DNA of 64,000 bases from Escherichia phage HK3. This document shows positions 1 through 64,000 of the stretch, one piece after another. The position numbers and the translations under genes were made by a program. The stretch lies in sequence record PP526765. One strand, written 5' to 3'. The notes below the pieces were generated by a model. That model was given only the letters and a program-made list of their open reading frames with translations, was not told the DNA's origin and searched no databases. Numbering within the stretch: position 1 is the first letter of the stretch; the number at the start of each line of letters is the position of its first letter.

Positions 1-67
1 CCAATCAAGTACTAGGTAGTTGCCTTCAACTTCTTTTAAGTTATCTTTTTCCATATCTATCACACCA

Positions 68-532
68 TTATCGTAAAACTTGGTAATCTGGTACTGCAAA
101 CTTATTGTTGTTGTTCTTAATGAGGTCTTCTTCTGTTACTAAAAATGTAAGACCACACAAGTGTGTATATCTGCTATCATACTCAAATATTTTAAGTAAG
201 TATTTACCATCATGGTAAACAGATTCTACTACACCTTTTGCAACAATCTTTCCAGTCTTGAAGTCTTTAAGGCGGTATACATTACCGGCTTTAGGAACTG
301 TTTTCATCTCAGGTTCTTTTAGTTTCTCACCAACTTCTACATCACCTAGTAAGTGAGAACTTTCAAAAGCTACATATTGCATATAAGCTTCTGAGCATTC
401 CCAGATAAAGCAATGTACAAGAGCCTTAGCAGCATGTCTTGAACAATTCAACTTGTCACAAATCTCTTTGTACATTTCATCTTTAGTTGAGTTGTCAAGC
501 ATTGCTTTTTGAACAACTTCTTTAATTTTCAT
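68..532 (-). CDS. hypothetical protein
   Basis: 154-aa ORF in compact leftward gene block; no motif recognised. Confidence 0.45.
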   Translation of the reverse strand: MKIKEVVQKAMLDNSTKDEMYKEICDKLNCSRHAAKALVHCFIWECSEAYMQYVAFESSHLLGDVEVGEKLKEPEMKTVPKAGNVYRLKDFKTGKIVAKGVVESVYHDGKYLLKIFEYDSRYTHLCGLTFLVTEEDLIKNNNNKFAVPDYQVLR

Positions 533-585
533 TTCGCTACCTTCTAAGTTTCTACAAAGGGGCTATCAAGTAACCCCTCAAGTTA

Positions 586-810
586 TTACTCAGACTTTTC
601 AGTCTTCTTGTCGGACTTCTTACTAGCCTTCTTCTCAGCTTTCTGCTCAGGTTCCTTCTCAGAAGTTTCCTTGATAATCATATCAAGAAGCTCTGACAGG
701 TCACTCTTCAGCAGAGTAACAGGCTGCTCATTGTAGAAGTTTTTGTCAAGATAATCTTTGAACTCTTCAATAGATGGAAATCCAAAAATTGGTACAGGTG
801 TCTTAATCAT
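586..810 (-). CDS. hypothetical protein (Lys/Glu-rich C-terminus)
   Basis: 74-aa ORF, co-oriented and tightly spaced with neighbours. Confidence 0.35.
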   Translation of the reverse strand: MIKTPVPIFGFPSIEEFKDYLDKNFYNEQPVTLLKSDLSELLDMIIKETSEKEPEQKAEKKASKKSDKKTEKSE

Positions 811-886
811 TACTTAGTTTCTCCATAGGCATCTTTTAAGATTGCCTTGTTAATCATTTCAGCGATTGCAAAACGAACACATACAG

Positions 887-1420
887 CTATAATTGTAGGT
901 TGCATTCTTTACTTACCTCTTCAAGTTTAACCTCAGAATCCTTAAGTCGTTTCTTATGAACTCTGAATCTTAGTAGTGAGATGATGATACCAGCTAAAGG
1001 AACAACATACAAGTACCAAACATCATATGCCTTTGCAGTAATCTGTGTAATGGTCAAGTCTTGAGCTATGGAACTGATTGCTGATACTGCCAGTATCGTT
1101 GCTAAGAAGAATGCCAGTACCATAATAATACTCAGGCATCCTCTGGCATGGTGTTCATGCTTAATGCACTTATTCTTTTCGTCAACAACCCTGTTGTAGT
1201 CATTTGTAAAGTCTCTGTAGAAAGCTTTCAAGTATTCTTGACTGTAGCCTTCAAAGCAACCTGTACCGTACCAATAATCACCACCAAAGTGTGCTATGAT
1301 ACCGGTATCTCCATTTGGTTTGGTTACTCTTAAAGAGACGTGATGACCAGTCTTCTGGTAGTCTATTTTATATCTTTCTTCGTAAATCATTTCCCAACCC
1401 CTCTCAATCGTTTGTTCCAC
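887..1420 (-). CDS. hypothetical membrane protein
   Basis: 177-aa ORF; two hydrophobic helices in C-terminal half (LSIIMVLAFFLATILAV, YLYVVPLAGIIISLL). Confidence 0.45.
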   Translation of the reverse strand: MEQTIERGWEMIYEERYKIDYQKTGHHVSLRVTKPNGDTGIIAHFGGDYWYGTGCFEGYSQEYLKAFYRDFTNDYNRVVDEKNKCIKHEHHARGCLSIIMVLAFFLATILAVSAISSIAQDLTITQITAKAYDVWYLYVVPLAGIIISLLRFRVHKKRLKDSEVKLEEVSKECNLQL

Positions 1421-1620
1421 TCAAGGTCAACAAGTCTTTGCAGGACTTTCCCTCTAGGTGTTACACCTTTTAAATCTGCATCGTAGCAACGGTAAAAGTC
1501 ACCTTCAGCGTGTTTACCATAGCATTTTCTGATATTCTGACTTCTACGATATTGTTCTAATAGAGATAGTCTGTAGTAATCTTCAACTGTAGTTAGTTTT
1601 TTCATTCTTTCACCACGCAT
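1387..1620 (-). CDS. hypothetical protein
   Basis: 77-aa ORF; overlaps downstream gene start by 34 nt. Confidence 0.35.
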   Translation of the reverse strand: MRGERMKKLTTVEDYYRLSLLEQYRRSQNIRKCYGKHAEGDFYRCYDADLKGVTPRGKVLQRLVDLEWNKRLRGVGK

Positions 1621-1688
1621 CTTCTTAAGAAACTAAAAAGGGAACTACCTCTCGATAGCTCCCATCATAGTTAACATTGTATATTCGG

Positions 1689-2270
1689 TCAAGAGTATTT
1701 TTTAGGCAGTAATGCGCTACGTTTGTTACTCTCTTCACTCAACAGTGCGATGAAGTCATCCCCTTTGCCTTTCCACGGGCTGAATGAAGGGATATGTTCA
1801 CGAATAGCCTCAATAACCGTCTTAAGTGCTGTATTTTTCATCCACCAATCGGAATCTGCTGATGCCACTACGTAGTATCCACCATCATCAGTAATGATTG
1901 GCTCTGAGATACATGGTGAAATAAGAGTGGTGATGATTGAGCCATTGTTCATGTAGTATGTGCGCTTCATAACCTTTTCAAGAAGCTTGTGAAGGTCACC
2001 AAACAGTGTTACAAGCTCTTTATGGTCAATGTCTTTTTCGAGATTTGCTCGATACTTCAAAAGTGCAGCATCAACTTCTCTGTCATTAAACTTGAAGTAC
2101 TGGACTTCCTCAACAAGACAAACACTGATGTTGTTGACATTCATAGTCAACTTGCAGACTTTTGCAGGAGAATTAATACTTGGTTGAAAAAGTGCAACAC
2201 ACCCTTCAATGTTCCCAAAATGTTGGACTAGTGTTACTTGTGGGGTAATATTCTGTTGCTCTTCGGACAT
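1689..2270 (-). CDS. hypothetical protein
   Basis: 193-aa ORF; no motif recognised. Confidence 0.45.
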   Translation of the reverse strand: MSEEQQNITPQVTLVQHFGNIEGCVALFQPSINSPAKVCKLTMNVNNISVCLVEEVQYFKFNDREVDAALLKYRANLEKDIDHKELVTLFGDLHKLLEKVMKRTYYMNNGSIITTLISPCISEPIITDDGGYYVVASADSDWWMKNTALKTVIEAIREHIPSFSPWKGKGDDFIALLSEESNKRSALLPKKYS

Positions 2271-2614
2271 TACAGTTTCCTCATTAAATACTTTTTAAGT
2301 TGTGTGTTAGGTTTCTCAAAAACTTCTATAGAAGATATCTTGACAGATTCACCACGCATACCTGTATGTTTGAATATATAGTACTCTAACATACCTATAT
2401 ACTTTGCTGGTAAGTCATGTTTGATATACACCGTTACAGAATCTTCAAATTCAACAACCTTCGTACCATCTTTGTAGTTAAACTCTTTAGGATGGTTGTA
2501 GTTGTCTATATCATACATTAAAAAGAGTCTTTTACGTTGTAGGTCAAGCTTATTTGTTAAAGACTCTTTAATGTCTGAGAAGTTTTTGTACACTGTGACA
2601 TGGAGCTTACTCAT
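2270..2614 (-). CDS. hypothetical protein
   Basis: 114-aa ORF, stop/start abutting neighbours. Confidence 0.45.
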   Translation of the reverse strand: MSKLHVTVYKNFSDIKESLTNKLDLQRKRLFLMYDIDNYNHPKEFNYKDGTKVVEFEDSVTVYIKHDLPAKYIGMLEYYIFKHTGMRGESVKISSIEVFEKPNTQLKKYLMRKL

Positions 2615-2900
2615 CGTTAAACTCTCTGACGAAGAAATAGTTGACTTTGTTATTACCTACCATAAGGTCAAAGCAGGTATTTTCAAAAGGTTTGTTGTAG
2701 GCATCATATGAAACATATGGGTCAGCTACTTGCTTAGTGCTTAACTTCTTACTTGATGGTTTTAAGAGGCCACCATACAGTTTCTTGATAGCCTCTTCTA
2801 CAACAGACCAGATAATCTCGTCAGTAATTTCTTCGTACAGGTCAAGTTCACGCTCTAGTGAGAAGTCACAAATAGGGAAAATAACCTGCACTTTACTCAT
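2607..2900 (-). CDS. hypothetical protein
   Basis: 97-aa ORF, overlapping start/stop with neighbours. Confidence 0.45.
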   Translation of the reverse strand: MSKVQVIFPICDFSLERELDLYEEITDEIIWSVVEEAIKKLYGGLLKPSSKKLSTKQVADPYVSYDAYNKPFENTCFDLMVGNNKVNYFFVREFNDE

Positions 2901-3301
2901 TAGCGAATGACCTGTGTTACCTGAATAGCTTCAGTTACTGACAAATCACCAACCGTTTCTTCTTTGACGAAGGTGAAGGTCAGTTCAACAGGCTCTTGCT
3001 CTTCTTCTTCTTGCTCAACTGGAACACCATTAAGCTCATCAAAGATTGATTGAGTTGTCCAGTCTTCTCCACCATCTGGGTAGTGGATTGCATAAAGAGG
3101 GAACTCTAAATTATACCAAGCAAAAACAGGGCAACCATCTACATCATCTCGGCATCTGTGGAGATATGTGTTTGTACCTTCAAAATGCAAATGGAGATTA
3201 CCATTCTCCTCAAAGATGAGAGCATCTTGCAGGTCTAGTTCCTCATTTTCGCTGTAACGGCTGACATCAACTTTAACGTGAATATGACTATTATTATTCA
3301 T
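2900..3301 (-). CDS. hypothetical protein (acidic)
   Basis: 133-aa ORF with EQEEEEQE stretch. Confidence 0.45.
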   Translation of the reverse strand: MNNNSHIHVKVDVSRYSENEELDLQDALIFEENGNLHLHFEGTNTYLHRCRDDVDGCPVFAWYNLEFPLYAIHYPDGGEDWTTQSIFDELNGVPVEQEEEEQEPVELTFTFVKEETVGDLSVTEAIQVTQVIR

Positions 3302-3692
3302 AAAAACCTCTCTCTGCTTGTTCGATTTTCGCTTTTAGAACTTCACACCGCTCTATGTGATATCTGGCTTCATGTTCATGTGTCGCCAAAGTTCTTTCAA
3401 GAATGGTTTTATAGTAACCTGCAAGTTGCTCTCTTGTCAATGGGTTCTCTGAAATAATATCAAGACCACTTTCACCTAGAGTATTAAACTGGCCATGTTC
3501 ATTTACATGGTAAGTCTCAAATTTGAATAAACCGTTATTAGCAGCCTCAATAGGTGAGAGTTCAACCAACTCAACAGTGAACATTGTATGCACCCTATCA
3601 CCAACTGTAACAATGTTACTTCCAATGATGCGTACAAGCGAACCATTACGAGTGTACTTAAAAGTCCCAAAGTCACTAGCCCAAAGTTTCAT
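3294..3692 (-). CDS. hypothetical protein
   Basis: 132-aa ORF. Confidence 0.45.
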   Translation of the reverse strand: MKLWASDFGTFKYTRNGSLVRIIGSNIVTVGDRVHTMFTVELVELSPIEAANNGLFKFETYHVNEHGQFNTLGESGLDIISENPLTREQLAGYYKTILERTLATHEHEARYHIERCEVLKAKIEQAERGFYE

Positions 3693-3704
3693 AGTTTTCT
3701 CCTT

Positions 3705-3733
3705 AGAAAATAAAAAAGGCTCCCGAAGGAGCC
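3705..3733 (-). terminator. rho-independent terminator downstream of endolysin gene
   Basis: minus-strand hairpin GGCTCC-TTCG-GGAGCC (3718-3733) followed by T7 run (plus-strand A run 3711-3717). Confidence 0.7.
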
Positions 3734-3743
3734 TATGAAGATA

Positions 3744-4208
3744 TTACTTTGGGTATACACTGTCAAGATAAATGTCAGCTTCCATTCTACGTCTGTTTTT
3801 CAGACCGTTTGAAGTGACCTTCTTACCTTTGACCGTAACCTTGTTCCACCACTGCATAGCTTCTGCACAACCGCCCTTATTACCAGCGTTGTGGCGCTTG
3901 ATAAATGTGGAGTCCTGCATAGCTGTGATGCCGATGTTGTATGTTTCACTTACAAGTGCATCGAACTCATTCTGAGAAGTTGGAACCTTGATAGCTTTAT
4001 TCACTGCTGCAACGAACTTCTCAACATCTGCGAGAAGATACTGTTCAGCTTGTTCAGCAGTAATTTTCATACCCATCTTAACAGGTTTTCCGTCCATACG
4101 GATTGTACCATACCCGATTGTCGGGATTCCGGCAGAATCTTCGTAAGCCTCTAACTTCAGACCTTCAAAGAACTTAATAGCTTCTAAACCTTTTCTTGAG
4201 AGTTGCAT
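3744..4208 (-). CDS. endolysin, GH24 (T4/lambda-type) lysozyme
   Basis: FEGLKLEAYEDSAGIPTIGYGT catalytic E/D/T signature typical of phage lysozymes; 154 aa. Confidence 0.85.
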   Translation of the reverse strand: MQLSRKGLEAIKFFEGLKLEAYEDSAGIPTIGYGTIRMDGKPVKMGMKITAEQAEQYLLADVEKFVAAVNKAIKVPTSQNEFDALVSETYNIGITAMQDSTFIKRHNAGNKGGCAEAMQWWNKVTVKGKKVTSNGLKNRRRMEADIYLDSVYPK

Positions 4209-4840
4209 TATTCCTCCCCTGCTGGGTTAACTGTAACTGTTGCTGCATTAGATGTCACAGAGCCACCTGCACCAGTAACTACACAGGTGTAGCTTCCTGC
4301 ATCAGCAGCAGTTGCACCTTCTTTGGTATAAGTTGCAGCAGTTGCTTCTGGGATAACTTCCTCACCCTTCTTCCACTGATAGCCTGTTGCATCAGTAGCA
4401 ACAACACTTAGTGTCAAGGTGTCACCTTCAGTGATTTCTTGATTGGTTGGCTGCTGAGTGATTGATGGTGGTTTGACAGCACCTTTCAACTTAGCATTCA
4501 GCATTGAGAATGGTTTAACTCTTGCCAGCCATTCACAGTAAATTGTGTCAACATCTTTACCATTGATGATTGCATATTGTAAGTCCATGAAGAAGTCAGA
4601 AGTTCTCATTTGAGCACCGATGCTGTAAAGCAACTCATCACTAAATGGGACTTTATAGGCTGGTTTGTAGTCAAACTTCTTAACTTCTGCAATATCAGCT
4701 TCAGGCCAATACGAACTATATGTAAGCGGTAAAATAGCCTCTTGATATGTTCTAAAATCATATCTCTTACCAGCCTTTACATTTGCAACGAAGCCCTTCA
4801 CAAACTCTTTGAAGTCTGGGTAAGTCTTTGCTTTAATCAT
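4208..4840 (-). CDS. hypothetical protein with C-terminal Ig-like domain; paralog of adjacent gene
   Basis: N-terminal 125 aa alignable to 4837..5208 product (shared FMDLQY motif); C-terminal about 80 aa resembles bacterial Ig-like domain (TLTLSVVATDATGYQWKKGEE...GSYTCVVTGAGGSVTSNAATVTV). Confidence 0.5.
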   Translation of the reverse strand: MIKAKTYPDFKEFVKGFVANVKAGKRYDFRTYQEAILPLTYSSYWPEADIAEVKKFDYKPAYKVPFSDELLYSIGAQMRTSDFFMDLQYAIINGKDVDTIYCEWLARVKPFSMLNAKLKGAVKPPSITQQPTNQEITEGDTLTLSVVATDATGYQWKKGEEVIPEATAATYTKEGATAADAGSYTCVVTGAGGSVTSNAATVTVNPAGEE

Positions 4841-5208
4841 TTCTTTTTAGCCTCTAAATGTGCGTTTAGTCTAAAATAACCTTTGTGATGCGGAGATACA
4901 TCACCAACAACAATACCCTTAACCTTATAACCTTTACCAATTACATACTGGATATCCATAAGGAATCTTCCAAGTCCAACAATATGGAACATTGGATATA
5001 ACAGTTTCTCAGAATCTGGAATATTGATTTCAGGTTTGTAGGTGCGTTGTTCGCTTGTTGGTGTAATATCTTCTTCAGGCCATTTACTGAGTCTCCATGT
5101 CAAAGGTGTTGGGATAACATCATTAAGGTTGTACCTTTCACCATTTTGCACGGAATTGATATAGGATTGTAGGAAGCAATAAAAGTCTTTTGCACTCTTA
5201 GCTTTCAT
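4837..5208 (-). CDS. hypothetical protein, paralog of 4208..4840 N-domain
   Basis: 123 aa; shares KAK..DF, FMDLQY, NAxL motifs with neighbour. Confidence 0.5.
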   Translation of the reverse strand: MKAKSAKDFYCFLQSYINSVQNGERYNLNDVIPTPLTWRLSKWPEEDITPTSEQRTYKPEINIPDSEKLLYPMFHIVGLGRFLMDIQYVIGKGYKVKGIVVGDVSPHHKGYFRLNAHLEAKKK

Positions 5209-5255
5209 TAAATATCCTTATAAATAGTTAAAGGGGCTGATGCCCCTATCCACAC

Positions 5256-5846
5256 TTAAGCTTTGGTCTTAAGTAGGTTCTTAAGTTTTTTAAGATTCAT
5301 ACTCTCATCAAACTTAAAACCAAATCCATTGACATAATCAATGAACTCGGATTTCTTACTGAGTGACAATGCGTAACTCATATCAAAGTTCTTACTTGTT
5401 TCTGCGTCTGGACTAGAGTTCACATCAAATGAAATTTCTGTCGGCTCTTGCTTACTTTTTCTAATATTATCAACCAACAAACATGTATAGTTTGCTGGAT
5501 AGAAATTTACACTACCATCAACGTAGCTGTACTTATTATTATGGATAAGGTTGGAAAAGACCTTAAGGAATGTTTCTGAGTCGTGGCAAACAAGCTTGAA
5601 TTGGCTGCTCTCTCCAAGCGCAACTAATGAGTACGGACTTTCACTATCGAAGTCATAGTTTGGATTCGATGTCGTAACTGTTACACGCATCAAGTTATTA
5701 GCAATAGTCTTCTGTTTAAAAGAATTTGGAACATAGTGAAGACCTCTATCGCACTGATTAACTAATTCTTTCAATAGGTCATTTGCATATGGTGAATTAA
5801 TTGATACAGAGCCATCACTATTATAATTAAAACTTACTGTTAACAT
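5256..5846 (-). CDS. hypothetical protein
   Basis: 196-aa ORF. Confidence 0.45.
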   Translation of the reverse strand: MLTVSFNYNSDGSVSINSPYANDLLKELVNQCDRGLHYVPNSFKQKTIANNLMRVTVTTSNPNYDFDSESPYSLVALGESSQFKLVCHDSETFLKVFSNLIHNNKYSYVDGSVNFYPANYTCLLVDNIRKSKQEPTEISFDVNSSPDAETSKNFDMSYALSLSKKSEFIDYVNGFGFKFDESMNLKKLKNLLKTKA

Positions 5847-6073
5847 TTTTCAGTTCTCCTGCGATTTATGATTTTGCTGCAATAGAGAAACGAAGTAAAC
5901 TCACTGGAAGAAACCATTAAGTGTTGTTCACTAGATTGAGCCATTGCCCTGAAATACATTCCAGTCAAAGCATCGTAGTGACTATTCTTTCCAATTGAGG
6001 TTATATAGCCATGACTCTTTGCAGTTTTATATAAATCTATAATATCTGCGATTTCTAATTGGGAACTACACAT
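5840..6073 (-). CDS. hypothetical protein
   Basis: 77-aa ORF. Confidence 0.3.
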   Translation of the reverse strand: MCSSQLEIADIIDLYKTAKSHGYITSIGKNSHYDALTGMYFRAMAQSSEQHLMVSSSEFTSFLYCSKIINRRRTEKC

Positions 6074-6237
6074 AGATAATCCTCTTGTCTTCTGTAATTT
6101 TGAAAGAACAGGTACAGACCAATTTCAGAGGATGAATAGTAGAGCAACTCTACCCTTTTTGATTCCTTACAGTGATTGGTATTTTTACCTTTCTTCGGGT
6201 TGTTTGATTTTCTCATTAAGTCTCCTTTGTAGAACAA
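6055..6237 (-). CDS. hypothetical protein
   Basis: 60-aa ORF, basic. Confidence 0.25.
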   Translation of the reverse strand: MFYKGDLMRKSNNPKKGKNTNHCKESKRVELLYYSSSEIGLYLFFQNYRRQEDYLCVVPN

Positions 6238-6315
6238 GGCAGACCTACAGCTTTAAGTAAGATGGTACAGTAATCCATACAACAAGTCAAGAACTATTGC
6301 AAGTTAAAAAAGTTG

Positions 6316-6344
6316 TTGACAAAGTACTTGACAAGGTGTAGGCT
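6316..6344 (+). promoter_or_regulatory. candidate promoter with conserved spacer motif (TTGACA-17-TAGGCT)
   Basis: TTGACA 6316-6321; 17-nt spacer AAGTACTTGACAAGGTG contains 13-mer ACTTGACAAGGTG also found at 48275 and 63533. Confidence 0.45.
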
Positions 6345-6465
6345 TATAAATACTTAGAAGATAACTTAAAAGGTTCCTCTAAAAAGGCTATTTAAACAGA
6401 TATCTTTCTGGATATCTATCTTTTATCTTAAAAGCCTTTTAAGAGGTCTTATAAGAGGCATACCA

Positions 6466-6837
6466 ATGAAAAACAGAACAAACAAAGGCCAGTTTAAAAA
6501 AGGCCAGTCTGGAAACCCATCTGGAAGACCAAAAGGCTCTCGTAACAAAAGCTCACTTGTAAAAGCTCAACTGACCATTGATAATTCTGCTGAGTTCGCT
6601 GCAAAGCTGTTTGAGGCGATTGTTACAAGGGACGCGGCTAAGCTTGCAGAGTTCGGTTTGACGACTGACGATGTAAACCTGAAGTCAATGATGGAAGCTG
6701 GTAAAACTATCATGACCCACTCAGCAGGTGAGATGAAAGCCATTGCAGCAGACACTAAGAAGACTCCTGATAATGGTGGTCAACAACAGACAGATAACAA
6801 ACCAACGTTCTCTGCTGTAGCGACTCTCAAAAAATAA
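6466..6837 (+). CDS. hypothetical protein with GNPxGRPKG motif
   Basis: 123 aa; N-terminal GNPSGRPKGSRN motif I recall from a phage/plasmid family of unknown function. Confidence 0.5.
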   Translation: MKNRTNKGQFKKGQSGNPSGRPKGSRNKSSLVKAQLTIDNSAEFAAKLFEAIVTRDAAKLAEFGLTTDDVNLKSMMEAGKTIMTHSAGEMKAIAADTKKTPDNGGQQQTDNKPTFSAVATLKK

Positions 6838-6849
6838 TTTTAAAAGGTG

Positions 6850-6879
6850 TTGACAGACTCTACAAAGTTGCTCTAAAGT
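6850..6879 (+). promoter_or_regulatory. sigma70-like promoter (TTGACA-18-TAAAGT) inside inverted repeat
   Basis: TTGACA 6850-6855, TAAAGT 6874-6879; inverted repeat GACAGACT (6852-6859) / AGTCTGTC (6877-6884). Confidence 0.5.
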
Positions 6880-6916
6880 CTGTCACATCAAACAAAATGA
6901 GAGAAGAGAGTAAAAT

Positions 6917-8332
6917 ATGAGCAAGTTATTTAAACATGCGCACCTTCATGCAGGTCGAACTGAAAATGGTGCTGTAAACCATACTTCATCAATGTCTGCT
7001 CTGGTAGACTTCTACAAAGCCGCTGGTTCAAGCCGTAGCAATGTAGAAATCTTACCAGACCTGTTCTACAAAGCTTTGCGTGAGGATGTTGATGTTGCAG
7101 TTCGTATTTTACTGCATATGCGAGATGTACGAGAAGGTATGGGCGAGCGTAAAGCTTTCCGAACTGTTTTGCTTCAAGCGATTGAAGATAAGGTTTTAGA
7201 ACCTACACAGGTTCTTCGCATTATGGATAAGATTGCAGAACTTGGTCGTTTTGATGACTTCAAAATCTTTGTAGGTACTCGTTTTGAGACAGACGCCTTC
7301 AAACATTTAGAAGCAGCATTACTAGACCCTGCAACAGCAGGTTTAGCAGCTAAGTGGTTGCCACGAGTAAAACCACGCCACAAACAGTTTGTAAAACGTT
7401 TCTGCAAGTTTGCAAACTTAAGTGAGAAGGAGTATCGCACACTGTTGTCTGCACTATCTGATACGGTTGAGCAAAAAATCTCTGCTAATGAGTTTGGTAA
7501 GATTGACTACAGCAAGATTCCTTCACTAGCTGCTGCACGTTACCAAAAACTCTTTAACCGTAAAGATGGTGAACGTTACAAAGCTTACATCGAGTCGCTC
7601 TCAAAGGGTGAGGCTAAGATTAATGCTGGTGCTGTTTACCCATACGATGTGATTAAATCTATTAAGTATGGTAATGCAGATGTTGCTAATGAGCAGTGGA
7701 AAGCACTTCCAAACTGGATGGCAGAAGGTGAAAACATCTTGTGTATGACTGATGTTTCAAGCTCAATGTCTTGGGTGAATCTTGGTTCAATCACTGCCCT
7801 TGATATTGGTGTATCACTTGCTTTGTATGTAGCAGAACGCAATACTGGTTGCTTTAAAGATGAGTTAATGGTTTACTCAACAAACCCTCACTTCATTGAA
7901 CTGAGTGGTGATTTACGAAACCGTCATCGTCAGGTGATGCGTCACGTTGAATATGGCTCAACTAACTTACAAGCAGCTTTTGACCGTATTCTTGAAATAG
8001 GTAAGAGAAACAACTTGACTCAGAAAGATATGCCAAGTAAGCTTATTATCTTCTCTGATATGGAGTTTAATCAGGTTGATGGTGCAAATGGTCATACAAA
8101 CTTTGAAGCAATTCAGAGTAAGTACAAAAAAGCCGGATACGAAATGCCACAACTAGTATTCTGGTACTTAGCAAACCGTAATGGTACTTGCGAAGTATCT
8201 GTTAAGGATAATGGTGTAGCAATGGTATCAGGGTTCTCTCCAGCCACTTTAAAAGCTCTACTTGGTGGTGAGAAGTTTGACCCAATCAGCGTAATGCTCA
8301 AAGCAGTAATGATTGACCGTTATATCTGGTAA
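6917..8332 (+). CDS. vWA-domain protein with Ro60-like architecture (alpha-helical N-domain + C-terminal vWA)
   Basis: 471 aa; MIDAS-like DVSSSMS ... GSTN ... IIFSDME in C-terminal half; helical N-terminal about 270 aa; lies immediately upstream of tRNA array. Confidence 0.6.
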   Translation: MSKLFKHAHLHAGRTENGAVNHTSSMSALVDFYKAAGSSRSNVEILPDLFYKALREDVDVAVRILLHMRDVREGMGERKAFRTVLLQAIEDKVLEPTQVLRIMDKIAELGRFDDFKIFVGTRFETDAFKHLEAALLDPATAGLAAKWLPRVKPRHKQFVKRFCKFANLSEKEYRTLLSALSDTVEQKISANEFGKIDYSKIPSLAAARYQKLFNRKDGERYKAYIESLSKGEAKINAGAVYPYDVIKSIKYGNADVANEQWKALPNWMAEGENILCMTDVSSSMSWVNLGSITALDIGVSLALYVAERNTGCFKDELMVYSTNPHFIELSGDLRNRHRQVMRHVEYGSTNLQAAFDRILEIGKRNNLTQKDMPSKLIIFSDMEFNQVDGANGHTNFEAIQSKYKKAGYEMPQLVFWYLANRNGTCEVSVKDNGVAMVSGFSPATLKALLGGEKFDPISVMLKAVMIDRYIW

Positions 8333-8350
8333 AAAGTTTTAAAAAGGGTA

Positions 8351-8379
8351 TTGACAATGTGTTTGATACCCTTTAATAT
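8351..8379 (+). promoter_or_regulatory. sigma70-like promoter (TTGACA-17-TAATAT) for tRNA array
   Basis: consensus -35 and near-consensus -10 with 17-nt spacer; flanked by inverted repeat AAGGGTAT / ATACCCTT. Confidence 0.65.
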
Positions 8380-8442
8380 GTTCTACATAGAAACGAGATG
8401 AGAGCTTTTCTAAGATACTGAAAAATATTTTAAAAAAGTTCT

Positions 8443-8471
8443 TGACAACCACTAAAAAATAATGTTAAAGT
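8443..8471 (+). promoter_or_regulatory. sigma70-like promoter (TTGACA-17-TAAAGT)
   Basis: TTGACA 8443-8448, TAAAGT 8466-8471; overlapping hairpin CCACT...AGTGG. Confidence 0.5.
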
Positions 8472-8497
8472 GGTTACATAGAGTTTGAAAAGTTTAT

Positions 8498-8574
8498 CTC
8501 TGTTTAGCTCAGCTTGGTAGAGCGTTCCGTTTGGGGCGGTAAGGCCGGAGGTTCAAGTCCTCCAACAGAGACCA
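8498..8574 (+). tRNA. tRNA-Pro (anticodon UGG)
   Basis: manual fold: acceptor CTCTGTT/AACAGAG, D-loop AGCTTGGTA, anticodon loop TTTGGGG, T-arm GGAGG-TTCAAGT-CCTCC, encoded CCA. Confidence 0.75.
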
Positions 8575-8581
8575 AATTAAT

Positions 8582-8659
8582 GTTCCAGTAGACAAAATGG
8601 TATAGTCACCACTCTTTCAAAGTGGATATTTGAGGGTTCAAATCCCTTCTGGAACGCCA
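8582..8659 (+). tRNA. tRNA-Glu (anticodon UUC)
   Basis: manual fold: acceptor GTTCCAG/CTGGAAC, anticodon stem CCACT/AGTGG loop CTTTCAA, T-loop TTCAAAT, CCA. Confidence 0.7.
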
Positions 8660-8666
8660 GTTTTGA

Positions 8667-8740
8667 CAGAAGACCAATTACAGCAAACTTAATCTTATTC
8701 ATCTGAAGGTAAATCGGACAAAGAAGAGATTTGGTCTGGT
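8667..8740 (+). ncRNA. inter-tRNA structured element a (conserved terminal helix)
   Basis: 5' CAGAAGACCAATTACAGCAA ... 3' TTGGTCTGG; terminal 7-bp helix AGACCAA/TTGGTCT. Confidence 0.45.
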
Positions 8741-8750
8741 CATTAAGAAT

Positions 8751-8827
8751 TGCGGGTATAGAGAAAGGGCGTCTCACATGTCTCATTAGCATGGTATCGG
8801 CAGGTTCGACTCCTGCACCCGCCTCCA
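8751..8827 (+). tRNA. tRNA-Met (anticodon CAU; 1:72 mismatch)
   Basis: manual fold: anticodon stem CATGT/GCATG loop CTCATTA, T-arm GCAGG-TTCGACT-CCTGC, acceptor TGCGGGT/ACCCGCC with U1xC72 mismatch, CCA. Confidence 0.6.
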
Positions 8828-8833
8828 AATTTA

Positions 8834-8897
8834 CAGAAGACCGTTTACAGCAATATTTATTAAATTTTTAGCGGAAAAATTGAAAGATACGGTCTGG
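8834..8897 (+). ncRNA. inter-tRNA structured element b
   Basis: 5' CAGAAGACCGTTTACAGCAA ... 3' ACGGTCTGG; helix AGACCGT/ACGGTCT (compensatory to element a); internal hairpin AATTTTT-AGCGG-AAAAATT. Confidence 0.45.
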
Positions 8898-8910
8898 TAA
8901 TACTAAACAT

Positions 8911-8987
8911 GGTTAGGAAGCACATAAGGTATGTGCGGTCGCCTGTTAAGCGAATGGCACAGGGTTCGAATCCCTGACTAACCGCCA
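8911..8987 (+). tRNA. tRNA-Asn (anticodon GUU)
   Basis: manual fold: acceptor GGTTAGG/ACTAACC, anticodon loop CTGTTAA, T-arm CAGGG-TTCGAAT-CCCTG, CCA. Confidence 0.7.
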
Positions 8988-9058
8988 AATTTAGGAGAGA
9001 AGCGATTGCTCACCGATTTGTAAGGTGCAAGTCCTTAGCCTGAATAGAATAATAAAAT

Positions 9059-9145
9059 GTGTCGTTATCCCGTAGATGGTAGCGGTGGGGACTGTAAATC
9101 CCTTGTCATTGAGACTCGGTAGGTTCGACTCCTACACGGCACACC
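9059..9145 (+). tRNA. tRNA-Tyr (anticodon GUA), long variable arm
   Basis: manual fold: acceptor GTGTCGT/ACGGCAC, anticodon stem GGGGA/TCCCT loop CTGTAAA, 15-nt variable arm, T-arm GTAGG-TTCGACT-CCTAC, CCA. Confidence 0.7.
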
Positions 9146-9207
9146 AATTTTGAGAGGGCTATTTAGCCCCTCCCTTAAAGAGTTCTTACGAGTACCCTTT
9201 AAAGGAG

Positions 9208-9281
9208 CAGAAGACCAAATACAGCAAGTTACTTAAAATTTCAAGCCAATTCAATTTTGAAAAATTTAAAACTTGGTCTGG
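9208..9281 (+). ncRNA. inter-tRNA structured element c
   Basis: 5' CAGAAGACCAAATACAGCAA ... 3' TTGGTCTGG; same terminal helix. Confidence 0.45.
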
Positions 9282-9294
9282 CTCAACAAATTTA

Positions 9295-9425
9295 CAGAAG
9301 ACCGTTTACAGCAAAACTTAAACAATCTATTTCTCGGTAAAGAAAAGGTGAAGGTTCGATTCCTTCACTCGGCAGATGTCGAGTTGGTGTAATGGTAGCA
9401 CTTAAGATGATAAACAACGGTCTGG
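9295..9425 (+). ncRNA. candidate Y-RNA-like (YrlA-like) RNA: terminal helix enclosing circularly permuted tRNA-like domain
   Basis: 5' CAGAAGACCGTTTACAGCAA ... 3' ACGGTCTGG helix; inside: T-arm GTGAAGG-TTCGATT-CCTTCAC (9348-9368), closed acceptor-like hairpin ACTCGGC-AGAT-GTCGAGT (9367-9384), D-arm GTGT-AATGGTA-GCAC (9387-9401); no anticodon arm. Confidence 0.5.
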
Positions 9426-9576
9426 TAATTATCTTTGCAGTAGCTTATGTGGCTAATTATATCGTCCCATGAGTGCCGATGAATTTCCTTAGCATGATTC
9501 TAGATTAGCTTAATAGGAAATGACTCTACAGACCCTTTAGCAAGGTCTGCGTAGGTTACTGCAAAGATAATTTAAT

Positions 9577-9652
9577 AGAAGTGTAGCAGAATGGTGATGC
9601 GGCAGACTTTTAATCTGATAGGTGATGGGTTCGAATCCCTCCACTTCTACCA
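9577..9652 (+). tRNA. tRNA-Lys (anticodon UUU)
   Basis: manual fold: acceptor AGAAGTG/CACTTCT, anticodon stem GCAGA/TCTGA loop CTTTTAA, CCA; T-stem weak (3 bp); homologous to Lys-CUU gene with compensatory changes. Confidence 0.6.
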
Positions 9653-9656
9653 ATAT

Positions 9657-9733
9657 GGTTCAGTCGCAGATAAGGTAATGCAGGGGTCTCATAAGCCCTA
9701 TGAATGTGGGTTCGATTCCCATCTGAGCCTCCA
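9657..9733 (+). tRNA. tRNA with anticodon CAU (Met or Ile-lysidine type)
   Basis: manual fold: acceptor GGTTCAG/CTGAGCC, anticodon stem GGGGT/GCCCT loop CTCATAA, T-arm GTGGG-TTCGATT-CCCAT, CCA. Confidence 0.65.
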
Positions 9734-9735
9734 AT

Positions 9736-9811
9736 GCTGTGAAAGCACATATGGATGTGCATTCGGCTGATAACCGAAAGGAAGAAGGTTCGAATCCTTC
9801 TCACAGTACCA
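9736..9811 (+). tRNA. tRNA-Ile (anticodon GAU)
   Basis: manual fold: acceptor GCTGTGA/TCACAGT, D-arm GCAC-ATATGGAT-GTGC, anticodon stem TTCGG/CCGAA loop CTGATAA, T-arm GAAGG-TTCGAAT-CCTTC, CCA. Confidence 0.8.
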
Positions 9812-9826
9812 ATTTCAATAAAGTTG

Positions 9827-9855
9827 TTGACATTGAGATGTGACCACTTTATAGT
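9827..9855 (+). promoter_or_regulatory. sigma70-like promoter (TTGACA-17-TATAGT) internal to tRNA region
   Basis: TTGACA 9827-9832, TATAGT 9850-9855. Confidence 0.6.
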
Positions 9856-10058
9856 AACCTTAGTTTTCGTTGCGTAGCGTCTATTTTGCAAATTTAAAAT
9901 AAATGCAAACGACAATGTTTTTCTGGCAGTAGCTTGATAGGCTAAACACCAGTGAGGTCTTCCAATCCCTCATCAAAGAATTTGGCGTACTAGCCCACGG
10001 TATGATTAATAAGGTGGGCATCTTTAAGGGTTTTTTAAGAGAGTCTTTAAAGATTAAT

Positions 10059-10135
10059 GCACCCTTAGTTCAACTGGACAGAACAAATGACTTCTAATCA
10101 TTAGGTTACAGGTTCGAATCCTGTAGGGTGTGCCA
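10059..10135 (+). tRNA. tRNA-Arg (anticodon UCU)
   Basis: manual fold: acceptor GCACCCT/AGGGTGT, D-arm GTTC-AACTGGACA-GAAC, anticodon stem AATGA/TCATT loop CTTCTAA, T-arm ACAGG-TTCGAAT-CCTGT, CCA. Confidence 0.8.
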
Positions 10136-10277
10136 AATAGTTAGCAGATTGCTTAGACGACCTTATCGGGTCTCCGTGTAGGGAGGTGGTCTGTATCTCA
10201 TGTTTTCCAGAACATGTAAATAATCTGAGAAGGGGCTTTACAGTGTTGAGATAATACGGTAAGCTTCGAATTATAGT

Positions 10278-10360
10278 ATGGGACGATGTTAAGACTCTAA
10301 GGCATGAGCAACGGCTTCCAACACCGTTTCAAAGGGATTCAACTCCTCCGTCCCATGCCA
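10278..10360 (+). tRNA. atypical tRNA-like gene (possible tRNA-Trp, anticodon CCA) with extra nucleotides between acceptor and D-arm
   Basis: perfect 7-bp acceptor ATGGGAC/GTCCCAT + G + CCA; anticodon-like loop TTCCAAC; D-region 8 nt longer than canonical; weak T-stem. Confidence 0.3.
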
Positions 10361-10373
10361 AAGTCTTATTAGG

Positions 10374-10461
10374 GGTAGGTAGCGGCTAATGGTAGCCAAA
10401 CTGTCTTGAAAACAGTTGCCACTGTAGAGATACGGTGAGGGTTCGACTCCTTTACTTACCG
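10374..10461 (+). tRNA. tRNA-Ser (anticodon UGA), long variable arm
   Basis: manual fold: acceptor GGTAGGT/ACTTACC, anticodon stem ACTGT/ACAGT loop CTTGAAA, about 20-nt variable arm, T-arm GAGGG-TTCGACT-CCTTT. Confidence 0.7.
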
Positions 10462-10617
10462 CCTAATAAGATTTAAAGCCAAGCTTCATTCGGATGTTGC
10501 TTTGGTATCCCTCGTGTATTGTCGTACACACTGATAAAGCACCTAGTAGGTGTCACGGAGAAGAGATAATATCAAGCTCTCCAAAGGTTCTAGTCACCGG
10601 ATTAAACAAGACTATGC

Positions 10618-10639
10618 AAAGACCTGTTTAGGTCTTTTT
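10618..10639 (+). terminator. terminator-like hairpin within tRNA region
   Basis: AAAGACC-TGTTTA-GGTCTTT followed by TTT. Confidence 0.3.
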
Positions 10640-10718
10640 AGAGGGCTTCTAAGGTTATTACAGCTTGTTGTGGAACCTTGTTGCTTAGGTTCTTAGAAGT
10701 TCTCTAAAAAGATTTAAT

Positions 10719-10795
10719 GCACCTATAGCCCAACTGGTAGAGGCAGCAGACTTAGAATCTGCTCAGTGTGAGTTCGAATCTCTCTAGGTGTACCA
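10719..10795 (+). tRNA. tRNA with anticodon UAG (Leu by code) but short variable arm
   Basis: manual fold: acceptor GCACCTA/TAGGTGT, anticodon stem GCAGA/TCTGC loop CTTAGAA, 5-nt variable loop, T-loop TTCGAAT, A73, CCA. Confidence 0.55.
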
Positions 10796-10802
10796 AATTA
10801 AT

Positions 10803-10878
10803 GCAGGTGTAGCAAAATGGTTATGCGGCTGACTCTTAATCAGTAAGACGATGGTTTCAATTCCCTCCACCTGTACCA
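10803..10878 (+). tRNA. tRNA-Lys (anticodon CUU)
   Basis: manual fold: acceptor GCAGGTG/CACCTGT, anticodon stem GCTGA/TCAGT loop CTCTTAA, CCA; paralog of Lys-UUU with compensatory stem changes. Confidence 0.6.
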
Positions 10879-10884
10879 GACATT

Positions 10885-10960
10885 GGGGATGTAGTTTACA
10901 TGGTTAAAACATAAGTTTTGCAAACTTAAGTACAGGGTTCAATTCCCTGCTTCTCCACCA
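10885..10960 (+). tRNA. tRNA-Ala (anticodon UGC)
   Basis: manual fold: acceptor GGGGATG/CTTCTCC with G3-U70 wobble (Ala identity), D-arm GTTT-ACATGGTTA-AAAC, anticodon stem TAAGT/ACTTA loop TTTGCAA, T-arm CAGGG-TTCAATT-CCCTG, CCA. Confidence 0.7.
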
Positions 10961-10966
10961 ATTAGT

Positions 10967-11041
10967 GCATCCATAGTTTAAACGGGAAAATTACAGTCTT
11001 CCAAACTGAGGTTGAGGGTTCGATTCCCTCTGGATGCTCCA
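10967..11041 (+). tRNA. tRNA-Gly (anticodon UCC)
   Basis: manual fold: acceptor GCATCCA/TGGATGC, anticodon loop CTTCCAA, T-arm GAGGG-TTCGATT-CCCTC, CCA. Confidence 0.7.
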
Positions 11042-11047
11042 AATAAT

Positions 11048-11124
11048 GCTGCTTTCGTATAATTGGCTATTACACATCCCTTGTAAGGATGGAAATGCAG
11101 GTTCGAGTCCTGTGAGCAGCACCA
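11048..11124 (+). tRNA. tRNA-Thr (anticodon UGU)
   Basis: manual fold: acceptor GCTGCTT/GAGCAGC, anticodon stem CATCC/GGATG loop CTTGTAA, T-arm GCAGG-TTCGAGT-CCTGT, CCA. Confidence 0.75.
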
Positions 11125-11219
11125 ATTCAGAGGTCAAGTGAAAGACCGCTGGTGTCAACTGAAGACCGTAACAAATTCCACGGAGTTGAGTTAGCGGCAC
11201 AACTTCAGACCTCTTTCAT

Positions 11220-11294
11220 ACTCGCTTAGTTTATATGGTAAAACACCACCCTTACAAGATGAAGAAAAAGGTTCAAGTCCTTTAGTGAGTACCA
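11220..11294 (+). tRNA. tRNA-like gene, possible tRNA-Val (anticodon UAC); weak anticodon stem
   Basis: acceptor ACTCGCT/AGTGAGT, D-arm GTTT-ATATGGTA-AAAC, T-arm AAAGG-TTCAAGT-CCTTT, CCA; anticodon stem only 3/5 paired. Confidence 0.4.
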
Positions 11295-11295
11295 T

Positions 11296-11373
11296 GTTCC
11301 AATATCCCAATTGGCAGAGGATGCAAGCTCAAACCTTGTACTAGTGACGGTTCGAATCCGTCTTGGAACACCA
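11296..11373 (+). tRNA. tRNA with anticodon CAA (Leu by code) but short variable arm
   Basis: manual fold: acceptor GTTCCAA/TTGGAAC, Leu-like D-loop AATTGGCAGAG, anticodon stem GCAAG/CTTGT loop CTCAAAC, 6-nt variable loop, T-arm GACGG-TTCGAAT-CCGTC, A73, CCA. Confidence 0.55.
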
Positions 11374-11487
11374 ATTTTGGGAGAGCACTATGAGTGATAA
11401 GTCAATAGCAAAAAAGTTTAGAGCGTCATACCTAAACAGACGTAAAAACAAAGATTGTGAAAAACTGTATGGTGTTCTTGTAGGTAA

Positions 11488-11563
11488 GCAGGATTAGTTC
11501 AAATGGATAGAGCAGCAGTCTACGAAGCTGTTAATAGGGGTTCGAATCCCTTATCCTGCGCCA
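11488..11563 (+). tRNA. tRNA-Arg (anticodon ACG)
   Basis: manual fold: acceptor GCAGGAT/ATCCTGC, D-arm GTTC-AAATGGATA-GAGC, anticodon stem GCAGT/GCTGT loop CTACGAA, T-arm AGGGG-TTCGAAT-CCCTT, CCA. Confidence 0.75.
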
Positions 11564-11582
11564 ATTTTAAGAGGCTATTTAG

Positions 11583-12140
11583 ATGAGATATTTGAAGTAT
11601 GCTTCATGGATTTTCCTAGCTTTGTTAGACCCATTGGCAGCAACCTTAGCAGTTATCTTAGCACCTTTTGTAGTTCCATTCTACAGTGAGAAGAAAGGGC
11701 ACTTACCTTTCGGCTTCAGATGGATGGAGACATATGACAACCCAATTGATGGTGATAAAGGTCATGTTGAACGATGGGCTAAGATTAGAAAGATTGGTAA
11801 GCTTGGTGTCTATATGCAGAGAGTCGGTTGGCTCTGGAGAAACAAAGCTTATAACTTCTCTTACCATGTGTTAGGAAGAGATGTAAAAGATGTTACTAAG
11901 TGGAAAGGTAATATCAACGTAAGCTCTGACCCTGAAGATAATCAGACAGGTTATCTCCTAATGTGGAACAGTAATGCTTGGGGATTATTCGCTTTTATCC
12001 CATCAATTAAAGTCTTTGGTAAACAATTCTACTGGAGAATTTATATTGGGTGGAAACTAAAAAGTGTTGTCCCAGAAGAAAGAGCATTCTCAAGGGAAAG
12101 AGTTATGTTGGCATTCTTTATTCATCCACTGAGAAAGTAA
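11583..12140 (+). CDS. hypothetical membrane-anchored protein embedded in tRNA array
   Basis: 185 aa, ATG with AAGAGG upstream; N-terminal hydrophobic segment ASWIFLALLDPLAATLAVILAPFVVPF. Confidence 0.5.
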   Translation: MRYLKYASWIFLALLDPLAATLAVILAPFVVPFYSEKKGHLPFGFRWMETYDNPIDGDKGHVERWAKIRKIGKLGVYMQRVGWLWRNKAYNFSYHVLGRDVKDVTKWKGNINVSSDPEDNQTGYLLMWNSNAWGLFAFIPSIKVFGKQFYWRIYIGWKLKSVVPEERAFSRERVMLAFFIHPLRK

Positions 12141-12148
12141 AGATTTAA

Positions 12149-12224
12149 AGGGGATTAGTTTACAAGGTTAAAACCTCGGTCTTTGAAATCGAAGAAGTTG
12201 GTTCAATTCCAACATCCCCCGCCA
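12149..12224 (+). tRNA. tRNA-Gln (anticodon UUG)
   Basis: manual fold: acceptor AGGGGAT/ATCCCCC (A1xC72), D-arm GTTT-ACAAGGTTA-AAAC, anticodon stem TCGGT/ATCGA loop CTTTGAA, T-arm GTTGG-TTCAATT-CCAAC, CCA. Confidence 0.65.
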
Positions 12225-12226
12225 AT

Positions 12227-12305
12227 GCTCCATTACTCCAATTGGCAGAGAGGCCAGACTTAAAATCTGTGTTATGTATCGGTTCGAATCCGATATGGAG
12301 TACCA
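12227..12305 (+). tRNA. tRNA with anticodon UAA (Leu by code) but short variable arm
   Basis: manual fold: acceptor GCTCCAT/ATGGAGT, Leu-like D-loop AATTGGCAGAG, anticodon loop CTTAAAA, 7-nt variable loop, T-arm ATCGG-TTCGAAT-CCGAT, A73, CCA. Confidence 0.55.
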
Positions 12306-12310
12306 AATTT

Positions 12311-12386
12311 AGCGGTATAGCATAACTGGCAATGCAACAGTCTCTGAAGCTGTCTTATTAAGGTTCAAATCCTTATGCCGCTGCCA
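12311..12386 (+). tRNA. tRNA-Gln (anticodon CUG)
   Basis: manual fold: acceptor AGCGGTA/TGCCGCT, D-arm GCAT-AACTGGCA-ATGC, anticodon stem ACAGT/GCTGT loop CTCTGAA, T-arm TAAGG-TTCAAAT-CCTTA, CCA. Confidence 0.7.
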
Positions 12387-12417
12387 CTTCTAAGGATTCT
12401 TACGAGAGTCCTTAAAT

Positions 12418-12493
12418 GTGGCCTTATCATAAACGGTAATGACCCATGCTGTGAACATGGTCTATACGGGTTCAAATCCCGTAGGTCACCCCA
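12418..12493 (+). tRNA. tRNA-His (anticodon GUG)
   Basis: manual fold: acceptor GTGGCCT/AGGTCAC, D-arm TCAT-AAACGGTA-ATGA, anticodon stem CCATG/CATGG loop CTGTGAA, T-arm ACGGG-TTCAAAT-CCCGT, C73, CCA. Confidence 0.75.
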
Positions 12494-12498
12494 ATTTA

Positions 12499-12575
12499 TA
12501 GTCCAAGTAGCTTATATGGTTAAAGCGCGTGTCTGAAAAACATGAGAAGAGGGTTCAAATCCCACTGGATTACCA
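12499..12575 (+). tRNA. tRNA-Phe (anticodon GAA); acceptor/D junction atypical
   Basis: D-arm GCTT-ATATGGTTA-AAGC, anticodon stem CGTGT/ACATG loop CTGAAAA, T-loop TTCAAAT; acceptor TAGTCCA/TGGATTA leaves 4 nt before D-stem. Confidence 0.5.
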
Positions 12576-12591
12576 ATTTCAAAGGTGCTTA

Positions 12592-13326
12592 ATGAAAGAG
12601 ATGACAGAACAAGGTAAGGAGATTTTTAATCTCTTAAAAACTGGTAAAGGGTTTTCTAACCCCCTTATTACTGGTGCAGCAGTTCTCGGTGGAACCGTAG
12701 CTGCCTCTACATCACTTGTAAGCTCTATTAGCTCTGTAACAGACCCTACAATAAAGGATAAACTTATTGCTGCTGGACTTACAACAGTTCTGCTTAACAG
12801 CTTTACAACGAGTCTGACAAGCACTACAGCAACTACTAAGACCCTAACAGACTATGGTCAAAAATCTATTGATGAGTTTTCATCACGTATGCAGGTAGCA
12901 AAGGGATACTCCAATGTTATGGGTGCAGTAGGAGAACAAGTTGGTTGTACACCATTTAGTGGTATTATGGGTGTTGCTACAGAGTATGGTCAAAAAGCTA
13001 TGGATACAATTAACAGCACACTAGATGGCGTTAATGATGTATTAAGCGACTTACAGGATGCTATTGATAAAGGTCTTAATACTATTTCTGATTTAGCTAA
13101 CCAAGCTGTTAGTAAGATTAATGAAGGTATCTCAAAGATTACAGCTTATGCAGATGAAGTTGTGCAGATGATTGAAGAAGAAGCTGCCCTTATTGCAGAG
13201 TACCTTAAAACGAATATCAATGGGTTCTTAGCAGGTATCTTACCAGACTGGTTTGATGATGCTTGTAAAACTGGTGTGATTGACACTATTGCAACACCAG
13301 AAATGAAGAACGCATTACAGAAATAA
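12592..13326 (+). CDS. hypothetical Ser/Thr-rich protein
   Basis: ATG at 12592 with AAAGGTG upstream (track ORF from 12529 would overlap tRNA-Phe); 244 aa. Confidence 0.5.
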   Translation: MKEMTEQGKEIFNLLKTGKGFSNPLITGAAVLGGTVAASTSLVSSISSVTDPTIKDKLIAAGLTTVLLNSFTTSLTSTTATTKTLTDYGQKSIDEFSSRMQVAKGYSNVMGAVGEQVGCTPFSGIMGVATEYGQKAMDTINSTLDGVNDVLSDLQDAIDKGLNTISDLANQAVSKINEGISKITAYADEVVQMIEEEAALIAEYLKTNINGFLAGILPDWFDDACKTGVIDTIATPEMKNALQK

Positions 13327-13327
13327 C

Positions 13328-13420
13328 GGAAGATTAACCCTAAAAGGTAAGGGAGCAGTTTGCTAAACTGCCAGTAGCTGAGAAATCGGTGTACCAGTTC
13401 AAGTCTGGTATCTTCCTCCA
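13328..13420 (+). tRNA. tRNA-Ser (anticodon GCU), long variable arm
   Basis: manual fold: acceptor GGAAGAT/ATCTTCC, anticodon stem GCAGT/ACTGC loop TTGCTAA, long variable arm, T-arm ACCAG-TTCAAGT-CTGGT, CCA. Confidence 0.7.
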
Positions 13421-13424
13421 ATTT

Positions 13425-13500
13425 GAATCCGTGACAGAAATGGCTATGTACCTGTCTGCAAAACAGGTTTATAAGGGTTCGAGTCCCTTCGGATTCTCCA
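13425..13500 (+). tRNA. tRNA-Cys (anticodon GCA)
   Basis: manual fold: acceptor GAATCCG/CGGATTC, anticodon stem CCTGT/ACAGG loop CTGCAAA, T-arm AAGGG-TTCGAGT-CCCTT, U73 (Cys identity), CCA. Confidence 0.75.
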
Positions 13501-13537
13501 AGTTATTTTACTCTCTCTCAATTAAAATAATAATAAT

Positions 13538-13597
13538 GCCCTGCTATAAGTATTCTTCCTTTCGCTACCGAAGAGTATTTTTAGACAGGGCTTTTTT
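13538..13597 (+). terminator. rho-independent terminator after tRNA array
   Basis: long imperfect hairpin GCCCTG...CAGGGC followed by TTTTTT (13592-13597). Confidence 0.6.
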
Positions 13598-13662
13598 ACA
13601 GAGTTATACTTTATAAGAAGACTTATACAGTATGTCTCTGACGTACATTGTGGTTTCTCCTT

Positions 13663-13686
13663 GACGGTCTCTGTACCGTCTTTTTT
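13663..13686 (+). terminator. rho-independent terminator
   Basis: GACGGT-CTCTGT-ACCGTC followed by TTTTTT. Confidence 0.6.
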
Positions 13687-13722
13687 AAGGAGAAACATGG
13701 TTAATTATTTGGAGAAAACATA

Positions 13723-13923
13723 ATGAGCGAGACCGTTTATAAAGAACTTTATGAAGCCAATAAAAAGCTGGAATTTATGCAGACTACTATTATGGCAATT
13801 GCAGACAGATTGTCTGTAGCAACAGGTATTGATATCAAAGAAGCCTCTATGGATGCACTTCTTGATGCTGTTGATGCAAAGTTCGAAGTTAAGAAAGAAG
13901 AGACTGCTACAGACTCTGAATAA
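13723..13923 (+). CDS. hypothetical small protein preceding large terminase
   Basis: 66 aa, ATG with GGAG RBS; position compatible with small terminase but too short to assert. Confidence 0.4.
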   Translation: MSETVYKELYEANKKLEFMQTTIMAIADRLSVATGIDIKEASMDALLDAVDAKFEVKKEETATDSE

Positions 13924-13944
13924 TTCTATTTGCGGAGGTGCTTA

Positions 13945-15546
13945 ATGGACTTAAATGCTGTTAAGCAGAAGCGAGTGGAAGATGTTAGGAAAGTCCTAGC
14001 TGGAGAGTTGGGGCTTTCTGATGAAGTAAAAGAAATTATCAAATCATTCGGTAAAGACCCCTCTAAATTCCTTCCAACTCAAATTCTGACTTTATTAAGA
14101 TACACACCAGACCAAGTTAGACTTATCTTCAAATTGATGACTGATAAGAACTATGTAGCCCCTCAGCCGGGTTCTCAAGAGGTGTTTTTAAATACTAATG
14201 CTGACTTGGTTTTATATGGTGGTGCTGCTGGTGCTGGTAAAACTGCTGCATTGTTAATGGACTCTTTAAGGTTTATTGAAGACCCTAACTATAATGCTGT
14301 ATATTTCCGTCGAAATACAACACAGTTACAAGGTGGTTTATGGCCTGCTGCAAAGAAACTATTTGGTAAGTTTGGTGGGGTTCCTCACGAGCAGAAGATG
14401 ACTATCACATTCCCTTCTGGGGCAACTATCAAGTTCACCTACCTAGAACTTGAAAAGCACGCTGAAGGTCATCAGGGTATTGAATACTCAGCTATTTACT
14501 TTGACGAAGGTACACACTTCTCTGCTTCACAGATTTCATACCTACAGACTCGTCTGCGTTCTGGTGCTGAAGGTGACTCATACATGAAGATTTCCATGAA
14601 CCCAGATAGAGACCACTTCATTTATGATTGGGTAGAACCCTTCTTAGATGAAGAAGGTTACCCAGACCCTGAGAAGTGCGGTCGTATTCGTTGGTATGTT
14701 ATGAATGATGGTGTGATGGTTTCTGATTGGGAAAGAGACAAGATTCTTGAAATGTTCCCTCTTGAGATTCCTCAGACATACACCTTCATCTCTGGTACGA
14801 TTGATGATAACCCAATTCTTGACTTCTTAGAACCTAAATATCGTGGTAAGTTGGAAAACAACACACCTGTAAACGTTGCAAGACTTCGTTTCGGTAACTG
14901 GAAGGCTCGTGCAGAAGGTTCAAACTATTGGCAAAGACAATGGTGTGAGATTGTTGATTCACTCCCAGAAGATGTGTTTGATGTCAGAGCATGGGACTTA
15001 GCAGCGACTTTACCATCTGAAATTAACCCTAACCCAGACTGGACAGCGGGTGTTAAGATGGGTAAATCTAAAAAAGACGGTTGCTATTATATCATTGATG
15101 TAGTAAGATTTAGAGATAGACCCTCTGGAGTCGAAACACAAATTAATTTGACTGCTGAAAGTGACGGTAAGCGAACTGGTATTTTTATCCCTCAAGACCC
15201 AGGCGCTGCTGGTAAATCCTATGCAACATCCCTCATCAGGAAACTTGCCGAGAAAGGTTATCGCGCAAGAGCTAAACCAACAAATAAAGATAAAGTTACC
15301 CGCTTTGCGGGATTTTCTGCTGCTTCGGAAGCTGGACTTGTAAAAGTCTTGAGAGGCAGTTGGAACGAAGCTTACTTTCAAGAACTTGAAGGCTTTTGTG
15401 GTGATGGTAAAACGAAAGATGACCAAGTGGATGCTACCAGTGATGCTTTCAACAGTCTTAACGAAGTTAAATTATTCAAGCCACCATCAATGGGTGCTCA
15501 CACAGATTTAGTGAGAGGAAACCCATATGAGGGGCTTAGACGTTGA
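13945..15546 (+). CDS. terL: terminase large subunit
   Basis: Walker A LYGGAAGAGKT, Walker B-like IYFDEGTHF; C-terminal nuclease-sized domain; ATG 13945 with GGAGG 6 nt upstream (track start 13930 is TTG). Confidence 0.85.
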   Translation: MDLNAVKQKRVEDVRKVLAGELGLSDEVKEIIKSFGKDPSKFLPTQILTLLRYTPDQVRLIFKLMTDKNYVAPQPGSQEVFLNTNADLVLYGGAAGAGKTAALLMDSLRFIEDPNYNAVYFRRNTTQLQGGLWPAAKKLFGKFGGVPHEQKMTITFPSGATIKFTYLELEKHAEGHQGIEYSAIYFDEGTHFSASQISYLQTRLRSGAEGDSYMKISMNPDRDHFIYDWVEPFLDEEGYPDPEKCGRIRWYVMNDGVMVSDWERDKILEMFPLEIPQTYTFISGTIDDNPILDFLEPKYRGKLENNTPVNVARLRFGNWKARAEGSNYWQRQWCEIVDSLPEDVFDVRAWDLAATLPSEINPNPDWTAGVKMGKSKKDGCYYIIDVVRFRDRPSGVETQINLTAESDGKRTGIFIPQDPGAAGKSYATSLIRKLAEKGYRARAKPTNKDKVTRFAGFSAASEAGLVKVLRGSWNEAYFQELEGFCGDGKTKDDQVDATSDAFNSLNEVKLFKPPSMGAHTDLVRGNPYEGLRR

Positions 15547-15562
15547 TAGCTAGGTGAGAAGA

Positions 15563-17029
15563 ATGGCAGATATTACAGAAACACAAGAAAGCTTACCACC
15601 ATTTAGAATGGGTGAAGTAGGTTCTTTGGGTCTGAAGGTTAAGAATGGAAGAATCTATGAAGAACCTCGTCAGGCACTAAGGTTCCCCGAAAGTATTAAA
15701 ACTTTCCAATTAATGATGCGTGACCCTGCTGTAGCAGCATCTGTAAATATTATTAAGATGTTTGTCAGAAAAGTCAACTGGAGATTCGTACCTCCAAAGG
15801 GAAAAGAGCAAGACCCTAAAATGCTTGAAAGAGCAGACTTCTTTAATTCTTTAATGGATGACATGGAGCATGATTGGGCAGATTTTATTAACTCTGTAAT
15901 GTCATTCTGCACTTATGGGTTCTGTGTTAATGAGAAGGTTTATAAGAAACGTCAGGGTAAGAAAGGAAAGTACCAGTCTAAGTTTGATGATGGTCTAATT
16001 GGATGGGCTAAGTTACCAATCAGAAACCAATCAACGCTTGATAAGTGGTACTTTGACGAAGACTTTAGAAAAGTTACTGGTGTTAGACAGAATCTGAGAA
16101 ATGTTTCACATATTGCTGGAGCAATTAATCTTGGAGAAAGACCACTAACAAGAAAACTCCCACGAGCTAAATTCATGCTGTTTAAGTATGATGATGAGTA
16201 TGGTAACCCAGAAGGTCGTTCACCATTACTTAACGCTTATGTACCGTGGAAGTATAAAGTACAGATTGAAGAGTATGAAGCTGTTGGTGTTTCAAGAGAC
16301 TTAGTAGGTATGCCAAAGATTGGTTTACCACCAGATTATCTGGATGAAAATGCAGAACCTGAAAAGAAAGCTTTCGTACAATACTGCAAAACTGTTGTTA
16401 ATGATATGATTGCTAATGACAGAGCAGGTTTAATCTGGCCTAGATATATCGACCCAGATACTAAAGAGGATATCTTTGAGTTCTCATTAGTTTCTAGACA
16501 GGGTGCTAAAGCATATGACACAGGCTCTATTATTGACAGATATTCCAAGCAAATTATGATGGCATTTATGTCAGATGTTCTTGCTATGGGTCAGTCAAAA
16601 TACGGTTCATTCTCTCTTGCAGATTCTAAGACAAGCTTATTAGCAATGTCAGTAGATATTCTGCTGAAGCAAATTAAGAACGTAATTAACCGTGATTTAG
16701 TTGCACAGACTTATGCTCTTAATATGTGGGACGATGAAGAACATGTACAAATCACATATGATGATATCGAAACTCCAGACCTTGAAGTAATTGGTTCTTA
16801 CATTCAGAAGACTGTTGCAGTAGGTGCTTTGGAAGTTGACAAAGAGCTATCTAATAAACTTAGAGAGCATATTGGTCTTCCTCCTGCTGATGAGTCTCAG
16901 CCAGTATCTGAAAAGCTTTCTCCAAATACCCAAAGCCGTTCAGGAGATGGCTATAAGACCGCTGGAGAAGGTACTGCAAAGACACCTTCAGCGAAAGACC
17001 CAAGCACAGCAAATAAGGCAAATAAATAA
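15563..17029 (+). CDS. portal protein
   Basis: about 490-aa protein immediately after terminase; size/position typical of portal; ATG 15563 with AGGTGA RBS. Confidence 0.65.
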   Translation: MADITETQESLPPFRMGEVGSLGLKVKNGRIYEEPRQALRFPESIKTFQLMMRDPAVAASVNIIKMFVRKVNWRFVPPKGKEQDPKMLERADFFNSLMDDMEHDWADFINSVMSFCTYGFCVNEKVYKKRQGKKGKYQSKFDDGLIGWAKLPIRNQSTLDKWYFDEDFRKVTGVRQNLRNVSHIAGAINLGERPLTRKLPRAKFMLFKYDDEYGNPEGRSPLLNAYVPWKYKVQIEEYEAVGVSRDLVGMPKIGLPPDYLDENAEPEKKAFVQYCKTVVNDMIANDRAGLIWPRYIDPDTKEDIFEFSLVSRQGAKAYDTGSIIDRYSKQIMMAFMSDVLAMGQSKYGSFSLADSKTSLLAMSVDILLKQIKNVINRDLVAQTYALNMWDDEEHVQITYDDIETPDLEVIGSYIQKTVAVGALEVDKELSNKLREHIGLPPADESQPVSEKLSPNTQSRSGDGYKTAGEGTAKTPSAKDPSTANKANK

Positions 17030-17529
17030 TGGCTGAAGTTATCTCTATTTCAAATGCTACACGAGTGCATTCGTATAGAGGTGTTCTTATCATTACTGAT
17101 AAGTTATCTGTAGAGGCTGGCTCAAGGGTCAGCCTTTCAGGTTATGTTGGTGATGGTGGAACCTCTGACGTTTTCACTATTTGTAGGTTACTTGATGCAC
17201 CAATGAGTGGAAAACCGTTTATTTCAGGAAATTGTAGTGAAATTGTTAAAATTCCATTTGACAGTTCATGCCTTTTGGGTGTAAAGTTATATAACTGCGA
17301 GAATAAACGTATCAATGTTAATAGCATTGAAGCCGCTTTCATTACCCTCGACACTGCATTTCAATCTCCAATGACAGTTAATAAAGAAACAAACAGACTT
17401 GAATACATTTTTTCACAAAATGATTACAAAGTACTTGTCAAAGGTAAAGTATATGATATGATTGTAAATGTGGTAGATGAATCTGGTAACCATTCAACAG
17501 TCCTTAAACAAAAAGTAAGGTTTAATTAA
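17029..17529 (+). CDS. hypothetical protein (head module)
   Basis: 166-aa ORF, start overlaps portal stop. Confidence 0.45.
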   Translation: MAEVISISNATRVHSYRGVLIITDKLSVEAGSRVSLSGYVGDGGTSDVFTICRLLDAPMSGKPFISGNCSEIVKIPFDSSCLLGVKLYNCENKRINVNSIEAAFITLDTAFQSPMTVNKETNRLEYIFSQNDYKVLVKGKVYDMIVNVVDESGNHSTVLKQKVRFN

Positions 17530-17861
17530 TGGGAACATTAACTATTGATGGTAAGAATAAAATCCTCGCCACGCTAACCCCAACGACTATTATTTTACAC
17601 AATGTAGACCCAACGGCAGACCCTACAGCAAATAAGGTTACTCAGCCAGTGGCTATTTATTTTTCTGAACCGGATAATGGCTTGATTGCCTCAGAAGACA
17701 CAGTTAATATTACTGTCCCAGCTTCTGCAACGGTCTCACACTATAGCTTGTGGGATGCTAACGATAAATGCGTGGCAACTGGTGCTCTTAGCAAACCTCA
17801 ATTCTTTGCTGAAGAAGGTATCTATGTTATCTCTTCAGTCTCTGTAGATTTAAACAAATAG
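17529..17861 (+). CDS. hypothetical protein (head module)
   Basis: 110-aa ORF, ATGA overlap with upstream gene. Confidence 0.45.
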   Translation: MGTLTIDGKNKILATLTPTTIILHNVDPTADPTANKVTQPVAIYFSEPDNGLIASEDTVNITVPASATVSHYSLWDANDKCVATGALSKPQFFAEEGIYVISSVSVDLNK

Positions 17862-17872
17862 GGTGAGTAAAA

Positions 17873-19219
17873 ATGAGTTCGAATATCTTCAGACTTGCTG
17901 ATAGATTGTTCAACCAACCTTTACTAGCCACTGAATCATTAGCTCACTCAGCAGCAACTTATGTGAATAACAGATTGCTGGGTGATGTCCAAGCAGCAGT
18001 AAACTTTGATAAACCCAAAGGTGAAGCAAGAAGTCTTTTAAAAGTAAAAGATGACATTGCTATTATTCCTATTATGGGTGGTTTAACTCATCGTATGACA
18101 TTCATTGATGCAATGTGTACAGGTGGTTTAAGCTCTTATGAAGGTTTGCGTAGAGGCTTTGACGAAGCTTTAGCAGATGAGTCAATTAAGACTATTGTTC
18201 TGCATATTGATTCTGGTGGTGGTGAAGCTTCAGGTTGCTTTGAATTAGCACGTCACATCATGGCTTCAAGAGGCCAAAAGAAAATTATTGCTTATGTAGA
18301 TGAGTTCGCTTGTTCCGCTGCATATGCTCTTGCATCTTCTGCTGAAGAAATTATTGCATCACCAGATGCAGATGTTGGTTCTATTGGTGTAATCATGGTT
18401 CATCAGGAATTAACTAAGGCATTTGAAAAGAATGGCGTAACAATTAACGTCATCAAAGCTGGTGAGTTTAAAGGTATGGGTTCACCATTCCAAGCACTCT
18501 CAGAAGAAAGCAAAGAAAGACTTCAAAAGAGAATTAATGATACCTACGCAACCTTTACAGGTTTTGTAGCTGAATCTCGTAATCTCTCTGAAGAAGCTGT
18601 AAAGAATACTGAGGCGAATGTTTATTCTGCTCAGGAAGCTCTTGAACTTGGTTTAATTAACTCAATCATGTCTCAAGATGATTTCTTAAATTACTTACAA
18701 GGTTCTGAAGAGGCTCCTGTAAGTTTAAACGTTAACAATTCAGGTGAAGAAATGACTGAACAAGAAAAGCAAGAACTAGAAGCTTTGCGTCTTCAGGTTG
18801 CTCAAATGAAAGCTAAAGAACAGGAAGCTGCTTTGTCAGATTTGACTAATAAGATTTCTGCTTCTGCTGAAGCTTTTGGATTTGATGCAAAAGAAGCTGC
18901 AACGACTATTTTAGGTGCTGGTCTTGATAACCCTCTGAGTGTTCTGTTTATGAATGCTATGGAAGGTGCTAACCAGAAACTTAATGAAACTATCGCATCC
19001 CATGCTTCTGCAATGGAAGAAAAAGAATCAGAAATTACCAAGTTGAAAGAAACTGCTGGTGCTGTTCTTGAACATTCCAACGCTATGGAAGAAGTGGGTA
19101 ATGACGGCGAAGCTGATTTGGTTGAAGAAGAAAAAGAACCAGCTAAGAATGCTTCCGAAGACACTGCTGAACAACGCAAACTGGCTCTCCAGAATGCTCT
19201 AAAATCTCTTATCAAATAA
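17873..19219 (+). CDS. prohead protease (S49/SppA-like) fused to scaffold-like coiled-coil C-terminus
   Basis: N-terminal half resembles S49 peptidase core (IVLHIDSGGGEASG...FACSAAYALASSA...GSIGVIMVH); C-terminal EQEKQELEALRLQVAQMKAKEQEA coiled-coil/acidic region. Confidence 0.65.
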   Translation: MSSNIFRLADRLFNQPLLATESLAHSAATYVNNRLLGDVQAAVNFDKPKGEARSLLKVKDDIAIIPIMGGLTHRMTFIDAMCTGGLSSYEGLRRGFDEALADESIKTIVLHIDSGGGEASGCFELARHIMASRGQKKIIAYVDEFACSAAYALASSAEEIIASPDADVGSIGVIMVHQELTKAFEKNGVTINVIKAGEFKGMGSPFQALSEESKERLQKRINDTYATFTGFVAESRNLSEEAVKNTEANVYSAQEALELGLINSIMSQDDFLNYLQGSEEAPVSLNVNNSGEEMTEQEKQELEALRLQVAQMKAKEQEAALSDLTNKISASAEAFGFDAKEAATTILGAGLDNPLSVLFMNAMEGANQKLNETIASHASAMEEKESEITKLKETAGAVLEHSNAMEEVGNDGEADLVEEEKEPAKNASEDTAEQRKLALQNALKSLIK

Positions 19220-19230
19220 GGAACACAATA

Positions 19231-19608
19231 ATGGCATATCAAGGTTTTACTAAGTTAGGTAAAAGAGAACCTCTGAATGATATCATTCTTTGGGAACAGG
19301 TTACCCCAACAGGCCACTCTCGTAAAGAGTATACTCCAAAAGCTTCTACAGAATACCGTGTAGGTGAAGTTCTGAAAGCAGATGGCTCTAAAGTTGCAGC
19401 AGGAGAAGAATCTCAGGCTGATTCTGTATGTATCGTTAACTTTTATGCAGACCTGCAACTGTCTTACCACGGTCAGTTGAAAGTTGTTGGTATCCACCGT
19501 GATGCAGAGCTAAAAGACCTGCTAATTCTTGAATCAAGCGTTGATGCTGCTGAAGTCAAGAAAGCTCTGGCTGCTAAAGGTATTGATTTCGTACCAACTG
19601 GCCTGTAA
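19231..19608 (+). CDS. head decoration-like protein
   Basis: 125 aa between protease/scaffold and major capsid gene (lambda D position); strongly biased highly-expressed codon usage. Confidence 0.45.
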   Translation: MAYQGFTKLGKREPLNDIILWEQVTPTGHSRKEYTPKASTEYRVGEVLKADGSKVAAGEESQADSVCIVNFYADLQLSYHGQLKVVGIHRDAELKDLLILESSVDAAEVKKALAAKGIDFVPTGL

Positions 19609-19641
19609 TAACAATAATAAGACATTCTGGAGAATTTTACA

Positions 19642-20748
19642 ATGTTGACTAATTCTGAAAAAAGCAGATTTTTCCTTGCTGACCTGACTGGTGAAGTCCA
19701 GTCTATCCCAAATACTTATGGGTATATTTCCAACTTAGGTCTGTTCCGTTCAGCACCAATCACCCAAACTACTTTCCTTATGGACTTGACTGATTGGGAT
19801 GTTAGCTTGCTTGATGCGGTAGACCGTGATAGCCGTAAAGCAGAGACTAGCGCACCTGAGCGTGTTCGTCAAATCAGCTTCCCAATGATGTACTTCAAAG
19901 AAGTTGAAAGCATTACTCCTGATGAGATTCAGGGTGTACGTCAGCCGGGTACTGCAAACGAACTGACTACTGAAGCTGTAGTACGTGCTAAGAAGCTGAT
20001 GAAGATTCGTACCAAGTTCGATATTACTCGTGAGTTCCTGTTTATGCAAGCTCTGAAGGGTAAAGTTGTTGATGCTCGTGGTACTCTGTACGCTGACCTG
20101 TACAAGCAGTTCGACGTTGAGAAGAAGACTGTTTACTTCGACCTTGCCAACCCTAATGCTGACATCGACGCTTCTATCGAAGAACTGCGTATGCACATGG
20201 AAGACGAAGCTAAGACTGGCACTGTAATCAACGGCGAAGAAATTCACGTAGTTGTTGACCGTGTATTCTTCAGCAAACTGGTTAAGCATCCTAAGATTCG
20301 TGACGCTTATCTTGCACAGCAGACTCCGCTGGCTTGGCAACAGATTACTGGTTCTCTGAGAACTGGTGGTACTGACGGCGTTCAGGCTCATATGAACACC
20401 TTCTACTACGGTGGTGTTAAGTTTGTCCAGTACAACGGTAAGTTCAAAGACAAGCGTGGTAAGGTTCACACTCTGGTGGGCATTGATGATGTAGCAGCAA
20501 CTGTTGGTGTTGGTCATGCCTTCCCTAACGTATCTATGCTGGGTGAAGCTAACAACATCTTCGAAGTGGCATATGGCCCATGTCCTAAGATGGGTTATGC
20601 AAATACACTTGGTCAGGAACTGTACGTATTTGAATACGAAAAAGACCGTGACGAAGGTATTGACTTCGAAGCTCACTCTTACATGCTGCCATACTGCACT
20701 CGTCCTCAGTTGCTAGTAGATGTTCGCGCTGACGCTCAAGGTGGCTGA
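19642..20748 (+). CDS. major capsid protein
   Basis: 368 aa; position after protease/scaffold and decoration gene; codon usage sharply shifted to CTG/CGT/AAC/TTC/GGT as in highly expressed structural genes. Confidence 0.75.
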   Translation: MLTNSEKSRFFLADLTGEVQSIPNTYGYISNLGLFRSAPITQTTFLMDLTDWDVSLLDAVDRDSRKAETSAPERVRQISFPMMYFKEVESITPDEIQGVRQPGTANELTTEAVVRAKKLMKIRTKFDITREFLFMQALKGKVVDARGTLYADLYKQFDVEKKTVYFDLANPNADIDASIEELRMHMEDEAKTGTVINGEEIHVVVDRVFFSKLVKHPKIRDAYLAQQTPLAWQQITGSLRTGGTDGVQAHMNTFYYGGVKFVQYNGKFKDKRGKVHTLVGIDDVAATVGVGHAFPNVSMLGEANNIFEVAYGPCPKMGYANTLGQELYVFEYEKDRDEGIDFEAHSYMLPYCTRPQLLVDVRADAQGG

Positions 20749-20768
20749 TAAACTTAGGAGGGTTATGA

Positions 20769-21218
20769 ATGTGTTATACAGGCGACCCAGCCAATAACCC
20801 TCTTGATAGAGTAAGAATCCTCTGCACAGACACCAATAATGATGAGATTCTTATTGAGCAGTCTGTGCTAGAGTGGTTCTATCTAGAATCTGGAAAGGAT
20901 GAAAAGAAAGCAGCCATCAAAGCTCTTAAATATTTACTCTTTCAAGTAGCCAAGATGGGAGATGAGAAGGTTGGTGGTGTTTATTTACGTAACTCTTCCA
21001 GATTCAAATCTCTGAAAGCTGTTTATGACGACCTTGTTAAAAGCTCTGTTTCAGGACTACCCTATGCAGGTGGTATTAGCCAGTGTGATATTGATATGCG
21101 TCGTCAGAATCCTTGCTCTGTCAAGAAATACACAGAATATGGTGATGCTGCCAGATACGAAGGCAGAGATTACTGCAACCGTGTTAATGGCGTATTTATT
21201 ATCGAGCGAGATGAATAA
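20769..21218 (+). CDS. hypothetical head-tail connector protein
   Basis: 149-aa ORF by position between capsid and tail genes. Confidence 0.4.
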   Translation: MCYTGDPANNPLDRVRILCTDTNNDEILIEQSVLEWFYLESGKDEKKAAIKALKYLLFQVAKMGDEKVGGVYLRNSSRFKSLKAVYDDLVKSSVSGLPYAGGISQCDIDMRRQNPCSVKKYTEYGDAARYEGRDYCNRVNGVFIIERDE

Positions 21219-21700
21219 TGGTTAAAAGGGTTATTCACCCCGCTAGAGCAAAATTAGTCGGGGCTATGAAGAACTTGCAAACGGCTAATGCTCAAGTTGG
21301 GTATTTTCAAGAACAAGGTCAACATAGCTCTGGTTTTTCTTATCCTGCTTTAATGTATTTACAAGAAGTTATTGGGGTTCCTTCAGCTTCTGGTAAAGTA
21401 TATCGTAGGTTGTTTGAAATCACTATGATGCTAAACAAACAGACCTTGTTAGAGCAGACTAAGAAGAATCTATATAAGCAACTTAGCAGTCTCAATACAG
21501 ACCCTTCAAATACCTTAGAAGCATTTGCAAAGAATGCTCAGAAGGCAATTAAAAGAGGTTTTGGTAATTCTGCTATCCTCCCTCCTAACGCACCTTCCAC
21601 AGTTAAGAAAAAAGGCTTTAATGCACCTCTTGTTGAGACAGGTGACTTAAGGGAGAACCTTGCTTATAAAATTTCTACTAAGAAGGGTATTAAAAAATGA
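21218..21700 (+). CDS. hypothetical head/neck protein
   Basis: 160-aa ORF, ATGA overlap. Confidence 0.4.
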   Translation: MVKRVIHPARAKLVGAMKNLQTANAQVGYFQEQGQHSSGFSYPALMYLQEVIGVPSASGKVYRRLFEITMMLNKQTLLEQTKKNLYKQLSSLNTDPSNTLEAFAKNAQKAIKRGFGNSAILPPNAPSTVKKKGFNAPLVETGDLRENLAYKISTKKGIKK

Positions 21701-22098
21701 GGCTCTTAAACAGACACAGCTTTATAGTAAAGCGTAAAGTCTCTGAAGACGGTTATTATAATGATGATGGTGATTGGGTAGCTTCACAAGATATTGTTGA
21801 GGTTAACTGTAAAGGCAATATCCAGCCATACATCAAAGGTTCTGTAAAGAACGGTACACAGATTGCTTTACCGGAAGGTATTAGACTCACCGATACAAGA
21901 ATCCTGTATACTGCATATAAACTTAGAACTTCAGATGATGTGGAGTGGAATGAGTCTGACATTGTTATGATTGATGGTCATGAGTATGAAGTATTTATGA
22001 CTATGGATTGGTCGCAACAATTAGCCCATACGTCCCATTACGAATATATCATTATTAGAAGGGATAAAATGAATGCAGTTAGAAACAGCAGAACTTGA
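21697..22098 (+). CDS. hypothetical neck/tail completion protein
   Basis: 133-aa ORF. Confidence 0.4.
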   Translation: MRLLNRHSFIVKRKVSEDGYYNDDGDWVASQDIVEVNCKGNIQPYIKGSVKNGTQIALPEGIRLTDTRILYTAYKLRTSDDVEWNESDIVMIDGHEYEVFMTMDWSQQLAHTSHYEYIIIRRDKMNAVRNSRT

Positions 22099-22672
22099 AA
22101 AAGGTCTAGTTAGAACCTTAGTGGATGTTATTGGTCACAGACTAGCTCGTGATAAAAATAATAGGCCAAACGTAATTAGAGCTTACCCTTCTGATAACTC
22201 AAATGACAAAGGTTTAAAACCTGACCAACCATTTATCACCGTATACTGTCAAGATGCTGCAACACCTTATGGTTGGGTTCTTGATAAGTTTGTTGAGGAT
22301 GATGTAGTTTGTTATAGAATTGCTTTTCAGATTCCTGTATTAATTACGGTAAATGGTAAAGGTGCTCATAGTATTATGCTTGAGCTTAAACAACGATTAG
22401 AGATGAGTTCAGTAAGAGATTTAATTCTTGAAGAAACAGGAGCTACAGTACTAGACACTGGAGCAATCCCAAATGATTACACTTATCTCAATACAGATTT
22501 CGAAAATTCTGCACCTCTTGTTGTAACACTTGTAAAAAACTCAGTCCTGAAAGATGAACGTGGAAGTATTATTGAGCGTGTCATTACTGATGGTGAGTTG
22601 GTTTATGAAGAAGGACAAGAGCCACCAGAATATACTATCCATCTAGATGTAGACTCCAAAGGGGTAAAATAA
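22073..22672 (+). CDS. hypothetical tail completion protein
   Basis: 199-aa ORF preceding sheath gene. Confidence 0.4.
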   Translation: MQLETAELEKGLVRTLVDVIGHRLARDKNNRPNVIRAYPSDNSNDKGLKPDQPFITVYCQDAATPYGWVLDKFVEDDVVCYRIAFQIPVLITVNGKGAHSIMLELKQRLEMSSVRDLILEETGATVLDTGAIPNDYTYLNTDFENSAPLVVTLVKNSVLKDERGSIIERVITDGELVYEEGQEPPEYTIHLDVDSKGVK

Positions 22673-24025
22673 ATGTGGAATCCAATTGTTAATGTAGATA
22701 TTACATTGAACACCGCAGGAACTACAAGAGAAGGTTTTGGTTTGCCACTATTCTTAGCTTCAACAGATAACTTTGAAGAAAGAGTTCGTGGTTACACTTC
22801 CTTAACTGAAGTTGCTGAAGATTTCGATGAGAAGTCTGCTGCATATAAGGCTGCTAAACAACTTTGGAGTCAAACTCCTAAAGTAACTCAGCTTTATATT
22901 GGTAGACGTGCTATGCAGTACACTGTGTCAATTCCTGACTCTGTTACTGAAAGTACCGATTATTCTTTAACTGTAGCTGTGGGCGGTGGAGTTTCTCAAC
23001 CATACCAGTACACATCAAAAAGCTCAGACACTGCTGAGAAGGTGTTACAGCAGCTTAAAACACAGATTGAAGCTGACCCAGCAATTAAAGATAAAGTTTC
23101 TGTGAATGTAACTGGTAGCAATGCTTCTGCCACAATGATTATTACCAAAGCTGGTGATAATGACTTTGTGAAAGTAACAACTACAGCGCATACTGTGTAT
23201 GTTGCAAGCACAACTGCTGATACAGCATCAACTGCTCTGGCAGCCATCGAAGCTTATTCTACCGACTGGTATTTCATTGCAGCAGAAGATAGAACTCAAC
23301 AGTTTGTCTTAGCAATGGCTTCTGAGATTCAGGCTCGTAAGAAAATATTCTTCACTGCTAACTCTGATGTAGCAGCACTGCAAGGCACAGAATTAAACAG
23401 TGCAAATGATGTTCCAGCACAGCTTGCTAAGAGTATGTACACCCGCACAGTTTGCTTGTGGCATCACACAGCAGCAGAAGACTATCCAGAGATGGCATAC
23501 ATTGCTTATGGCGCTCCGTATGATGCAGGTTCAATTGCTTGGGGCAATGCTCAGTTGACTGGTGTAGCTGCTTCTCTACAGCCAGCTAATAAGAGACCTC
23601 TGACAAGTATTCAGAAGTCAGCTTTAGATGCACGTCACTGTAACTTTATTGACCTTGATGGTGGTGTTCCAGTGGTTCGTAGAGGGATTACTTCTGGTGG
23701 GGAATGGATTGATATCATCCGTGGTGTTGACTGGTTAGAATCAGACCTGAAAACTTCTCTGAGAGACTTGCTAATTAACCAGAAGGGTGGTAAGATTACT
23801 TATGATGATACTGGTATTACTCGTATTCGTCAAGTCATTGAAACCTCTCTACAAAGAGCAGTCAACAGAAACTTCCTGTCATCTTACACAGTTAATGTTC
23901 CTAAAGCCTCTCAAGTTGCTTTAGCAGACAAGAAAGCTCGTATCCTGAAAGACGTTACCTTCGCAGGTATCTTAGCAGGTGCTATCTTGGATGTTGACTT
24001 GAAAGGTACAGTGGCTTACGAATAA
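22673..24025 (+). CDS. tail sheath protein
   Basis: 450 aa; followed by about 150-aa tube gene, chaperone pair and tape measure, the canonical contractile-tail order. Confidence 0.65.
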   Translation: MWNPIVNVDITLNTAGTTREGFGLPLFLASTDNFEERVRGYTSLTEVAEDFDEKSAAYKAAKQLWSQTPKVTQLYIGRRAMQYTVSIPDSVTESTDYSLTVAVGGGVSQPYQYTSKSSDTAEKVLQQLKTQIEADPAIKDKVSVNVTGSNASATMIITKAGDNDFVKVTTTAHTVYVASTTADTASTALAAIEAYSTDWYFIAAEDRTQQFVLAMASEIQARKKIFFTANSDVAALQGTELNSANDVPAQLAKSMYTRTVCLWHHTAAEDYPEMAYIAYGAPYDAGSIAWGNAQLTGVAASLQPANKRPLTSIQKSALDARHCNFIDLDGGVPVVRRGITSGGEWIDIIRGVDWLESDLKTSLRDLLINQKGGKITYDDTGITRIRQVIETSLQRAVNRNFLSSYTVNVPKASQVALADKKARILKDVTFAGILAGAILDVDLKGTVAYE

Positions 24026-24040
24026 TAGAGGTAAATTGGA

Positions 24041-24487
24041 ATGGCTATGTATCAGCAATATTCCCCTAAAGACGTTGTATGTAGCTGGAACGGCATTGCT
24101 ATTGAAGGCTTTGCTCCAGATTCATTCTTGCGTCTACAGAGAACATCACCACTTATCACACCAGTTGTAGGTGCAGGTGGTCAAGTTGCTCTGACAAGAA
24201 ATGCAGACAAGACAGGTACTATTGAGATTGAGCTAATGCAGACTTCTCTCTCTAATCAGATGCTTTCTGCAATTCAAGCTAAACAAGACAATATGGAACT
24301 TGAAGAAGATATCTCTTCTAACTTCGTAATCTACGACCCATCAGGCTCTGTTCTGGCAACTGGTATTAATGCTTGGTTGCAGGAACTACCACAGATTGAA
24401 CTTGGTCGTGACCAGAACTCTAAAACTTGGATTTTTGGTTGTGAGAAGCTAGACTACACTTCTACAATTCCAGCGTCAAGTGTTTAA
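24041..24487 (+). CDS. tail tube protein
   Basis: 148 aa directly after sheath gene. Confidence 0.6.
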   Translation: MAMYQQYSPKDVVCSWNGIAIEGFAPDSFLRLQRTSPLITPVVGAGGQVALTRNADKTGTIEIELMQTSLSNQMLSAIQAKQDNMELEEDISSNFVIYDPSGSVLATGINAWLQELPQIELGRDQNSKTWIFGCEKLDYTSTIPASSV

Positions 24488-24499
24488 TAAATCCTATAA

Positions 24500-24531
24500 G
24501 GGGGAGACTTTAAAAGGTCTTCCCCTTTTTT
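24500..24531 (+). terminator. rho-independent terminator after sheath/tube genes
   Basis: GGGGGAGAC-TTTAAAAG-GTCTTCCCC followed by TTTTTT. Confidence 0.7.
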
Positions 24532-24560
24532 GTTTCTTTTAAAAGTATTAAGGAATCACA

Positions 24561-24959
24561 ATGAAAACAGAATCTAGAGTAATTAATGGTAAGAAAGTAA
24601 ATATCATTCTGCTTGGGGCAAGAGATGGTATTAAGATGTCTATGAAGTTGGGTAAAATTGTTGTTCCAACTTTTGCACAGATGCTATCAAGTCTGACGGA
24701 TAAAGATAAGAAAGAGGCTCCAATGGTTCCATTTAAAGAACTTGTTGAAGCTTGTTTTGACAGAATTGAGGAAATTAACCTAGAAGAAATGGCTACCCTG
24801 CTATTTCAAGGGGCAACTGTTGATGACTTCCCACTTAATATTGATACATACTTCCAAGCAAACTATGGTGAATTTATTGATTACTTAGCATTTGCGCTGG
24901 AGGCAAACTTCGGAAGTTTTTTCGAAGCAAGCATTTTCAAAAGCCTAACTTCTCAGTAA
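24561..24959 (+). CDS. tail assembly chaperone (G-like)
   Basis: 132 aa between tube and tape measure; contains slippery heptamer near 3' end. Confidence 0.55.
   Translation: MKTESRVINGKKVNIILLGARDGIKMSMKLGKIVVPTFAQMLSSLTDKDKKEAPMVPFKELVEACFDRIEEINLEEMATLLFQGATVDDFPLNIDTYFQANYGEFIDYLAFALEANFGSFFEASIFKSLTSQ
24917..24923 (+). other. candidate -1 programmed frameshift slippery site T_TTT_TTC
   Basis: heptamer in zero frame of 24561..24959 (codons AGT TTT TTC); -1 frame is open through 24962..25201 ORF. Confidence 0.5.
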
Positions 24960-24961
24960 AC

Positions 24962-25200
24962 ATGGGTAACACTCTACAGACACCACTGACTGATGCTGCT
25001 GTAGAGTCAACCTATGAAGAAGCAGACGAGATGAAATTTGTGCTTGCTATTTATGGTATGGAAGGGTGTAAAGAAACACTTGACCAACTCTTTGCTATGA
25101 CATTCTCTGATTTATTATCATTGAGACAATTTCTTGAAATTCAGAGGTCGTATAAAGAGGAAATTGCTTACAACGAACTTAGAAGAGCAGGAAAAATGTA

Positions 25201-25201
<1 letters not shown>
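24962..25201 (+). CDS. tail assembly chaperone extension (GT-like; probably expressed as frameshift fusion)
   Basis: 79-aa ORF in -1 frame relative to upstream chaperone; located immediately before tape measure gene. Confidence 0.5.
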
Positions 25202-33232
<8,031 letters not shown>

Positions 33233-33234
33233 TA

Positions 33235-34404
33235 ATGGCAGTAGGTGAAATTCAAATTAGTGCCTTGCCTCAAGCAGCCTTACCGATTGACCTTAGTGAT
33301 ATCTTCCATCTTAAGCAGGGTATTGAGGATAAGAGATGTACTCTTGAGCAACTACTTGCTCCACACTCAAGCTTAAGAAATAACCCTCATGGTGTTACTA
33401 AAACACAAATTGGTTTAGATAATGTTATTAATGCTCTTCAGTTAGTTGCTGCAAATAACTTATCAGATATTGTTAATGTAGCTGAGGCAAGAAAAAATCT
33501 ACAGATTATGTCTTCAGAAGAGGTTAATAGTCTTATTCAACAGCATATTAATGACAAGAGCAACCCACACAATACAACTAAGGCACAGGTTGGTTTAAGT
33601 AATGTCCAGAACTGGACAACATCTAACCTTTATAATGAAGATGCAGATAAGTATGCTACAGCAAGAGCAGTAAATAACTTGTACAAGGCTGTTCAGGCTT
33701 CTTATCCAGTAGGTACTATCCATCTCTCTATGAATCCTGCAAACCCTTCTACATATTTAATTTGTGGAGGTACTTGGGAGTTAGTCTCAAAAGGGAGAGC
33801 ACTTGTAGGTTATGATAGTGATTCTAGGCCAGTTGGTAGTAACTTTGGCTCTAGCAGTGTTAGTTTGTCTAGCAACAATTTACCATCACACAGCCATTCT
33901 ATCTACCTAACAGGTGGGAATCATAGTCATGGTGCAAATGTCTCAGTTAGTGCGTTTGATTATGGTACTAAATCAACCTCATCATTTGATTACGGTACTA
34001 AGACTACAAACACTACGGGTGCTCATACACACTCTGTGAGTGGTTCAACAAATACAACAGGTGCTCACACGCATGGATATGTCACTGGTTACCAAGATAC
34101 TGGTGCATCAGGTGATTGGGATAGGGATGGACACAGGAATACTGTTCAGACCGATAGTGCTGGTAACCACTCTCACTCCATCAGTGGTACTGCTGCATCC
34201 AATGGTAATCATAATCACACGGTGGCTATTGGTTCGCACTCACACACTGTTGCTATCGGAGCGCATTCACACAATGTAACAGCTAGTGTTACTGGAGCCG
34301 GAGAACACACCCATTCAGGTACTACCGGTGCTACTGGTGCTGGTCAAGCATTTAGTGTTGAGCAACCATCTTTTGTAGTTTATGTATGGCAAAGAACAGC
34401 TTAA
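33235..34404 (+). CDS. tail fiber protein with His-x-His repeat tip
   Basis: 389 aa; N-terminal repeats [15 protein letters not shown] / [15 protein letters not shown] (phage fiber repeat); C-terminal SHSHS, GNHSHG, GAHTHS, GSHSHT repeats. Confidence 0.7.
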
Positions 34405-34451
34405 AATTCTTTACAGGGGGCTGTATAGCCCTCTTTCTAGAGGACAAAATA

Positions 34452-36974
34452 ATGGCAGATTACAAATTGAGTCAATTGAACTCAATCGACACAATCCGTT
34501 CAGATGACCTTCTTCATGTCAGAGTTAAAAAGAGACCTGAAATGCTGGGTGATGAAGACCGTCGAATGACCTATCAAGACTTCTTAGCGTCTTTTAAACT
34601 AGAAAGGTTTGTTCAGATTGCTGGTAGCACTATGACGGGTGACTTAGGAATTGTTAAGTTACTTTATGGTGGCAAGGTAGTCTTTGACCCTACAGGCTCT
34701 TCTGAGATTACTATGGGGGATGTTTTAAAGACTTTTAAAATTAATGCAAATGGTCTTAAACTAACTATTGCAGATGCTTCAAGGTCTGCAACCGTTTATC
34801 ATACTCTGAATAAGCCAAGCCCTAATGAACTTGGGATGAGAACTAATGAAGAGAATGATGAAAGATATGCAAGACTTGCTGTTACAAACTCATTCCAAGC
34901 TAAACAGAGTGTCGTAGCAAATGGTGAGCAGTTGACACTGAAGACCCCTGCGGGTGCAAGTGAGGCATACTCCGCTATTGTAGGTCGAAATGCCAATAAT
35001 GATAAAACTTGGGCTGTTGGGAATCTAACTCAAGGAAGTCTTGATGTCCATCTCGAAAACAGCAGAGGTTCAAGAATCACTCTAGGTGCAATTGTGTCTG
35101 TTAATAAGGCTCTCGCTATTACTGGACAGGTTCAACCTTCTGACTTCTCTAACTTAGATGCTAGATACTTTACTCAGACAGTGGCTAATCAGAGATTTGC
35201 GCAGTTAGCTGCGAATAACACTTTTAGTGGTTTAAACACCTTCAGCAATTATGTTAGTGTTAGCTCTAATGCTGCCGCTATCATGCTAAAAAATAAAGCT
35301 GTTAATGAATCTTTGTTCATCCTAGCAAAAGATGTTGAAAACAATAACCTGTGGTATATTGGTAAAGGTGGTGCAAATGATAATATCACATTTTATGATT
35401 ACAAGGGTAACACCTCTCTTGTCTTCAACTCATCTGGTGCTGCATTTAACAAACCTGTAAAAATCACTGGTCAAGTTCAACCCTCTGATTGGTCTAACAT
35501 TGACGCTAGATACATCCCAGCAGGAACATTAAGTACAATTGCCAGAACTAATGCAAGTAACACGTTCACTGCAAAGCAGGTTATTAACACTAATGGTGAA
35601 GCCCTTACGTTACAAGGAAAGACAACCGCAGCACTTTACATTAGAGGTAAGGATTATGATGGAACGAATAGGTGGTATGTTGGTAATGACAGTGAGAGTG
35701 ACACTCTTAGTGTATATAACTATAAAACTGGTAAAAGCCTAAGCATTGGTTCCGAAGTAGCAATTAATGCAACATTAGTAATTGATGGTCAAGTACAACC
35801 TAGCAACTGGTCTAACTTAGATGCTAGATACTTCACTCAAAGTTCTAGCGACGGCAGATACCTGATAATTAGAAGCGCAGGCTTTAATTTAGGAGACGGT
35901 GAAAAGTGGGCTAAAATTGCTACTGTTGTGATGCCGCAATCAGCATCAACGGCAGTTATTGAGGTTTTTGGTGGCGCAGGGTTTACTATCAATAAACCAA
36001 ATCAAGCAGGGAAGTGTGAGATTGTTTTACGAACATCAAATAACAACCCAAAAGGTTTGAATGCTGTAGCTTGGAAAACCGCTGAGAATAACATCATCAC
36101 TGATATCGGTCATGTGAATACGTCTGGTGACACTTATGATATTTACTGTCGAGTTGGTCCGTACCAAAATGGTACAACAGCAAGAGTTCAATCTTCTAGT
36201 AATGCAAGTGTACAGTTGTTTGAAGTCCCACAGACATTTAATGATGCACCACAAGGTATTGTGAAGGGTACAGTTGCAAAATACTACACTAGTTTGCAAA
36301 AACCAACCCCTTCAGAGATTGGTGCATACACTAAAACTGAAACTGACCAGAAGATTGCACAGGCAGTAAGTGATTCTACAGACCTTAATAAAATCTATCC
36401 AGTGGGTATTGTGACATGGTTTAACAGTAATGTTGACCCTAATACAGCACTGCCTGGTCTAACTTGGACGTACCTCAACAATGGCGTTGGTAGAACTATC
36501 AGAATTGCAGCGGCAAACGGTTCAGATGTTGCTACAACTGGTGGTTCAGACTCTGTGACGTTAGCTGTTGGGAACCTGCCTTCACACACTCACAGTTTTT
36601 CTGCTACCACTTCATCTTTTGACTACGGAACAAAAAACACTAACACGACTGGTGCTCACACTCACTCTGTGAGTGGTTCAACGAATACAACAGGTGCTCA
36701 CACACATGGTTATACTACTGGTGCGCAACCAAGTGGTACAAGGGGTGATTGGGATTCTGACGGTAACAGGAATACCGTACAAACGGGTAGTGCTGGGAAT
36801 CACTCACACACTGTATCTGGTACTGCTGCATCAAATGGTAACCATGCTCACAGTGTTGGTATTGGTGCTCACAACCACACAGTTAGTGGTAACACTGGTG
36901 GTACAGGTTCTGGTTCAGCATTTAGTGTTACTAACCAGTTCTATAAGTTAATGGCTTGGGTGAGAACTGCTTAA
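34452..36974 (+). CDS. long tail fiber protein
   Basis: about 840 aa from ATG 34452 (track ORF from 34386); three internal about 100-aa repeats ([54 protein letters not shown]); C-terminal HxH module near-identical to 33235..34404 tip. Confidence 0.7.
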
Positions 36975-36981
36975 TCCCTTA

Positions 36982-37010
36982 TTGACTGATTGTTAAGATG
37001 GTGTTAATAT
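36982..37010 (+). promoter_or_regulatory. sigma70-like promoter (TTGACT-17-TAATAT) flanked by inverted repeat
   Basis: TTGACT 36982-36987, TAATAT 37005-37010; 9-bp inverted repeat AAGATGGTG (36995-37003) / CACCATCTT (37027-37035). Confidence 0.55.
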
Positions 37011-37053
37011 TCTTTATGGGTATTCTCACCATCTTGGCTGATGAGGTGATTAA

Positions 37054-37251
37054 ATGCCTACAATCCTAGCAATTATTCTAAAAAATCTAGGTAGCTTCTT
37101 CTGGAAACTCATTTTATCCCTTCTAAGTGAATACATGATTGAGAAAGTGTTCTTTAGGCTTGCAAGATACCTTGCTAGTAAAACAGACACACCTATTGAT
37201 GATGAGTTCGTAGATAACTTAGAAAAAGCTTTTAAGGGGGAGAATAAATGA
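37054..37251 (+). CDS. small membrane protein (holin-like candidate)
   Basis: 65 aa, single hydrophobic helix ILAIILKNLGSFFWKLILSLL. Confidence 0.4.
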   Translation: MPTILAIILKNLGSFFWKLILSLLSEYMIEKVFFRLARYLASKTDTPIDDEFVDNLEKAFKGENK

Positions 37252-37619
37252 AGTGGCTAGAGGAAGCTTTTAAAAATAATATTGGTGCAATTGTAGTAGG
37301 TATTTTTAGTGTTATTGGGATGTATACCACAATGCAGGTTGCAAGTGGTAAACAAGAAGTGTCTATCACAACAAAGTTACAGCAGCTAGATAATTATTCC
37401 AAAAGTAACTATTCAGCTATTCGTGATTTACAGTCTGACATGAGATTGCTTCAGCTAGGGATGGAGAACCAGAAAGTTCAGTTAGAGAATGTTAAGGGTG
37501 AGAACGCAAAACTTACTAAGACTCTTGATAAGTTCTCTGACAGTGTGAACAATCTGGCTCAATCAGTATCAGCCCTCCAAGCTATTACTGAAAAGAACAC
37601 AAAGAGTACTGAAAAGTAA
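37248..37619 (+). CDS. membrane-anchored coiled-coil protein (spanin-like candidate)
   Basis: 123 aa; N-terminal TM IGAIVVGIFSVIGMYTTM then heptad-rich region. Confidence 0.4.
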   Translation: MKWLEEAFKNNIGAIVVGIFSVIGMYTTMQVASGKQEVSITTKLQQLDNYSKSNYSAIRDLQSDMRLLQLGMENQKVQLENVKGENAKLTKTLDKFSDSVNNLAQSVSALQAITEKNTKSTEK

Positions 37620-37624
37620 AGTTT

Positions 37625-37652
37625 AAGGCTCCTTTTTACGGGAGCCTTTTTT
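37625..37652. terminator. bidirectional terminator between convergent modules
   Basis: AAGGCTCC-TTTTTACG-GGAGCCTT with T runs on both sides; lies between + strand gene end 37619 and - strand gene end 37656. Confidence 0.7.
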
Positions 37653-37655
37653 GTT

Positions 37656-38555
37656 TTATTTACCTACTGACAAAGGTGCTTCAATCTTTCCTGCATGTTG
37701 GTAATTGCTAATACCACCAATAAAGTCACTTGCAGTCAGATGTTTCAGGTCACTTAAAGTATTAAGCTGTAAACCAATCTCAAAAGTCGGTGCATGAAAC
37801 TCTTCATTGTTCATCAGTTCATAGACCTGCTTCATATGATTCTGATAAATCTGAGTATCTCCAAAGACACCTATCAAGTACCGTGGAGTGTACCCAGTCA
37901 TCTTGCAAAGAACTTCCAGAATAAAACCATAAGATGCAATATTAAACGGAAGTCCTAAAAAGGTGTCTACAGAACGCTGATACCATTGTAAGTCAACTTC
38001 ACCTTCGTTAGTGATATAAATCTGAAACAGAACATGACAAGGTGCTAAAGCCATCGAGTTGGATGCAATATCTGCTGCATTCCAAGCATTAACAAGCATG
38101 TAGCGGTCTGTAATATCACCCTTCATCTTCGTCACTAAGGTCTCTAACTGGTCTACAACACAACCGTTATGGCCTTCAAAGTTTCTCCACTGAACTCCGT
38201 AGATTCTTCCACCTGCATCCTCTAACCAATCCTGTTCAGAAGAATAATTAGAGCTTAACCAACGTTTAAAATCATCTGACCAGATAGTCCAGCGTTCCCC
38301 ATCATTTTCACCCCAAGTACGGTAACGGAGTTCACCCAGCTTATTCTCACCATTCAGGAACCATAAAGCTTCCCCGATAACTTGCCGTGTAAACACCTGT
38401 TTAGATGTTAAGAGTGGGAAACCAGTTCGCATATCAAAACGAAACTGAGGTGGAGCAAATGCAGAGATAACATCTCCAGTTCGTGTAGTACGCAATTCAC
38501 CAACGGATAAAACATGGTTCAGGATATTTTTGTAGCTTGAATCTGCTTGTGACAT
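37656..38555 (-). CDS. thyA: thymidylate synthase
   Basis: LAPCHVLFQIY...QRSVDTFLGLPFNIASY nearly identical in pattern to ThyA active-site region; GRIYGVQWR, AWN motifs. Confidence 0.85.
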   Translation of the reverse strand: MSQADSSYKNILNHVLSVGELRTTRTGDVISAFAPPQFRFDMRTGFPLLTSKQVFTRQVIGEALWFLNGENKLGELRYRTWGENDGERWTIWSDDFKRWLSSNYSSEQDWLEDAGGRIYGVQWRNFEGHNGCVVDQLETLVTKMKGDITDRYMLVNAWNAADIASNSMALAPCHVLFQIYITNEGEVDLQWYQRSVDTFLGLPFNIASYGFILEVLCKMTGYTPRYLIGVFGDTQIYQNHMKQVYELMNNEEFHAPTFEIGLQLNTLSDLKHLTASDFIGGISNYQHAGKIEAPLSVGK

Positions 38556-38556
38556 A

Positions 38557-39102
38557 TCAAAAGTGTCCTTTTACTTGTGGAACATAAATCTCAAAAGTTG
38601 CTTTACCATCCTCTGATGGTTTTGACTGTACCTTTGTAAATACACGGTTATCATACAACTTCTCAAAGAAGTTTTCAAAAGGTAAATGCACAGTGGCCTC
38701 TTCAGTAACTTTATGGAAAACAGTATGGAACACCACACTAGCATACGGTAAAGCATTGACAAGGACACCTGCACCACCAATTACAAAGACATCTTCATCA
38801 ATAGAGCTATCAAGATACTTCAAAAATGCTCCAAATGACTCTTTACTGGCTTTTGCATACATTACATCATCTTTGCCAAAGTCTATACCTAAGTATGGTA
38901 CAGAATTTGTTAAGATGAGGTTTGCACGTTCTGGTAAAGGTTTACTACCCAGAGTCTTAAAAGTCTCATTACCCATGACTACTAAGTTATTTTTAGTGAG
39001 TCTCTTAAACTCTTGCATATCCTGTTTATGTCGAGGCCACGGCATACCAGTTGGAGTACCAAACTCCCCATTTTCACCACTTGCAAAGATTAATTTAATC
39101 AT
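38557..39102 (-). CDS. folA: dihydrofolate reductase
   Basis: GMPWPRHKQDMQEFKRLT...VVMG...VIGGAGV pattern of DHFR; adjacent to thyA as in many phages. Confidence 0.8.
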   Translation of the reverse strand: MIKLIFASGENGEFGTPTGMPWPRHKQDMQEFKRLTKNNLVVMGNETFKTLGSKPLPERANLILTNSVPYLGIDFGKDDVMYAKASKESFGAFLKYLDSSIDEDVFVIGGAGVLVNALPYASVVFHTVFHKVTEEATVHLPFENFFEKLYDNRVFTKVQSKPSEDGKATFEIYVPQVKGHF

Positions 39103-39359
39103 TTTGTAAATCCTTTCTTAATGAACCAGTTGATAACATTCTTCACAGCTTTATTGCTGTGATAGATTAAGTGTGGTGTAGGTTGGTATGAACCATAAGC
39201 CCAGAATGATAGATGCTCACCACAACCAACACATGTAGTACTTTCTTCAGCTATATGACCATTAACAATCACATGAACTTCACCTTGTAAGTCTGTACAC
39301 CCACAATGTGGACAACGGATAGGTGTTCCATCAGACTCATAGCAGTGTTCAATTTTCAT
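39099..39359 (-). CDS. zinc-ribbon protein
   Basis: 86 aa with CPHCGC ... CVGCGEH pairs. Confidence 0.5.
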   Translation of the reverse strand: MKIEHCYESDGTPIRCPHCGCTDLQGEVHVIVNGHIAEESTTCVGCGEHLSFWAYGSYQPTPHLIYHSNKAVKNVINWFIKKGFTK

Positions 39360-39875
39360 TTATTTAACCTCAAAAACTGGCTCAAGAACCAATATAAAGT
39401 CTACACAGTCATCTTCTTCATCCAGAATACCATCAAAGTTCTTAGGAACGAAGTCGAAGAGGCTCATAACAAAACAGTCAGAAGTGACCCTGATAGTTCC
39501 TCCAATGTTCTCTACAGTTAACACTGTACGACTTTCTTTTACCTCCCTCAGAAGATTACCCACAAAGTCATCTAAGAAGTACTTCATCAGTGACTTAAAA
39601 CCTTTAGGGTAATCTGTACCAGAGTATGTTTCAATCTGAGGTACAAGCTTAACATTTATACTAGTCTTTGTTAAGAATGTATTAGAGAACATACTATCAG
39701 GTAACTTACAAACAGTCTTTCCAGTACCTTCATGTTCAATCTCAACAAAACCAGCTTCATCGCCACACGTAACTATTTTAAAAGATGCTTCATTCTCATA
39801 CTGTGAAGCCATAAACTTTTTAAGCATTTCTTTAAGGAAATCTGCATGAGCATCTTGTAAGTAGATATCAATCAT
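39360..39875 (-). CDS. hypothetical protein
   Basis: 171-aa ORF. Confidence 0.45.
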   Translation of the reverse strand: MIDIYLQDAHADFLKEMLKKFMASQYENEASFKIVTCGDEAGFVEIEHEGTGKTVCKLPDSMFSNTFLTKTSINVKLVPQIETYSGTDYPKGFKSLMKYFLDDFVGNLLREVKESRTVLTVENIGGTIRVTSDCFVMSLFDFVPKNFDGILDEEDDCVDFILVLEPVFEVK

Positions 39876-39888
39876 AATTCATCACCTA

Positions 39889-40248
39889 TTATGGGAACAG
39901 ACACTTAATGTCATCGTTTTTGAAAACGAAGCTTGTGTAGTTGTGACCGTCAACATCCAGCCAAACAGCCTGAACATCTACACCATCAAGATTGTGGTAA
40001 AGCTCTTTGATGAAGTGGTCTTTCACAATCTTGCTGCTAGTTGTTTCCAGCTTAATGTTTGAGATTGCTGAACCTACAGCCATATAACCCATGACACGTT
40101 TCTTCTCAGTATGCTTAATCTTACCATCTTTGTAAGCCATAATAAGATTGGAAAGAATCTTCACACCATAATACTTTTCAAGGTGAGTTGGTACACCATA
40201 AAAACCTAATGCGAAGTTTTCAGAGTGGATAATGTTTTCACGTTTCAT
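39889..40248 (-). CDS. hypothetical protein
   Basis: 119-aa ORF. Confidence 0.45.
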   Translation of the reverse strand: MKRENIIHSENFALGFYGVPTHLEKYYGVKILSNLIMAYKDGKIKHTEKKRVMGYMAVGSAISNIKLETTSSKIVKDHFIKELYHNLDGVDVQAVWLDVDGHNYTSFVFKNDDIKCLFP

Positions 40249-40249
40249 A

Positions 40250-40579
40250 TTAATCTGCCAACCTTAAATTAAAATTAACACCAAATTTTTCGCATACTTC
40301 CAACATAAACTCAAGAGAGACATTACCAGTGAGATTGATTATGTTGGATACACGAGCCTGAGAGATACCACAAATTTTAGCAACTTGCTCTTGAGAAAGA
40401 CCTCTGGATTTAATCTCTCTCTTAAAACGATGTGCAACGAAGTCTCTCATTTCGTCTACATCCATTGGACAAATATAACTCTCCATTTCAGCCTCTCTGT
40501 CAGCCTCCCAATCATCTTGTGGAGCATAAGGGTCAAAAACCTCATTCATCTTTCTTCTTCCGTTTGCGTGAAGTGTCAA
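40250..40579 (-). CDS. HTH (XRE-type) transcriptional regulator
   Basis: GLSQEQVAKICGISQARVSNI helix-turn-helix signature in C-terminal half. Confidence 0.6.
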   Translation of the reverse strand: MTLHANGRRKMNEVFDPYAPQDDWEADREAEMESYICPMDVDEMRDFVAHRFKREIKSRGLSQEQVAKICGISQARVSNIINLTGNVSLEFMLEVCEKFGVNFNLRLAD

Positions 40580-40754
40580 TCAATGAATCTATGTTTGTAG
40601 CCCTAACCTTTTCACGTTCATCGTTAAGATAATCATCAAGAGCCTTTTCAATCTGTGAATCATCTTGACAGATAACTGTAAAGACTGTAAAGCCGTCTGT
40701 ATCATCAATTATCTTACCATAACCGCTTCTGGGATGTAACTTTTTAAGAGCCAT
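40542..40754 (-). CDS. hypothetical protein
   Basis: 70-aa ORF overlapping downstream gene start. Confidence 0.3.
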   Translation of the reverse strand: MALKKLHPRSGYGKIIDDTDGFTVFTVICQDDSQIEKALDDYLNDEREKVRATNIDSLIDTSRKRKKKDE

Positions 40755-40755
40755 A

Positions 40756-41139
40756 TCAAATACCTGTGCAGCTTCTGTTTTCTAAGAAATACTCAACACC
40801 ATACATAGCTTTTTGCATCAAATCCTCTTTAAACTGGATGCGATGATTGAGCATAGTCTGTACATCAATATCCTCATGGTGCTTCTCTTTAATGTTTGCA
40901 GATTGCAGGAAATACTCTGCAAGAACACGATACTGATAGTCAGTCACCTTATCAGTCATCTCTGTTAAAGACTCTTCAGAGATTGGTTTAAGTAACTCAC
41001 CATTAGCCAGAGCAACACCTTTAACAATCTGGCAAGTGTCTTCTGGAACACCTGATAAGTCCACATTGGGAAGTTCTGTTGCATTAGCTGGTAAATTCAT
41101 TGCCATAACCATTGCAGCAGCTAATAAAATCTTTTTCAT
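40756..41139 (-). CDS. secreted/periplasmic protein
   Basis: N-terminal signal peptide MKKILLAAAMVMAMNLPANA with AxA cleavage site. Confidence 0.5.
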   Translation of the reverse strand: MKKILLAAAMVMAMNLPANATELPNVDLSGVPEDTCQIVKGVALANGELLKPISEESLTEMTDKVTDYQYRVLAEYFLQSANIKEKHHEDIDVQTMLNHRIQFKEDLMQKAMYGVEYFLENRSCTGI

Positions 41140-41261
41140 AATGACCTCAAAGTTATATTAAATTTTGTATTACATTGAGTATAAAAATAAGCTATAACAC
41201 CTGACTTGTCAACAGATTTTATAGCTTATTTGGCAGATTTTTTATAAGGCTACTGCCATCC

Positions 41262-41785
41262 TTCCATACCAAACCCTACCTTACCACACCATACCATACC
41301 AAACCCGACCAAACCCGACCGAGCATCGCTTAAAAATCCTCTTAGAAGACTCTTAAGTGATGTAATCGAATTTTAATGTAGCTCCGATTAACTACCCATA
41401 CCTCACCTTACTTAACCGTACCGCACAGAACCACACCAAACCTAACACCACTTCTCATCACCTTATTAAAAACCATGTTTAAAGACCTTTTAAAAAGATG
41501 AGTCTCATTTTAATGTAGATGAGACTAACTACCCACACCAGACCTAGCCTTGCCTTACCATACCGAACAATACATCACAATACATCACTTAAAAATCCTC
41601 TTAGAAGACTCTTAAGTGATGTAATCGAATTTTAATGTAGCTCCGATTAACTACCCATACCAGACCGCACCAGACAAAACCACGCCAAACCGCACCTTAC
41701 CCAACCTTACCACACCAGACCCAACCTTATTAAAAGACCATGTTTAAAGACCTTTTAAAAAGGAGCCTCCGAAGAGGCTACCTAG
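41262..41785. repeat. tandem about 260-bp repeat units (x2) with identical 74-bp cores and strand-biased CA-rich tracts
   Basis: exact 74-bp direct repeat at 41329-41402 and 41588-41661; second conserved element CCTTATTAAAA..CATGTTTAAAGACCTTTTAAAAAG at 41461-41497 and 41725-41762; tracts almost devoid of G/T. Confidence 0.8.
41756..41779 (-). terminator. rho-independent terminator downstream of 41791..42231 gene
   Basis: minus-strand hairpin AGCCTC-TTCG-GAGGCT followed by TTTTT. Confidence 0.6.
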
Positions 41786-41790
41786 TCAAC

Positions 41791-42231
41791 TTAGAAAGGT
41801 TTTCTACGTTGCTTGTTAATGTTAGCTTTCATAGCAGCTAAATGGTTTTGCTGTTCAATCAGTCGTGAACGTTCTTGATGACTAAGTGCCATAGTGTTCA
41901 CATTCTCAATCGCTTGAGTGGCTTGCTTTAAAGCACGACCAATCTTACCAGACATTTTACGTTTTGCAATAGTTGCTTGATGCTTAGGTTCAACCACACG
42001 ATAGCCAACACCCATTGAAGCAACCAGATAAATCTTCTCTTCTTTAAGAAGCTTCTCAATAAACTTCTCAAGTCGGTTTAGACGTGTAAGCGCATAAGCC
42101 TTCATTTCATCTTCGTACTTAACAATGTCACCTTGATAAGTTGGCTTCACAATACCTAAGAAGGTGTCCATCTCAGAATGTGATACCGTGTCACCGTAAC
42201 TGAACTTTGCTGCTAATGCTTTTGTATTCAT
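41791..42231 (-). CDS. hypothetical protein (repeat-flanked cassette gene 2)
   Basis: 146-aa ORF; no motif recognised. Confidence 0.5.
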   Translation of the reverse strand: MNTKALAAKFSYGDTVSHSEMDTFLGIVKPTYQGDIVKYEDEMKAYALTRLNRLEKFIEKLLKEEKIYLVASMGVGYRVVEPKHQATIAKRKMSGKIGRALKQATQAIENVNTMALSHQERSRLIEQQNHLAAMKANINKQRRKPF

Positions 42232-42233
42232 AA

Positions 42234-42839
<606 letters not shown>

Positions 42840-42915
42840 TTAGTTTATTGTTAAGTTGTTTGTAAAGAACCCTCAACAGAAGACTCTTTAGAAACTTGGT
42901 AGATTTTTAACGTGG

Positions 42916-43043
42916 CTACTACCATCCACCCATACCGCGCCAGACCCTACATTACCAGACCATACAAAGCCATACCCAACCAAACACTACCGCACCATAC
43001 CGAACATCACTTAAAAACCCTCTTAGAAGACTCTTAAGTGATG
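42916..43043. repeat. third partial copy of CA-rich tract + conserved core
   Basis: CA-rich tract 42916-43009 followed by CTTAAAAACCCTCTTAGAAGACTCTTAAGTGATG (43010-43043), one mismatch to the 41329/41588 core. Confidence 0.75.
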
Positions 43044-43108
43044 CTGGTGAGTATCCGTTGGTTTATGCTGCTCAGTATACTCACCAAATTTTCTATGTCA
43101 ACAACTTT

Positions 43109-44209
43109 TTATTCGTAGTCTCGAATAACTAACCCGACAGGGAACTGTAAAGACCCCTTACGAGTCATCTTCTGGAACTGAACCGTTAAAGGTTTCCCGA
43201 TAAACTCTTCAGGATGCTCAGCAAGGTACTGTTTTTTCTCATGAGTAGTCTTCCATGAGACATCTACAAAGACGTTAGGAAGAGTCTCTACAACGAACTT
43301 ACCATGACCACGTTTATCGGTCTTGACACCAGTCACTTTAAACTCTTCAGTGTGCATCTTCTTGTGCTTAATCAAGAAGTATGAACGGTGACAACACTCA
43401 TAGAAGGAGTCTTCAGAGATTGAACGGTACATTGCACCTTCAAACTTAGCTTCAACCCACTTATCATGAGCTTCATCAAACTCTTCCCAAGAATTTACAC
43501 GACGAGATTTAACAGGAACAACTTTACAGCCATCTCTAAAGTCATTCAATGGTGAAGTCTCAATAATATCTCTACGCTCAGGCCACGTCTTAGTACTGTC
43601 ACAGATATCATACCAGTAGAACTGGAGTAGATGTCGGTCTGGATTGTCAGCATTCTTAATCATAGACACAATATCTTCTAAGTCCCAACCATGAGCATAA
43701 ATCTCACCATCAAAGTCTTCGACTTGTGGATGTAATTTAAGCAACAAAAGCAAATCTGGGATTAGTTCTGCTGGGACGTTGTAAACAGTATTCTCACGAG
43801 AATAAGCCGTGAAACTAACTGAATCAGCGTCTCTTGAAATTCTACAACGTACACCATCCAGTTTCGGTTGAGCATCAGCAGGGAATATCAAATACTTTGC
43901 ATGACTAACCTTTGCAGCATCATGAGCAAGCTGTACACCTACCTTCTCAGTATTCTGTGCAGACTCTTTTGTGTAAGCATAACCCTTGCGGTCAACTTGC
44001 TTTTTATACTTAGCAGCAACTTCAAAGAGGGCTTGCTGTTCAGCGTTACGCTCATTCTTTTTACCGATGTTCTTAGGCTCTGCTGTATACTCTTCAAACA
44101 TCATCTTGCCATTCTCTTTACCATAGGTTGTAATAACTTTGTCACCTACAGCAACGCATGACCAGACATTGAAAGAACCATCTTTATTTTGTTTGTACAG
44201 AATTGTCAT
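43109..44209 (-). CDS. ATP-dependent DNA ligase
   Basis: adenylation motif KLDGVRC (KxDGxR), FDGEIY, EGAMYR; 366 aa as in T7-type ligases. Confidence 0.8.
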   Translation of the reverse strand: MTILYKQNKDGSFNVWSCVAVGDKVITTYGKENGKMMFEEYTAEPKNIGKKNERNAEQQALFEVAAKYKKQVDRKGYAYTKESAQNTEKVGVQLAHDAAKVSHAKYLIFPADAQPKLDGVRCRISRDADSVSFTAYSRENTVYNVPAELIPDLLLLLKLHPQVEDFDGEIYAHGWDLEDIVSMIKNADNPDRHLLQFYWYDICDSTKTWPERRDIIETSPLNDFRDGCKVVPVKSRRVNSWEEFDEAHDKWVEAKFEGAMYRSISEDSFYECCHRSYFLIKHKKMHTEEFKVTGVKTDKRGHGKFVVETLPNVFVDVSWKTTHEKKQYLAEHPEEFIGKPLTVQFQKMTRKGSLQFPVGLVIRDYE

Positions 44210-44412
44210 TTTCTCTTACCACCAATCTCTACGTCGATAACTTGAACATCACCAGCAACATCAAACTTATGAATGATGCTTTCCACAGTGTAAGTACAAC
44301 CTTCGATGCGAACCAACTCACCTTCTCGTGGGACGATTGGGTTACGTTGAGCTACGGTTGTAGTGGAGTGAACAACATCATAACAGTAGATGTAGTTTAC
44401 TAGGACTTCCAT
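44206..44412 (-). CDS. hypothetical protein
   Basis: 68-aa ORF. Confidence 0.4.
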   Translation of the reverse strand: MEVLVNYIYCYDVVHSTTTVAQRNPIVPREGELVRIEGCTYTVESIIHKFDVAGDVQVIDVEIGGKRK

Positions 44413-44421
44413 ATCTTTTCC

Positions 44422-44640
44422 TTAAAATGATAAGTCAATGCTAATACGTTCACCCTTAAGGACTCCTGTGCGGTCTCTTGCAATCTTACCGTCAACGATA
44501 ATGATATGCGCAGACATTAAGGAGTCACGATTAAAACCTTTTACGAGCTTACTAGGCATTACTACAATAAGCATCTCCTGAATCAACTCTGGAGTATAGC
44601 AATTGTCGTGAAGTTGCTGAATAACGTCTGAAAGTGTCAT
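44422..44640 (-). CDS. hypothetical protein
   Basis: 72-aa ORF. Confidence 0.4.
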   Translation of the reverse strand: MTLSDVIQQLHDNCYTPELIQEMLIVVMPSKLVKGFNRDSLMSAHIIIVDGKIARDRTGVLKGERISIDLSF

Positions 44641-44701
44641 ATGACCTCCTATACAAGATATAGTATAAGGTACTCTTCCATGAGCACCTTGTCAATACTA
44701 A

Positions 44702-45265
44702 TCAGTGTACTTCAAGCCAATTTTTACCAACTTTACCAGTACCAGTTACAAGCGTTTCCTCCTTAAGCCCTAAATTTCTTGACGCTTGACCATACATCCA
44801 GTCAATTACTGCTTTAACATCCTGCGTCATGTCTTCTGGGCACTCCCAACTATTCTCATCGTGATATGCTAAAAGCAATCTAGCGCCAATAGCTGGTTTT
44901 CGACCATTCAACTTTGTAAGACCCTCTTCACAAGTTCTTCTACAAGCAAGGTTGATGGCTTCATTCTGAACCTGACTTTCAGAACCCATAAGCAAATAAT
45001 TCAATAACTTATGTGGAGATTTACACCACAACCAAGCTCCAGCAACCTTTACAAAACCCCCTTTAGAGATTGCGGCAGTCTTACCAAATACCTCTTCAAG
45101 AGCCTTCTTAGTGGCTTTGAAGTCTGCTTCTAAATTATCCAGCAGCTTCTTAATTTTAGGGAGACGTACAAAGTATGTTTGCTTAGTTAAAGCACCTTCC
45201 TCAGTTGTAGATGCTTTAATCGTCTTAGCAAATTTCTCATCGCCAGCCCCGAACAATACATCTGG
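44702..45265 (-). CDS. DNA polymerase family A, C-terminal segment (motif B end + motif C)
   Basis: LFGAGDEKFAKT matches T7 Pol LYGAGDEK; LLAYHDENSWECPED carries motif C HDE; no ATG in frame (track start is TTG), frame open back to 45265. Confidence 0.7.
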   Translation of the reverse strand, partial: PDVLFGAGDEKFAKTIKASTTEEGALTKQTYFVRLPKIKKLLDNLEADFKATKKALEEVFGKTAAISKGGFVKVAGAWLWCKSPHKLLNYLLMGSESQVQNEAINLACRRTCEEGLTKLNGRKPAIGARLLLAYHDENSWECPEDMTQDVKAVIDWMYGQASRNLGLKEETLVTGTGKVGKNWLEVH

Positions 45266-46064
45266 TCAATACACTCGCAAGGTGTACCAGTTCTCTTATG
45301 AACTTCTCCGCATTTCTACGGAGTGTCGGACTATATCACGTAGCAGTGATGCTACCGTTGCACTTGGGGATGGTCATTAGCTTACCACCCTACTCTACTC
45401 AGTTCATACGTTAAGTATGCTTTTCGATAGTCTCTGAACGTTTCTCTGTTAGGAATCTCTATAGTTATATCATTTGCTTAGATAGTCAATTGCTCTTTGC
45501 ATGTTATCAACACTATCTGCAAGCAACCCCAAAGCTCTGTTGCAATTGTGGCATAACATACCTCTTACCTTTCCGGTTTTATGGTCATGGTCAACAACAA
45601 GTTTAGCCTTGTGTCGTGAACCATTCATGATAAAACCTTCACCGCCACAAATTTGACATTTGTAATCACAGTCACGGAGTAGAGCCTCAACCTCTTCTCT
45701 TTCCAATCCATATGTTCTTAGGTAGTAATTCTTAACTCTACCTTTCTCACCGCAATGTGACGAACAATAAACTTGCCTTGCTGTTCTCGGCATGAACACC
45801 TTCTCACAACTAGGGCATTTCTTAGTAAGAACCCTGTGTTCTGCCCTTCTGTCAAACTTTAATACACAACTTCTGCACCGTTTCTGATTGTATTGATATG
45901 GTTTAAACTCCGTACCACACTCAGTGCATAATCTCTCTTCGTAACCTGCCATTGTCTCTCTCCTTTGTTTTAGGAGTCCTAACAGAGACTTCGCTGCTGA
46001 TTACCATATCTTTACAGACTTAGGCTTCCAGCAATTCACAACGTTTTACATGCGCCACTGACGC
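45266..46064 (-). mobile_element. intervening sequence in DNA polymerase gene carrying HNH endonuclease (candidate group I intron / homing element)
   Basis: about 800 bp separating pol motif B halves; upstream and downstream pol segments in different frames; contains free-standing HNH ORF with its own AAGGAG RBS. Confidence 0.55.
45470..45952 (-). CDS. HNH homing endonuclease
   Basis: VVDHDHKTGKVRGMLCHNCNRALG HNH motif; N-terminal CxxC zinc fingers; 160 aa. Confidence 0.8.
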   Translation of the reverse strand: MAGYEERLCTECGTEFKPYQYNQKRCRSCVLKFDRRAEHRVLTKKCPSCEKVFMPRTARQVYCSSHCGEKGRVKNYYLRTYGLEREEVEALLRDCDYKCQICGGEGFIMNGSRHKAKLVVDHDHKTGKVRGMLCHNCNRALGLLADSVDNMQRAIDYLSK

Positions 46065-48203
46065 ATAGATGCCATTTTTGGCTTTCTTACGACCTTTACT
46101 AATTTCTTGAAGAAGACTTGTATCCTGAGTAGCTCGACATGTCAAGATGTCTTCCTCTTTATTAAGACTGAAGTAGATACTATTCAAAGTGTGTGCATCA
46201 GTCCCTGAGTACACCACGTATAAGTCATTTTCAGAATCATAATGTAAATACTTGTCAATAGCTGGGTTTAGATACTGGTCAAAATGTTTGCAATAGTATC
46301 TACCATCCTCTTGTTTGACAAATTCAACCTCTTCTTTACCCTCTGTCACCGCTTTAGTGAAATCTTTATCGCCCATAAAGTTACACAGTAGCACAAGTTG
46401 GGCGCTATTCATGTCGGCTGAAACAATATTAGTACCTTCTTCACAAGTCCAAACTTCCCTCATAGGTGCTCCATAGACAGCAGCACCAGACGGTACGTTT
46501 ACAATACCATATTGTGTCATACGTCCAGTTGAAGTACCAAATACCATTGCACCAGCACTAAGGCGACCATCAGGACGAATCTGGTTCAACCAACCTTTTT
46601 CATCATCCTTTGAGTTCTCAATAGTTCTGCGTCGGTGCATCAAAGTATAGTACTTAGCAATCTTCTGTCCAAGCTCACCTTCAATCGTATCATAAGATGA
46701 TTCAGTAAGTTTTGGTGAAGTACGGATTAAGCAAGGCTCAAGCAAATCTGTGTACTTCTTCACAGACCAGTTATGTTCAATGTACTGGACACCTTCATGT
46801 TCAACATAACTCAAACCACACCGTTCCACCATCTCATCCCACTTAGGATGTTTTGTAATCATCTTTTTGTTGTCTTTGAAACGACAAACCTTCACAGGAC
46901 GACCATCTGAGTCTTTCTTGTAGTTCCAGTCATCTGGAATCCAACCAACTGATTTCAAGTAGTCTTTAACAACTGCTACCTGAGTCATACGAGAAACTTC
47001 GAACTCAATTGGTGTATATGGTGCATCAATCAAACCTGTGTAGCGACTTGACTCAAGTTCAAAGTGGTTAACAACATGGCTGTTATAGTACTTCACAGTT
47101 TTAACTGTTTTTACTGGCTTCCAGTCTTTGCACTTCTTACCAATCTTTGCATTCAACTCATTGCAAATTGCACGAGCATCCTTCATTGCTACAAAACCTT
47201 CCTTGTACTCTTCACCAGTTACAGAGTTAGTTGGTGTATAGCAATTTCTCTTTTCAATGTTAAAAATCTTTGTAGTTGGCTTACCAAATGGCTTGATTTC
47301 ATATGTCTGCATCTCACCGTTACGTACCTGCTGACGATACTTTGTCTTAGGGTACTTGGTAATCCTCTTCAGTCCATCTGCATGACCAAATGTTTCAACA
47401 TACTCATTCCAAGCCTTTGCAAACTCTTCTCCAGTAACTTTACCTTTGGTTTTAATAGTTGGAGGAAGATGTGGTTCAACTTCTGAAGCAAGCTCATTAG
47501 TCAACTTGTCAAGTTCCTTTACATGAAACTCCATAAGCTCTTTATCAGCTTTCCAACCATTGATAGCCTGTTGACTCATCCAGAAAGATGTTTCTTTAGC
47601 TCGCATGTAGGTTTCATAGGTGTCTACGCCACACTTCTTTAGCTTCAGATATTCATTATCCAATGCACGTTTAGTTTTGGCGTTGATGCGGATATCTTCT
47701 ACAACACGAGTGAAGATTTCTGCATTCCACACACCCCAATGTTCAATCTCTGGTTTACGGACACCAACACGAGCACCCCATGCTGCCAAGCCATGAGCAC
47801 CTTTATAGCCTTTTGGAGTTGGTCTATCCATCCATTGAACACGAGACTGGATAAGAGAATCCTGAAAGAAATTACTCCACGGCTTACACTTTGGATTATC
47901 AAAGTTCCACAAATCTGGTGCAATGTGATTGAAAACCCACCAGTCATACCCCAGACCATTATGGATGCAAAGTCGTTTTGCCTTTAACGCAAATTCAACA
48001 CCTTCACGTAAGCCGCCCTTGATGTACTTGGTATACTTGTGACCGAGGATAGGCTCATCTGTAAAGACCCATACAGGTGGCTCTTCATCGTCAGATTTAT
48101 AGTCTGCGAAAGCCATTACGTGTACTTTAGTGAACTCAAGGAGTAAACCATCAGTTTCTGTATCACCAACCAAATGTAAGTTTTTAAAATCTACGTTTTC
48201 CAT
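46020..48203 (-). CDS. DNA polymerase family A, N-terminal segment (3'-5' exonuclease + palm through motif B start)
   Basis: Exo I VGDTETDGL; motif A-like SADMNSAQLVLL; RKKAKNGIY beginning of motif B, then frame runs into stop. Confidence 0.85.
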   Translation of the reverse strand: MENVDFKNLHLVGDTETDGLLLEFTKVHVMAFADYKSDDEEPPVWVFTDEPILGHKYTKYIKGGLREGVEFALKAKRLCIHNGLGYDWWVFNHIAPDLWNFDNPKCKPWSNFFQDSLIQSRVQWMDRPTPKGYKGAHGLAAWGARVGVRKPEIEHWGVWNAEIFTRVVEDIRINAKTKRALDNEYLKLKKCGVDTYETYMRAKETSFWMSQQAINGWKADKELMEFHVKELDKLTNELASEVEPHLPPTIKTKGKVTGEEFAKAWNEYVETFGHADGLKRITKYPKTKYRQQVRNGEMQTYEIKPFGKPTTKIFNIEKRNCYTPTNSVTGEEYKEGFVAMKDARAICNELNAKIGKKCKDWKPVKTVKTVKYYNSHVVNHFELESSRYTGLIDAPYTPIEFEVSRMTQVAVVKDYLKSVGWIPDDWNYKKDSDGRPVKVCRFKDNKKMITKHPKWDEMVERCGLSYVEHEGVQYIEHNWSVKKYTDLLEPCLIRTSPKLTESSYDTIEGELGQKIAKYYTLMHRRRTIENSKDDEKGWLNQIRPDGRLSAGAMVFGTSTGRMTQYGIVNVPSGAAVYGAPMREVWTCEEGTNIVSADMNSAQLVLLCNFMGDKDFTKAVTEGKEEVEFVKQEDGRYYCKHFDQYLNPAIDKYLHYDSENDLYVVYSGTDAHTLNSIYFSLNKEEDILTCRATQDTSLLQEISKGRKKAKNGIYASVAHVKRCELLEA

Positions 48204-48264
48204 TTTTTACTCCCTCTAAAACCATTAACCTCATACATTACTGCAAAAAATTATAAAAAGCAAG

Positions 48265-48293
48265 TTGACAATGCACTTGACAAGGTGTTAATC
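48265..48293 (+). promoter_or_regulatory. candidate promoter with conserved spacer motif
   Basis: TTGACA 48265-48270 + spacer ATGCACTTGACAAGGTG (13-mer ACTTGACAAGGTG at 48275-48287) + TTAATC. Confidence 0.4.
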
Positions 48294-48376
48294 TTTGCGA
48301 AGTGGGTTTTTACTTAAAAGGTTACTTAACAGTTTAACTATACAGATACTTTAAAACTCTTAAAAGATTATTTAAT

Positions 48377-48417
48377 AGCTTTTAAAAAGCTTTAAAGTAT
48401 AACGTATAGAATACGTT
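48377..48417. promoter_or_regulatory. pair of palindromes (operator-like) in divergent intergenic region
   Basis: AGCTTTT-A-AAAAGCT (48377-48391) and AACGTAT-AGA-ATACGTT (48401-48417). Confidence 0.4.
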
Positions 48418-48461
48418 AAGATAAAAGATTAAAACTTAATAGTTACTTAAAAGAGGCTTAC

Positions 48462-48884
48462 ATGCAGAAAATGTTTGTTCACCCAGACATAGCTGACTTT
48501 GTTAGAGCTTTGCAGAAGTTGGAAGAACTTGACATTGCTGCTCAACGGGAATATGCTCACCATCACAGGAGAATGGTCGATATACAACATGAAATAGAGT
48601 TGTCTGAAAACTATGAAGATGACTTAAAATGCTCTGTATTTGAGCATATGAAAGATGTTGCTACAGCGAGACGTAAAGCTAAAGACACAGTTGCTTTACT
48701 AGATTCTCTTAAAAAGAGGTTGCAAAGTGGTACAGACCTGTGTAATCTAGCGTCACTGATTAACGATGTTGAAACTTCTTGGGATAGGCATTACTATCCA
48801 CGTTCTGAAAAGACACTTGACTTTTCTTCATCCGAAAACTTAAAATGCTCTAGAAAGAAACTTAACCAACTGAGAGAGAAATAA
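48462..48884 (+). CDS. hypothetical protein
   Basis: 140-aa ORF with AAAGAGG RBS. Confidence 0.5.
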   Translation: MQKMFVHPDIADFVRALQKLEELDIAAQREYAHHHRRMVDIQHEIELSENYEDDLKCSVFEHMKDVATARRKAKDTVALLDSLKKRLQSGTDLCNLASLINDVETSWDRHYYPRSEKTLDFSSSENLKCSRKKLNQLREK

Positions 48885-48885
48885 T

Positions 48886-49686
48886 ATGAATATTGATGTA
48901 GAAAAGATGCTTGAAGAAAAAGGTATTGACGAAGCATTTTTAATCAATGCCGTAGAAAGCATGGCTATGATTCTTCGTGGGAACAACTACACAGAACAGT
49001 TTATGCCTGCAAGCTATAACTTGCCTGAAGACAAGTCTGATAACGGTGCTTTTGCAGAACAGGTTAACATGATGCTGACAGATACTACACTTGCTCTGGC
49101 ATCTATTGCGGTTGGTGTTGATGCTCTTGCAGAGTTCATTTTTTATGAAATGCAAAAGAATGACTATATCAGGATGTCAGACGAAGATAAGGAACTGTTA
49201 CTGACTAAGGACACTGATTTCATTATTGATACGCTTATCTCATCAACGAGTGCTGTAATGGCTGTTCTTGAGAAGCGTATGGAAGAGAAACTTTCACGAT
49301 ATGAAAAACTTGATTGGGGCGTAGAAGAACTAAACCCACGAATCAAGGAGATTATCCAGCAAACTAAAGAGTCTTTGGAAGAAGCTGTTGAGAATGACTC
49401 TGTAGCTGATGTAGAACCACTACAGGTGAAGGTCGCTCTGATGATTCCAGCTATTTCTACAATGATGAATATCGTTGCACTAATCCAACTTTCACAGATG
49501 ATGGGTGTGAGTATGGAGTTCATTGAGGAGATGACTGGTGGTGTTAGTATGCAAGCAATCAATGATGTTTTGGTGAACATTGGTGCTTCAATCATTGAAG
49601 AGAAACTACGCATTAACTTCGGTGATGATTTTGTGAAGCAACTCTCAGCTATGGCTGAAAAAGAGTCTGCTGAGCAACTGCACTAA
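48886..49686 (+). CDS. hypothetical acidic protein
   Basis: 266-aa ORF. Confidence 0.5.
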   Translation: MNIDVEKMLEEKGIDEAFLINAVESMAMILRGNNYTEQFMPASYNLPEDKSDNGAFAEQVNMMLTDTTLALASIAVGVDALAEFIFYEMQKNDYIRMSDEDKELLLTKDTDFIIDTLISSTSAVMAVLEKRMEEKLSRYEKLDWGVEELNPRIKEIIQQTKESLEEAVENDSVADVEPLQVKVALMIPAISTMMNIVALIQLSQMMGVSMEFIEEMTGGVSMQAINDVLVNIGASIIEEKLRINFGDDFVKQLSAMAEKESAEQLH

Positions 49687-49747
49687 GTCTTTATAAACCC
49701 TACAAGCCTCCTTAGTTGGGGGCTTTTTAGTAATTAAGGGAGATAAA

Positions 49748-50491
49748 ATGAGTAATATTATTGCATTTACTGGAAAGGCACGTTCTGGAAAAGACACCTC
49801 ATGTTCTATTGTGAAGAACATCTTAGAGGATGAGTACTGCTACAATGTTGCAGTAATGGCCTATGCAGACAATCTTAAGCTATCTGCATCAAAGATATTT
49901 GACTTGACGTGGAATGACCTGTACGGTGAAACTAAAGAGACTCCACAGGTTTTTGATTTATCATACCCTGAACTTATGAGTAAAGTTACGGAAGCTATGG
50001 AGTTTACCTTCAGAGATGAACGTTACCATATGGACTTTAAGCTTATGTCTGAGTTAACCGGACGATTAATCATGGAACTTAAGAGGGTTGCTAAACCGAC
50101 ATTATTAACACGTCTGGGAATTAGCAAGAAGTATAAATTCTCATCAAGACAAATTCAACAGATTTGGGGAACTGAAGTTATCCGTAAAGTTATGGGTGAC
50201 AAATTCTGGGCTAAAGACCTTGAAAAACGAATGGTTCGCTTCTTTGAATCTTGTTCACTTAGGCATCAAGAAGGTGTTGTTTTAATCAGTGACTTAAGGT
50301 TTGACTCTGAAGCTGAGTGGCTGAGTAGATTTGCACACCAGACTATTGAAGTAAAAAGAGACAATGTGGACAAGGTTTCATCACATGTTTCAGAAAATGG
50401 CATTTCTACAAAATATGAGCGTGACATTATTCATAATAATGGTACTCTTGCAGACCTTGAAAGCAAGCTAAGAGCTATCCTGAAGATTTAA
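49748..50491 (+). CDS. deoxynucleoside monophosphate kinase (T4 gp1-like)
   Basis: N-terminal FTGKARSGKDT P-loop, ISDLRFDSE and SSHVSENG motifs paralleling T4 gp1 (SGVKRSGKDT, VPDTRQDHE, NDTHITEAG). Confidence 0.7.
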   Translation: MSNIIAFTGKARSGKDTSCSIVKNILEDEYCYNVAVMAYADNLKLSASKIFDLTWNDLYGETKETPQVFDLSYPELMSKVTEAMEFTFRDERYHMDFKLMSELTGRLIMELKRVAKPTLLTRLGISKKYKFSSRQIQQIWGTEVIRKVMGDKFWAKDLEKRMVRFFESCSLRHQEGVVLISDLRFDSEAEWLSRFAHQTIEVKRDNVDKVSSHVSENGISTKYERDIIHNNGTLADLESKLRAILKI

Positions 50492-50499
50492 AAGAGAGA

Positions 50500-50700
50500 A
50501 TGAAGATGAGAGTAAAAGACAATTTTAAAGTTATTGACCACCGTTTAGTGGAACTCTCATCTCTTTCCAATGAGGTAATGATTGAACGTCTTAAGAGAGT
50601 TGAATCACGAAGGAAAGAGATTGCAGATGAAATTCATGAACTGGACAAGATTGAAAACGGATTGAAGGCAGAACTACAACGAAGAGGTGCTAATGTCTAA
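50500..50700 (+). CDS. hypothetical coiled-coil protein
   Basis: 66-aa ORF. Confidence 0.4.
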   Translation: MKMRVKDNFKVIDHRLVELSSLSNEVMIERLKRVESRRKEIADEIHELDKIENGLKAELQRRGANV

Positions 50701-52678
50701 AGGTCGTAAATTGAAAGAGGCTGGTCAGTTTATTGGTCATTGTGCATGTCCACGTTGTGGTTCATCAGATGCTGGTTCAATCTACCATCATGACGATGAT
50801 TCTTATTCGATGACTTGCTTTAGCTGTAACAAAGGTTTCCCAGAGTGGGATTTTGATAAAGGACAAATCGTGAGCACTTATTCTACTGGTTCAGATAATA
50901 AAAACCGTACTTTCCGTGGAATGGATTTAGATGATGTAAAAGAAAACCTAGAAGCAATGGACTTGAAAGACAGGAAGATTCCTGCAAAAGTCCTTGAACG
51001 TTTAGGTATCAAGGTTGACATTGATAGTGACGGTGAAATTGACGCACATTTCTATCCAACTTACAAACGTAATGAAGATGGAAAGCTAGAACATGTTGGC
51101 TACCGTGTTCGTCACCGTTACCCAGAAGACCATCCAAAAGAACACCTACGTGGAAAGTTAAAAGATTTTTCAGGTGGCATTGGAGACATTAAAGGTGAAC
51201 TGGCAATGTTCGGTTCATGGATTGCTCCAGAAGGTGGTAACCGTCTATTCATCTGGGAAGGTGAGATGGAGTGTGCCACAGCAATCTACATGACTTCTCT
51301 GGCAATTAAAGATAAGTCTCGTCGTAAGAATTACTGTCACGTGTCTGTTCCATCAGGAGCAAACATTAAGTCTATCAAAGACAACTATCAGTACATCACA
51401 TCATTTGATGAGATTTACTTGTGCTTTGATAACGATGAAGCAGGTGCTAAAGCTACCAAAGAGGCTGCTGGTATCCTTCCTATTGAGAAGGTTCGTTTAT
51501 TCCAGTATCCAGAAGGTGTAAAAGACCTTAATGAATGGTGGACAAAGTTCTATAAAGAGAAAGACACAGTTCTGGAAGGATTTAAGCAGCGTATCTACAA
51601 TGCACCTCGTTATTGCCCTGCTGGTATCAAGAACTTCGCAGATGGTTTTGAGGCAATGAAGAATCGTGGTCAGATTCCATTGATTCCTTTCCCAGAATCT
51701 TTCGGGGATTTGAACAGGCTGACTTATGGTGGTTATGGTTTAGGTGAGATTACAACTATTGCAGCACCATCTTCAGTAGGTAAGTCAGCTTACACTCGTG
51801 AGATGATTTATTCAGCTTGGAAAGAAACTGATTATAATATCGGTGTAATCCCTGTAGAAGATACCTATGAAGAGTTGATGGAGATGCTCTGTGCAATCCA
51901 CCTGAGCAAGCAGATTTCTGAGATTCCTTATGATGAACGGGATTGGGATGAATTAAAAGGAGCACACGCAGAACTATCTAAAGGCCGTCGTATCCATATC
52001 GTTGACCATCAAGGGGCAATTGACCAAGATAACCTGCTAGAGTTTGTTGACTATCTTGTTAACAGTTTAGACTGTAAGATTATCATTCTTGACCCTATCA
52101 CGTTAGCCCTGTCACGTTCTGATACGGATGAAGAAGAAGTTTTGTCTGAGCTATTGCGTCGTTGCAAACGCTACCAGTATGCGCAGGTAAACGTATGTCA
52201 CGTTCGTAAGAGTGCAGGTGGTCAGAAAGCCAACTCTGAAGGTGGAGATATCTCTGAAGAGGACATTAAGGGTTCTGGTGCGTATTTTCAGATTTCTATG
52301 AATAACATTCTGTTAATGCGTAACAAGGTTGACCCAGACCCTGTTAAGAAAAACTTGACAAAAATCAAGTTAACTAAGTGTCGTCGTCATGGTAAGTCAA
52401 CAGGTATTGCTGGTCATACTTGGTACAATCCAGATACAGGACGTCTTATCAAAGCTTCTGGATGTGGTGTTGATATTGATGGTGCAGCAGAAAATATTCG
52501 CCAGCAGTTTGGTATTGGTGAAGCTGAAGACCATTATGATGACTCTTTACCTCATTATGAGGATGAAGTGTTTGACCGTGAGACTGGTGAAGTCTATACT
52601 GAAGAACAGCGTCAAAGTTCAACGATTCCACCTGTATTAAGTGAGGATGCAGATGACTGCCCGTTCGAAACTGAGTGA
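50687..52678 (+). CDS. DNA primase-helicase (T7 gp4-like)
   Basis: N-terminal zinc ribbon CACPRCG...CFSCNKG; TOPRIM-like YLCFDNDEAG; helicase Walker A IAAPSSVGKSAYT and Walker B IIILDPI. Confidence 0.85.
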   Translation: MLMSKGRKLKEAGQFIGHCACPRCGSSDAGSIYHHDDDSYSMTCFSCNKGFPEWDFDKGQIVSTYSTGSDNKNRTFRGMDLDDVKENLEAMDLKDRKIPAKVLERLGIKVDIDSDGEIDAHFYPTYKRNEDGKLEHVGYRVRHRYPEDHPKEHLRGKLKDFSGGIGDIKGELAMFGSWIAPEGGNRLFIWEGEMECATAIYMTSLAIKDKSRRKNYCHVSVPSGANIKSIKDNYQYITSFDEIYLCFDNDEAGAKATKEAAGILPIEKVRLFQYPEGVKDLNEWWTKFYKEKDTVLEGFKQRIYNAPRYCPAGIKNFADGFEAMKNRGQIPLIPFPESFGDLNRLTYGGYGLGEITTIAAPSSVGKSAYTREMIYSAWKETDYNIGVIPVEDTYEELMEMLCAIHLSKQISEIPYDERDWDELKGAHAELSKGRRIHIVDHQGAIDQDNLLEFVDYLVNSLDCKIIILDPITLALSRSDTDEEEVLSELLRRCKRYQYAQVNVCHVRKSAGGQKANSEGGDISEEDIKGSGAYFQISMNNILLMRNKVDPDPVKKNLTKIKLTKCRRHGKSTGIAGHTWYNPDTGRLIKASGCGVDIDGAAENIRQQFGIGEAEDHYDDSLPHYEDEVFDRETGEVYTEEQRQSSTIPPVLSEDADDCPFETE

Positions 52679-52930
52679 TAGTTATAAAAGAGAGGGGTTC
52701 ATACCCTTCTTTGAAGAAAAAAGTTTAAATAAATTTCATGAAGAGTGTTTGACAAAGGTTGATAGGTTCTATAGAATGCTCCACATGAAATGCAATGGGG
52801 GAGTTGAGATAGAACAAGATTTCCACCAGAGCATGATTACGGTCATCATTGCGCTACCTCAGCATAATATTAGTTGGCTGTTTATAATTAAAGAAAATGT
52901 GTTTGAATATCAAGTATATCGGAGAATATC

Positions 52931-53080
52931 ATGAAACACTCTAAAGCATTTGAAAAAGTTTTTGGGGATTCCTTAAAAGCCACTGCTGGTAAACCAGCAA
53001 AATACTATGAAGAGAAGCGTGTAAGAACTGGAAAAACTGCACGTAAAGCAGCTTCTAAAGATAAGCACAACTTCCAGTAA
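52931..53080 (+). CDS. small basic protein (49 aa)
   Basis: ATG 52931 with GGAG RBS; below track size cutoff. Confidence 0.3.
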   Translation: MKHSKAFEKVFGDSLKATAGKPAKYYEEKRVRTGKTARKAASKDKHNFQ

Positions 53081-53087
53081 TTAATGT

Positions 53088-53116
53088 TTGACAATAGAGT
53101 ATCAACAAATTAGAAT
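53088..53116 (+). promoter_or_regulatory. sigma70-like promoter (TTGACA-17-TAGAAT)
   Basis: TTGACA 53088-53093, TAGAAT 53111-53116. Confidence 0.6.
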
Positions 53117-53152
53117 TGGTACTCTTCATAAATTGAGATAGAGGTTTAAATA

Positions 53153-54010
53153 ATGTCTAAAGTTGTTAAAATGAAAGCTCCGGTAGAGAAGTACAAGGGT
53201 ACTGAACGCCAAACTCTACGTTACCTTCTGAAAGATGTCTGGTTTTATTACCTGAACACTTCACCATATCCGGGAAAAGGTAAATCCATTGATAAGAAAT
53301 TCCCAGGCAAGGACTGTAACTACAGTGTTTCAATTCTGGCAGAAGATGGCAATAAGCTGTTTAAAGAATTTACTAAGTCTAAGAAAAACCCAGAAGGTTG
53401 GGATAAAGTTACTACTGAAGCAGTTGATGCAGATGACTTCGAAGAGAAGTTTGGTTGCAAACCACCATTTGAAGCAGACACTTACCACATCTTGAAAGTA
53501 AGTCGTGCAGCAGCTTATAAAGATGGTGCTGTGTGGACAGCTAAACAGTCATTCCCTGTGATGCTGATTGAAGAAGTAAATGGTAAGCGTGTAGCTGTTA
53601 AACAGCCGATGAAGAAAATCAAAGCTCAAGCATCTGACAAACATGAAGATGACAAGAACTATGATGTAATTCATCCAGATATTGCAGTCGGTAACGGTTC
53701 TTTTGGTAGTGTGATTCTTTCTACTCACTTCTACACTTTTGAGAACAATGTTCTGACAAAACCTATTCAGGAACAGTTTATCATCGACACCCTTGTACCT
53801 TACACTGGTGGTAACGGTGCTAATGGCGAACCTGAACTGGATGAAGACGAACTGGCTATGCTTGGTCTTGATGGCGTTGAAGATAACGGTGAAATCACTG
53901 AAGGAGATGCAAAAGACCACAAACCTTCTAATGATTCTGATGATGGTGACGATGAAGACTTGCCAGACCCAGATGACGAAGAAGATGAAGACTTCGATAC
54001 AGAAGACTAA
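53153..54010 (+). CDS. ssDNA-binding protein-like (acidic C-terminal tail)
   Basis: 285 aa; C-terminal DDGDDEDLPDPDDEEDEDFDTED tail as in T7 gp2.5/T4 gp32-type SSBs; located in replication block. Confidence 0.45.
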   Translation: MSKVVKMKAPVEKYKGTERQTLRYLLKDVWFYYLNTSPYPGKGKSIDKKFPGKDCNYSVSILAEDGNKLFKEFTKSKKNPEGWDKVTTEAVDADDFEEKFGCKPPFEADTYHILKVSRAAAYKDGAVWTAKQSFPVMLIEEVNGKRVAVKQPMKKIKAQASDKHEDDKNYDVIHPDIAVGNGSFGSVILSTHFYTFENNVLTKPIQEQFIIDTLVPYTGGNGANGEPELDEDELAMLGLDGVEDNGEITEGDAKDHKPSNDSDDGDDEDLPDPDDEEDEDFDTED

Positions 54011-54072
54011 TCTCTAAAAGTTACTTTAAAGCCCTGTACTCAGTATGGGGCTTTTTCATATGGAGAGTCACA

Positions 54073-55113
54073 ATGGAGAAGTATACACTAACAAAACTTC
54101 CCGATTCAGTTACACATGTCTTTATTGACTCTGACAGTATTGCCTATAAAGGTGCTTGTGTAGTTGAGAAAGCAAAATATAAATATGTCAATAAACTCAC
54201 AGCAGAAGAATCTGAACCATTTGATAATGCAAAAGATGCCGCAAGATGGTTAGCAGACCAGAGAATCTTTGTAGAAGAGCTTGGCCTAGCATTTGATGAA
54301 GATGAATGGGAAAGACAGACTTGGAAAGAAGCTAAGAGTGAAAAAGAAGCTATCATGGCTACTCAGCAGGTTCTTCAGGAATGGCTTAAGGTTGTTGGTA
54401 AAGAAAGAACTTGGGTAGGTTACTTAACAGAGAAAGGTGTGCATAAACATAAAGACATTAAAGGTCTTGAGCACCAATATCAAGGTAACCGTAAAGATGC
54501 TGTCACACCAACACACTTAGTCGCTTGTCGTGAATATCTTTTATCCAGACCAGAGTTCAAACTCTTAAGGGGTGGCTTCGAAGCCGATTCAATCGTAATT
54601 GCTAAAGCTGAAAAGATGGGTAAGAAAGCTGCTCTTATGAGTATTGACAAAGACCTTCGACAAGCTGAAGGTACTTATTGTATTGATATGACTTATGAAA
54701 AGTCACCACTAATTTTTATTGCTGACAATAATGTTGGTGATATCTGGGATTGCCCTATCAAATCAAAACCAAAAGCTGCAAAAACAGTTGGTGTAGGTTT
54801 TAAATTCTTGTGTTATCAGGCTGTTGCTGGAGATAATGCAGACAACTACTTCGGACTTAAAGGTGCTGGAAAAGTAGCTGTGATGAATGCTTTAGATGGT
54901 AAAGAGACTTATAAAGAGTGTCTTGATGCTATCTATGAACTCTATGCTAAAAAAGAGTCTTATACCTATGTATCATGGGATGGACAGACTGTTACCAAAA
55001 CACCATTAGAGTTAATGGAACAGCATTTCTGGATAGCATATCAAGAGAGAAATCCAAAAGATAATTTCTCTTTTAAGAAATATAATTGGGAGCCGTGTAT
55101 GAATGAAGATTAA
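54073..55113 (+). CDS. 5'-3' exonuclease / flap endonuclease (FEN-like)
   Basis: N-terminal VFIDSDSIAY and MSIDKDLRQ motifs resembling FEN/RNase H acidic clusters; 346 aa. Confidence 0.55.
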   Translation: MEKYTLTKLPDSVTHVFIDSDSIAYKGACVVEKAKYKYVNKLTAEESEPFDNAKDAARWLADQRIFVEELGLAFDEDEWERQTWKEAKSEKEAIMATQQVLQEWLKVVGKERTWVGYLTEKGVHKHKDIKGLEHQYQGNRKDAVTPTHLVACREYLLSRPEFKLLRGGFEADSIVIAKAEKMGKKAALMSIDKDLRQAEGTYCIDMTYEKSPLIFIADNNVGDIWDCPIKSKPKAAKTVGVGFKFLCYQAVAGDNADNYFGLKGAGKVAVMNALDGKETYKECLDAIYELYAKKESYTYVSWDGQTVTKTPLELMEQHFWIAYQERNPKDNFSFKKYNWEPCMNED

Positions 55114-55600
55114 AGGATTTGGCAATTGTCCTACCTATGGTCATTGGGTATCTTTATGTGGGGAAGTTGACCCCACTAAACATTTTGGTTTTGTCTATTT
55201 AGTACACTGTAAGAAAACCGGACAATATTATATCGGAAAGAAACAGCTTAATAGCGTGACCAAAAGAAAAGTTGCTGGCAAGACTCGGAAGAAGGTAGTC
55301 ACTAAGGAGAGTGATTGGATGTCTTATGAGACTTCTTCTGAGTATATTAAAAAAGATATCGAGAGCTTTGGAAAAGAATTTTTTGACTTTTACATTATCC
55401 AAACCTACTACACGAAAGGTGGCCTAGTTTATGGTGAAGCAAACCTCCAACATAAGTTCGATGTAATGACAAAAAGGATTGACTCTAAGCTCAGACTCTT
55501 CTACAATGCCAATATTGCAGCAATTAAGTTTATTACTAAAGAAACTTATGAAGATGCTGAAAAAAGAATCCATAAGGTGATGAAAGCAAACTGTGCTTGA
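55103..55600 (+). CDS. GIY-YIG family endonuclease-like protein
   Basis: FGFVYLVHCKKTGQYYIGKK matches GIY-(10)-YIG spacing; free-standing between replication genes. Confidence 0.45.
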   Translation: MKIKGFGNCPTYGHWVSLCGEVDPTKHFGFVYLVHCKKTGQYYIGKKQLNSVTKRKVAGKTRKKVVTKESDWMSYETSSEYIKKDIESFGKEFFDFYIIQTYYTKGGLVYGEANLQHKFDVMTKRIDSKLRLFYNANIAAIKFITKETYEDAEKRIHKVMKANCA

Positions 55601-55606
55601 TAACTA

Positions 55607-55870
55607 TTGAGAGAGAATAAAATGTTTAACAAAAGTAAAGCTGTGAGTCATGTAGCAAAAGTTGACAGCAAGATTGAAGAACTTGAGCGCATTCTTGCAA
55701 ATGCCAGAGAGTCAATAATTAAAGAAGTTGAAGCTGTTGAATCTCAAATGCAGCACCTAATGCTTAAACGTCAAGAGCTACGTGAGCATCTAGAATATAT
55801 TGAAACGCGAGAGCTAAAGGTTAACAAATATTTTAAGGAGTCCGAATGTTTAACTCAAGAGAATCAGTAA
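55607..55870 (+). CDS. hypothetical coiled-coil protein
   Basis: 87-aa ORF. Confidence 0.4.
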   Translation: MRENKMFNKSKAVSHVAKVDSKIEELERILANARESIIKEVEAVESQMQHLMLKRQELREHLEYIETRELKVNKYFKESECLTQENQ

Positions 55871-56601
55871 AAAACTGGAACCTTCGTTGTGGAAACACTC
55901 AAAAGCAACCTTACAGTGACGAGTATTGGGAATCTTTAAAGTCTCAATCTTTATGTATGCTGGAAGAAGCAAAAGAGCTTGTGAAAGCAATTGAAGAGAA
56001 AGACCCTATTGAGACACTGGATGCTCAGGCAGATTTGCAATATGTTCTTGATGGTTTGATTTACCTGTCACAACATGACCATAATGGTGCTATGAAAGCT
56101 GTTTGCCATAATAATGACCTGAAGTACACAGACGACTATGAAGAAGCTTTAAAACGTCTTGCAGATATTGAGAAGCGTACTGGTCAAGAGTGTATTATTC
56201 GAATGTCAGTGGTTGATGGTAAAGAGTGGTATGCGATTGTCCGTGCAGCCGATGGGAAGATTATGAAGCAATCAAATCTCCCTAAAGTACAGCTTGGTGA
56301 ATACATTGTAGAGCTTGAAAGCCAAGAACTTTTTGTGGTAGTATCTGAGACATGCGTTATCTGCAAAGGTATTGTAGGTAGCTTAAAGGATTTGGGTGTA
56401 GATGGTTTTGTAGAAGTTAATCCAATTACCTCTAAAGCAGATAAAGATTTCTGTAAAGAGAATGGACTATGGATTGCAGATATTGTCTACTATGATGGTG
56501 AGCAGTTCCATGTAACCTCATACCCGAAACTGAATTATGATGCTAATAACCTGAAGTGCTGGTTAAAAGGGGTTGGTTATAATGGATTCACAGAACATTA
56601 A
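55846..56601 (+). CDS. hypothetical protein with MazG-like N-terminal helical region
   Basis: 251 aa; EEAKELVKAIEEKD...E.LDAQADLQYVL pattern weakly reminiscent of all-alpha NTP pyrophosphohydrolases. Confidence 0.35.
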   Translation: MFNSRESVKNWNLRCGNTQKQPYSDEYWESLKSQSLCMLEEAKELVKAIEEKDPIETLDAQADLQYVLDGLIYLSQHDHNGAMKAVCHNNDLKYTDDYEEALKRLADIEKRTGQECIIRMSVVDGKEWYAIVRAADGKIMKQSNLPKVQLGEYIVELESQELFVVVSETCVICKGIVGSLKDLGVDGFVEVNPITSKADKDFCKENGLWIADIVYYDGEQFHVTSYPKLNYDANNLKCWLKGVGYNGFTEH

Positions 56602-56905
56602 TAAAGAGGTTGTGGCTCAGAAGAGCCACTTCTCAAACTACAATATTTCTATGACGGTATTTATGAATGACCCGTTACTTGAGAAGTATGGTGAGACTCC
56701 AGATACACTTCTGGATAATGAACAAGTTTTAAAAGCAGTCCTGTACAAATATGGGATTGATATTGAGAAAGAGTATTCCTTTGAAATCTGCCTACACAGA
56801 AATACTTTTGGTAAAGTTGTAATGGCTCCACTCTTCATGGGTGTAGAAAGAACTGACTATGGTTGGTTATATCTAAAAAGAAACTTGGAGAAATACCGTG
56901 TCTAA
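56573..56905 (+). CDS. hypothetical protein
   Basis: 110-aa ORF. Confidence 0.4.
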   Translation: MVIMDSQNINKEVVAQKSHFSNYNISMTVFMNDPLLEKYGETPDTLLDNEQVLKAVLYKYGIDIEKEYSFEICLHRNTFGKVVMAPLFMGVERTDYGWLYLKRNLEKYRV

Positions 56906-57233
56906 AGCAAAAAAGCTATCTTATGATGACATTATCTCAGGTGCTAAGTTAGGTGTTGATAGTATCGGACAAGATGTTAAGCACGGGGACACAGTTATGT
57001 ACTGTGATGACCGAAGAGGCAGAAGTGCAATCTTGTTTGGGAGAATTGTTTGCAAGATGCGAGGTAATTACGTTGTTGCAGACATGGATGTGAACGTTAC
57101 ACAAAAACTTGAAACAATTATGGATGCTAATACACCATCATGGTTCCTGAATTGTATGCACACTTCTTCAGTCACAAAAGTAAGTGATAAGTTTTACGAT
57201 ATGTGGCAGAATGAGCAAATTTTCAAGATTTAA
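56898..57233 (+). CDS. hypothetical protein
   Basis: 111-aa ORF, GTG start. Confidence 0.4.
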   Translation: MSKAKKLSYDDIISGAKLGVDSIGQDVKHGDTVMYCDDRRGRSAILFGRIVCKMRGNYVVADMDVNVTQKLETIMDANTPSWFLNCMHTSSVTKVSDKFYDMWQNEQIFKI

Positions 57234-57239
57234 ACTAGG

Positions 57240-57261
57240 GAGCCTCTTCGGAGGCTCTTTT
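57240..57261 (+). terminator. rho-independent terminator
   Basis: GAGCCTC-TTCG-GAGGCTC followed by TTTT. Confidence 0.65.
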
Positions 57262-57279
57262 CATCTGTAGGATTTAAAA

Positions 57280-59514
57280 ATGATTAAGACAATTAAAAAA
57301 TCAAACGGTACAGTAGTAAGCTTTGACCCAGAAAGACCGAATAAGTGGGCATCATGGGCAGATAAGCATGGTATTATCTGGTCAGAAGTCACTATGGAAG
57401 CCTTGAAACGTGTCTATGAGGGTTGCACTACAAAAGAGATGCACCAAGCCATGATTGATGTTTGTGTTGATAAACAAACTCAAGAGCACTCAGATATGGC
57501 TGGACGGCTACTTCTAGGGATTATCTACAAAGAAGCCTTTGGAGGCTTTACTAAGGTTCCTACGCTGATTACCTTCGTTAAAAATATGGAGAGAGCAGGA
57601 CTTTGGGAGAAGATGGACTATTCACAGGAAGAACTTGAATACCTGCAAGGGTATATCGTCCACTCAAAAGATGTCTCTTACGGTTATGCAGTCTTGAAAC
57701 AGTTCAGAGACAAGTATGGTATCCGTGATATTAAAACAGGAAGACTTTTTGAGTCACCACAATTTATGTTTATGGGTATGGCTATGAAAGCCTTTGAGAA
57801 GCAACCAAAACACCGTAGGCTGCAAGATGTGATTAAGCTGTACACTTACCTATCTGACCTGAAGATTAATGCTCCTACGCCTTATCTGAATGGTTTAAGA
57901 GCTACTAAATCAGGTTATGCGTCGTGCTGTTTGATTAAGGCAAATGATACCGCTGAGTCTCTAGGTATTGCTGCAAAGGTTGCCTATGACATGACCACAA
58001 AGCAAGCTGGTATTGGTATGCTGATGGAGACTCGCACTATTGGTGATGGTATCCGTCAAAACACTATTGAGCACATGGGTAAACTGCCTTATTACAAGCT
58101 TGTACGCTCATCTGTAGAGGCAAACAAACAGAAGAGTCGTGGTGGTTCAGCTAACAACTTCTACACTGCTCTAGACCCGCAGATTGAAGATTTACTGCGT
58201 TTGAAGCATCCTACAACGGTTCCTTCTAAACGTATTAACGAGATGGACTACTCATTTGGTACAAATGATTACTTCTGGCAGTGTGTTCAATATGATACAG
58301 ACTGGTTGCTATTCTCTTACAAGGATGCACCAAAGCTCTATGACATGTTCTACACAGCATCTGCTGATGAGTTTGCTATGGCAGTTGGTCATGCAGTGCA
58401 TTCAGGTGTCAAACACAGACGTGTGAAGGCTCGTGAAATTGCTAAACTGTTTATCCAGCAGCGTTATGCAACAGGCCGTGTGTATCCATTCTTCACAAAT
58501 AATGCAAACACACATACACCATTTAAAGAGCCTTTGAAGATGTCAAATCTTTGTATGGAAATTGTGTTGCCAGTGTACGGCTTTGAGAAAGAGACAGACC
58601 TTTACAGAGATGACGCTGTGAAAGAGGATGGTGAGGTAGCTCTTTGCTTCCTAGCTAGTTTGGTTGCAGGGAGAATTTCAGAAGATGAATACGCTGACGT
58701 TGCTTATTATGCTCTTGCAATGGTTGACTCCGTTATTGACCTTATGGATTATCCGTATCCGTCGATGCGTAACCATGTTCAGAAGCGTCGTTCTGTTGGG
58801 ATTGGCCTTACAAATGTGGCTCATTACCTTGCGAAAAACTACGTGAACTATTCTTCAAGAGCAGGTAAGACAAAGCTCCATGAGCTTGCTGAAATGCACT
58901 CTTACTACTTACACGAAGCCTCTTTAAGACTTGCTAAAGAACGTGGTGTGCCTGAGTATATGCAGTTCACTAAGTATCCTGAAGGTTGGGTTCCTCCGAA
59001 GACAGCTAACAGGAAGATTGATGAGAAGCATGATGCAAAACTTCGTTATGATTGGGATGACTTAGCACAACGTATTAAAGAAAATGGTGGAATCCGTAAC
59101 TCTGTATTAGAGGCTTACATGCCTAATGAGAGTTCTTCACTGGCAACTAATACGACAAATGGCTTGTATCCAATTCGTGACTTTATTTTAACTAAAAAGT
59201 CTGCAACTGGTAACGTACTGTTTATTGTTCCAGATTACGAAGAGTTGAAGTATGTCTATGAAATTGCTTGGGATATTGACACCTTTGACCTGATTGATTG
59301 TTATGCAATTGTTCAAAAGTTCACTGGTCAAGCTATCTCTTCAGATTTCTATGTTGACTATGCAAAGTCTAAGAAGGTATCATTGGCTCAAGCTTTGAAG
59401 TACATGATTTATGCCAACTCAGTAGGTATGAAAACCATGTACTACCTTAACAGTCGCATTGGTGTAGGTAAATCTGCACTGCAAGATGCTTATTGCGAGG
59501 GTTGTGGTGTTTAG
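57280..59514 (+). CDS. nrdA: ribonucleotide reductase class I large subunit
   Basis: 744 aa; active-site MSNLCMEI; C-terminal CEGCGV redox tail; followed by nrdB. Confidence 0.85.
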   Translation: MIKTIKKSNGTVVSFDPERPNKWASWADKHGIIWSEVTMEALKRVYEGCTTKEMHQAMIDVCVDKQTQEHSDMAGRLLLGIIYKEAFGGFTKVPTLITFVKNMERAGLWEKMDYSQEELEYLQGYIVHSKDVSYGYAVLKQFRDKYGIRDIKTGRLFESPQFMFMGMAMKAFEKQPKHRRLQDVIKLYTYLSDLKINAPTPYLNGLRATKSGYASCCLIKANDTAESLGIAAKVAYDMTTKQAGIGMLMETRTIGDGIRQNTIEHMGKLPYYKLVRSSVEANKQKSRGGSANNFYTALDPQIEDLLRLKHPTTVPSKRINEMDYSFGTNDYFWQCVQYDTDWLLFSYKDAPKLYDMFYTASADEFAMAVGHAVHSGVKHRRVKAREIAKLFIQQRYATGRVYPFFTNNANTHTPFKEPLKMSNLCMEIVLPVYGFEKETDLYRDDAVKEDGEVALCFLASLVAGRISEDEYADVAYYALAMVDSVIDLMDYPYPSMRNHVQKRRSVGIGLTNVAHYLAKNYVNYSSRAGKTKLHELAEMHSYYLHEASLRLAKERGVPEYMQFTKYPEGWVPPKTANRKIDEKHDAKLRYDWDDLAQRIKENGGIRNSVLEAYMPNESSSLATNTTNGLYPIRDFILTKKSATGNVLFIVPDYEELKYVYEIAWDIDTFDLIDCYAIVQKFTGQAISSDFYVDYAKSKKVSLAQALKYMIYANSVGMKTMYYLNSRIGVGKSALQDAYCEGCGV

Positions 59515-59569
59515 TTTTAATAACTACGAGGGTCGTAAAAGACCCTCTAAAATTAACTTTGGAGAAACT

Positions 59570-59827
59570 ATGAAAGACTTAATAGAAAAACATGAGTGGC
59601 CTATATACTTGCTCCATAAACCTCGGAAAACGCTATACTATGTGAGTAGCACAGATATGATGATAAAACAGAATGATGACTCATGGGTCGCTGGTGTCTC
59701 TTACATCTCTACAGCAGATGGTAAAATCTATGCAAGACCTTATGACATGTTTAACAAAGAAAATTGGGAAGTTTTAGACAGAAAACAAGCCTTAGAGATG
59801 ATAAAGAAAGGAGAAATCACACTATGA
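59570..59827 (+). CDS. hypothetical protein between nrdA and nrdB
   Basis: 85 aa from ATG 59570 with GGAGAAA RBS. Confidence 0.4.
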   Translation: MKDLIEKHEWPIYLLHKPRKTLYYVSSTDMMIKQNDDSWVAGVSYISTADGKIYARPYDMFNKENWEVLDRKQALEMIKKGEITL

Positions 59828-60897
59828 TTAACCAACACCCAATCTTTTTAGGTGGTGAAAGAAAAACATTTGACTCCCTTAATAAACACTACCCAAAAAT
59901 CTTTGAGCTATACAAACAACAAAAAGCGCAAGACTGGTCAGAGGATGAGTTCCCTTTTGAACAATCACGTCTTGATTTTGAGAGTGTTCCAGCATCAATG
60001 TCAGGTGTAATGCTTGAGATTCTTAAGTGGCAGTGGGAAGCAGACACCCAAGTTGCTAAGAGCTTAGCATTTGCCTTTGCACCATTTATCTCTGATGACA
60101 TTTATGCAACTGCAATTATGAAGCAGTCTGAGATTGAAAACCTACATGCTCTTACTTACTCGGAGATTGTAAGACAATGTATTAAAAATCCTGAAACAAT
60201 CTTAGATGAGATTAACCAGAACATTGCTGTACAAGACCGATTAAAAACTGTGAATCGTGTTCTTGAAGAATTACTAGATGAAGGTATAAACTATCGGCTA
60301 AGCTATGTCCGTGACTCACTTCTGGACAAAGACCCTTTGCACTTCCATAAAGTGATTCTAAAAGGTCTATTTGCAGTGACTGCACTTGAAGGCATTTCTT
60401 TTATGGCATCCTTTGCATGCACTTTTGCACTTGATGCTCAAGATAAATTTCAAGGTATTGCTCAAGCTGTCCAGAAAATTATGCTTGACGAAATCCTTCA
60501 CACTAAAATTGATATTGAAGTTTTAAAAGAAACTTTAAGAGATGATGAGTGGCAAAAAGCTTTCCAACAAATTCTTCCAGAGATTAAAGTAATCTTAGAT
60601 GAAGTAGTTGAAAGTGAAGAGAAATGGTCGTATTATATCTTCTCCGAAGGACGTGCTGTAGTTGGGTTAAATACAAAGCTTCTTCATGAGTGGGTTTACT
60701 ATAATGCTGCCCCACTGTATGATATGTTTGGCATTCCCAGAGATTTTGTAGCTCCTAAAGAACCACCTTTGAAGTATATGATTAAGAAGATGGAAATTGA
60801 TAAAGAGCAGAATGCTAATCAGGAGCAACAGAACGGTGCGTATTTATTGAATACTGTTGTAGATGATTTGAATAGTGGATTTTTAGAGGTTCCTTAA
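59824..60897 (+). CDS. nrdB: ribonucleotide reductase class I small subunit
   Basis: 357 aa from ATG 59824 (AAAGGAG RBS); ferritin-like EGISFMASFA and DEILHT iron-ligand regions. Confidence 0.8.
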   Translation: MINQHPIFLGGERKTFDSLNKHYPKIFELYKQQKAQDWSEDEFPFEQSRLDFESVPASMSGVMLEILKWQWEADTQVAKSLAFAFAPFISDDIYATAIMKQSEIENLHALTYSEIVRQCIKNPETILDEINQNIAVQDRLKTVNRVLEELLDEGINYRLSYVRDSLLDKDPLHFHKVILKGLFAVTALEGISFMASFACTFALDAQDKFQGIAQAVQKIMLDEILHTKIDIEVLKETLRDDEWQKAFQQILPEIKVILDEVVESEEKWSYYIFSEGRAVVGLNTKLLHEWVYYNAAPLYDMFGIPRDFVAPKEPPLKYMIKKMEIDKEQNANQEQQNGAYLLNTVVDDLNSGFLEVP

Positions 60898-61139
60898 TGA
60901 CTTATGTAATTTACTCCAAAACTGGATGCCCTCAGTGTGAGACTGCAAAGAATTTTGCAAAAGCTCGTGGTATTGACCATGTTGTGAGAATGTTAGGGCA
61001 GGATTATGAGCTATCAGACCTGATGGATATTGCACAGATGCCAGTTCGTCAGATGCCATTCATCATGAAAACTGACGGTCAAAACCTAAAACCTGTTGGA
61101 ACGCTACAGAATTTCATGGCAGAGGTGAATAATGCTTAA
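60897..61139 (+). CDS. glutaredoxin/NrdH-like redoxin
   Basis: 80 aa with N-terminal CPQC dithiol motif; sits between nrdB and nrdD. Confidence 0.65.
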   Translation: MTYVIYSKTGCPQCETAKNFAKARGIDHVVRMLGQDYELSDLMDIAQMPVRQMPFIMKTDGQNLKPVGTLQNFMAEVNNA

Positions 61140-61338
61140 ACGCCTTTGGGAAGGTTTGGTTGTTGATGCACCAGCTATTGTGATTGGTATGCTTGTTGTT
61201 AACCTATTTACTGATTTTGAACAAGGTTCGTTGTTCGGAGCTATGTTACTATGGGTTATCTTTGAGATATTAGAGATACAGTTAGGTATCACTGAAAAAC
61301 TAAGAGAACTCTTTTCGAAGTTTTCTAAAAAGATTTAA
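61132..61338 (+). CDS. small membrane protein
   Basis: 68 aa, two hydrophobic segments. Confidence 0.4.
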   Translation: MLKRLWEGLVVDAPAIVIGMLVVNLFTDFEQGSLFGAMLLWVIFEILEIQLGITEKLRELFSKFSKKI

Positions 61339-61345
61339 AATGAAA

Positions 61346-61367
61346 GGGTCTCTTCGGAGACCTTTTT
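61346..61367 (+). terminator. rho-independent terminator
   Basis: GGGTCTC-TTCG-GAGACC followed by TTTTT. Confidence 0.65.
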
Positions 61368-61386
61368 AGCATGTAAAGGGGCAATA

Positions 61387-63531
61387 ATGAACAAAGTACA
61401 AATTATTAAAAAGAATGGCTCACTTGAAGAACCGGATATCAAAAAAGTTTTAGCAGCAGTAACTAAGTCAGCTAACAGGGTTGGGTATAAAGAACTCCCA
61501 CCAGATGTTACCCAAGCTCTTGAATCAGCATTTATGAGGATTCTGGTAAAGTCCACTAAGCAGAATAATTTGCTCATCTCAGTAAACGATATTCACAGCA
61601 TTGTTGAGGGTGCTTTGGCAGAAGTAAATCACGAGATTTATGAGTCTTACTCAACATATAGAAATTACCGTAAAGAGGTTGCTCAAAATTGGGATGAGCT
61701 TTACCAGAAGACTAAAGACACACTCTTCTTAGGTGACCGTGAAAATGCTAACTTTGACAGCAGTTTAATTTCTACAAAAGGTTCAATTATTCGTGGTTAC
61801 CTGACTAAAGAAATCTTTAAACAGTACCATCTAACACCAGAGGAACTTGAAGCCATTGAAAAAGGGTTTATCTATATCCATGATTTAAGAGACCTGATTT
61901 TTGGTGGTATCAACTGTTGCCTGTTCGACATTGGTAAAGTACTGAAAGGTGGCTTTGAAATGTCTGGCATCGAATACTGTGAACCAAAGTCTGTGCTGTC
62001 AGCCTTACAGGTTATTGGTGATGTAGTTCTTTCAGCAACTGCACAGCAATTTGGTGGATTTACTTTAGCAGAGATTGATAAGGTGCTTGTACCGTATGCT
62101 AAGAAGTCTCTACGCTATCATGCTGAGAAAGCAGCATCTTACGGTATTCCTAAAGAACATTACCATAATTATGTCATGGAGCAGCTACAGCTTGAATTAA
62201 CTCAAGGTTTTCAGTCACTTGAGATGAAACTGAACACTGTACCTTGCAGCCGTGGTGATTTTGCATTCACAACTTTAACATTTGGTTTACTTGACTCAGA
62301 CATGTCTAATGAAGACAACCAACTACAATACATGATTGCAAACACCATTCTTGATGTTCGCATGAATGGACAAGGCAAGAGTAAGAAGCCTGTTGTATTC
62401 CCTAAACTGGTTTATATTCATGACCAGAAGAGACACGATGAGAATATCTGTCAAGGTCAACTGTACAGTAAAGCTATTGAGTGTTGCTCTAAAGCTATGT
62501 ATCCAGATTTCTTAAGTGTATCTGGTCATGGTGCTGTAGCAGAGGCTTTTGAGCGTTCTGGCAAGGTAATTTCACCGATGGGTTGCAGAGCTTTCTTGTC
62601 TCCATATCTTAATGAGGATGGGGAAGAGTTCTACGTTGGTCGTGCTAATATTGGTGCTGTATCTTTGAACTTACCTATGATTTACCAGTATTCTAAAGAG
62701 AATGGCTTAGATTTCTGGAAAGAGCTTGATAAGTACCTAGAGATGATTCGCAGCTTCCACAAGAAACGCTACGAAATGATTGCTAATATGCCAGCAAGTT
62801 CTAACCCTCTTGCATTCACACAAGGTGGTCTGTACAAAGGAACTAAAAAACCCACCGACAAGGTTGGTTGGGATATCGTGAAGTCTTTCACAGCTTCTTT
62901 TGGGGTTACTGCTCTTGATGAGTTGTCTGTTCTCGCTGAGGGTAAACGACTTCATGAAGTTGGAAGCTGTAGTTTTGCATACGATGTTCTGGCATACATT
63001 AACATGAAAACTGAAGAGTTTAAGAATGAAGATGGATTCTTGTATGCGGTATATGGCACTCCAGCAGAGTCATTATGTGGGACTCAGCTAAAACAGTTCA
63101 GAGATATGTTTGGCGTTATTAAAGGTGTCTCTGACAAGGAATACTTTACAAACAGTTTCCATATGAATGTTGCAGCAGACATCTCACCATTTGAGAAGCA
63201 GGACTTAGAAGAACCATTCTTCCATATCTGTAGAGGTGGCAGAATCCAGTATGTAAGGGTGGCTAACCCAGAAAACTTACCAGCACTTAAAAGTTGTATT
63301 ACAAGAGGGATGTTGAAGGGTTTTTATCAAGGACTTAACTTTGACTTAGCAATCTGTGAGCATTGTGGTAACAGACCAAAGGCTGATGTTGAAGAGTGTG
63401 AGGTTTGCCATTCACATGATATCTCTGTGATTAACAGGGTGTGCGGGTATCTGGGATGGACTAAGATTAAAGGTGAATCCCGAATGAATGATGCAAAAAT
63501 TGCTGAGATTCGTGACAGGGTTTCTATGTAA
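61387..63531 (+). CDS. nrdD: anaerobic ribonucleoside-triphosphate reductase (class III)
   Basis: 714 aa; C-terminal zinc ribbon CEHCGN...CEVCHSHD and glycyl-radical motif RVCGYLG. Confidence 0.85.
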   Translation: MNKVQIIKKNGSLEEPDIKKVLAAVTKSANRVGYKELPPDVTQALESAFMRILVKSTKQNNLLISVNDIHSIVEGALAEVNHEIYESYSTYRNYRKEVAQNWDELYQKTKDTLFLGDRENANFDSSLISTKGSIIRGYLTKEIFKQYHLTPEELEAIEKGFIYIHDLRDLIFGGINCCLFDIGKVLKGGFEMSGIEYCEPKSVLSALQVIGDVVLSATAQQFGGFTLAEIDKVLVPYAKKSLRYHAEKAASYGIPKEHYHNYVMEQLQLELTQGFQSLEMKLNTVPCSRGDFAFTTLTFGLLDSDMSNEDNQLQYMIANTILDVRMNGQGKSKKPVVFPKLVYIHDQKRHDENICQGQLYSKAIECCSKAMYPDFLSVSGHGAVAEAFERSGKVISPMGCRAFLSPYLNEDGEEFYVGRANIGAVSLNLPMIYQYSKENGLDFWKELDKYLEMIRSFHKKRYEMIANMPASSNPLAFTQGGLYKGTKKPTDKVGWDIVKSFTASFGVTALDELSVLAEGKRLHEVGSCSFAYDVLAYINMKTEEFKNEDGFLYAVYGTPAESLCGTQLKQFRDMFGVIKGVSDKEYFTNSFHMNVAADISPFEKQDLEEPFFHICRGGRIQYVRVANPENLPALKSCITRGMLKGFYQGLNFDLAICEHCGNRPKADVEECEVCHSHDISVINRVCGYLGWTKIKGESRMNDAKIAEIRDRVSM

Positions 63532-63532
63532 A

Positions 63533-63578
63533 ACTTGACAAGGTGATGTGGGTCTTGATAGGCTTACATCACCTTTTT
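63533..63578 (+). terminator. terminator hairpin after nrdD overlapping conserved 13-mer
   Basis: ACTTGACAAGGTG at 63533-63545; hairpin GGTGATGT (63542-63549) / ACATCACC (63566-63573) followed by TTTTT. Confidence 0.55.
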
Positions 63579-63593
63579 ATTTGGAGTTGCATC

Positions 63594-63929
63594 ATGGACT
63601 TGTGGCTTTATGTAGCAGTTTGTGGGATTGTATGTCTGATAATCTTATTTATTCTTGGAATAATGAGATTTAGAGACATCATACAGTCAGATTTTTTGCC
63701 TGAGTTTGCCATGATAGTTGGGGTTATTACACTTTGTGTCTTGGCGGTGTTCTATTCATACAAAACTGTGATATGGATGGAGGCAAACAATTGTGTAAAA
63801 ACTCATCAACATCGTGAAGTTACTTATTTTGTGAGTGTACTTAGTGGGAACACCACTATACTTGTCCCACAAACTTCTGTAGAGTATCTTTACACATGTG
63901 ATAATGGTAAAACTATATGGTGGAATTAA
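63594..63929 (+). CDS. small membrane protein
   Basis: ATG 63594 with GGAG RBS; two hydrophobic helices. Confidence 0.4.
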   Translation: MDLWLYVAVCGIVCLIILFILGIMRFRDIIQSDFLPEFAMIVGVITLCVLAVFYSYKTVIWMEANNCVKTHQHREVTYFVSVLSGNTTILVPQTSVEYLYTCDNGKTIWWN

Positions 63930-64000
63930 CAATGACAACACTCTTAAGGGTATTAGCACCCATACTACACATAGCAATCTTCTTCTTTGGAGTTAGTGTT

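Follow-up and report, generated by a model that had tools for sequence, protein, structure and literature searches.

The closest described counterparts of this locus are Hex-Dec of phage Bas63 (PDB 9NCF chain S), with four Ig domains, and gp20 of phage Sf14 (PDB 9C2D chain S), with three, both of which were seen by cryo-EM as monomers at the centres of capsid hexamers, and of edge hexamers only (PMC12609058 and PMC11821841, respectively). The capsid maps of both phages show Dec and Hex-Dec only, the true-3-fold hexamers being empty (PMC12609058, PMC11821841). Sf14 gp20 is held in place by salt bridges from its Arg79 and Arg107 to Asp221 in the major capsid protein (PMC11821841). Adhesion or aggregation roles similar to those of T4 Hoc were proposed in both structure papers (PMC12609058, PMC11821841). 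Like Hex-Dec, Hoc is a non-essential hexamer-centre monomer from which a string of acidic Ig-like domains extends outward, but its capsid-binding domain is C-terminal, the reverse of the order in Hex-Dec, whose own capsid-binding domain (CapBD) is larger, of different topology and pseudo-two-fold (PMC12609058). T5 pb10 (gene N5; PDB 5LXK, 8ZVI) has an Ig domain homologous to that of Hex-Dec (8zvi_a, E=1.7e-10), which explains the 'N5 decoration protein' label given in phage EF202P1; the match is limited to Hex-Dec residues 131-207, the N-terminal domains being without detectable similarity, and in T5 all 120 hexamers of the T=13 capsid are decorated.

The window, by which we mean the whole 64,000-nucleotide stretch of Escherichia phage HK3 (record PP526765) that was analysed, is 94-95% identical in nucleotide sequence to Felixounavirus genomes, and its phage is a Felixounavirus, a Felix O1-like myovirus; the protein encoded at 19642..20748 is its major capsid protein, orthologous to 9ncf_A (E=1.5e-246). 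About 15 kb away from the head and tail genes lies a three-gene unit on the minus strand, in which a CapBD-only paralog is followed by Hex-Dec and then by an endolysin, with these features:

5230..5246, minus strand: GC hairpin and short T run, between an upstream 196-aa gene and the paralog
4837..5208, minus strand: CapBD-only paralog, 123 aa (phrog_4463; equivalent to Felix O1 gp37, Sf14 gp21 and bas63_0125)
4837..4840, minus strand: ATGA overlap of the paralog stop and the Hex-Dec start, read from the sequence
4208..4840, minus strand: Hex-Dec gene, 210 aa (PDB 9ncf_S, 9c2d_S; phrog_3995, E=1e-116)
4481..4840, minus strand: CapBD of Hex-Dec, aa 1-120, from alignment to 9ncf_S and 9c2d_S
4211..4480, minus strand: single Ig-like (I-set/Ig_3) display domain, aa 121-210 of Hex-Dec, from Pfam
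3744..4208, minus strand: endolysin, GH24 phage lysozyme (Pfam PF00959 Phage_lysozyme, E=6e-41), last gene of the unit
3707..3734, minus strand: terminator-like hairpin and T run directly 3' of the endolysin, marking the 3' limit of the unit

The original prediction had described two adjacent genes beside the endolysin that share an N-terminal domain of about 120 aa, the downstream copy adding an Ig-like domain. Both ORFs and the adjoining endolysin exist exactly as described, and the shared domain was borne out by pairwise alignment (BLASTP, 42/125 identities or 34%, 52% positives, E=8e-16, spanning residues 1-123 of both proteins), with the quoted motifs found in the pair as KAK..DF, RY, WPE.DI and F.MD.QY. 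Each paralog moreover matched the PHROG family of the other (phrog_3995/phrog_4463, E ~1e-15). The proximity of the endolysin is a matter of gene order and operon structure and does not assign a lysis function to the pair. We consider it quite probable that the locus is a capsid-decoration gene pair produced by tandem duplication in a Felix O1-like myovirus, a reading that takes in a role for the short gene.

The genes of the unit are tightly packed. The ATGA overlap between the paralog and Hex-Dec, an arrangement typical of translational coupling, recurred in 25 of 27 related loci, the exceptions being the two from Suspvirus, where the overlap is 8 nt long; at the next junction the Hex-Dec stop and the endolysin start share bases within the sequence TAATG. 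The hairpin upstream of the paralog, listed among the terminators of Felix O1 (PMC3185647), has a conserved stem and variable loops across the 27 loci, while the hairpin after the endolysin has a 7-bp stem with five GC pairs, followed by TTTTTTATTTT. The sequence TATTTATAAG, which lies upstream of the paralog and was tried as a shared late-promoter motif, was not enriched (7 matches vs 8.5 expected), and a scan for sigma-70 promoters gave background level only.

The long gene is, judged by its sequence and position, orthologous to Bas63 Hex-Dec and to Sf14 gp20. A phmmer comparison with PDB gave E=3.3e-212 for 9ncf_S and E=6.7e-149 for 9c2d_S, with residues 1-207 aligning almost gap-free; the CapBD is ~93-95% identical to those of the two solved proteins, and the gene occupies the same place, flanked by the 123-aa gene and the endolysin, as bas63_0124 and Sf14_gp20. 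Arg79 and Arg107 are both kept in the translated ORF, the Ig type is shared, and the CapBD has evolved under a dN/dS of 0.045. Pfam profiles exceeded their cut-offs over residues 124-204 (Ig_3 40.3 bits against 30, Ig_2 37.4 against 27, I-set 31.8 against 23.7), upholding the predicted Ig-like domain. Going by the solved orthologs, from which this much was already known, the protein is a Hoc-like monomeric capsid decoration protein, and Felix O1 virions contain it as gp36 (mass spectrometry). By orthology, one monomer would sit on each edge (pentamer-proximal) hexamer, of which the T=9 capsid has 60; its pseudo-two-fold CapBD of ~118 aa would occupy the acidic hexamer centre, held there by Arg79 and Arg107, and the flexible, acidic Ig domain would point outward from the capsid. 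A Hoc-like part in adhesion or aggregation may be proposed for that domain from the literature.

Two other labels were considered for the long gene and rejected. The 'tail protein' or 'major tail protein' annotation common in databases is wrong: the matches to 'major tail protein' PHROGs reach no further than the Ig region (residues 117-209), and the solved structures put the protein on the capsid. Membership of the T4 Hoc family likewise failed, the Hoc-like PHROG matches (phrog_4069, phrog_2973) covering residues 125-207 only. A T4-like inh-hoc neighbourhood was suggested by a faint precomputed Pfam Phage_Inh_N match in the upstream gene of a distant relative, and hmmscan of four orthologs was negative. 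The Ig-bearing gene is already explained by the two 2025 cryo-EM papers, and the practical value of the present case for Hex-Dec is to correct the widespread tail label.

The new element, a modest one, is the short gene: a conserved, late-expressed duplicate of the capsid-anchoring domain only, which lies directly upstream of the decoration gene and overlaps it. It shares with Bas63 Hex-Dec and Sf14 gp20 the CapBD fold alone. The protein ends five residues past the CapBD, has no Ig-like repeats, and gave no match in Pfam, NCBIfam or PADLOC; phmmer aligned its residues 2-117 to PDB 9ncf_S (E=3e-11). An AF2 model (pLDDT 76) matched only 9c2d_S and 9ncf_S in Foldseek, at TM 0.71-0.75, and since the diverse alignment supplied to AF2 included Hex-Dec sequences, this fold match partly depends on sequence homology. 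That model supersedes an earlier run on a shallow alignment of nearly all paralogs, which reached pLDDT 60 and returned only Foldseek noise.

In the tree of the family, short and long proteins formed separate clans, each with 100% bootstrap and each including its member of a divergent metagenomic pair (P0055/P0056). Only one CapBD gene is present in Kolesnikvirus and more distant relatives, and the short gene stems from one old tandem duplication, after which the CapBD fold alone was kept. T4 is not known to have a CapBD-only paralog. The single-copy proteins of Kolesnikvirus (Erwinia), Hafnia phages and uncultured relatives belong to the same CapBD family and are likewise encoded upstream of a lysozyme gene, but in place of the I-set Ig they carry Big_2, another Ig-like domain or a Lys-rich tail (P0060). 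These relatives were found by exhaustive HMM search, a word-indexed protein search having missed Hex-Dec proteins for the CapBD profile.

The short gene was found in 232 of the 252 records, at a length of 122-124 aa in all homologs (27 loci), and it persists in a lineage with only 45% identity. Purifying selection acts on it (dN/dS 0.12 over 364 pairs, dS ~0.7), and it evolves faster than the Hex-Dec CapBD (dN 0.077 vs 0.023). In ~19 natural isolates (e.g., mio and Z31) an internal deletion of ~227 bp has reduced it to a remnant that keeps the 3' end and the ATGA junction; the gene is therefore dispensable. Among the matches listed, it never occurred without Hex-Dec. All short copies have Gly in place of Arg79; at the position of Arg107 the copy in the window has His and most others have Gln, with Arg found solely in the divergent P0055, and the conserved KPF/KPY motif reads KGY. 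The polar residues that are invariant throughout the family (D85, Q87, K109 and N115) are kept, and the protein is basic, with a pI of 9.3.

In Felix O1, ORFs 36 and 37 reach maximal expression at 60 min, alongside structural genes, and the endolysin peaks earlier (PMC3185647). The short protein is missing from the Felix O1 virion protein list obtained by mass spectrometry, for which the threshold was 25% coverage, and, by inference, it is not among the 22 virion proteins of VpaE1; besides these two, we found no felixounavirus transcriptome or virion proteome in the literature. Sf14 and Bas63 each encode an intact short paralog, yet the protein is absent from both published capsid models and is mentioned in neither paper (PMC12609058, PMC11821841). 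The predicted placement at the virion surface holds for the Ig-bearing gene, by way of its solved orthologs, and finds no counterpart for the short one in the Felix O1 virion list. The short protein is probably functional and late-expressed, and probably not a stoichiometric component of the virion.

As to what it does, we tentatively favour binding to capsid hexamer centres, either transiently or at low occupancy, or else a modulation of Hex-Dec loading. The targets of low-occupancy binding could be immature or skewed hexamers, and the basic charge would suit the Asp-lined hexamer centre; alternatively, the short protein might set the amount or the site of Hex-Dec loading. A link to Hex-Dec is proposed because the short gene never occurs without it and lies directly upstream of and overlapping it. 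If the protein does bind capsids, the pair would be natural paralogs that tell apart quasi-equivalent or maturation-state hexamers, and the short one would offer a ready-made minimal display anchor of 14 kDa for T=9 capsids, like engineered T5 pb10.

Capsid binding may also have been lost altogether, since Gly replaces Arg79 everywhere, His or Gln replaces Arg107 in the cultured genera and KGY stands for KPF/KPY, so that neither anchor arginine is conserved. We regard as rather unlikely, though it deserves weight, the corresponding alternative that the paralog was neofunctionalised without capsid binding, for instance for a host-directed or anti-defence role or for chaperoning or holding Hex-Dec in solution; a structural domain would then have been recruited for a non-structural role. 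The faster evolution of the protein, its absence from virion proteome lists and its dispensability in nature would all agree with this, as would the lost contact residues. Against it stand the overlap with Hex-Dec and the presence of Hex-Dec in every listed record that has the short gene, the retention of the four invariant polar residues, and the timing of transcription, which coincides with that of the head and tail genes and not with the early phase in which host-takeover genes usually act. The database searches, PADLOC included, offered nothing to support it, and a paper on Felix O1 resistance from a Gifsy prophage held no link to the paralog or Hex-Dec genes.

More specific versions of hexamer-centre binding fare less well. 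It is unlikely, in our estimate, that the Ig-less paralog is a second hexamer-centre ligand that either fills the 20 facet-centre hexamers or acts at the assembly stage as a prohead plug. As a plug, its pseudo-two-fold CapBD would recognise the skewed form that hexamers have in the unexpanded prohead, to be displaced or replaced by Hex-Dec at maturation. If either version is true, the locus would encode two proteins, related by duplication, that together read out quasi-equivalent or maturation-dependent conformations of hexamers. Less credible again is a second, Ig-less decoration protein standing on the 20 true 3-fold hexamers that Hex-Dec refuses, the two proteins sharing out the hexamers. 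In its favour are the full CapBD fold, late co-expression and basic charge, and the differences from Hex-Dec at Arg79, which the Sf14 authors regard as selecting edge over 3-fold hexamers (PMC11821841), and in most copies at Arg107; icosahedral averaging would also blur a monomer on a 3-fold axis. Nonetheless, no density was seen at the 3-fold hexamers of Bas63 (at 3.1 Å) or Sf14, although both encode the paralog; 20 copies of a Lys/Arg-rich 14-kDa protein should normally be detected, and it lies outside the virion proteome of Felix O1 and, by inference, that of VpaE1; and lineages without the short paralog are viable.

Very improbable, and already disfavoured, is a decaying, functionless duplicate kept only for carrying the translation signals of Hex-Dec, for although the deletions in ~19 phages spare the 3' end and the ATGA junction, a dN/dS of 0.12 at dS ~0.7, the fixed length in 27 loci and survival in a lineage only 45% identical speak for function.

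The original prediction also raised the possibility of two isoforms of one protein, which gave way to two separate paralogous genes, 34% identical and in their own fully supported clans. AAA AAG is a shift-prone pair in E. coli, known from dnaX. That a -1 slip on this pair (4843..4848) should join the two ORFs into a fusion of ~37 kDa with two CapBDs and one Ig is scarcely credible: at GCT AAA AAG AAA TGA the Hex-Dec ATG does lie in the -1 frame with no stop between, but the preceding base is T, not A, no downstream stimulatory structure was found, Hex-Dec carries a GAGG ribosome-binding site of its own, gp36 appears in the Felix O1 mass spectrometry list at 31.6 kDa, the size of gp36 alone, and Mooglevirus and Suspvirus lack the motif (they have GCT AAG AAA TGA, AAT AAA TGA or the 8-nt overlap with another offset), so that AAA AAG and its frame offset are not kept outside Felixounavirus and a programmed frameshift was rejected as a conserved feature.

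Across 26 loci Hex-Dec varied from 210 to 461 aa, following an Ig copy number of one to four, of which the gene in the window has one. In its 3' half, this Ig matches the last Ig of a four-Ig relative at a nucleotide identity of 0.91-0.95, while the codons at its 5' junction are closer to Ig1 of multi-Ig relatives; on these identities, the single Ig is chimeric, made up of parts of the first and the last repeat of such relatives. Copy number shifts by unequal recombination between Ig repeats, and the locus illustrates how this recurrently alters the number of Ig domains on a phage head, with breakpoints that differ between different one-Ig variants.

The original prediction placed two adjacent minus-strand reading frames at 4837..5208 (the short gene) and 4208..4840 (the long gene), coordinates that proved exact. 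The N-terminal domain they were said to share aligned pairwise over the entire common length (34% identity, E = 8e-16), and each matched the other's PHROG family at ~1e-15, confirming paralogy. Profile search also bore out the Ig-like domain of the long gene (residues 124-204; Pfam Ig_3, Ig_2 and I-set over their cut-offs), while a Pfam search of the short gene found no domain; the adjoining endolysin is likewise real. The relevant features are:

3744..4208, minus strand: GH24 endolysin, next gene downstream of the long gene
4208..4840, minus strand: long gene (Hex-Dec), 210 aa
4837..5208, minus strand: short gene (paralog), 123 aa
5230..5246, minus strand: GGGGC-loop-GCCCC hairpin plus TTT, upstream of the short gene, between it and the 196-aa gene
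5256..5846, minus strand: 196-aa gene (phrog_4034, unknown function), upstream neighbour of the short gene
19642..20748, plus strand: major capsid protein gene, orthologous to its counterparts in Bas63 and Sf14 (9ncf_A, E = 1.5e-246)

A distance of ~15 kb, holding a block of 23 tRNA genes, thus separates the Hex-Dec/paralog locus from the head genes, which are on the other strand. Window positions 3000-7000 are 94-95% identical in nucleotide sequence to many Felixounavirus (Ounavirinae) genomes, e.g., Salmonella phage RPN213 and Escherichia phages L27 and Alf5, with 237 records spanning at least 80% of this region.

Against PDB sequences the long protein matched chain S of 9NCF (Bas63 'immunoglobulin-like domain protein', E = 3e-212) and of 9C2D (Sf14 'putative tail protein', E = 7e-149), residues 1-207 aligning with hardly any gaps. 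These are the same protein, named Hex-Dec in Bas63 (PMC12609058) and gp20 in Sf14 (PMC11821841), and by this homology the long gene is almost certainly Hex-Dec, working as published. Its capsid-binding domain (CapBD, residues 1-120) forms two pseudo-two-fold lobes, within the T=9 shell it occupies just the 60 edge hexamers, those proximal to pentamers, with the 20 at true 3-fold axes empty in both phages, and its flexible Ig-like domains point outward (PMC12609058, PMC11821841). Arg79 and Arg107, which in Sf14 gp20 salt-bridge to capsid protein Asp221 (PMC11821841), are both found in the window's protein, and the Felix O1 ortholog, gp36, was detected in virions with 44% coverage (PMC3185647). 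The predicted Ig-bearing decoration protein is therefore right for the long gene and already in print.

The same papers place the gene outside the structural module, mostly mis-annotated as a tail protein, with 1-4 Ig domains in relatives (PMC12609058, PMC11821841). The labels 'tail protein', 'major tail protein' and 'HK97 major tail subunit' are widespread for Hex-Dec (GenBank/RefSeq records; phrog_3995), and the short paralog is at times also called 'tail protein' (RefSeq, UniRef). PHROG families named 'Hoc-like' or 'major tail protein' are matched by the Ig region alone; the tail labels of both genes stem from Ig-domain similarity and are wrong by the solved capsid structures. Homology of the Hex-Dec Ig domain to that of T5 pb10 (E = 1.7e-10) accounts for the name 'N5 decoration protein' that one GenBank record gives.

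Hex-Dec lengths in 26 related loci fell into classes of 210-211 aa (4 loci), 294-298 aa (11), 377 aa (9) and 461 aa (2), corresponding to 1, 2, 3 and 4 Ig domains. The window's sole Ig (4211..4480) is a first/last repeat chimera, its opening codons matching Ig1 at the CapBD junction and its 3' half sharing 91-95% identity with the final Ig of a relative that has four. In two further 1-Ig variants (loci L006 and L025) the switch from Ig1-like to last-Ig-like sequence falls at differing points, so contraction probably occurred more than once; this pattern points to recurrent unequal recombination between repeats.

When 1.84 billion representative proteins were searched exhaustively with an HMM, only 11 CapBD proteins emerged; the family is tiny and seems restricted to Ounavirinae-like phages. 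Just one CapBD gene, at the same place in the order 196-aa-like gene, CapBD gene, lysozyme, is present in Kolesnikvirus (Erwinia), in Hafnia phages and in several uncultured relatives. The C-terminal module of these single-copy genes varies: Big_2 (Kolesnikvirus-like phages), a different Ig-like domain, or a tail that is rich in Lys and probably disordered (protein P0060); given such modules, CapBD acts like a portable anchor to the capsid. The tandem pair also occurs in a divergent metagenomic phage of 87 kb, where the short copy shares only 45% identity with that of the window. A neighbour-joining tree separated the short copies from their long partners as two clans, each recovered in 200/200 bootstraps, a topology pointing to a single old tandem duplication whose two copies were both retained; the placement of single-copy lineages relative to it had 30% support.

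The short gene belongs to phrog_4463 ('unknown function') and is not itself represented in the PDB. Its protein matched only the CapBD of 9ncf_S and 9c2d_S (E = 3e-11, residues 2-117), and its AF2 model from a diverse alignment (pLDDT 76, pTM 0.77) retrieved from the PDB by Foldseek only 9c2d_S (TM 0.73/0.75) and 9ncf_S (TM 0.71), the next hit having E = 1; the protein is therefore a whole CapBD plus a 5-residue basic tail, nothing more. Its length is constant across related loci (122-124 aa), and median pairwise dN/dS was 0.12 (364 pairs, dS ~0.7), compared with 0.045 for the Hex-Dec CapBD, 0.11 for Ig1 and 0.07 for the endolysin. It occurs in 232 of 252 matching phage records (Felixounavirus, Mooglevirus, Suspvirus), and among the matches listed its carriers also had the second match, Hex-Dec.

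The short gene's stop overlaps the Hex-Dec start (ATGA), and that of Hex-Dec the start of the endolysin (TAATG), in most of 27 related loci; the overlap is 8 nt in Suspvirus. By RT-PCR in Felix O1, ORF36 (Hex-Dec) and ORF37 (paralog) were maximal at 60 min, like portal, sheath, tube and fibre genes, and ORF35 (lysin) and ORF38 at 25 min (PMC3185647). The 5230..5246 hairpin, entered as a terminator in Felix O1 (PMC3185647), keeps its stem across the 27 loci while the loop varies; the shortness of the T run suggests that it is a leaky terminator or an element at an RNA 5' end, and the fold z-score of the 63-nt stretch holding it was unremarkable (-1.1). Another terminator-like hairpin lies 3' of the endolysin. 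We regard the short gene as, nearly beyond doubt, a real, functional, late, CapBD-only paralog.

The short protein is probably not in the virion, at least not stoichiometrically. Felix O1 gp37, its equivalent, was absent among the 17-20 virion proteins found (PMC3185647); the 22 virion proteins of VpaE1 differ from the Felix O1 set only by gp54, gp58 and gp68, and ORF40c remains annotated 'hypothetical'. Sf14 encodes an intact copy (gp21) and Bas63 another (bas63_0125, 85% identical to the window's), which their structure papers leave unmentioned, both reporting no density at the 3-fold hexamers (PMC12609058, PMC11821841). The Arg79 position is Gly in all short copies, that of Arg107 is His or Gln in those of cultured genera, and the family-wide KPF/KPY motif is KGY; retained are the polar residues invariant family-wide (D85, Q87, K109, N115). 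The protein is basic (pI 9.3), a charge that would suit the Asp-lined hexamer centre (PMC11821841). Because the paralog co-occurs with, overlaps and is co-expressed with Hex-Dec, and keeps the fold and the invariant polar residues, we tentatively favour, as the likeliest reading, that it continues to work at capsid hexamers, or on the loading of Hex-Dec, in a transient or low-occupancy manner. Nearly as likely, if itself doubtful, is a fully non-capsid, neofunctionalised role. It might instead decorate the 20 facet-centre hexamers as a second protein of this kind, but that is quite improbable, being disfavoured by cryo-EM and mass spectrometry. An AAA AAG pair (4843..4848, minus strand) lies three codons ahead of the paralog stop, where a -1 slip would enter the Hex-Dec frame and yield a ~37 kDa fusion; such a fusion is unlikely, as Mooglevirus and Suspvirus conserve neither the motif nor the frame offset.

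About 19 Felixounavirus records, all natural isolates, have no intact short paralog. Among them, phages mio (Denmark) and Z31 (China) share the same ~227-bp internal deletion and have lost the start codon, with the 3' end and ATGA junction still in place (mio remnant at 2307..2497 of locus L004); the short gene is therefore dispensable, like T4 Hoc. That it is a functionless relic is unlikely. In Z31 the Hex-Dec gene is also broken into two ORFs.

In every Ounavirinae-like phage examined, single-copy lineages included, the 196-aa gene is next upstream of the CapBD gene(s); a faint precomputed Phage_Inh_N match in one distant ortholog was not reproduced. Beyond it lie divergently transcribed DUF5681 (123 aa) and DUF2828/TROVE-like vWA (471 aa) genes and then the 23 tRNA genes (6466..8332 and 8498..12575, plus strand), a block order also kept in distant metagenomic relatives.

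Follow-up and report, generated by a model that had tools for sequence, protein, structure and literature searches.

Escherichia phage HK3 is a Felixounavirus, a Felix O1-like myovirus, and the 64,000 nucleotides of its DNA that were analysed here (the window) follow the gene order of Felix O1, with 25 tRNA genes and a structural block, a T7-like replication set (DNA polymerase A, primase/helicase and exonuclease) and the genes nrdA, nrdB and nrdD. The locus under study centres on the intergenic region at 6238-6465, which lies upstream of a rightward gene starting at 6466 and is more strongly conserved than its flanking genes in 28 related loci. When the 2-kb stretch around it was compared with sequence databases, 252 phage records were matched at 80-99% identity (best 98.6%), and these are Felixounavirus and close relatives with Escherichia, Salmonella, Shigella and Citrobacter as hosts. 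Phages of this type are widely used in the typing, detection and biocontrol of Salmonella and E. coli. In the Felix O1 genome paper the timing of transcription, and the way in which it gets past the many terminators, are stated not to be known (PMC3185647), and our literature search found neither transcription start sites nor a transcriptome for any Felix O1-like phage. The only timing data found are from gel RT-PCR on Felix O1, which placed most genes in one class; genes 41, 42 and 97-99 peak at 25 min, and we give that table little weight because most other genes peak at 25 min as well. Gene timing in a further report was assigned from homology only (PMC12482277).

The region at 6238-6465 and the one ahead of the gene at 48462 are the two divergent intergenic regions of the phage and match the gene 40/41 and gene 96/97 regions of Felix O1, for which a single promoter, P41 (TTGACA-N15-TATAGG), has been listed, while 39-bp and 57-bp repeats have been described in Felix O1 promoter regions (Whichard et al., PMC3185647). 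Both divergent regions contain an identical 13-mer, ACTTGACAAGGTG, which is TTGACA extended by two bases on its 5' side and by five (AGGTG, here called the tail) on its 3' side. A search of the whole window bore out the sequence-only reading as to three exact top-strand copies, as to the downstream ATG codons at 6466, 48462 and 63594, and as to the two elements TTGACA-AAGTACTTGACAAGGTG-TAGGCT (site 1) and TTGACA-ATGCACTTGACAAGGTG-TTAATC (site 2), in which the motif occupies the spacer after a first TTGACA. The count of three had to be raised to four, since listing every TTGACA revealed a further site on the bottom strand (site 4) that shares only the 11-bp core, TTGACAAGGTG. Perfect TTGACA hexamers thus stand at 6316, 6328, 48265, 48277, 63535 and 44695 (minus strand), and all four sites are intergenic and on the strand of their downstream gene (Table 1).

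The motif is real and non-random. Base composition predicts approximately 0.002 copies of the 13-mer in the 128 kb of two-strand sequence, and when the window was simulated 30 times under a first-order Markov model, an average of 0.33 13-mers reached three or more copies. In the real window the 13-mer families with at least three copies comprise tRNA arms, AAAGTTGTTGACA, AAGACCTTTTAAA, a 25-nt leader repeat (three copies) and ACTTGACAAGGTG itself. AAAGTTGTTGACA is the junction of an A-tract and a -35 hexamer in three promoters (site 1, 9820 and, on the minus strand, 43096); copies of AAGACCTTTTAAA occur at 41482 and 41747 and, on the other strand, at 24509. An Rfam scan of the whole window returned tRNAs only, with no family matched at the four sites or their leaders, and a search of the phage literature found TTGACAAGGTG in no phage paper.

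Table 1. Promoter-related features at the four motif sites and the candidate regulatory gene; spacer lengths run from the -35 hexamer to the -10 hexamer, and all promoter elements are predictions.
Feature	Position	Strand	Remarks
Leftward promoter candidate, TTGACT-N17-TACCAT	6262-6290	-	Back-to-back with site 1; called by consensus scan; region invariant
Site 1, first TTGACA (upstream -35)	6316-6321	+	After UP-like A-tract AAAAAAGTTG, within AAAGTTGTTGACA; invariant in 28 related loci
Site 1, 13-mer	6326-6338	+	Holds second TTGACA (6328-6333), inside the 17-nt spacer
Site 1, candidate -10, TAGGCT	6339-6344	+	17 nt from first TTGACA
Site 1, leader of gene at 6466	6351-6465	+	Long, AT-rich; two copies of CTTAAAAG and a long hairpin
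Candidate regulator, Cro/CI-type HTH protein	40250-40579	-	Probable start M11 at 40549; role by inference only
Site 4, candidate -10, TACCTT	44667-44672	-	17 nt; TACCAT in one relative
Site 4, 11-mer TTGACAAGGTG (candidate -35)	44685-44695	-	45 nt ahead of the gene start at 44640 (-)
Leftward promoter candidate of the DNA polymerase gene, TTGCTT-N17-TAATGT	48235-48263	-	Adjoins first TTGACA of site 2
Site 2, first TTGACA (upstream -35)	48265-48270	+	After AAAAAATTATAAAAAGCAAG; homologue of the lone TTGACA in Wc4-1 and phiEa104
Site 2, 13-mer	48275-48287	+	Second TTGACA (48277-48282) in the spacer
Site 2, candidate extended -10, TGT-TAATCT	48286-48294	+	18 nt from first TTGACA; TGG-TAGTCT in Maleficent
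Site 2, leader of gene at 48462	48301-48461	+	About 160 nt, 18-22% GC; three copies of CTTAAAAG
Site 3, 13-mer	63533-63545	+	TTGACA at 63535-63540 is the candidate -35 for the gene at 63594
Intrinsic terminator after nrdD (site 3)	63540-63583	+	16-bp hairpin (63540-63575), then TTTTATTT
Site 3, candidate -10, TAGGCT	63559-63564	+	18 nt from the -35, in the 3' arm of the hairpin; invariant in relatives

Site 1 reads AAAAAAGTTG-TTGACA-AAGTAC-TTGACAAGGTG-TAGGCT, and its leader is almost invariant across relatives. The counterpart of the motif at this site is TTGACAAGGTA in Felix O1 and TTGACAAGCTG in SUSP2. In the divergent relatives, both TTGACA boxes, a TG and the TA...T of the -10 hexamer are invariant. 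The second box is kept as TTGACAA, while the six bases preceding it (the gap between the boxes) all vary, as do motif positions 8-9 (GG, CG, GA or GC) and the inner bases of the -10 hexamer (GGC, GCC, AGT or GTG), the whole hexamer reading TAGCCT, TAAGTT or TAGTGT with TAnnnT maintained. The tail varies too (ACGTG, AGATG, AGCTG, AGGTA). As judged from the aligned sequences, this is the pattern expected of a sigma-70 promoter with, in addition, a second TTGACA under selection.

Site 2 reads AAAAAGCAAG-TTGACA-ATGCAC-TTGACAAGGTG-T-TAATCT. Across Felix O1, SUSP2 and Maleficent its 11-mer does not change, whereas adjacent bases of the spacer do; its leader is conserved across genera with a compensatory change in one hairpin. 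The leftward promoter candidate that abuts it is kept in SUSP2, and Maleficent has TAGGGT there. Conservation at site 4 sets in with the TTGACA itself, at the very end of the upstream gene; that gene is represented by the polymerase C-terminus in the window and by an HNH gene in Felix O1, SUSP2 and Maleficent, and the motif is kept in relatives under either upstream gene. The spacer of site 4 is entirely invariant across the three genera; an alternative hexamer, TATACT at 22 nt, has lost its last T in several relatives.

At site 3 the motif is combined with a terminator, its AAGGTG forming the foot of the 5' arm of a hairpin of -24.9 kcal/mol (z -5.4 against shuffles). Among 12 distinct relatives, 99% of cells in the stem are paired, two pairs show compensatory changes and five show one-sided changes that keep the pairing; in one of the compensatory pairs, where G-C becomes A-U, the G is the final base of the 13-mer. 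The tail variants found at this site are TGGTG, ATGTG and AGGTA, with the last G covarying with its hairpin partner. TTGAC stands outside the stem and is invariant, and the bases preceding it differ between genera. A comparably strong hairpin was not seen at sites 1, 2 or 4. Site 3 consequently reads, from its sequence, as a dual promoter/terminator: transcripts arriving from upstream would stop at the hairpin, and new transcripts would start within its 3' arm (approximately 63571), escaping termination because the 5' arm is missing from them. Among the other promoter/hairpin composites of the window is one whose hairpin (8343-8374) has a TTGACA within it and leads into TAATAT.

All four sites carry, at 16-18 nt from a TTGACA, a hexamer with T at -12, A at -11 and T at -7 as sigma-70 promoters require, and each of these hexamers matches TATAAT at three of six positions, so that a consensus scan requiring four of six misses all of them. 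The perfect TTGACA hexamers served for a comparison of 11 intergenic boxes followed by TAnnnT at 16-18 nt, taken from a listing that allowed at most one TTGACA mismatch, with site 3 added by eye. The other seven promoters of this set match TATAAT at four or five positions, and the split of four against seven would arise by chance in approximately 1 of 330 arrangements, a figure to be read with the judgement that went into composing the list. Promoters of the window with strong -10 hexamers include those at 6850, 8351, 8442, 9827 and, on the minus strand, 43101. Sites 3 and 4 have the motif as their -35, 17-18 nt from the -10 hexamer, whereas in sites 1 and 2 the motif adds a second -35, placed 12 bp downstream of the first and 0-1 nt from the -10 hexamer; the leaders measure 115-160 nt at sites 1 and 2 versus approximately 20 nt at the other two.

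The idea of a distinct promoter-like class, advanced by the sequence-only reading, is upheld by these data as far as the association with promoters and the weaker -10 hexamers are concerned. In two respects it required adjustment: the sites do form a promoter family, yet site 3 is built differently, with the motif standing as the -35 and overlapping the 16-bp terminator, and the poor hexamer TTAATC proposed for site 2 gives way to a better one, TAATCT, at 18 nt and preceded by TGT. A family of four promoters with weak -10 hexamers, marked by a conserved signature, is thus well supported, and it is very probable, from promoter anatomy and conservation, that the four are used by sigma-70 and host RNA polymerase. 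A perfect -35 with a UP-like A-tract can, with host polymerase alone, be sufficient to make up for a weak -10. In the mechanism that we propose, the host sigma-70 polymerase would bind the perfect -35, aided at sites 1 and 2 by the UP-like A-tracts, and through this binding a G/C-rich TAnnnT hexamer would be tolerated, with predicted starts some 7 nt downstream of it at approximately 6351, 48301, 63571 and 44660 (minus strand). At sites 1 and 2, the TTGACA that follows the A-tract would be the working -35, the motif filling the spacer as a second -35 copy, and these promoters would start the rightward transcription units of the divergent regions. Together the four promoters would head operons for replication and nucleotide metabolism and the rightward unit that runs into the tRNA and structural genes.

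The four sites are syntenic in Felixounavirus, Suspvirus and Mooglevirus. TTGACAAGGTG is present in 89 of the 145 loci that were fetched, and it is found at sites 2, 3 and 4 in Felix O1 (Felixounavirus), SUSP2 (Suspvirus) and Maleficent (Mooglevirus), so the motif is present in related genomes; its absence from them is what the sequence-only reading had named as counting against it. In short loci covering a single site the 11-mer occurs once, at the expected place and strand, and the three longer loci (those of Felix O1, SUSP2 and Maleficent) have one 11-mer at each of sites 2, 3 and 4. In relatives with an extra gene inserted behind nrdD or in front of the site 4 gene, the motif travels with the cassette. 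The contrast between conserved promoter positions and a drifting spacer, as expected for sigma-70, is clear at site 1, and the same comparison tells little at sites 2 and 4 because the spacer is also conserved there.

Two distant Ounavirinae, Pectobacterium phage Wc4-1 and Erwinia phage phiEa104 (polymerase identity 57-63%), were used as outgroups, and TTGACAAGGTG is absent from the whole genomes of both. Upstream of the gene 97 homologue, in the polymerase-divergent region, Wc4-1 has TTGACA-N17-TAGGCT and phiEa104 has TTGACA-N18-TACATT, in each case with no inner copy, and the site 1 homologue in Wc4-1 is TTGACA-GGTGAGCC...-TACCCT. The first TTGACA of site 1 is likewise homologous to the single -35 of the outgroups. 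Since the outgroups have a single -35 without an inner copy, the upstream TTGACA is the ancestral -35 and the weak TAGGCT-type -10 is old, and the inner motif was added at both divergent promoters in the clade of Felixounavirus, Suspvirus and Mooglevirus. A looser pattern, ACA(A)GG(A)TG, was too frequent in the outgroups to carry meaning. Both outgroups have GCACAAGGATGTG in the spacer of their site 4 homologue.

The inner TTGACA at sites 1 and 2 may itself be the real -35, or a second one belonging to an overlapping promoter, giving two starts some 10-12 nt apart. At site 1 the inner box was the choice of the annotators of the curated record MZ726792, who paired it with AATACT at N15 (6349-6354); that hexamer matches the -10 consensus at four of six positions and resembles the GATACT of strong phage promoters, and ACTTAG just downstream is conserved. 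A 15-nt spacer is poor, however, other genera have AACACT at 16 nt, and at site 2 no -10-like hexamer follows the second TTGACA at 15-18 nt (CGAAGT, GAAGTG, AAGTGG and AGTGGG), all of which makes such use of the inner box improbable. At site 2 the same record gives TTGACA-N16-GTTAAT, at site 3 it gives a terminator only and at site 4 it has no annotation. In earlier annotation (PMC3185647 among the sources), promoters had been marked at sites 1 and 2 and a terminator at site 3.

The long leaders bring up a different role for sites 1 and 2, as replication origins that combine a promoter with an unwinding element, in the manner of the T7 primary origin or of T4 oriF and oriG, at which transcripts running from the tandem -35 into the long untranslated AT-rich leader would serve as primers for the T7-like replisome. 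Consistent with such a role are the length of these leaders against those of sites 3 and 4, their conservation far above that of neighbouring coding sequence, the repeated CTTAAAAG and the position of leader 2, at 18-22% GC, between the T7-like DNA polymerase gene and the primase/helicase operon. The leaders also fold into long hairpins, with one compensatory change, which fits control of translation at the RNA level instead, and an origin would explain the leaders and not the 13-mer, which occurs at sites 3 and 4 with short leaders. We consider origin function very improbable.

Whether the signature serves a regulator is the question on which two accounts diverge. According to the simpler of these, the four are ordinary sigma-70 promoters that need no factor of their own, the 11-13 shared bases stem from descent and from recombination of short regulatory cassettes, and the inner TTGACA is a tandem copy that has persisted and whose effect, at most, is to adjust promoter strength through a second, unproductive docking register of polymerase. 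This phage group carries other regulatory repeats of the kind (the three copies each of AAAGTTGTTGACA and of the 25-nt leader repeat, and the 39-bp and 57-bp repeats of Felix O1), the cassette boundaries at sites 3 and 4 coincide with changes in gene content, the AGGTG tail is variable at sites 1 and 3, and tandem TTGACA promoters without the tail exist in Felix O1 (at 11269) and phiEa104 (at 16494). This account sits less easily with the second TTGACA of site 1, which is invariant although its neighbours change freely, with the gain of the inner copy at both divergent promoters in one clade, and with the whole invariant spacer of site 4, which is unusual for a spacer that only sets distance. 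Promoters without a dedicated factor are a real possibility, at odds of about one in three by our assessment.

On the other account a dedicated phage factor or an operator is involved, which is plausible from the conservation described above: the extra conserved bases and the duplicated -35 would form an operator that overlaps the core promoter, and through it a phage protein would turn the four promoters down together. A repressor operator is preferred over an activator site because the motif always overlaps the core promoter, at differing distances from the -10. That the motif acts as an operator is nevertheless put forward tentatively, at the same odds as the account without a factor, given that the tail varies at sites 1 and 3, that the hairpin explains the tail at site 3 and that dyad symmetry is lacking. 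Cro/CI-type dimers usually need conserved dyad symmetry, and no dyad of approximately 14-18 bp, as for a Cro/CI-type (XRE) protein, was found over the promoters, the motif nonetheless overlapping the core promoters. Palindromic candidates (CTTGnCAAG, ACAnnnTGT and AAGTACTT) were discarded as short and not conserved; CTTGnCAAG is not kept at site 4, nor at sites 1 and 3 in relatives. To our knowledge, the motif does not match the binding sites of CRP, FNR, LexA, DnaA or NrdR, the repeats bound by PhoB/OmpR-type regulators or the marbox.

The candidate for such a regulator is the small HTH protein encoded at 40250-40579, of 99 aa from its probable start, which matches HTH_3 at 5e-11 and phrog_1373; a weak, below-threshold match to Sigma70_r4 is a hint only. 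By tblastn it was found in 258 Felixounavirus, Suspvirus and Mooglevirus records, and no homologue was found by tblastn in any Erwinia or Pectobacterium phage, so that the gene co-occurs with the motif, a correspondence which effectively compares one clade with two outgroups. Overall identity of the protein between genera is 72-77%, and its recognition helix does not vary between them. A search of the PDB gave 8VD6, a de novo designed repeat protein, as a spurious top match, the other matches being weak and to generic XRE proteins.

Based on these findings, the best explanation as a whole, to which we assign a probability of roughly 0.6, is that of four host-polymerase promoters with a second -35 at sites 1 and 2 and a terminator at site 3, an operator being the preferred role for the signature. 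A more specific proposal, that TTGACAAGGTG is a clade-specific temporal-switch operator for the HTH protein in Felix O1-like phages, Suspvirus and Mooglevirus, with the tandem -35 promoters doubling as origins, is unlikely as it stands; if it were true, the HTH protein would bind a -35-like site that coincides with the -35 in two cases (sites 3 and 4) and lies within the spacer in the other two, and its binding would shut the promoters down jointly. The signature marks four promoters, including the rightward ones of both divergent control regions, as targets for experiment, and it is of use for annotation, site 4 being unannotated and site 3 given as a terminator only in MZ726792. Even if no factor is involved, the sites would be an example of promoter/terminator cassettes outside the T4-like phages.

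The four sites may be compared with several known promoter systems. They share with the sigma-70 promoters of coliphages, and with lambda PL and PR, the TTGACA hexamer, 17-18 nt spacers, T-12, A-11 and T-7 and, at sites 1 and 2, A-tracts. In lambda PL and PR an operator (OL1 or OR1) lies in the spacer between -35 and -10, and the conserved block within the spacer recalls that arrangement, whereas the -10 hexamers here are G/C-rich (TAGGCT, TACCTT) and the spacer block is a second -35 with no dyad. The lambda CII-type sites are TTGC-N6-TTGC direct repeats around a -35. Sites 1 and 2 resemble them in having a short direct repeat with a 6-nt gap over the -35 region, and in the availability of a small phage HTH protein, but the repeated unit is here the -35 consensus itself, recurring after 12 bp, the -35 is perfect where that of CII-type sites is poor, and sites 3 and 4 have a single copy; a CII-like activator could not work at sites 1 and 2, given a second copy placed downstream of the -35 and ahead of the -10.

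With the T4 MotA-dependent middle promoters, the four sites have in common that they form a subclass ahead of genes for replication and nucleotide metabolism and carry a TAnnnT -10, but they retain a consensus -35 and have no Mot box at -30. The Mot box being TGCTT (PMC4122927), a promoter of MotA type was rejected on these grounds at all four sites. A T4-like late promoter was also rejected, given that TATAAATA is not enriched (3 copies against 3.5 expected) and that its copy at 6345 is a chance overlap with site 1. No T4-like polymerase-modifying proteins are reported for Felix O1 (Whichard et al., PMC3185647).

The PeSL (promoter-early stem-loop) cassettes of T4-type phages (PMC2839356, PMC4122927), for which the same logic of termination and fresh initiation has been described, are comparable to site 3, which is a compact, intergenic combination of a sigma-70-like promoter with an efficient stem-loop terminator and whose flanks differ between close relatives, both in the downstream genes and through HNH insertions. 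In the relatives, the place downstream of the site 3 cassette is taken by at least five different genes, and an HNH gene is inserted before the cassette in five of the related loci; a stem-loop with a U-run, a promoter within the cassette and a boundary of gene gain, loss or replacement are all found there. We infer recombination at the cassettes from this flank variation only. The phages here are Ounavirinae, and site 3 departs from the T4-type elements in that the promoter lies within and around the hairpin and not beside it and the -10 is weak, while sites 1, 2 and 4 have no strong hairpin. The motif is, in this comparison, an undescribed signature on elements of known kinds, a modest regulatory detail and not a new kind of element.

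The two tandem-TTGACA promoters at 6326 (+) and 48275 (+), sites 1 and 2, are followed by long AT-rich leaders at 6351-6465 (leader 1) and 48301-48461 (leader 2), the latter having a GC content of 18-22%. Both leaders open with ACTTAAAAGG, 12-14 nt past the predicted transcription start, and together they hold five of the ten copies of CTTAAAAG found in the window. Such leaders could serve in RNA-level control, in protein binding or as an unwinding element. Within leader 2 a hairpin is formed at 48407-48423 (AACGTAT-AGA-ATACGTT), the equivalent of which in phage Maleficent is ATGTAT...ATACAT, and this compensatory change suggests, from sequence comparison, that the structure is conserved as either RNA or DNA.

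Tandem -35 boxes are also present in Felix O1 (11269-11460; TTGACA-N7-TTGACA) and in Erwinia phage phiEa104 (16494; TTGACA-N6-TTGACA), where both promoters lack the AGGTG tail; the Felix O1 promoter also possesses a leader of approximately 150 nt that carries CTTAAAAG.

Two further repeats were observed in the window, each present in three copies. The first, a promoter-linked 13-mer, AAAGTTGTTGACA, is located at 6309 (+), 9820 (+) and 43096 (-), and constitutes the A-tract/-35 junction in three promoters, including the upstream box of site 1. The second is a 25-nt repeat, CCTCTTAGAAGACTCTTAAGTGATG, positioned at 41338, 41597 and 43019, in a gene-poor stretch that runs from approximately 41.1 to 43.1 kb. 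Its minus-strand reading, ...ACTTAAGAGTCTTCTAAGAGG, is similar to the leader and ribosome-binding sequences of sites 1 and 2. At 8343-8379, the terminator-like hairpin AAAGGGTATTGACAATGTGTTTGATACCCTTT contains TTGACA and its T-run continues into TAATAT, and by its sequence this element is a further promoter/terminator composite; the hairpin was entered as terminator t42 in the Felix O1 genome paper (PMC3185647).

The DNA polymerase gene (44702-48203, minus strand) is split in HK3 and uninterrupted in Felix O1. Between its two parts lies an Endonuclease_7/HNH-type ORF (see table), and a group I intron match, below threshold, was obtained at 45943-46033 (Rfam; 24.6 bits, E 7e-4). A group I intron that carries a homing endonuclease probably accounts for the interruption.

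Components of the interrupted DNA polymerase gene of phage HK3
Feature	Coordinates	Strand	Product length	Position
Polymerase N-terminal part	46020-48203	-	727 aa	
Polymerase C-terminal part	44702-45256	-	184 aa	
Endonuclease_7/HNH-type ORF	45470-45952			between the two polymerase parts

Variation was also noted around nrdD, as some relatives (loci L072, L075, L076, L077 and L084) contain an additional gene immediately 3' of the nrdD stop codon. Its product, which starts MNYELIYNAIIKKAHSERGVP, is, at a guess, a putative homing endonuclease. In these relatives the terminator/promoter cassette comes after the inserted gene, and the gene 3' of the cassette also varies between relatives.

Both outgroups, Pectobacterium phage Wc4-1 and phiEa104, have GCACAAGGATGTG in common, in the spacer of their counterpart to the site 4 promoter (44695-44685, minus strand; L057 5185-5215 and L058 5175-5210, after the polymerase gene), although the outgroup polymerases are only ~60% identical to that of the window. 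GCACAAGGATGTG may represent an older spacer element akin to ACAAGGTG; matches to a looser pattern were too frequent in the outgroups to be informative. The site 1 homologue of phiEa104 (L149, ~21300-21370) takes the form TTGACA-N16-TAGAAT, followed 5 nt on by ACTTGACA, a -35-like box immediately downstream of the -10, in a position that recalls lambda PR'.

Follow-up and report, generated by a model that had tools for sequence, protein, structure and literature searches.

Sigma70-type promoters within inverted repeats of a Felix O1-like phage: candidate composite promoter/stem-loop elements

Gene layout and promoters overlapped by inverted repeats

The stretch of DNA analysed here (the window; 64 kb, G+C = 39%) belongs to a Felix O1-like myophage of the genus Felixounavirus, subfamily Ounavirinae, and shows 96-97% identity over 3.5 kb to Salmonella phage BPSELC-1, Escherichia phage Alf5 and about 250 further records. 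Its gene order is that of Alf5, and a search of Rfam over the window returned tRNAs and no other family. According to the genome paper of Felix O1, that phage encodes no RNA polymerase (PMC3185647). The main blocks of the window are as follows.

Up to ~6.2 kb, minus strand: gene block
6466 to 37.6 kb, plus strand: gene block with a DUF5681 gene, a 471-aa DUF2828/VWA "RNA-binding" gene, 25 tRNA genes and structural genes
37.7-48.2 kb, minus strand: replication/nucleotide block
From 48.5 kb, plus strand: gene block
3717-3734 and 37625-37648: examples of canonical terminators, a class apart from the promoter hairpins described below

The original prediction placed promoters overlapped by inverted repeats in the regions of 6850, 8344, 8449 and 36982, and both direct reading and scans found all four where they had been located. 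Each site (P1-P4) follows the same pattern, in which a TTGACA-like -35 element, a spacer of 17 or 18 nt and a TAnnnT -10 element are overlapped by an inverted repeat of 7-9 bp.

6850-6855 and 6874-6879, plus strand: P1 promoter, TTGACA and TAAAGT, 18-nt spacer, with the UP-like tract TTTTAAAA upstream
6851-6859 and 6877-6885, plus strand: P1 inverted repeat, TGACAGACT / AGTCTGTCA, 9 bp, with the outer extension GGTGT / ACATC
6846-6889, plus strand: P1 cassette, promoter inside the hairpin
8351-8356 and 8374-8379, plus strand: P2 promoter, TTGACA and TAATAT, 17-nt spacer
8343-8351 and 8366-8374, plus strand: P2 inverted repeat, AAAGGGTAT / ATACCCTTT, 9 bp, flanked by an A-tract and a T-rich tail
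8343-8379, plus strand: P2 cassette
8442-8447 and 8466-8471, plus strand: P3 promoter, TTGACA and TAAAGT, 18-nt spacer
8447-8453 and 8469-8475, plus strand: P3 inverted repeat, AACCACT / AGTGGTT, 7 bp, the weakest of P1-P4
8442-8475, plus strand: P3 cassette, 23 nt 5' of tRNA-Pro, the first of the 25-tRNA array
36982-36987 and 37005-37010, plus strand: P4 promoter, TTGACT and TAATAT, 17-nt spacer
36995-37003 and 37027-37035, plus strand: P4 inverted repeat, AAGATGGTG / CACCATCTT, 9 bp
36992-37003 / 37027-37038 (outer stem) and 37006-37012 / 37018-37024 (inner stem), plus strand: P4 two-tier hairpin, with the -10 element in the inner stem
36982-37038, plus strand: P4 cassette, between a tail-fibre gene (stop 36974) and a 65-aa ORF (start 37054)

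The P1 hairpin begins 9 nt past the stop of the DUF5681 gene (6466-6837) and precedes the 471-aa gene, which starts at 6917; the P2 hairpin in turn begins 11 nt past the stop codon (8332) of the latter. P2 is the sole cassette called terminator-like (12 pairs, with a G+C stem followed by a T-run), and its homologue in Felix O1 has been annotated as the bidirectional terminators t42/t43 (PMC3185647). With G.U pairs allowed, P4 forms a hairpin of 12 + 7 bp (dG -23.7 kcal/mol, z = -5.1).

Further cases came from listing every perfect repeat that reaches 8 bp and from folding each intergenic gap, which together yielded four more clear cassettes (P5, P6, P44 and P8) and two weak ones.

41212-41207 and 41189-41184, minus strand: P5 promoter, TTGACA and TATTTT, 17-nt spacer; cassette 41184-41231
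41219-41231 and 41185-41197, minus strand: P5 inverted repeat, perfect, 13 bp, bracketing the promoter
43101-43096 and 43079-43074, minus strand: P6 promoter, TTGACA and TATACT, 16-nt spacer; cassette 43045-43101, directly 3' of the DNA ligase stop (43109)
43077-43086 and 43045-43054, minus strand: P6 inverted repeat, 10 bp, covering the -10 element and the first ~20 transcribed nt
44695-44690, minus strand: P44 -35 element, TTGACA; cassette 44667-44695
44690-44667, minus strand: P44 hairpin, AAGGTGCTC-ATGGAA-GAGTACCTT, 9 bp including one G.U, directly after the -35 element and followed by TATACT
53088-53093 and 53111-53116, plus strand: P8 promoter, TTGACA and TAGAAT, 17-nt spacer; cassette 53088-53125
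53096-53104 and 53117-53125, plus strand: P8 hairpin, 9 bp including one U.G, with the 5' arm in the spacer, the 3' arm just past the -10 element and the -10 element in the loop
63536-63541, plus strand: weak candidate 63536, TTGACA and TAGGCT, 18-nt spacer, following the first nrdD-like fragment; cassette 63536-63583
63540-63549 and 63566-63575, plus strand: inverted repeat of candidate 63536, 10 bp, then TTTTATTT, a terminator-like T-run
9827-9832 and 9850-9855, plus strand: weak candidate 9827, TTGACA and TATAGT, 17-nt spacer, the best consensus promoter in the window; cassette 9818-9855

The promoter at 9827, which is P45 of the Felix O1 paper (PMC3185647), carries just a weak, A/T-rich inverted repeat of 7 bp (9818-9824 / 9846-9852) and is unconvincing as a hairpin (z = -0.35). 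P44 has two possible -10 elements, TACCTT at 17 nt and TATACT at 22 nt. A look-alike at 52749, with an 8-bp repeat around a good promoter-like match, was judged a chance occurrence: it lies in coding sequence, and a T to G change breaks the repeat in most relatives.

Among the main eight cassettes (P1-P6, P44 and P8), TTGACA is perfect in seven, P4 having TTGACT, and the -10 element is TAnnnT. An A/T-rich tract lies upstream at several of them, namely TTTTAAAA(A/G) at 3-6 nt 5' of the -35 element at P1, P2 and P3, AAAAAG at P6 and ATAAAA at P5; the corresponding positions of P4, P8 and P44 are less A/T-rich. The placement of the stem-loop varies, the arms of P1, P2, P3 and P5 lying on the -35/UP region and on the -10 element, those of P8, P6 and P4 reaching from the spacer to just beyond the -10 element, and the P44 stem-loop occupying the spacer.

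The repeat-bearing promoters follow a co-directional gene, and the hairpin begins 9-23 nt past its stop. P3 and P5 are the exceptions, with hairpins that follow non-coding DNA (the short leader of P2 and the stretch 41232-41790, respectively). Stems of at most 5 bp were found at three promoters located in two divergent intergenic regions (6290 on the minus strand, 6316 and 48265 on the plus strand). A recurring 14-mer, ACTTGACAAGGTGT, marks these divergent-region promoters, which are without repeats.

Excess over chance and substitutions in relatives

The frequency of stems was assessed on a promoter set chosen without regard to repeats (-35 element with at most one mismatch, spacer of 16-18 nt, TAnnnT, intergenic gap, coding strand; n = 14). 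In 5 of these 14 intergenic promoters of the window, the core is overlapped by a perfect Watson-Crick stem that is 9 bp or longer; shuffling of the non-hexamer positions gave a mean of 0.17 such promoters, and five were reached in none of 400 shuffles. The same test on the whole Alf5 genome found stems of at least 8 bp at 7 of 20 promoters against 0.70 expected, a count that none of 300 shuffles reached. For the genome of Erwinia phage phiEa21-4, the long-perfect-stem statistic was not significant (at least 7 bp at 3 of 15 promoters versus 1.75 expected). By whole-region minimum free energy, only P4 (z = -5.1), P2 (z = -3.5) and P6 (z = -3.0) stand out clearly, and folding energy is unremarkable for P3 (z = -0.8), P5 and 9827. 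Energy z-scores alone are unconvincing for the latter three; the case rests on the stem-length statistic together with comparative data.

Homologous regions were collected from ~30 IMG/VR genomes and from metagenome contigs of ~15 close relatives, and include a clade at ~85-90% identity. Hexamers, spacing and stems are kept across these sequences while loops and flanks diverge. The consensus structure of P1 comprises 13 pairs in 11 distinct relatives, its loop diverging; two core pairs show changes from A-U to G.U and from C-G to U.G, and one outer pair occurs as three pair types. P4 retains 19 pairs in 13 distinct relatives, with a compensatory C-G / U-A exchange at the innermost pair and further changes from U.G to C-G. 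For P8, the consensus of 7 pairs is unbroken in 10 distinct relatives, with one U.G / C-G pair and one compensatory pair that is G-C in six sequences and A-U in four; the -35 element, the spacing and a TAnnAT -10 element are kept, and the latter remains in a loop that otherwise diverges. The innermost pair of P6 is U-A in the window and U.G in relatives, and P44 is kept in 10 relatives, where an additional A to G substitution gives a G.U pair. Variants of P3 are mostly compatible with U.G pairing (AATCACT, AACTACT), apart from one break (relative L116), and in the group at ~85% identity the repeat has been swapped for a different one of 7 bp, AACACTA-N5-TAGTGTT, within the spacer. The P2 stem is invariant in ~40 relatives except for one U.G, with a variable loop, and the promoter and repeat of P5 are identical in 18 of 18 relatives, the downstream flank diverging right after the cassette. 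Covariation supports the stems of P8, P4 and P1; P2 and P5 provide no such signal, as there is almost no variation in them. Deeper homologues of P1-P3 were sought via the 471-aa gene, where identity falls from 84% to 46% (unrelated phages) with no intermediates.

Within the Watson-Crick cores, seven polymorphic positions alternate between Watson-Crick and G.U pairs on the sense strand and none between Watson-Crick and A.C, the counterpart of an antisense G.U, an asymmetry that may partly reflect transition bias. RNAalifold consensus energies are better for the sense than for the antisense strand in 4 of 4 alignments (-22.2 / -12.2 kcal/mol for P4, -15.4 / -9.6 for P1, and -7.5 / -5.1 and -20.5 / -19.6 for the other two), a comparison that may reflect the derivation of the structures on the sense strand. 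Taken together, the asymmetry and the fold energies point to repeats that pair within one nucleic-acid strand of sense polarity, RNA being the simplest candidate.

When 18 relatives are compared, breaks in homology recur at 43108-43112 (the upstream edge of P6, where four unrelated upstream flanks join), at 44695 and 44640 (the edges of P44) and just downstream of P5, all of which are also gene boundaries. Loss of an ORF between two like cassettes was demonstrated in none of these 18 relatives. The mosaic junctions at cassette edges are indistinguishable from ordinary gene-boundary mosaicism.

Composite elements and competing explanations

The cassettes resemble a class of phage elements termed PeSLs (promoter-early stem-loops), in each of which a sigma70 promoter is preceded by an AT-rich tract and combined with a stem-loop, mostly between the -35 and -10 elements or over the -10 element (PMC2839356). 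PeSLs are known from the T4-like phages RB49/phi1, T4/PST and KVP40/nt-1 (Arbiol et al., 2010, PMC2839356; Comeau et al., 2014, PMC4122927), and lacZ fusions have demonstrated both promoter and terminator activity for those of RB49 (PMC2839356). The cassettes share with them the sigma70-consensus promoter, the upstream tract and the position of the stem-loop, as well as the location in a short gap that separates the stop codon of a gene from the Shine-Dalgarno sequence and start of the following one, which reads as the end of one transcript and a restart. Edges of P5, P6 and P44 lie at mosaic junctions that are gene boundaries as well. They differ in that the phage belongs to the Ounavirinae and is not T4-like, that each hairpin of the window is unique in sequence and forms no repeated ~100-bp family, and that the stems are A/U-rich with G.U pairs, where PeSLs have polyG/polyC tracts. 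The arms of several cassettes, moreover, enclose the whole promoter, with the 5' arm on or 5' of the -35 element, and most hairpins, whose terminator role is putative, are without a U-tract. A repeated family among small ORFans in hyperplastic regions, another PeSL trait, was not found in the window, where the cassettes also flank core genes (tail fibre, ligase, tRNA array).

In view of the shared features, the sites can be read as composite elements that would combine the end of the upstream transcript with the start of the next. On the strength of these sequence comparisons, we consider it somewhat probable that the cassettes of this Felix O1-like phage represent PeSL-type composite promoter/stem-loop elements. 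A combined terminator-promoter element was one of the explanations put forward in the original prediction; it comes closest to the data and corresponds to the PeSL concept, although only P2 has the features of an intrinsic terminator. A U-rich tail follows the hairpin at P2 and, weakly, at P5, P44 and 63536, and at no other hairpin. At P1, P3, P4, P6 and P8, the 12 nt past the stem contain 1-5 U and the loops measure 12-23 nt, which falls short of intrinsic-terminator criteria. Most of the hairpins would be poor intrinsic terminators because their stems are A/U-rich and 7-10 bp long and their loops span 12-23 nt.

As composite elements, the cassettes would work in the following manner. Each would hold a promoter for the host sigma70 RNA polymerase, composed of a TTGACA-like -35 element, a spacer of 16-18 nt, TAnnnT and often an UP-like A/T-rich tract, with the arms of the inverted repeat over or around both hexamers. 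The transcript of the embedded promoter itself is expected to be unable to form the hairpin, since it starts at or after the 3' arm; thus, only read-through RNA arriving from the co-directional gene upstream could fold. The hairpin would then mark the end of the upstream transcript and the embedded promoter would start the next one, both signals being packed into intergenic gaps of 60-80 nt. The hairpin might act through attenuation of read-through, through protection of the 3' end from exonucleases or as a processing site. Firing of the promoters, action of the structure in RNA and an effect on the upstream transcript are what we infer from this arrangement.

Related elements also occur outside the window, in the early regions of Alf5 and of phiEa21-4, which belongs to another genus. 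A TTTACA-N17-TAnnnT promoter enclosed entirely by a three-tier hairpin (AAAGTaCTTTAcagGGGGCTTAA...TTAAGCCCCagaTAAAGaGCTTT) characterises repeated cassettes that are found between small ORFs, in three copies in Alf5 and two in phiEa21-4, and whose stems show G-C / U-A compensation between the two genera. Repeated G+C-rich cassettes at 8.4-12.5 kb of Alf5 are nearer to classical PeSLs, and phiEa21-4 has short G+C hairpins around the -10 element, with the -10 element as the loop of GAGGGG / CCCCTC. The occurrence of such elements in both phages suggests that the architecture is a trait of the lineage and not an oddity of four sites. A bolder and rather doubtful extension would make hairpin-embedded sigma70 promoters a conserved design rule across Ounavirinae, constituting a distinct class of transcript boundary and not a terminator beside a promoter: the hairpins, confined to read-through RNA, would need no U-tract and would work by means of processing, 3' protection or joint action with polymerase on the embedded promoter that halts transcription from upstream.

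The role of the hairpin could also be a different one. In phage T7, several class II/III promoters adjoin RNase III sites, so that mRNAs come to have similar ends, with a protective 3' hairpin, whether they stem from read-through or from local initiation. The hairpins described here could by analogy be sites at which RNase III or another endonuclease processes RNA at promoters, a variant of the main explanation that we regard as unlikely. The two systems would be alike in having a hairpin of read-through RNA only, at about the position of the promoter, and in giving mRNAs defined ends whatever their origin. The scarcity of U-tracts and the sense-strand pairing with G.U pairs speak for processing, as do two long interrupted duplexes of the kind that RNase III cuts, P4 (12 + 7 bp) and, beyond the window, the three-tier type-A cassette (~20 bp); the duplexes of P1, P2, P3, P6 and P8, however, measure only 7-13 bp, have large loops and fall below typical RNase III substrates. 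T7 further differs in pairing promoters for its own RNA polymerase with long, bulged RNase III substrates, whereas the present promoters are of the host sigma70 type and the stems mostly short.

It is quite improbable that the repeats serve no dedicated function, having arisen through chance complementarity of A-rich upstream tracts with T-rich -10 elements or as leftovers of ordinary terminators pressed against promoters as the genome became compact. Inverted repeats are indeed frequent in the intergenic DNA of this genome, where 4.5 kb of gaps hold about 19 of the 67 repeats that measure 8 bp or more; P3 and 9827 are weak cases, and the similar repeat in coding DNA at 52749 is not conserved. 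Against chance stand the shuffle tests on the window and on Alf5, the mixed composition of the stems, which are not A/T tracts, and compensatory changes at three independent cassettes (P8, P4 and the Alf5/phiEa21-4 homologue), as well as the replacement of the P3 repeat by a different one at the same promoter.

An effect at the level of DNA, in which cruciforms or single-stranded hairpins would make promoter strength dependent on supercoiling or would create recombination hot spots that shuffle gene cassettes, appears highly unlikely. The 18-nt spacer of the Alf5 rIIA-rIIB promoter is one perfect G+C palindrome, mosaic junctions among relatives lie at the edges of P5, P6 and P44, and PeSLs have been proposed as mediators of recombination (PMC2839356), in which the flanked genes would be shuffled through indels and mini-circles. 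Yet cruciforms do not readily extrude with loops of 12-23 nt, consensus folds of the antisense strand are less stable, and mosaic junctions in phages fall at gene boundaries anyway; moreover, a G.T on one strand is an A.C on the other, and such changes are nevertheless common and have become fixed in P4. The hairpin promoters of the phage N4 virion RNA polymerase contain an inverted repeat within the promoter, as does the cruciform-regulated promoter reportedly engineered by Horwitz and Loeb in 1988; both kinds act in DNA and have short loops of ~3 nt. The present cassettes share the repeat within the promoter with these systems and differ in their loops of 6-23 nt, in a strand-specific pairing signal and in the lack of a phage RNA polymerase.

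Least probable is an operator role of the repeats, which the original prediction had also proposed, with the HTH protein encoded at 40250-40579 as a candidate regulator. The arms would be bound by a dimeric phage protein, for instance this one, which is of the XRE type, with repression or activation of the promoter as the outcome; as a general explanation, a shared operator is contradicted by the absence of a common half-site, the variable spacing and the RNA-like substitutions. Operators of one repressor have a common half-site consensus and fixed spacing. The cassettes do resemble Cro/CI-type (XRE) operator promoters in their dyad symmetry over the -35 and -10 elements, where repressors act, and P5, with the longest repeat (a perfect and invariant one of 13 bp), heads the minus-strand operon that contains the XRE HTH gene downstream. 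They are unlike such operators in that the eight arms all differ (TGACAGACT, AAAGGGTAT, AACCACT, AAGATGGTG, AAATAAGCTATAA, TGGTGAGTAT, AAGGTGCTC and AGAGTATCA), the arm spacing ranges from 6 to 23 nt, and the arms evolve by G.U and compensatory changes, as expected of a folded single strand and not of a duplex recognised by a protein; in addition, the promoters of the divergent intergenic regions have no repeats. The P5 half-site, at up to three mismatches, yields 45 matches versus 42.9 expected, and its exact copies are just its own two. The protein itself, of 109 aa, is an ordinary XRE-type HTH protein (Pfam HTH_3, E = 5e-11), for which no connection to the repeat sites was found. Autoregulation of P5 by this protein may be the sole exception, as a minor possibility.

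Implications for Felix O1-like phages

Part of one cassette has been described before under another name. The hairpin of P2 is the same element as the Felix O1 terminators t42/t43 (Whichard et al., 2010, PMC3185647), in which an A-tract and a T-rich tail flank GGGTAT..ATACCC. The TTGACA-N17-TAATAT promoter within it was not noted in that paper, however, and the other cassettes, which are without a T-run, are absent from its terminator table (PMC3185647). A search of the literature found neither promoter-embedded stem-loops nor PeSLs in Felix O1-like phages, PeSLs having been described for T4-like phages only, and found no transcript maps (TSS, RNA-seq) for Felix O1-like phages. A PeSL-like architecture in this group would be of modest novelty, the gain being incremental and not surprising.

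Felix O1-like phages are widely used in the typing, biocontrol and therapy of Salmonella and E. coli. How transcription passes the many terminators of Felix O1, and how it is temporally regulated, were described as unknown in the genome paper (PMC3185647). Many promoters of the present phage appear to be fused to conserved read-through hairpins, which offers a concrete and testable map of transcription-unit boundaries and supplements earlier annotation with promoters that it overlooked or recorded solely as terminators. The map may be useful for the annotation and engineering of Felix O1-like phages. More broadly, the finding would extend the PeSL concept beyond T4-like phages and would bear on the insulation and shuffling of gene cassettes in compact virulent phage genomes.

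Pentanucleotide arrays and inserts around P5 and P6

The long non-coding stretches at 41140-41790 and 42837-43108, near the predicted promoter/stem-loop cassettes P5 and P6, hold (GGTNN)n arrays of 10-14 pentanucleotide units each, which were reported by TRF with a period of 5 and detected likewise in our own scan. On the 3' side of each array lies a conserved module that ends in the inverted repeat TACATCACTTAA-N19-TTAAGTGATGTA.

Arrays and module-end inverted repeats
41266-41320, minus strand, (GGTNN)n array
41398-41447, minus strand, (GGTNN)n array
41657-41726, minus strand, (GGTNN)n array
about 42870-42990, (GGTNN)n array, less regular copy
41581-41623, inverted repeat TACATCACTTAA-N19-TTAAGTGATGTA
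43005-43043, inverted repeat TACATCACTTAA-N19-TTAAGTGATGTA
about 41330-41370, inverted repeat, degenerate copy

The predicted promoter of P6 is directed into one copy of the array and module, and P5 is located past the last copy. The GGTNN triplet with its 2-nt spacing recalls RNA sites for ring-shaped proteins such as TRAP; alternatively, it recalls iterons of the replication-origin type. By the criterion used on the window, no such arrays were found in Erwinia phage phiEa21-4.

In roughly half of the relatives, the DNA ligase stop codon is separated from the P6 cassette by an insert of about 150 nt (L041, 2317-2493; L044, 2201-2349; L042, 2348-2503). These inserts are of at least three unrelated types, one per carrying relative, and the small ORFs they encode include hydrophobic ones. 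At the equivalent point, 43109, the window has no insert.

Surroundings of P1 and P2

Because the P1 cassette has dyad symmetry, its mirror image on the minus strand (6857-6886) is also promoter-like (GTGACA-N18-TAGAGT, 9/12 matches), and transcription from it would enter the DUF5681 gene at its end, in the antisense direction. Such mirror sites are absent from the other cassettes. Between P1 and P2, directly 5' of the 25-tRNA array, lies a 471-aa gene (6917-8332) that matches DUF2828, DUF7788 and, weakly, VWA. Its product is annotated in many phages as a "Ro-like RNA-binding protein" and has homologues (29-46% identity) in Vibrio, Campylobacter, Listeria, Staphylococcus and mycobacteriophages; no Y-RNA-like family was detected with Rfam.

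Hairpins ahead of start codons

In the 10-bp inverted repeat at 13653-13696 (GTTTCTCCTT / AAGGAGAAAC), upstream of the terminase genes, an anti-SD sequence base-pairs with the SD that serves the start codon at 13697. This start codon opens an 8-codon mini-ORF immediately 5' of a 66-aa ORF at 13723. Enclosed within this repeat is a terminator-like inner hairpin, GACGGTctctgtACCGTC followed by T6 (13663-13686). The element could act as a switch, either on translation or by attenuation.

Beyond the window, the close relative Alf5 (NC_031082) contains a second repeated intergenic module, ATCAACGGGGAGGGAATGACCTTCCCCAC...CCCTTAAACTAGGAGATTC, at 9143-9232, 9998-10104, 11236-11326, 11669-11889 and 12421-12489. 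The module is a G+C hairpin situated in the 5' leaders of five small early ORFs, with the start codon about 35 nt downstream.

A 14-mer in the divergent intergenic regions

An exact copy of the 14-mer ACTTGACAAGGTGT, in which the TTGACA motif is doubled, lies in each of the two divergent intergenic regions. In all there are five matches at two or fewer mismatches, against 0.96 expected.

Copies of the 14-mer
6326-6339, exact
48275-48288, exact
63533-63546, one mismatch

The 14-mer could mark a separate promoter class or be a regulator site. As a putative target of the XRE-type HTH protein, it is a better candidate than the cassette inverted repeats, which the original prediction had offered as possible operators.

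What the first reader, a model, noticed from the sequence alone, without database searches (positions are those of the whole stretch)
6917..8332. Ro60-like vWA protein encoded immediately upstream of the tRNA / Y-RNA-like array
The 471-aa product has a helical N-terminal domain and a C-terminal vWA domain with an apparent MIDAS motif (DVSSSMS, T, D), the same domain order as Ro60/Rsr. It is transcribed toward an array of tRNAs and tRNA-like elements. Together they may form a phage-encoded ribonucleoprotein for RNA quality control or for countering host tRNA-targeting defences.
Basis: inference. Interest (0 to 1): 0.7.

Follow-up and report, generated by a model that had tools for sequence, protein, structure and literature searches.

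The report
Phage Ro60-like protein with Y-like RNAs
This Felix O1-type phage gene encodes a divergent relative of the RNA-binding ring protein Ro60, as a preprint had already suggested for a near-identical gene, and its likely RNA partners are four small non-tRNA elements wedged among the first tRNAs, members of an apparently undescribed RNA family found beside this gene in many phages.

Summary
The ORF (6917-8332, + strand, 471 aa) is real. The window is a Felixounavirus.

Protein:
- Pfam places it in DUF2828 + DUF7788, not TROVE.
- The MIDAS residues are invariant across 40 homologs.
- It is 461/471 identical to Bas63 gp130. A 2024 preprint called gp130 Ro60-like, noted its position upstream of the tRNAs, and showed genetically that it counters the Ppl defence.
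- The protein-level claim is therefore correct but not new.

RNA (the new part):
- The 25 tRNAs are ordinary. Four non-tRNA elements (8664-8745, 8831-8902, 9205-9284, 9292-9430) share a 7-bp helix followed by UACAGCAA.
- The fourth also has a circularly permuted tRNA-like domain, as in bacterial YrlA.
- The same module lies beside homologs in phages of Proteobacteria, Firmicutes, Actinobacteria and Cyanobacteria. The helix covaries.
- All 26 covariance-model hits are on the gene strand.
- The elements track the gene, not tRNA arrays.
- The family is absent from Rfam. Its box differs from the CGAA motif of known Y RNAs.

Binding and function are inferred, not shown.

The parts
6850..6879 (+). 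Promoter-like site for the Ro-like gene (TTGACA-18-TAAAGT)
   Evidence: A promoter is annotated at the equivalent place in phage AYO145A. This is a consensus match only.
6917..8332 (+). Ro60-like ring protein, 471 aa: TROVE-like helical domain plus vWA/MIDAS. Pfam DUF2828+DUF7788, PHROG 850. Ortholog of Bas63 gp130.
8351..8379 (+). Promoter-like site (TTGACA-17-TAATAT) between the gene and the tRNA/Y-like array
8442..8471 (+). Promoter-like site (TTGACA-18-TAAAGT, with TG) just before tRNA-Pro
8664..8745 (+). E1: short Y-like element. Helix UGAC/GUCA plus AGACCAA/UUGGUCU, box UUACAGCAA. It fills the tRNA-Glu/tRNA-Met spacer.
8831..8902 (+). E2: short Y-like element. Helix AGACCGU/ACGGUCU, box UUACAGCAA. 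It fills the tRNA-Met/tRNA-Asn spacer.
   Evidence: R1 hit of 32.4 bits, E 2e-4.
9205..9284 (+). E3: short Y-like element. Helix GAGC/GCUC plus AGACCAA/UUGGUCU, box AUACAGCAA.
   Evidence: R1 hit of 27.5 bits.
9292..9430 (+). E4: long YrlA-like element. Basal helix plus box, then a V hairpin, a T arm (GAAGG-UUCGAUU-CCUUC), a closed 7-bp acceptor (ACUCGGC-AGAU-GUCGAGU) and a D arm (GUGU-AAUGGUA-GCAC).
   Evidence: Unconstrained MFE fold of -35.3 kcal/mol, z -2.4. Automatic detection. The acceptor hairpin shows compensatory change in SUSP2/Sf14.
8498..13500 (+). Context: array of 25 canonical tRNA genes in which E1-E4 are embedded

Best explanation
The gene encodes a divergent Ro60-type ring protein: a TROVE-like helical horseshoe closed by a vWA domain with a complete metal-binding MIDAS site. 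It belongs to the large phage family DUF2828/DUF7788 and is the ortholog of Bas63 gp130.

RNA partners (inferred): four small RNAs, E1-E4, are encoded immediately downstream on the same strand. They are probably transcribed with the first tRNAs. E1 and E2 would be released by ordinary tRNA 5' and 3' processing, because they exactly fill inter-tRNA spacers. E3 and E4 lie in the longer tRNA-Tyr/tRNA-Lys spacer and would need further cleavage. Each carries one conserved module: a 7-bp helix with an invariant G-C second pair, followed on its 5' strand by the single-stranded box (U)ACAGCAA. I propose this module is the protein's binding site. It would be the counterpart of the CGAA-bearing stem of classical Y RNAs. 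E4 adds a circularly permuted tRNA-like head (T arm, closed acceptor, D arm, no anticodon loop), as in bacterial YrlA. E1-E3 resemble YrlB.

Function (further inference): the RNP recruits or gates host RNA enzymes such as PNPase, or phage RNA repair enzymes, to keep RNA working during infection and to blunt host immunity.

Shown here: the fold; the family membership; the RNA module, its covariation, and its tight linkage in position and strand to the gene across phages of several bacterial phyla.

Shown by others: loss of the Bas63 ortholog sensitises the phage to the Ppl defence, and the protein alone rescues T7.

Inferred: RNA binding, RNA processing, and the mechanism.
For: Protein:
- The top 12 Foldseek matches are all full-length Ro60 chains, TM up to 0.68.
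- The profile HMM aligns the query MIDAS strand to Ro60 'DVSASM', although only at E 0.5.
- The MIDAS residues and many Arg/Lys of the helical domain are invariant.
- 461/471 identity and the same synteny as Bas63 gp130.
- gp130 counters Ppl.

RNA:
- Four exact box copies in 650 nt.
- All four elements fold with the same basal architecture, and E4 folds into the YrlA-like four-way junction without constraints.
- The same module lies next to homologs in Klebsiella, Aeromonas, Vibrio, Cronobacter, Campylobacter, Sinorhizobium, Mycobacterium, Bacillus, Enterococcus, Listeria, Staphylococcus and Synechococcus phages.
- In 29 elements, 6 of the 7 helix pairs change on both sides, three positions use all four Watson-Crick pairs, and G6-C34 never varies. 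The covariation score is 0.775, against 0.199 when shuffled and 0.18 or less when slid.
- In 65 independent metagenomic loci the strict detector finds 40 elements on the gene strand, 2 on the opposite strand, and a mean of 8 in shuffles.
- With the relaxed box, 47 of 89 elements lie within 500 nt of the gene ends.
- The covariance model R1 gives 23 of 23 hits and 26 of 26 hits on the gene strand. It gives none in T5-like or T6 tRNA regions.
- The complete permuted tRNA-like design is detected automatically in 11 loci from four host groups.
- Elements sit next to the gene in 36 loci that have no tRNA within 1 kb.

Context: RNA ligase, RtcB, phosphoesterase, PNK and CCA-enzyme genes occur near homologs.
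Against: - No binding, expression or processing data exist for E1-E4.
- gp130 alone, from a plasmid or moved into T7, which has no such RNAs, restores plaquing on Ppl. The one measured activity therefore needs no phage RNA.
- The elements lack the GNCGAAN0-1G/CGAA motif that defines all known Ro60 ligands. They hit no Rfam Y-RNA model even at E<=10.
- By sequence the protein does not match Pfam TROVE.
- Fold energies of the short elements are only modestly better than shuffles (z -1.1 to -1.8).
- The elements used for the pair counts were selected for having at least 7 bp, so the pairing percentage is partly circular.
- About 14-24 of the 65 diverse loci show no element with my detectors.
- Many elements lie in the 5' or 3' UTR of the gene, which also fits cis-regulation.
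Confidence: 0.7

Rival explanations
1. The protein works alone as a direct protein-protein inhibitor of host immunity, for example by binding Ppl through its vWA/MIDAS face. The neighbouring elements are then not functional ligands for that role. At most they are regulators or hitch-hikers.
For: gp130 expressed alone rescues Bas63 delta-130 and T7 on Ppl hosts. vWA-MIDAS domains classically mediate protein-protein contacts; the next-best structural neighbours are the midasin MIDAS/UBL complexes. All five MIDAS residues are invariant.
Against: This does not explain why a covarying RNA module with an invariant box stays within a few hundred nt of the gene, on the same strand, across phages of several phyla. 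It also does not explain why the whole Ro-like helical ring with invariant basic residues is conserved. The protein could still use host RNAs such as tRNAs in the T7 experiment.
Confidence: 0.2
2. E1-E4 are cis-acting RNA signals rather than stable trans-acting Y-like RNAs. They could be processing punctuation for the tRNA precursor, or autoregulatory operator sites through which the protein controls its own mRNA.
For: In many loci a single short element lies 10-55 nt upstream of the start codon or just after the stop. In Vibrio phage loci the predicted helix overlaps the start codon. In the window, E1 and E2 exactly fill inter-tRNA spacers.
Against: Several copies per locus (3-7), a dedicated tRNA-like head in one copy per locus, and tRNA-shaped RNAs carrying the module are unnecessary for an operator or a cleavage signal. 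tRNA arrays of T5-like and T6 phages have no such elements. Autoregulation would in any case still mean the protein binds the module.
Confidence: 0.12
3. Some of the annotated tRNAs themselves are the Y RNAs, as the PhageMaP preprint proposed. On this view the protein binds phage tRNAs.
For: The gene is adjacent to tRNA blocks in many cultured phages. Some phages encode tRNA-shaped RNAs that carry the box module in the anticodon region.
Against: All 25 window tRNAs are canonical by ARAGORN. Rfam recognises 23 at the gathering score and a 24th only below threshold. None of the window tRNAs carries the box. In 65 diverse loci only 11 have a tRNA within 2 kb of the gene, while 41 have a box element within 500 nt.
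Confidence: 0.05

Closest known systems
Bacterial Ro60 (Rsr) with YrlA/YrlB Y RNAs: Salmonella rsr-yrlBA-rtcBA, M. smegmatis, D. radiodurans Yrn1 (Chen et al. 2014, PMC4201824)
   Same: - A ring protein made of a helical repeat domain plus a vWA/MIDAS domain.
- Small RNAs encoded within a few kb on the same strand.
- The 5' and 3' ends of the RNA form the stem presumed to bind the protein.
- One RNA per locus has a tRNA-like head in the order T arm, closed acceptor, D arm. The others are shorter.
- The 7-bp closed acceptor of E4 resembles M. smegmatis YrlA.
- RNA repair genes are often nearby.
   Different: - Only 10-15% identity. No Pfam TROVE match; the family is DUF2828/DUF7788.
- The conserved RNA signature is helix + (U)ACAGCAA, not GNCGAAN0-1G.
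- Nothing in the library of 4227 Rfam families, searched at E<=10 across the array, matches the elements.
- The elements are embedded in a tRNA operon in this phage.
- A third RNA architecture exists: normal-ended tRNA shapes that carry the module.
Bas63 gp130 (PhageMaP preprint, doi 10.1101/2024.10.10.617714)
   Different: The preprint guessed that some annotated tRNAs are the Y RNAs. It did not identify the non-tRNA elements, their box, or their distribution.
TROVE-type phage Ro60: Thermus phage phiLo phiRo60 with Yrl1/Yrl2 (PMC12135203), and mycobacteriophage cluster C Ro with YrlA
   Different: Those proteins are recognisable TROVE proteins, and their RNAs carry the CGAA motif. The present family is a separate sequence family with a different box.
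T4 'species 1 and 2' stable RNAs (rnaC, rnaD) in the T4 tRNA cluster (from my own knowledge, not tested here)
   Same: Small stable non-tRNA RNAs that are co-transcribed and co-processed with phage tRNAs.
   Different: T-even phages lack this protein. The T6 tRNA region gives no hit to the model.

Membership tests
Ro60 / Rsr (TROVE + vWA ring proteins) | Helical-repeat (TROVE) domain followed by a vWA domain, together forming the Ro ring fold | tested here: met
Ro60 / Rsr (TROVE + vWA ring proteins) | Significant sequence match to Pfam TROVE or to Ro60 chains | tested here: not met
   No TROVE hit at E<=1. phmmer against the PDB finds nothing. The profile against the PDB hits Ro60 only at E 0.5, and only over the vWA strand.
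Ro60 / Rsr (TROVE + vWA ring proteins) | MIDAS motif (DxSxS...T...D) in the vWA domain | tested here: met
   D279, S281, S283, T349 and D381 are invariant in 40 homologs. The motif aligns to Ro60 DVSASM.
Ro60 / Rsr (TROVE + vWA ring proteins) | Physically binds Y RNA or misfolded RNA | not testable with these tools
   Only comparative linkage is available.
YrlA/YrlB-type bacterial Y RNAs | Encoded within ~4 kb of the Ro gene on the same strand | tested here: met
   E1-E4 lie 332-1098 nt downstream on the + strand. All 26 model hits in ~1 Mb are on the gene strand.
YrlA/YrlB-type bacterial Y RNAs | The 5' and 3' ends pair into a basal stem, and one RNA has a tRNA-like head in the order T arm, closed acceptor, D arm | tested here: met
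   E4 MFE fold. The same design is found in 11 loci.
YrlA/YrlB-type bacterial Y RNAs | GNCGAAN0-1G / CGAA motif in the 5' strand | tested here: not met
   The elements carry (U)ACAGCAA instead.
YrlA/YrlB-type bacterial Y RNAs | Match to a curated Y-RNA covariance model | tested here: not met
   No Y-RNA family among the Rfam 15 hits at E<=10 in 6000-14000, and none at the gathering score in 8 other loci.
Pfam DUF2828 + DUF7788 / PHROG 850 | Scores above the curated cut-offs over the full length | tested here: met
   PF11443 102.6 bits (cut-off 29) and PF25043 148.6 bits (cut-off 27.1). phrog_850 E 8e-184 over residues 1-471.
Anti-Ppl counter-defence proteins (Bas63 gp130) | Orthology to the experimentally tested gene | tested here: met
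   461/471 identical with identical synteny.
Anti-Ppl counter-defence proteins (Bas63 gp130) | Relieves Ppl restriction | not testable with these tools
   Reported for Bas63 gp130 only.

The most novel reading that the evidence does not exclude
DUF2828/DUF7788 proteins and the helix+ACAGCAA RNAs form a second, phage-wide lineage of Ro-Y RNA ribonucleoproteins with its own recognition code. The RNAs come in three architectures: short stand-alone RNAs, permuted tRNA-like RNAs, and normal-ended tRNA shapes that carry the module in place of or beside the anticodon arm. This suggests the ring protein is coupled to tRNA-like scaffolds in order to engage tRNA-handling enzymes or tRNA-directed immunity. 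The lineage includes a genetically validated anti-defence factor.
Probability: 0.5. Interest if true: 0.8.

Novelty: new variant of a known kind. Interest (0 to 1): 0.62.

Why it matters
Ro60-Y RNA particles are a long-studied RNA surveillance system, but their roles in bacteria and phages are poorly understood.

- This gene family is in at least 709 sequenced phages and thousands of metagenomic contigs, and one member defeats a bacterial defence system (Ppl) whose mechanism is unknown.
- Concrete candidate RNA ligands, with a simple conserved box and a covarying helix, turn a vague idea ('maybe some tRNAs are Y RNAs') into direct experiments: binding assays, box mutants, and deletion of E1-E4.
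- The elements would also explain hundreds of unannotated or mis-annotated spacers in phage tRNA regions, currently labelled 'tRNA-OTHER', 'tRNA-Pseudo', over-long tRNAs, or spurious small ORFs.
- They point to an evolutionary link between tRNAs and Y-like RNAs.

Tried and rejected
- Sequence route to Ro60: phmmer against the PDB and NCBIfam gave nothing. The profile against the PDB gave Ro60 only at E 0.5. The fold claim therefore rests on structure prediction.
- Rfam: no Y-RNA, YrlA or other family fits E1-E4 at E<=10 or at the gathering score in 8 loci.
- MAFFT alignments of full elements (A2, A3) misplaced the 3' strands. A first core alignment (A4) was out of register. All three were replaced by a register-true core alignment padded with N in the spacer (A5).
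- Filters-off cmsearch of the whole window caps hit length and missed E2 and E3, so it is not a valid specificity test. It shows only that nothing else in the window exceeds about 17 bits.
The second returned mostly chance matches. Helix-positive loci with the gene were 6 Ounavirinae plus one distant homolog (Fisher P 1e-5, but not independent), so this is weak support only.
- The supplementary tables of Chen et al. 2014 are not held. I could not check whether any of their 22 phages belongs to this family.
- The Sim et al. 2020 review is not held. Nothing mechanistic was found on Ppl.
- I considered and dropped two ideas. The repeats are not mobile elements or homing-endonuclease sites, because they covary and are conserved across phyla. 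The window tRNAs are not disguised Y RNAs, because all are canonical.
- I did not build a second covariance model with trained loop inserts, and I did not test a TROVE-type phage locus for absence of the box.
Full report
OBSERVATION

The ORF at 6917-8332 (+ strand, ATG start, 471 aa) exists exactly as described. ARAGORN finds 25 tRNA genes on the same strand from 8498 to 13500. Rfam confirms 23 of them at the gathering score.

The window is a Felix O1-like myovirus. The region 6400-8500 is 97.9% identical to phage IME338, and 252 phage records (Escherichia, Salmonella, Shigella, Citrobacter; Felixounavirus) carry it.

A promoter-like site with a perfect TTGACA lies 38 nt upstream of the ATG. 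Two more lie between the stop codon and tRNA-Pro, with no terminator-like site between them. 'Transcribed toward the tRNA array' is therefore right, although the array probably also has promoters of its own.

THE PROTEIN

By sequence, the protein is not a TROVE protein.
- Pfam gives DUF2828 (E 2.9e-29) and DUF7788 (E 2.1e-43). VWA_2 is below threshold, and there is no TROVE hit at E<=1.
- PHROGs gives phrog_850, 'RNA-binding protein', end to end (E 8e-184).
- NCBIfam and a plain sequence search of the PDB give nothing.

The family is large. At least 2836 clusters score E<=1e-3 among the 8000 candidates examined, and 709 phage records carry it by tblastn.

In a 40-sequence alignment reaching down to 40% identity, D279, S281, S283, T349 and D381 (the complete MIDAS) are invariant. 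So are many basic residues of the helical half: R40, R69, R72, R78, R111 and K146. A profile of that alignment hits Ro60 chains as the only vWA proteins in the PDB. It aligns the query MIDAS strand with Ro60 'DVSASM', but only at E 0.5.

Structure settles the matter.
- The AlphaFold2 model is confident: pLDDT 88.6, pTM 0.88.
- The top 12 Foldseek matches are all full-length Ro60/Rsr structures from Xenopus, human, Deinococcus and Thermus phage phiLo. E-values are about 1e-7 to 2e-6 and TM reaches 0.68 over roughly 520-555 columns. After these, only vWA-domain matches follow, at E>=2e-3.

PRIOR KNOWLEDGE

- RefSeq calls the gene 'RNA-binding protein', one submitter calls it 'vWFA protein', and SEA-PHAGES annotators call the mycobacteriophage members 'Ro-like RNA binding protein'.
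- The PhageMaP preprint reports that Bas63 gp130 is structurally similar to Ro60 and lies directly upstream of the tRNA genes. [quoted passage not shown] It shows that deleting gene 130 gives tiny plaques on a host carrying the Ppl defence (ATPase + PHP domain), and that complementation rescues this. gp130 alone, from a plasmid or inserted into T7, also restores T7 plaquing on Ppl.
- Bas63 is MZ501086. Its gene 130 is 461/471 identical to the window ORF and has the same neighbours.

The one measured activity does not need phage-encoded RNA.

THE RNAs

Reading the spacers, I found a recurring motif. AGAAGACCNNNTACAGCAA occurs four times at 8668, 8835, 9209 and 9296. All copies are exact and on the + strand. 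About 0.8 matches are expected by chance even with three mismatches allowed. Each copy is followed 50-120 nt later by GGUCUGG.

Folded without constraints, all four elements adopt the same base:
- an outer 4-bp helix that differs between copies but stays complementary (UGAC/GUCA, UUAC/GUAA, GAGC/GCUC);
- a 3-nt bulge;
- then AGACCNN/NNGGUCU.

The fourth element (9292-9430) folds at -35.3 kcal/mol (z -2.4) into this base plus a four-way junction. The junction has a V hairpin, a canonical T arm (GAAGG-UUCGAUU-CCUUC), a 7-bp acceptor-like stem closed by a tetraloop (ACUCGGC-AGAU-GUCGAGU), and a D arm (GUGU-AAUGGUA-GCAC). This is the circularly permuted tRNA-like layout that defines bacterial YrlA. 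E1-E3 are the shorter, YrlB-like kind.

E1 and E2 exactly fill the tRNA-Glu/Met and tRNA-Met/Asn spacers. Normal tRNA end-processing would therefore release them; this step is inferred.

CONSERVATION

- The four elements are present in Felixounavirus, Suspvirus and Mooglevirus. The acceptor hairpin of E4 is replaced there by a different self-complementary sequence.
- 236 phage records cover at least 80% of 8640-9460.
- In a Klebsiella Stephanstirmvirinae phage (protein 52% identical), the gap between the gene and its tRNAs holds elements with the same box. The helices differ but remain complementary: GAAGAU/AUCUUC, AGAAGAA/UUCUUCU, AGAAGCU/AGCUUCU. One of these elements has a permuted tRNA-like head.
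- The module also lies beside the homolog in phages of Vibrio, Aeromonas, Cronobacter, Campylobacter, Sinorhizobium, Mycobacterium, Bacillus, Enterococcus, Listeria, Staphylococcus and Synechococcus.

The consensus is as follows:
- a 5' strand [A/U]-A-G-R-NNNN;
- a 1-3 nt spacer;
- the box CAGCAA, usually as UACAGCAA, with UCAGCAA and CUGCAA as variants;
- an apical hairpin that often carries GC(A/U)UAGAAA;
- an A-rich 3' side of the loop;
- a 3' strand NNNN-Y-C-U.

In a register-true alignment of 29 cores (A5), the 7-bp helix is 97% paired. Six of the seven pairs change on both sides, and three positions use all four Watson-Crick pairs. G6-C34 is invariant. The covariation score is 0.775, against 0.199 for shuffles and at most 0.18 for slid registers. 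The caveat is that I selected elements with at least 7 bp, so pairing in itself is partly by construction. The diversity of the pairs and the fixed register relative to the box are not.

INDEPENDENT TESTS

A scan of IMG/VR for relatives of the protein gave 80 loci, 65 of them diverse (39-46% identity).
- A strict detector (ACAGCAA plus at least 7 contiguous bp) finds 40 elements in 32 loci on the gene strand. It finds 2 on the opposite strand and a mean of 8 in local shuffles.
- With the box relaxed to CAGCAA, the counts are 89 on the gene strand, 35 on the opposite strand and 21 +/- 4 in shuffles. Of the 89, 47 lie within 500 nt of the gene ends, which is about 8% of the sequence searched. 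46 of the 65 loci have an element within 1.5 kb.
- A covariance model built only from cultured-phage cores (R1) finds 23 hits at E<=1 in the window plus the 65 unseen loci. All 23 are on the gene strand, mostly within 300 nt of the gene, and several are in loci my regex had missed.
- Over about 1 Mb, all 26 hits at E<=0.3 are on the gene strand.
- T5-like (18 kb, about 25 tRNAs) and T6 tRNA regions, from phages that lack the gene, give no hit.
- The full permuted tRNA-like design is detected automatically in 11 loci from gamma- and alpha-proteobacterial, actinobacterial and firmicute phages.
- A third architecture also exists: normal-ended tRNA-shaped RNAs whose anticodon region carries a hairpin followed by the box. 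These occur in Klebsiella, Aeromonas (one with an encoded CCA) and Synechococcus phages.

The element follows the gene, not tRNA arrays. Among the 65 loci, only 11 have a tRNA within 2 kb of the gene, yet 41 have an element within 500 nt. In 36 of those 41 there is no tRNA within 1 kb.

IS THE RNA FAMILY KNOWN?

- Rfam 15 has no match, either at E<=10 in the window or at the gathering score in 8 other loci.
- All described Ro60 ligands in bacteria and phages are defined by GNCGAAN0-1G/CGAA. The 2014 survey searched only genomes annotated with a TROVE protein.
- Full-text searches for DUF2828, YrlA with phage, Ro60 with phage, 'Ro-like', and Felixounavirus with noncoding RNA found no description of these RNAs.
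- I could not read the 2014 supplementary tables.

MECHANISM

Shown:
- the Ro60 fold with an intact MIDAS;
- orthology to a validated Ppl counter;
- a conserved, covarying RNA module that is tightly and directionally linked to the gene.

Inferred:
- the module is the protein's binding site;
- the RNAs are processed out of the tRNA precursor;
- the particle engages host or phage RNA enzymes.

The third point rests on analogy with Rsr-Y RNA-PNPase and with phiLo. It also rests on the RtcB, RNA ligase, phosphoesterase, PNK and CCA-enzyme genes seen near homologs.

Because gp130 alone defeats Ppl, there are three possibilities. The protein may act on Ppl directly through its vWA face. It may use host RNAs. 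Or the RNAs may serve another function of the particle, such as gating, stabilisation or targeting. I cannot distinguish these computationally.

VERDICT

The added value is the identification of the likely RNA partners: an apparently undescribed ACAGCAA-box family of Y-like RNAs that accompanies this Ro-like protein family across phages. I class it as a new variant of a known kind (Ro60-Y RNA particles).

Noticed in passing
window 9433-9571: A 139-nt spacer element closed by a 12-bp helix (AUCUUUGCAGUA ... UACUGCAAAGAU). It begins with GCAGTAGCTTATGTGGCTAA, which resembles a tRNA acceptor plus D-arm 5' half. A similar sequence recurs at 9926-9945, and at the start of tRNA-Phe at 12504-12523 (repeat family D11). 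It may be a degenerate or unusual tRNA-like RNA. Other records annotate small minus-strand ORFs here.
   Followed up: partly
window 9147-9204: This phage lacks the tRNA-Asp that Bas63, Sf14, SUSP2 and AYO145A carry right after tRNA-Tyr. In its place is a GC-rich hairpin (GAGAGGGCUAUUUAGCCCCUCCC) and a 25-nt repeat (AAGAGTTCTTACGAGTACCCTTTAA) that recurs at 12392-12416 (D13).
   Followed up: no
window 11125-11219: The tRNA-Thr/tRNA-Val spacer is closed by a 7-bp helix AGAGGUC/GACCUCU. It contains GAAGACCGUAACAA, which resembles the 5' part of E1-E4 but lacks the CAGCAA box. It may be a decayed family member.
   Followed up: no
window 9812-10058, 10136-10373, 10464-10718: Three further spacers of about 240-255 nt inside the tRNA array have no tRNA and no convincing ORF. 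Only weak sub-threshold tmRNA/tmRNA_permuted and miRNA-type Rfam hits fall here. Their content is unexplained.
   Followed up: no
window 8498-13503 (tRNA 3' ends): Most tRNAs have an encoded CCA followed by a conserved A(A/T)TT trailer (repeat families D1-D3). This may be a shared 3'-processing signal.
   Followed up: no
window 11583-12140 and 12529-13326: Two protein genes sit inside the tRNA array: DUF7338 (E 3e-62) and DUF7217 (E 1e-88). The GTG-started ORF at 12529 overlaps tRNA-Phe (12500-12575), and its Pfam match begins at residue 29, so the true start is probably later.
   Followed up: partly
window 6466-6837: The upstream gene (DUF5681, phrog_4114) keeps its position directly before the Ro-like gene throughout the Ounavirinae. 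It is basic at the N-terminus and its function is unknown.
   Followed up: no
L004 9003-9116; L006 5494-5613 and 202-320; L015 9848-9960: Over-long 'tRNAs' (111-120 nt) in Klebsiella, Aeromonas and Synechococcus phages are tRNA-shaped RNAs whose anticodon region carries a hairpin plus the (U)ACAGCAA or CUGCAA box. Databases list them as tRNA-Asp, tRNA or tRNA-Undet.
   Followed up: partly
L013 3941-4039; L012 4071-4421: Listeria phage LMSP-25 has a 'drum' RNA (50.2 bits against a cut-off of 43) inside its tRNA block. Enterococcus phage EFDG1 encodes a full tmRNA (140.6 bits) that is not annotated in the record.
   Followed up: no
L006, L013, L007, L009 (neighbourhoods of homologs): RNA repair and tRNA-related genes recur near the Ro-like gene: RNA ligase 2 (Aeromonas); RtcB-type 'tRNA splicing ligase', RNA ligase and phosphoesterase (Listeria); CCA-adding enzyme and phosphoesterase (Cronobacter); an Appr-1-p processing macro domain (Sinorhizobium).
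   Followed up: no
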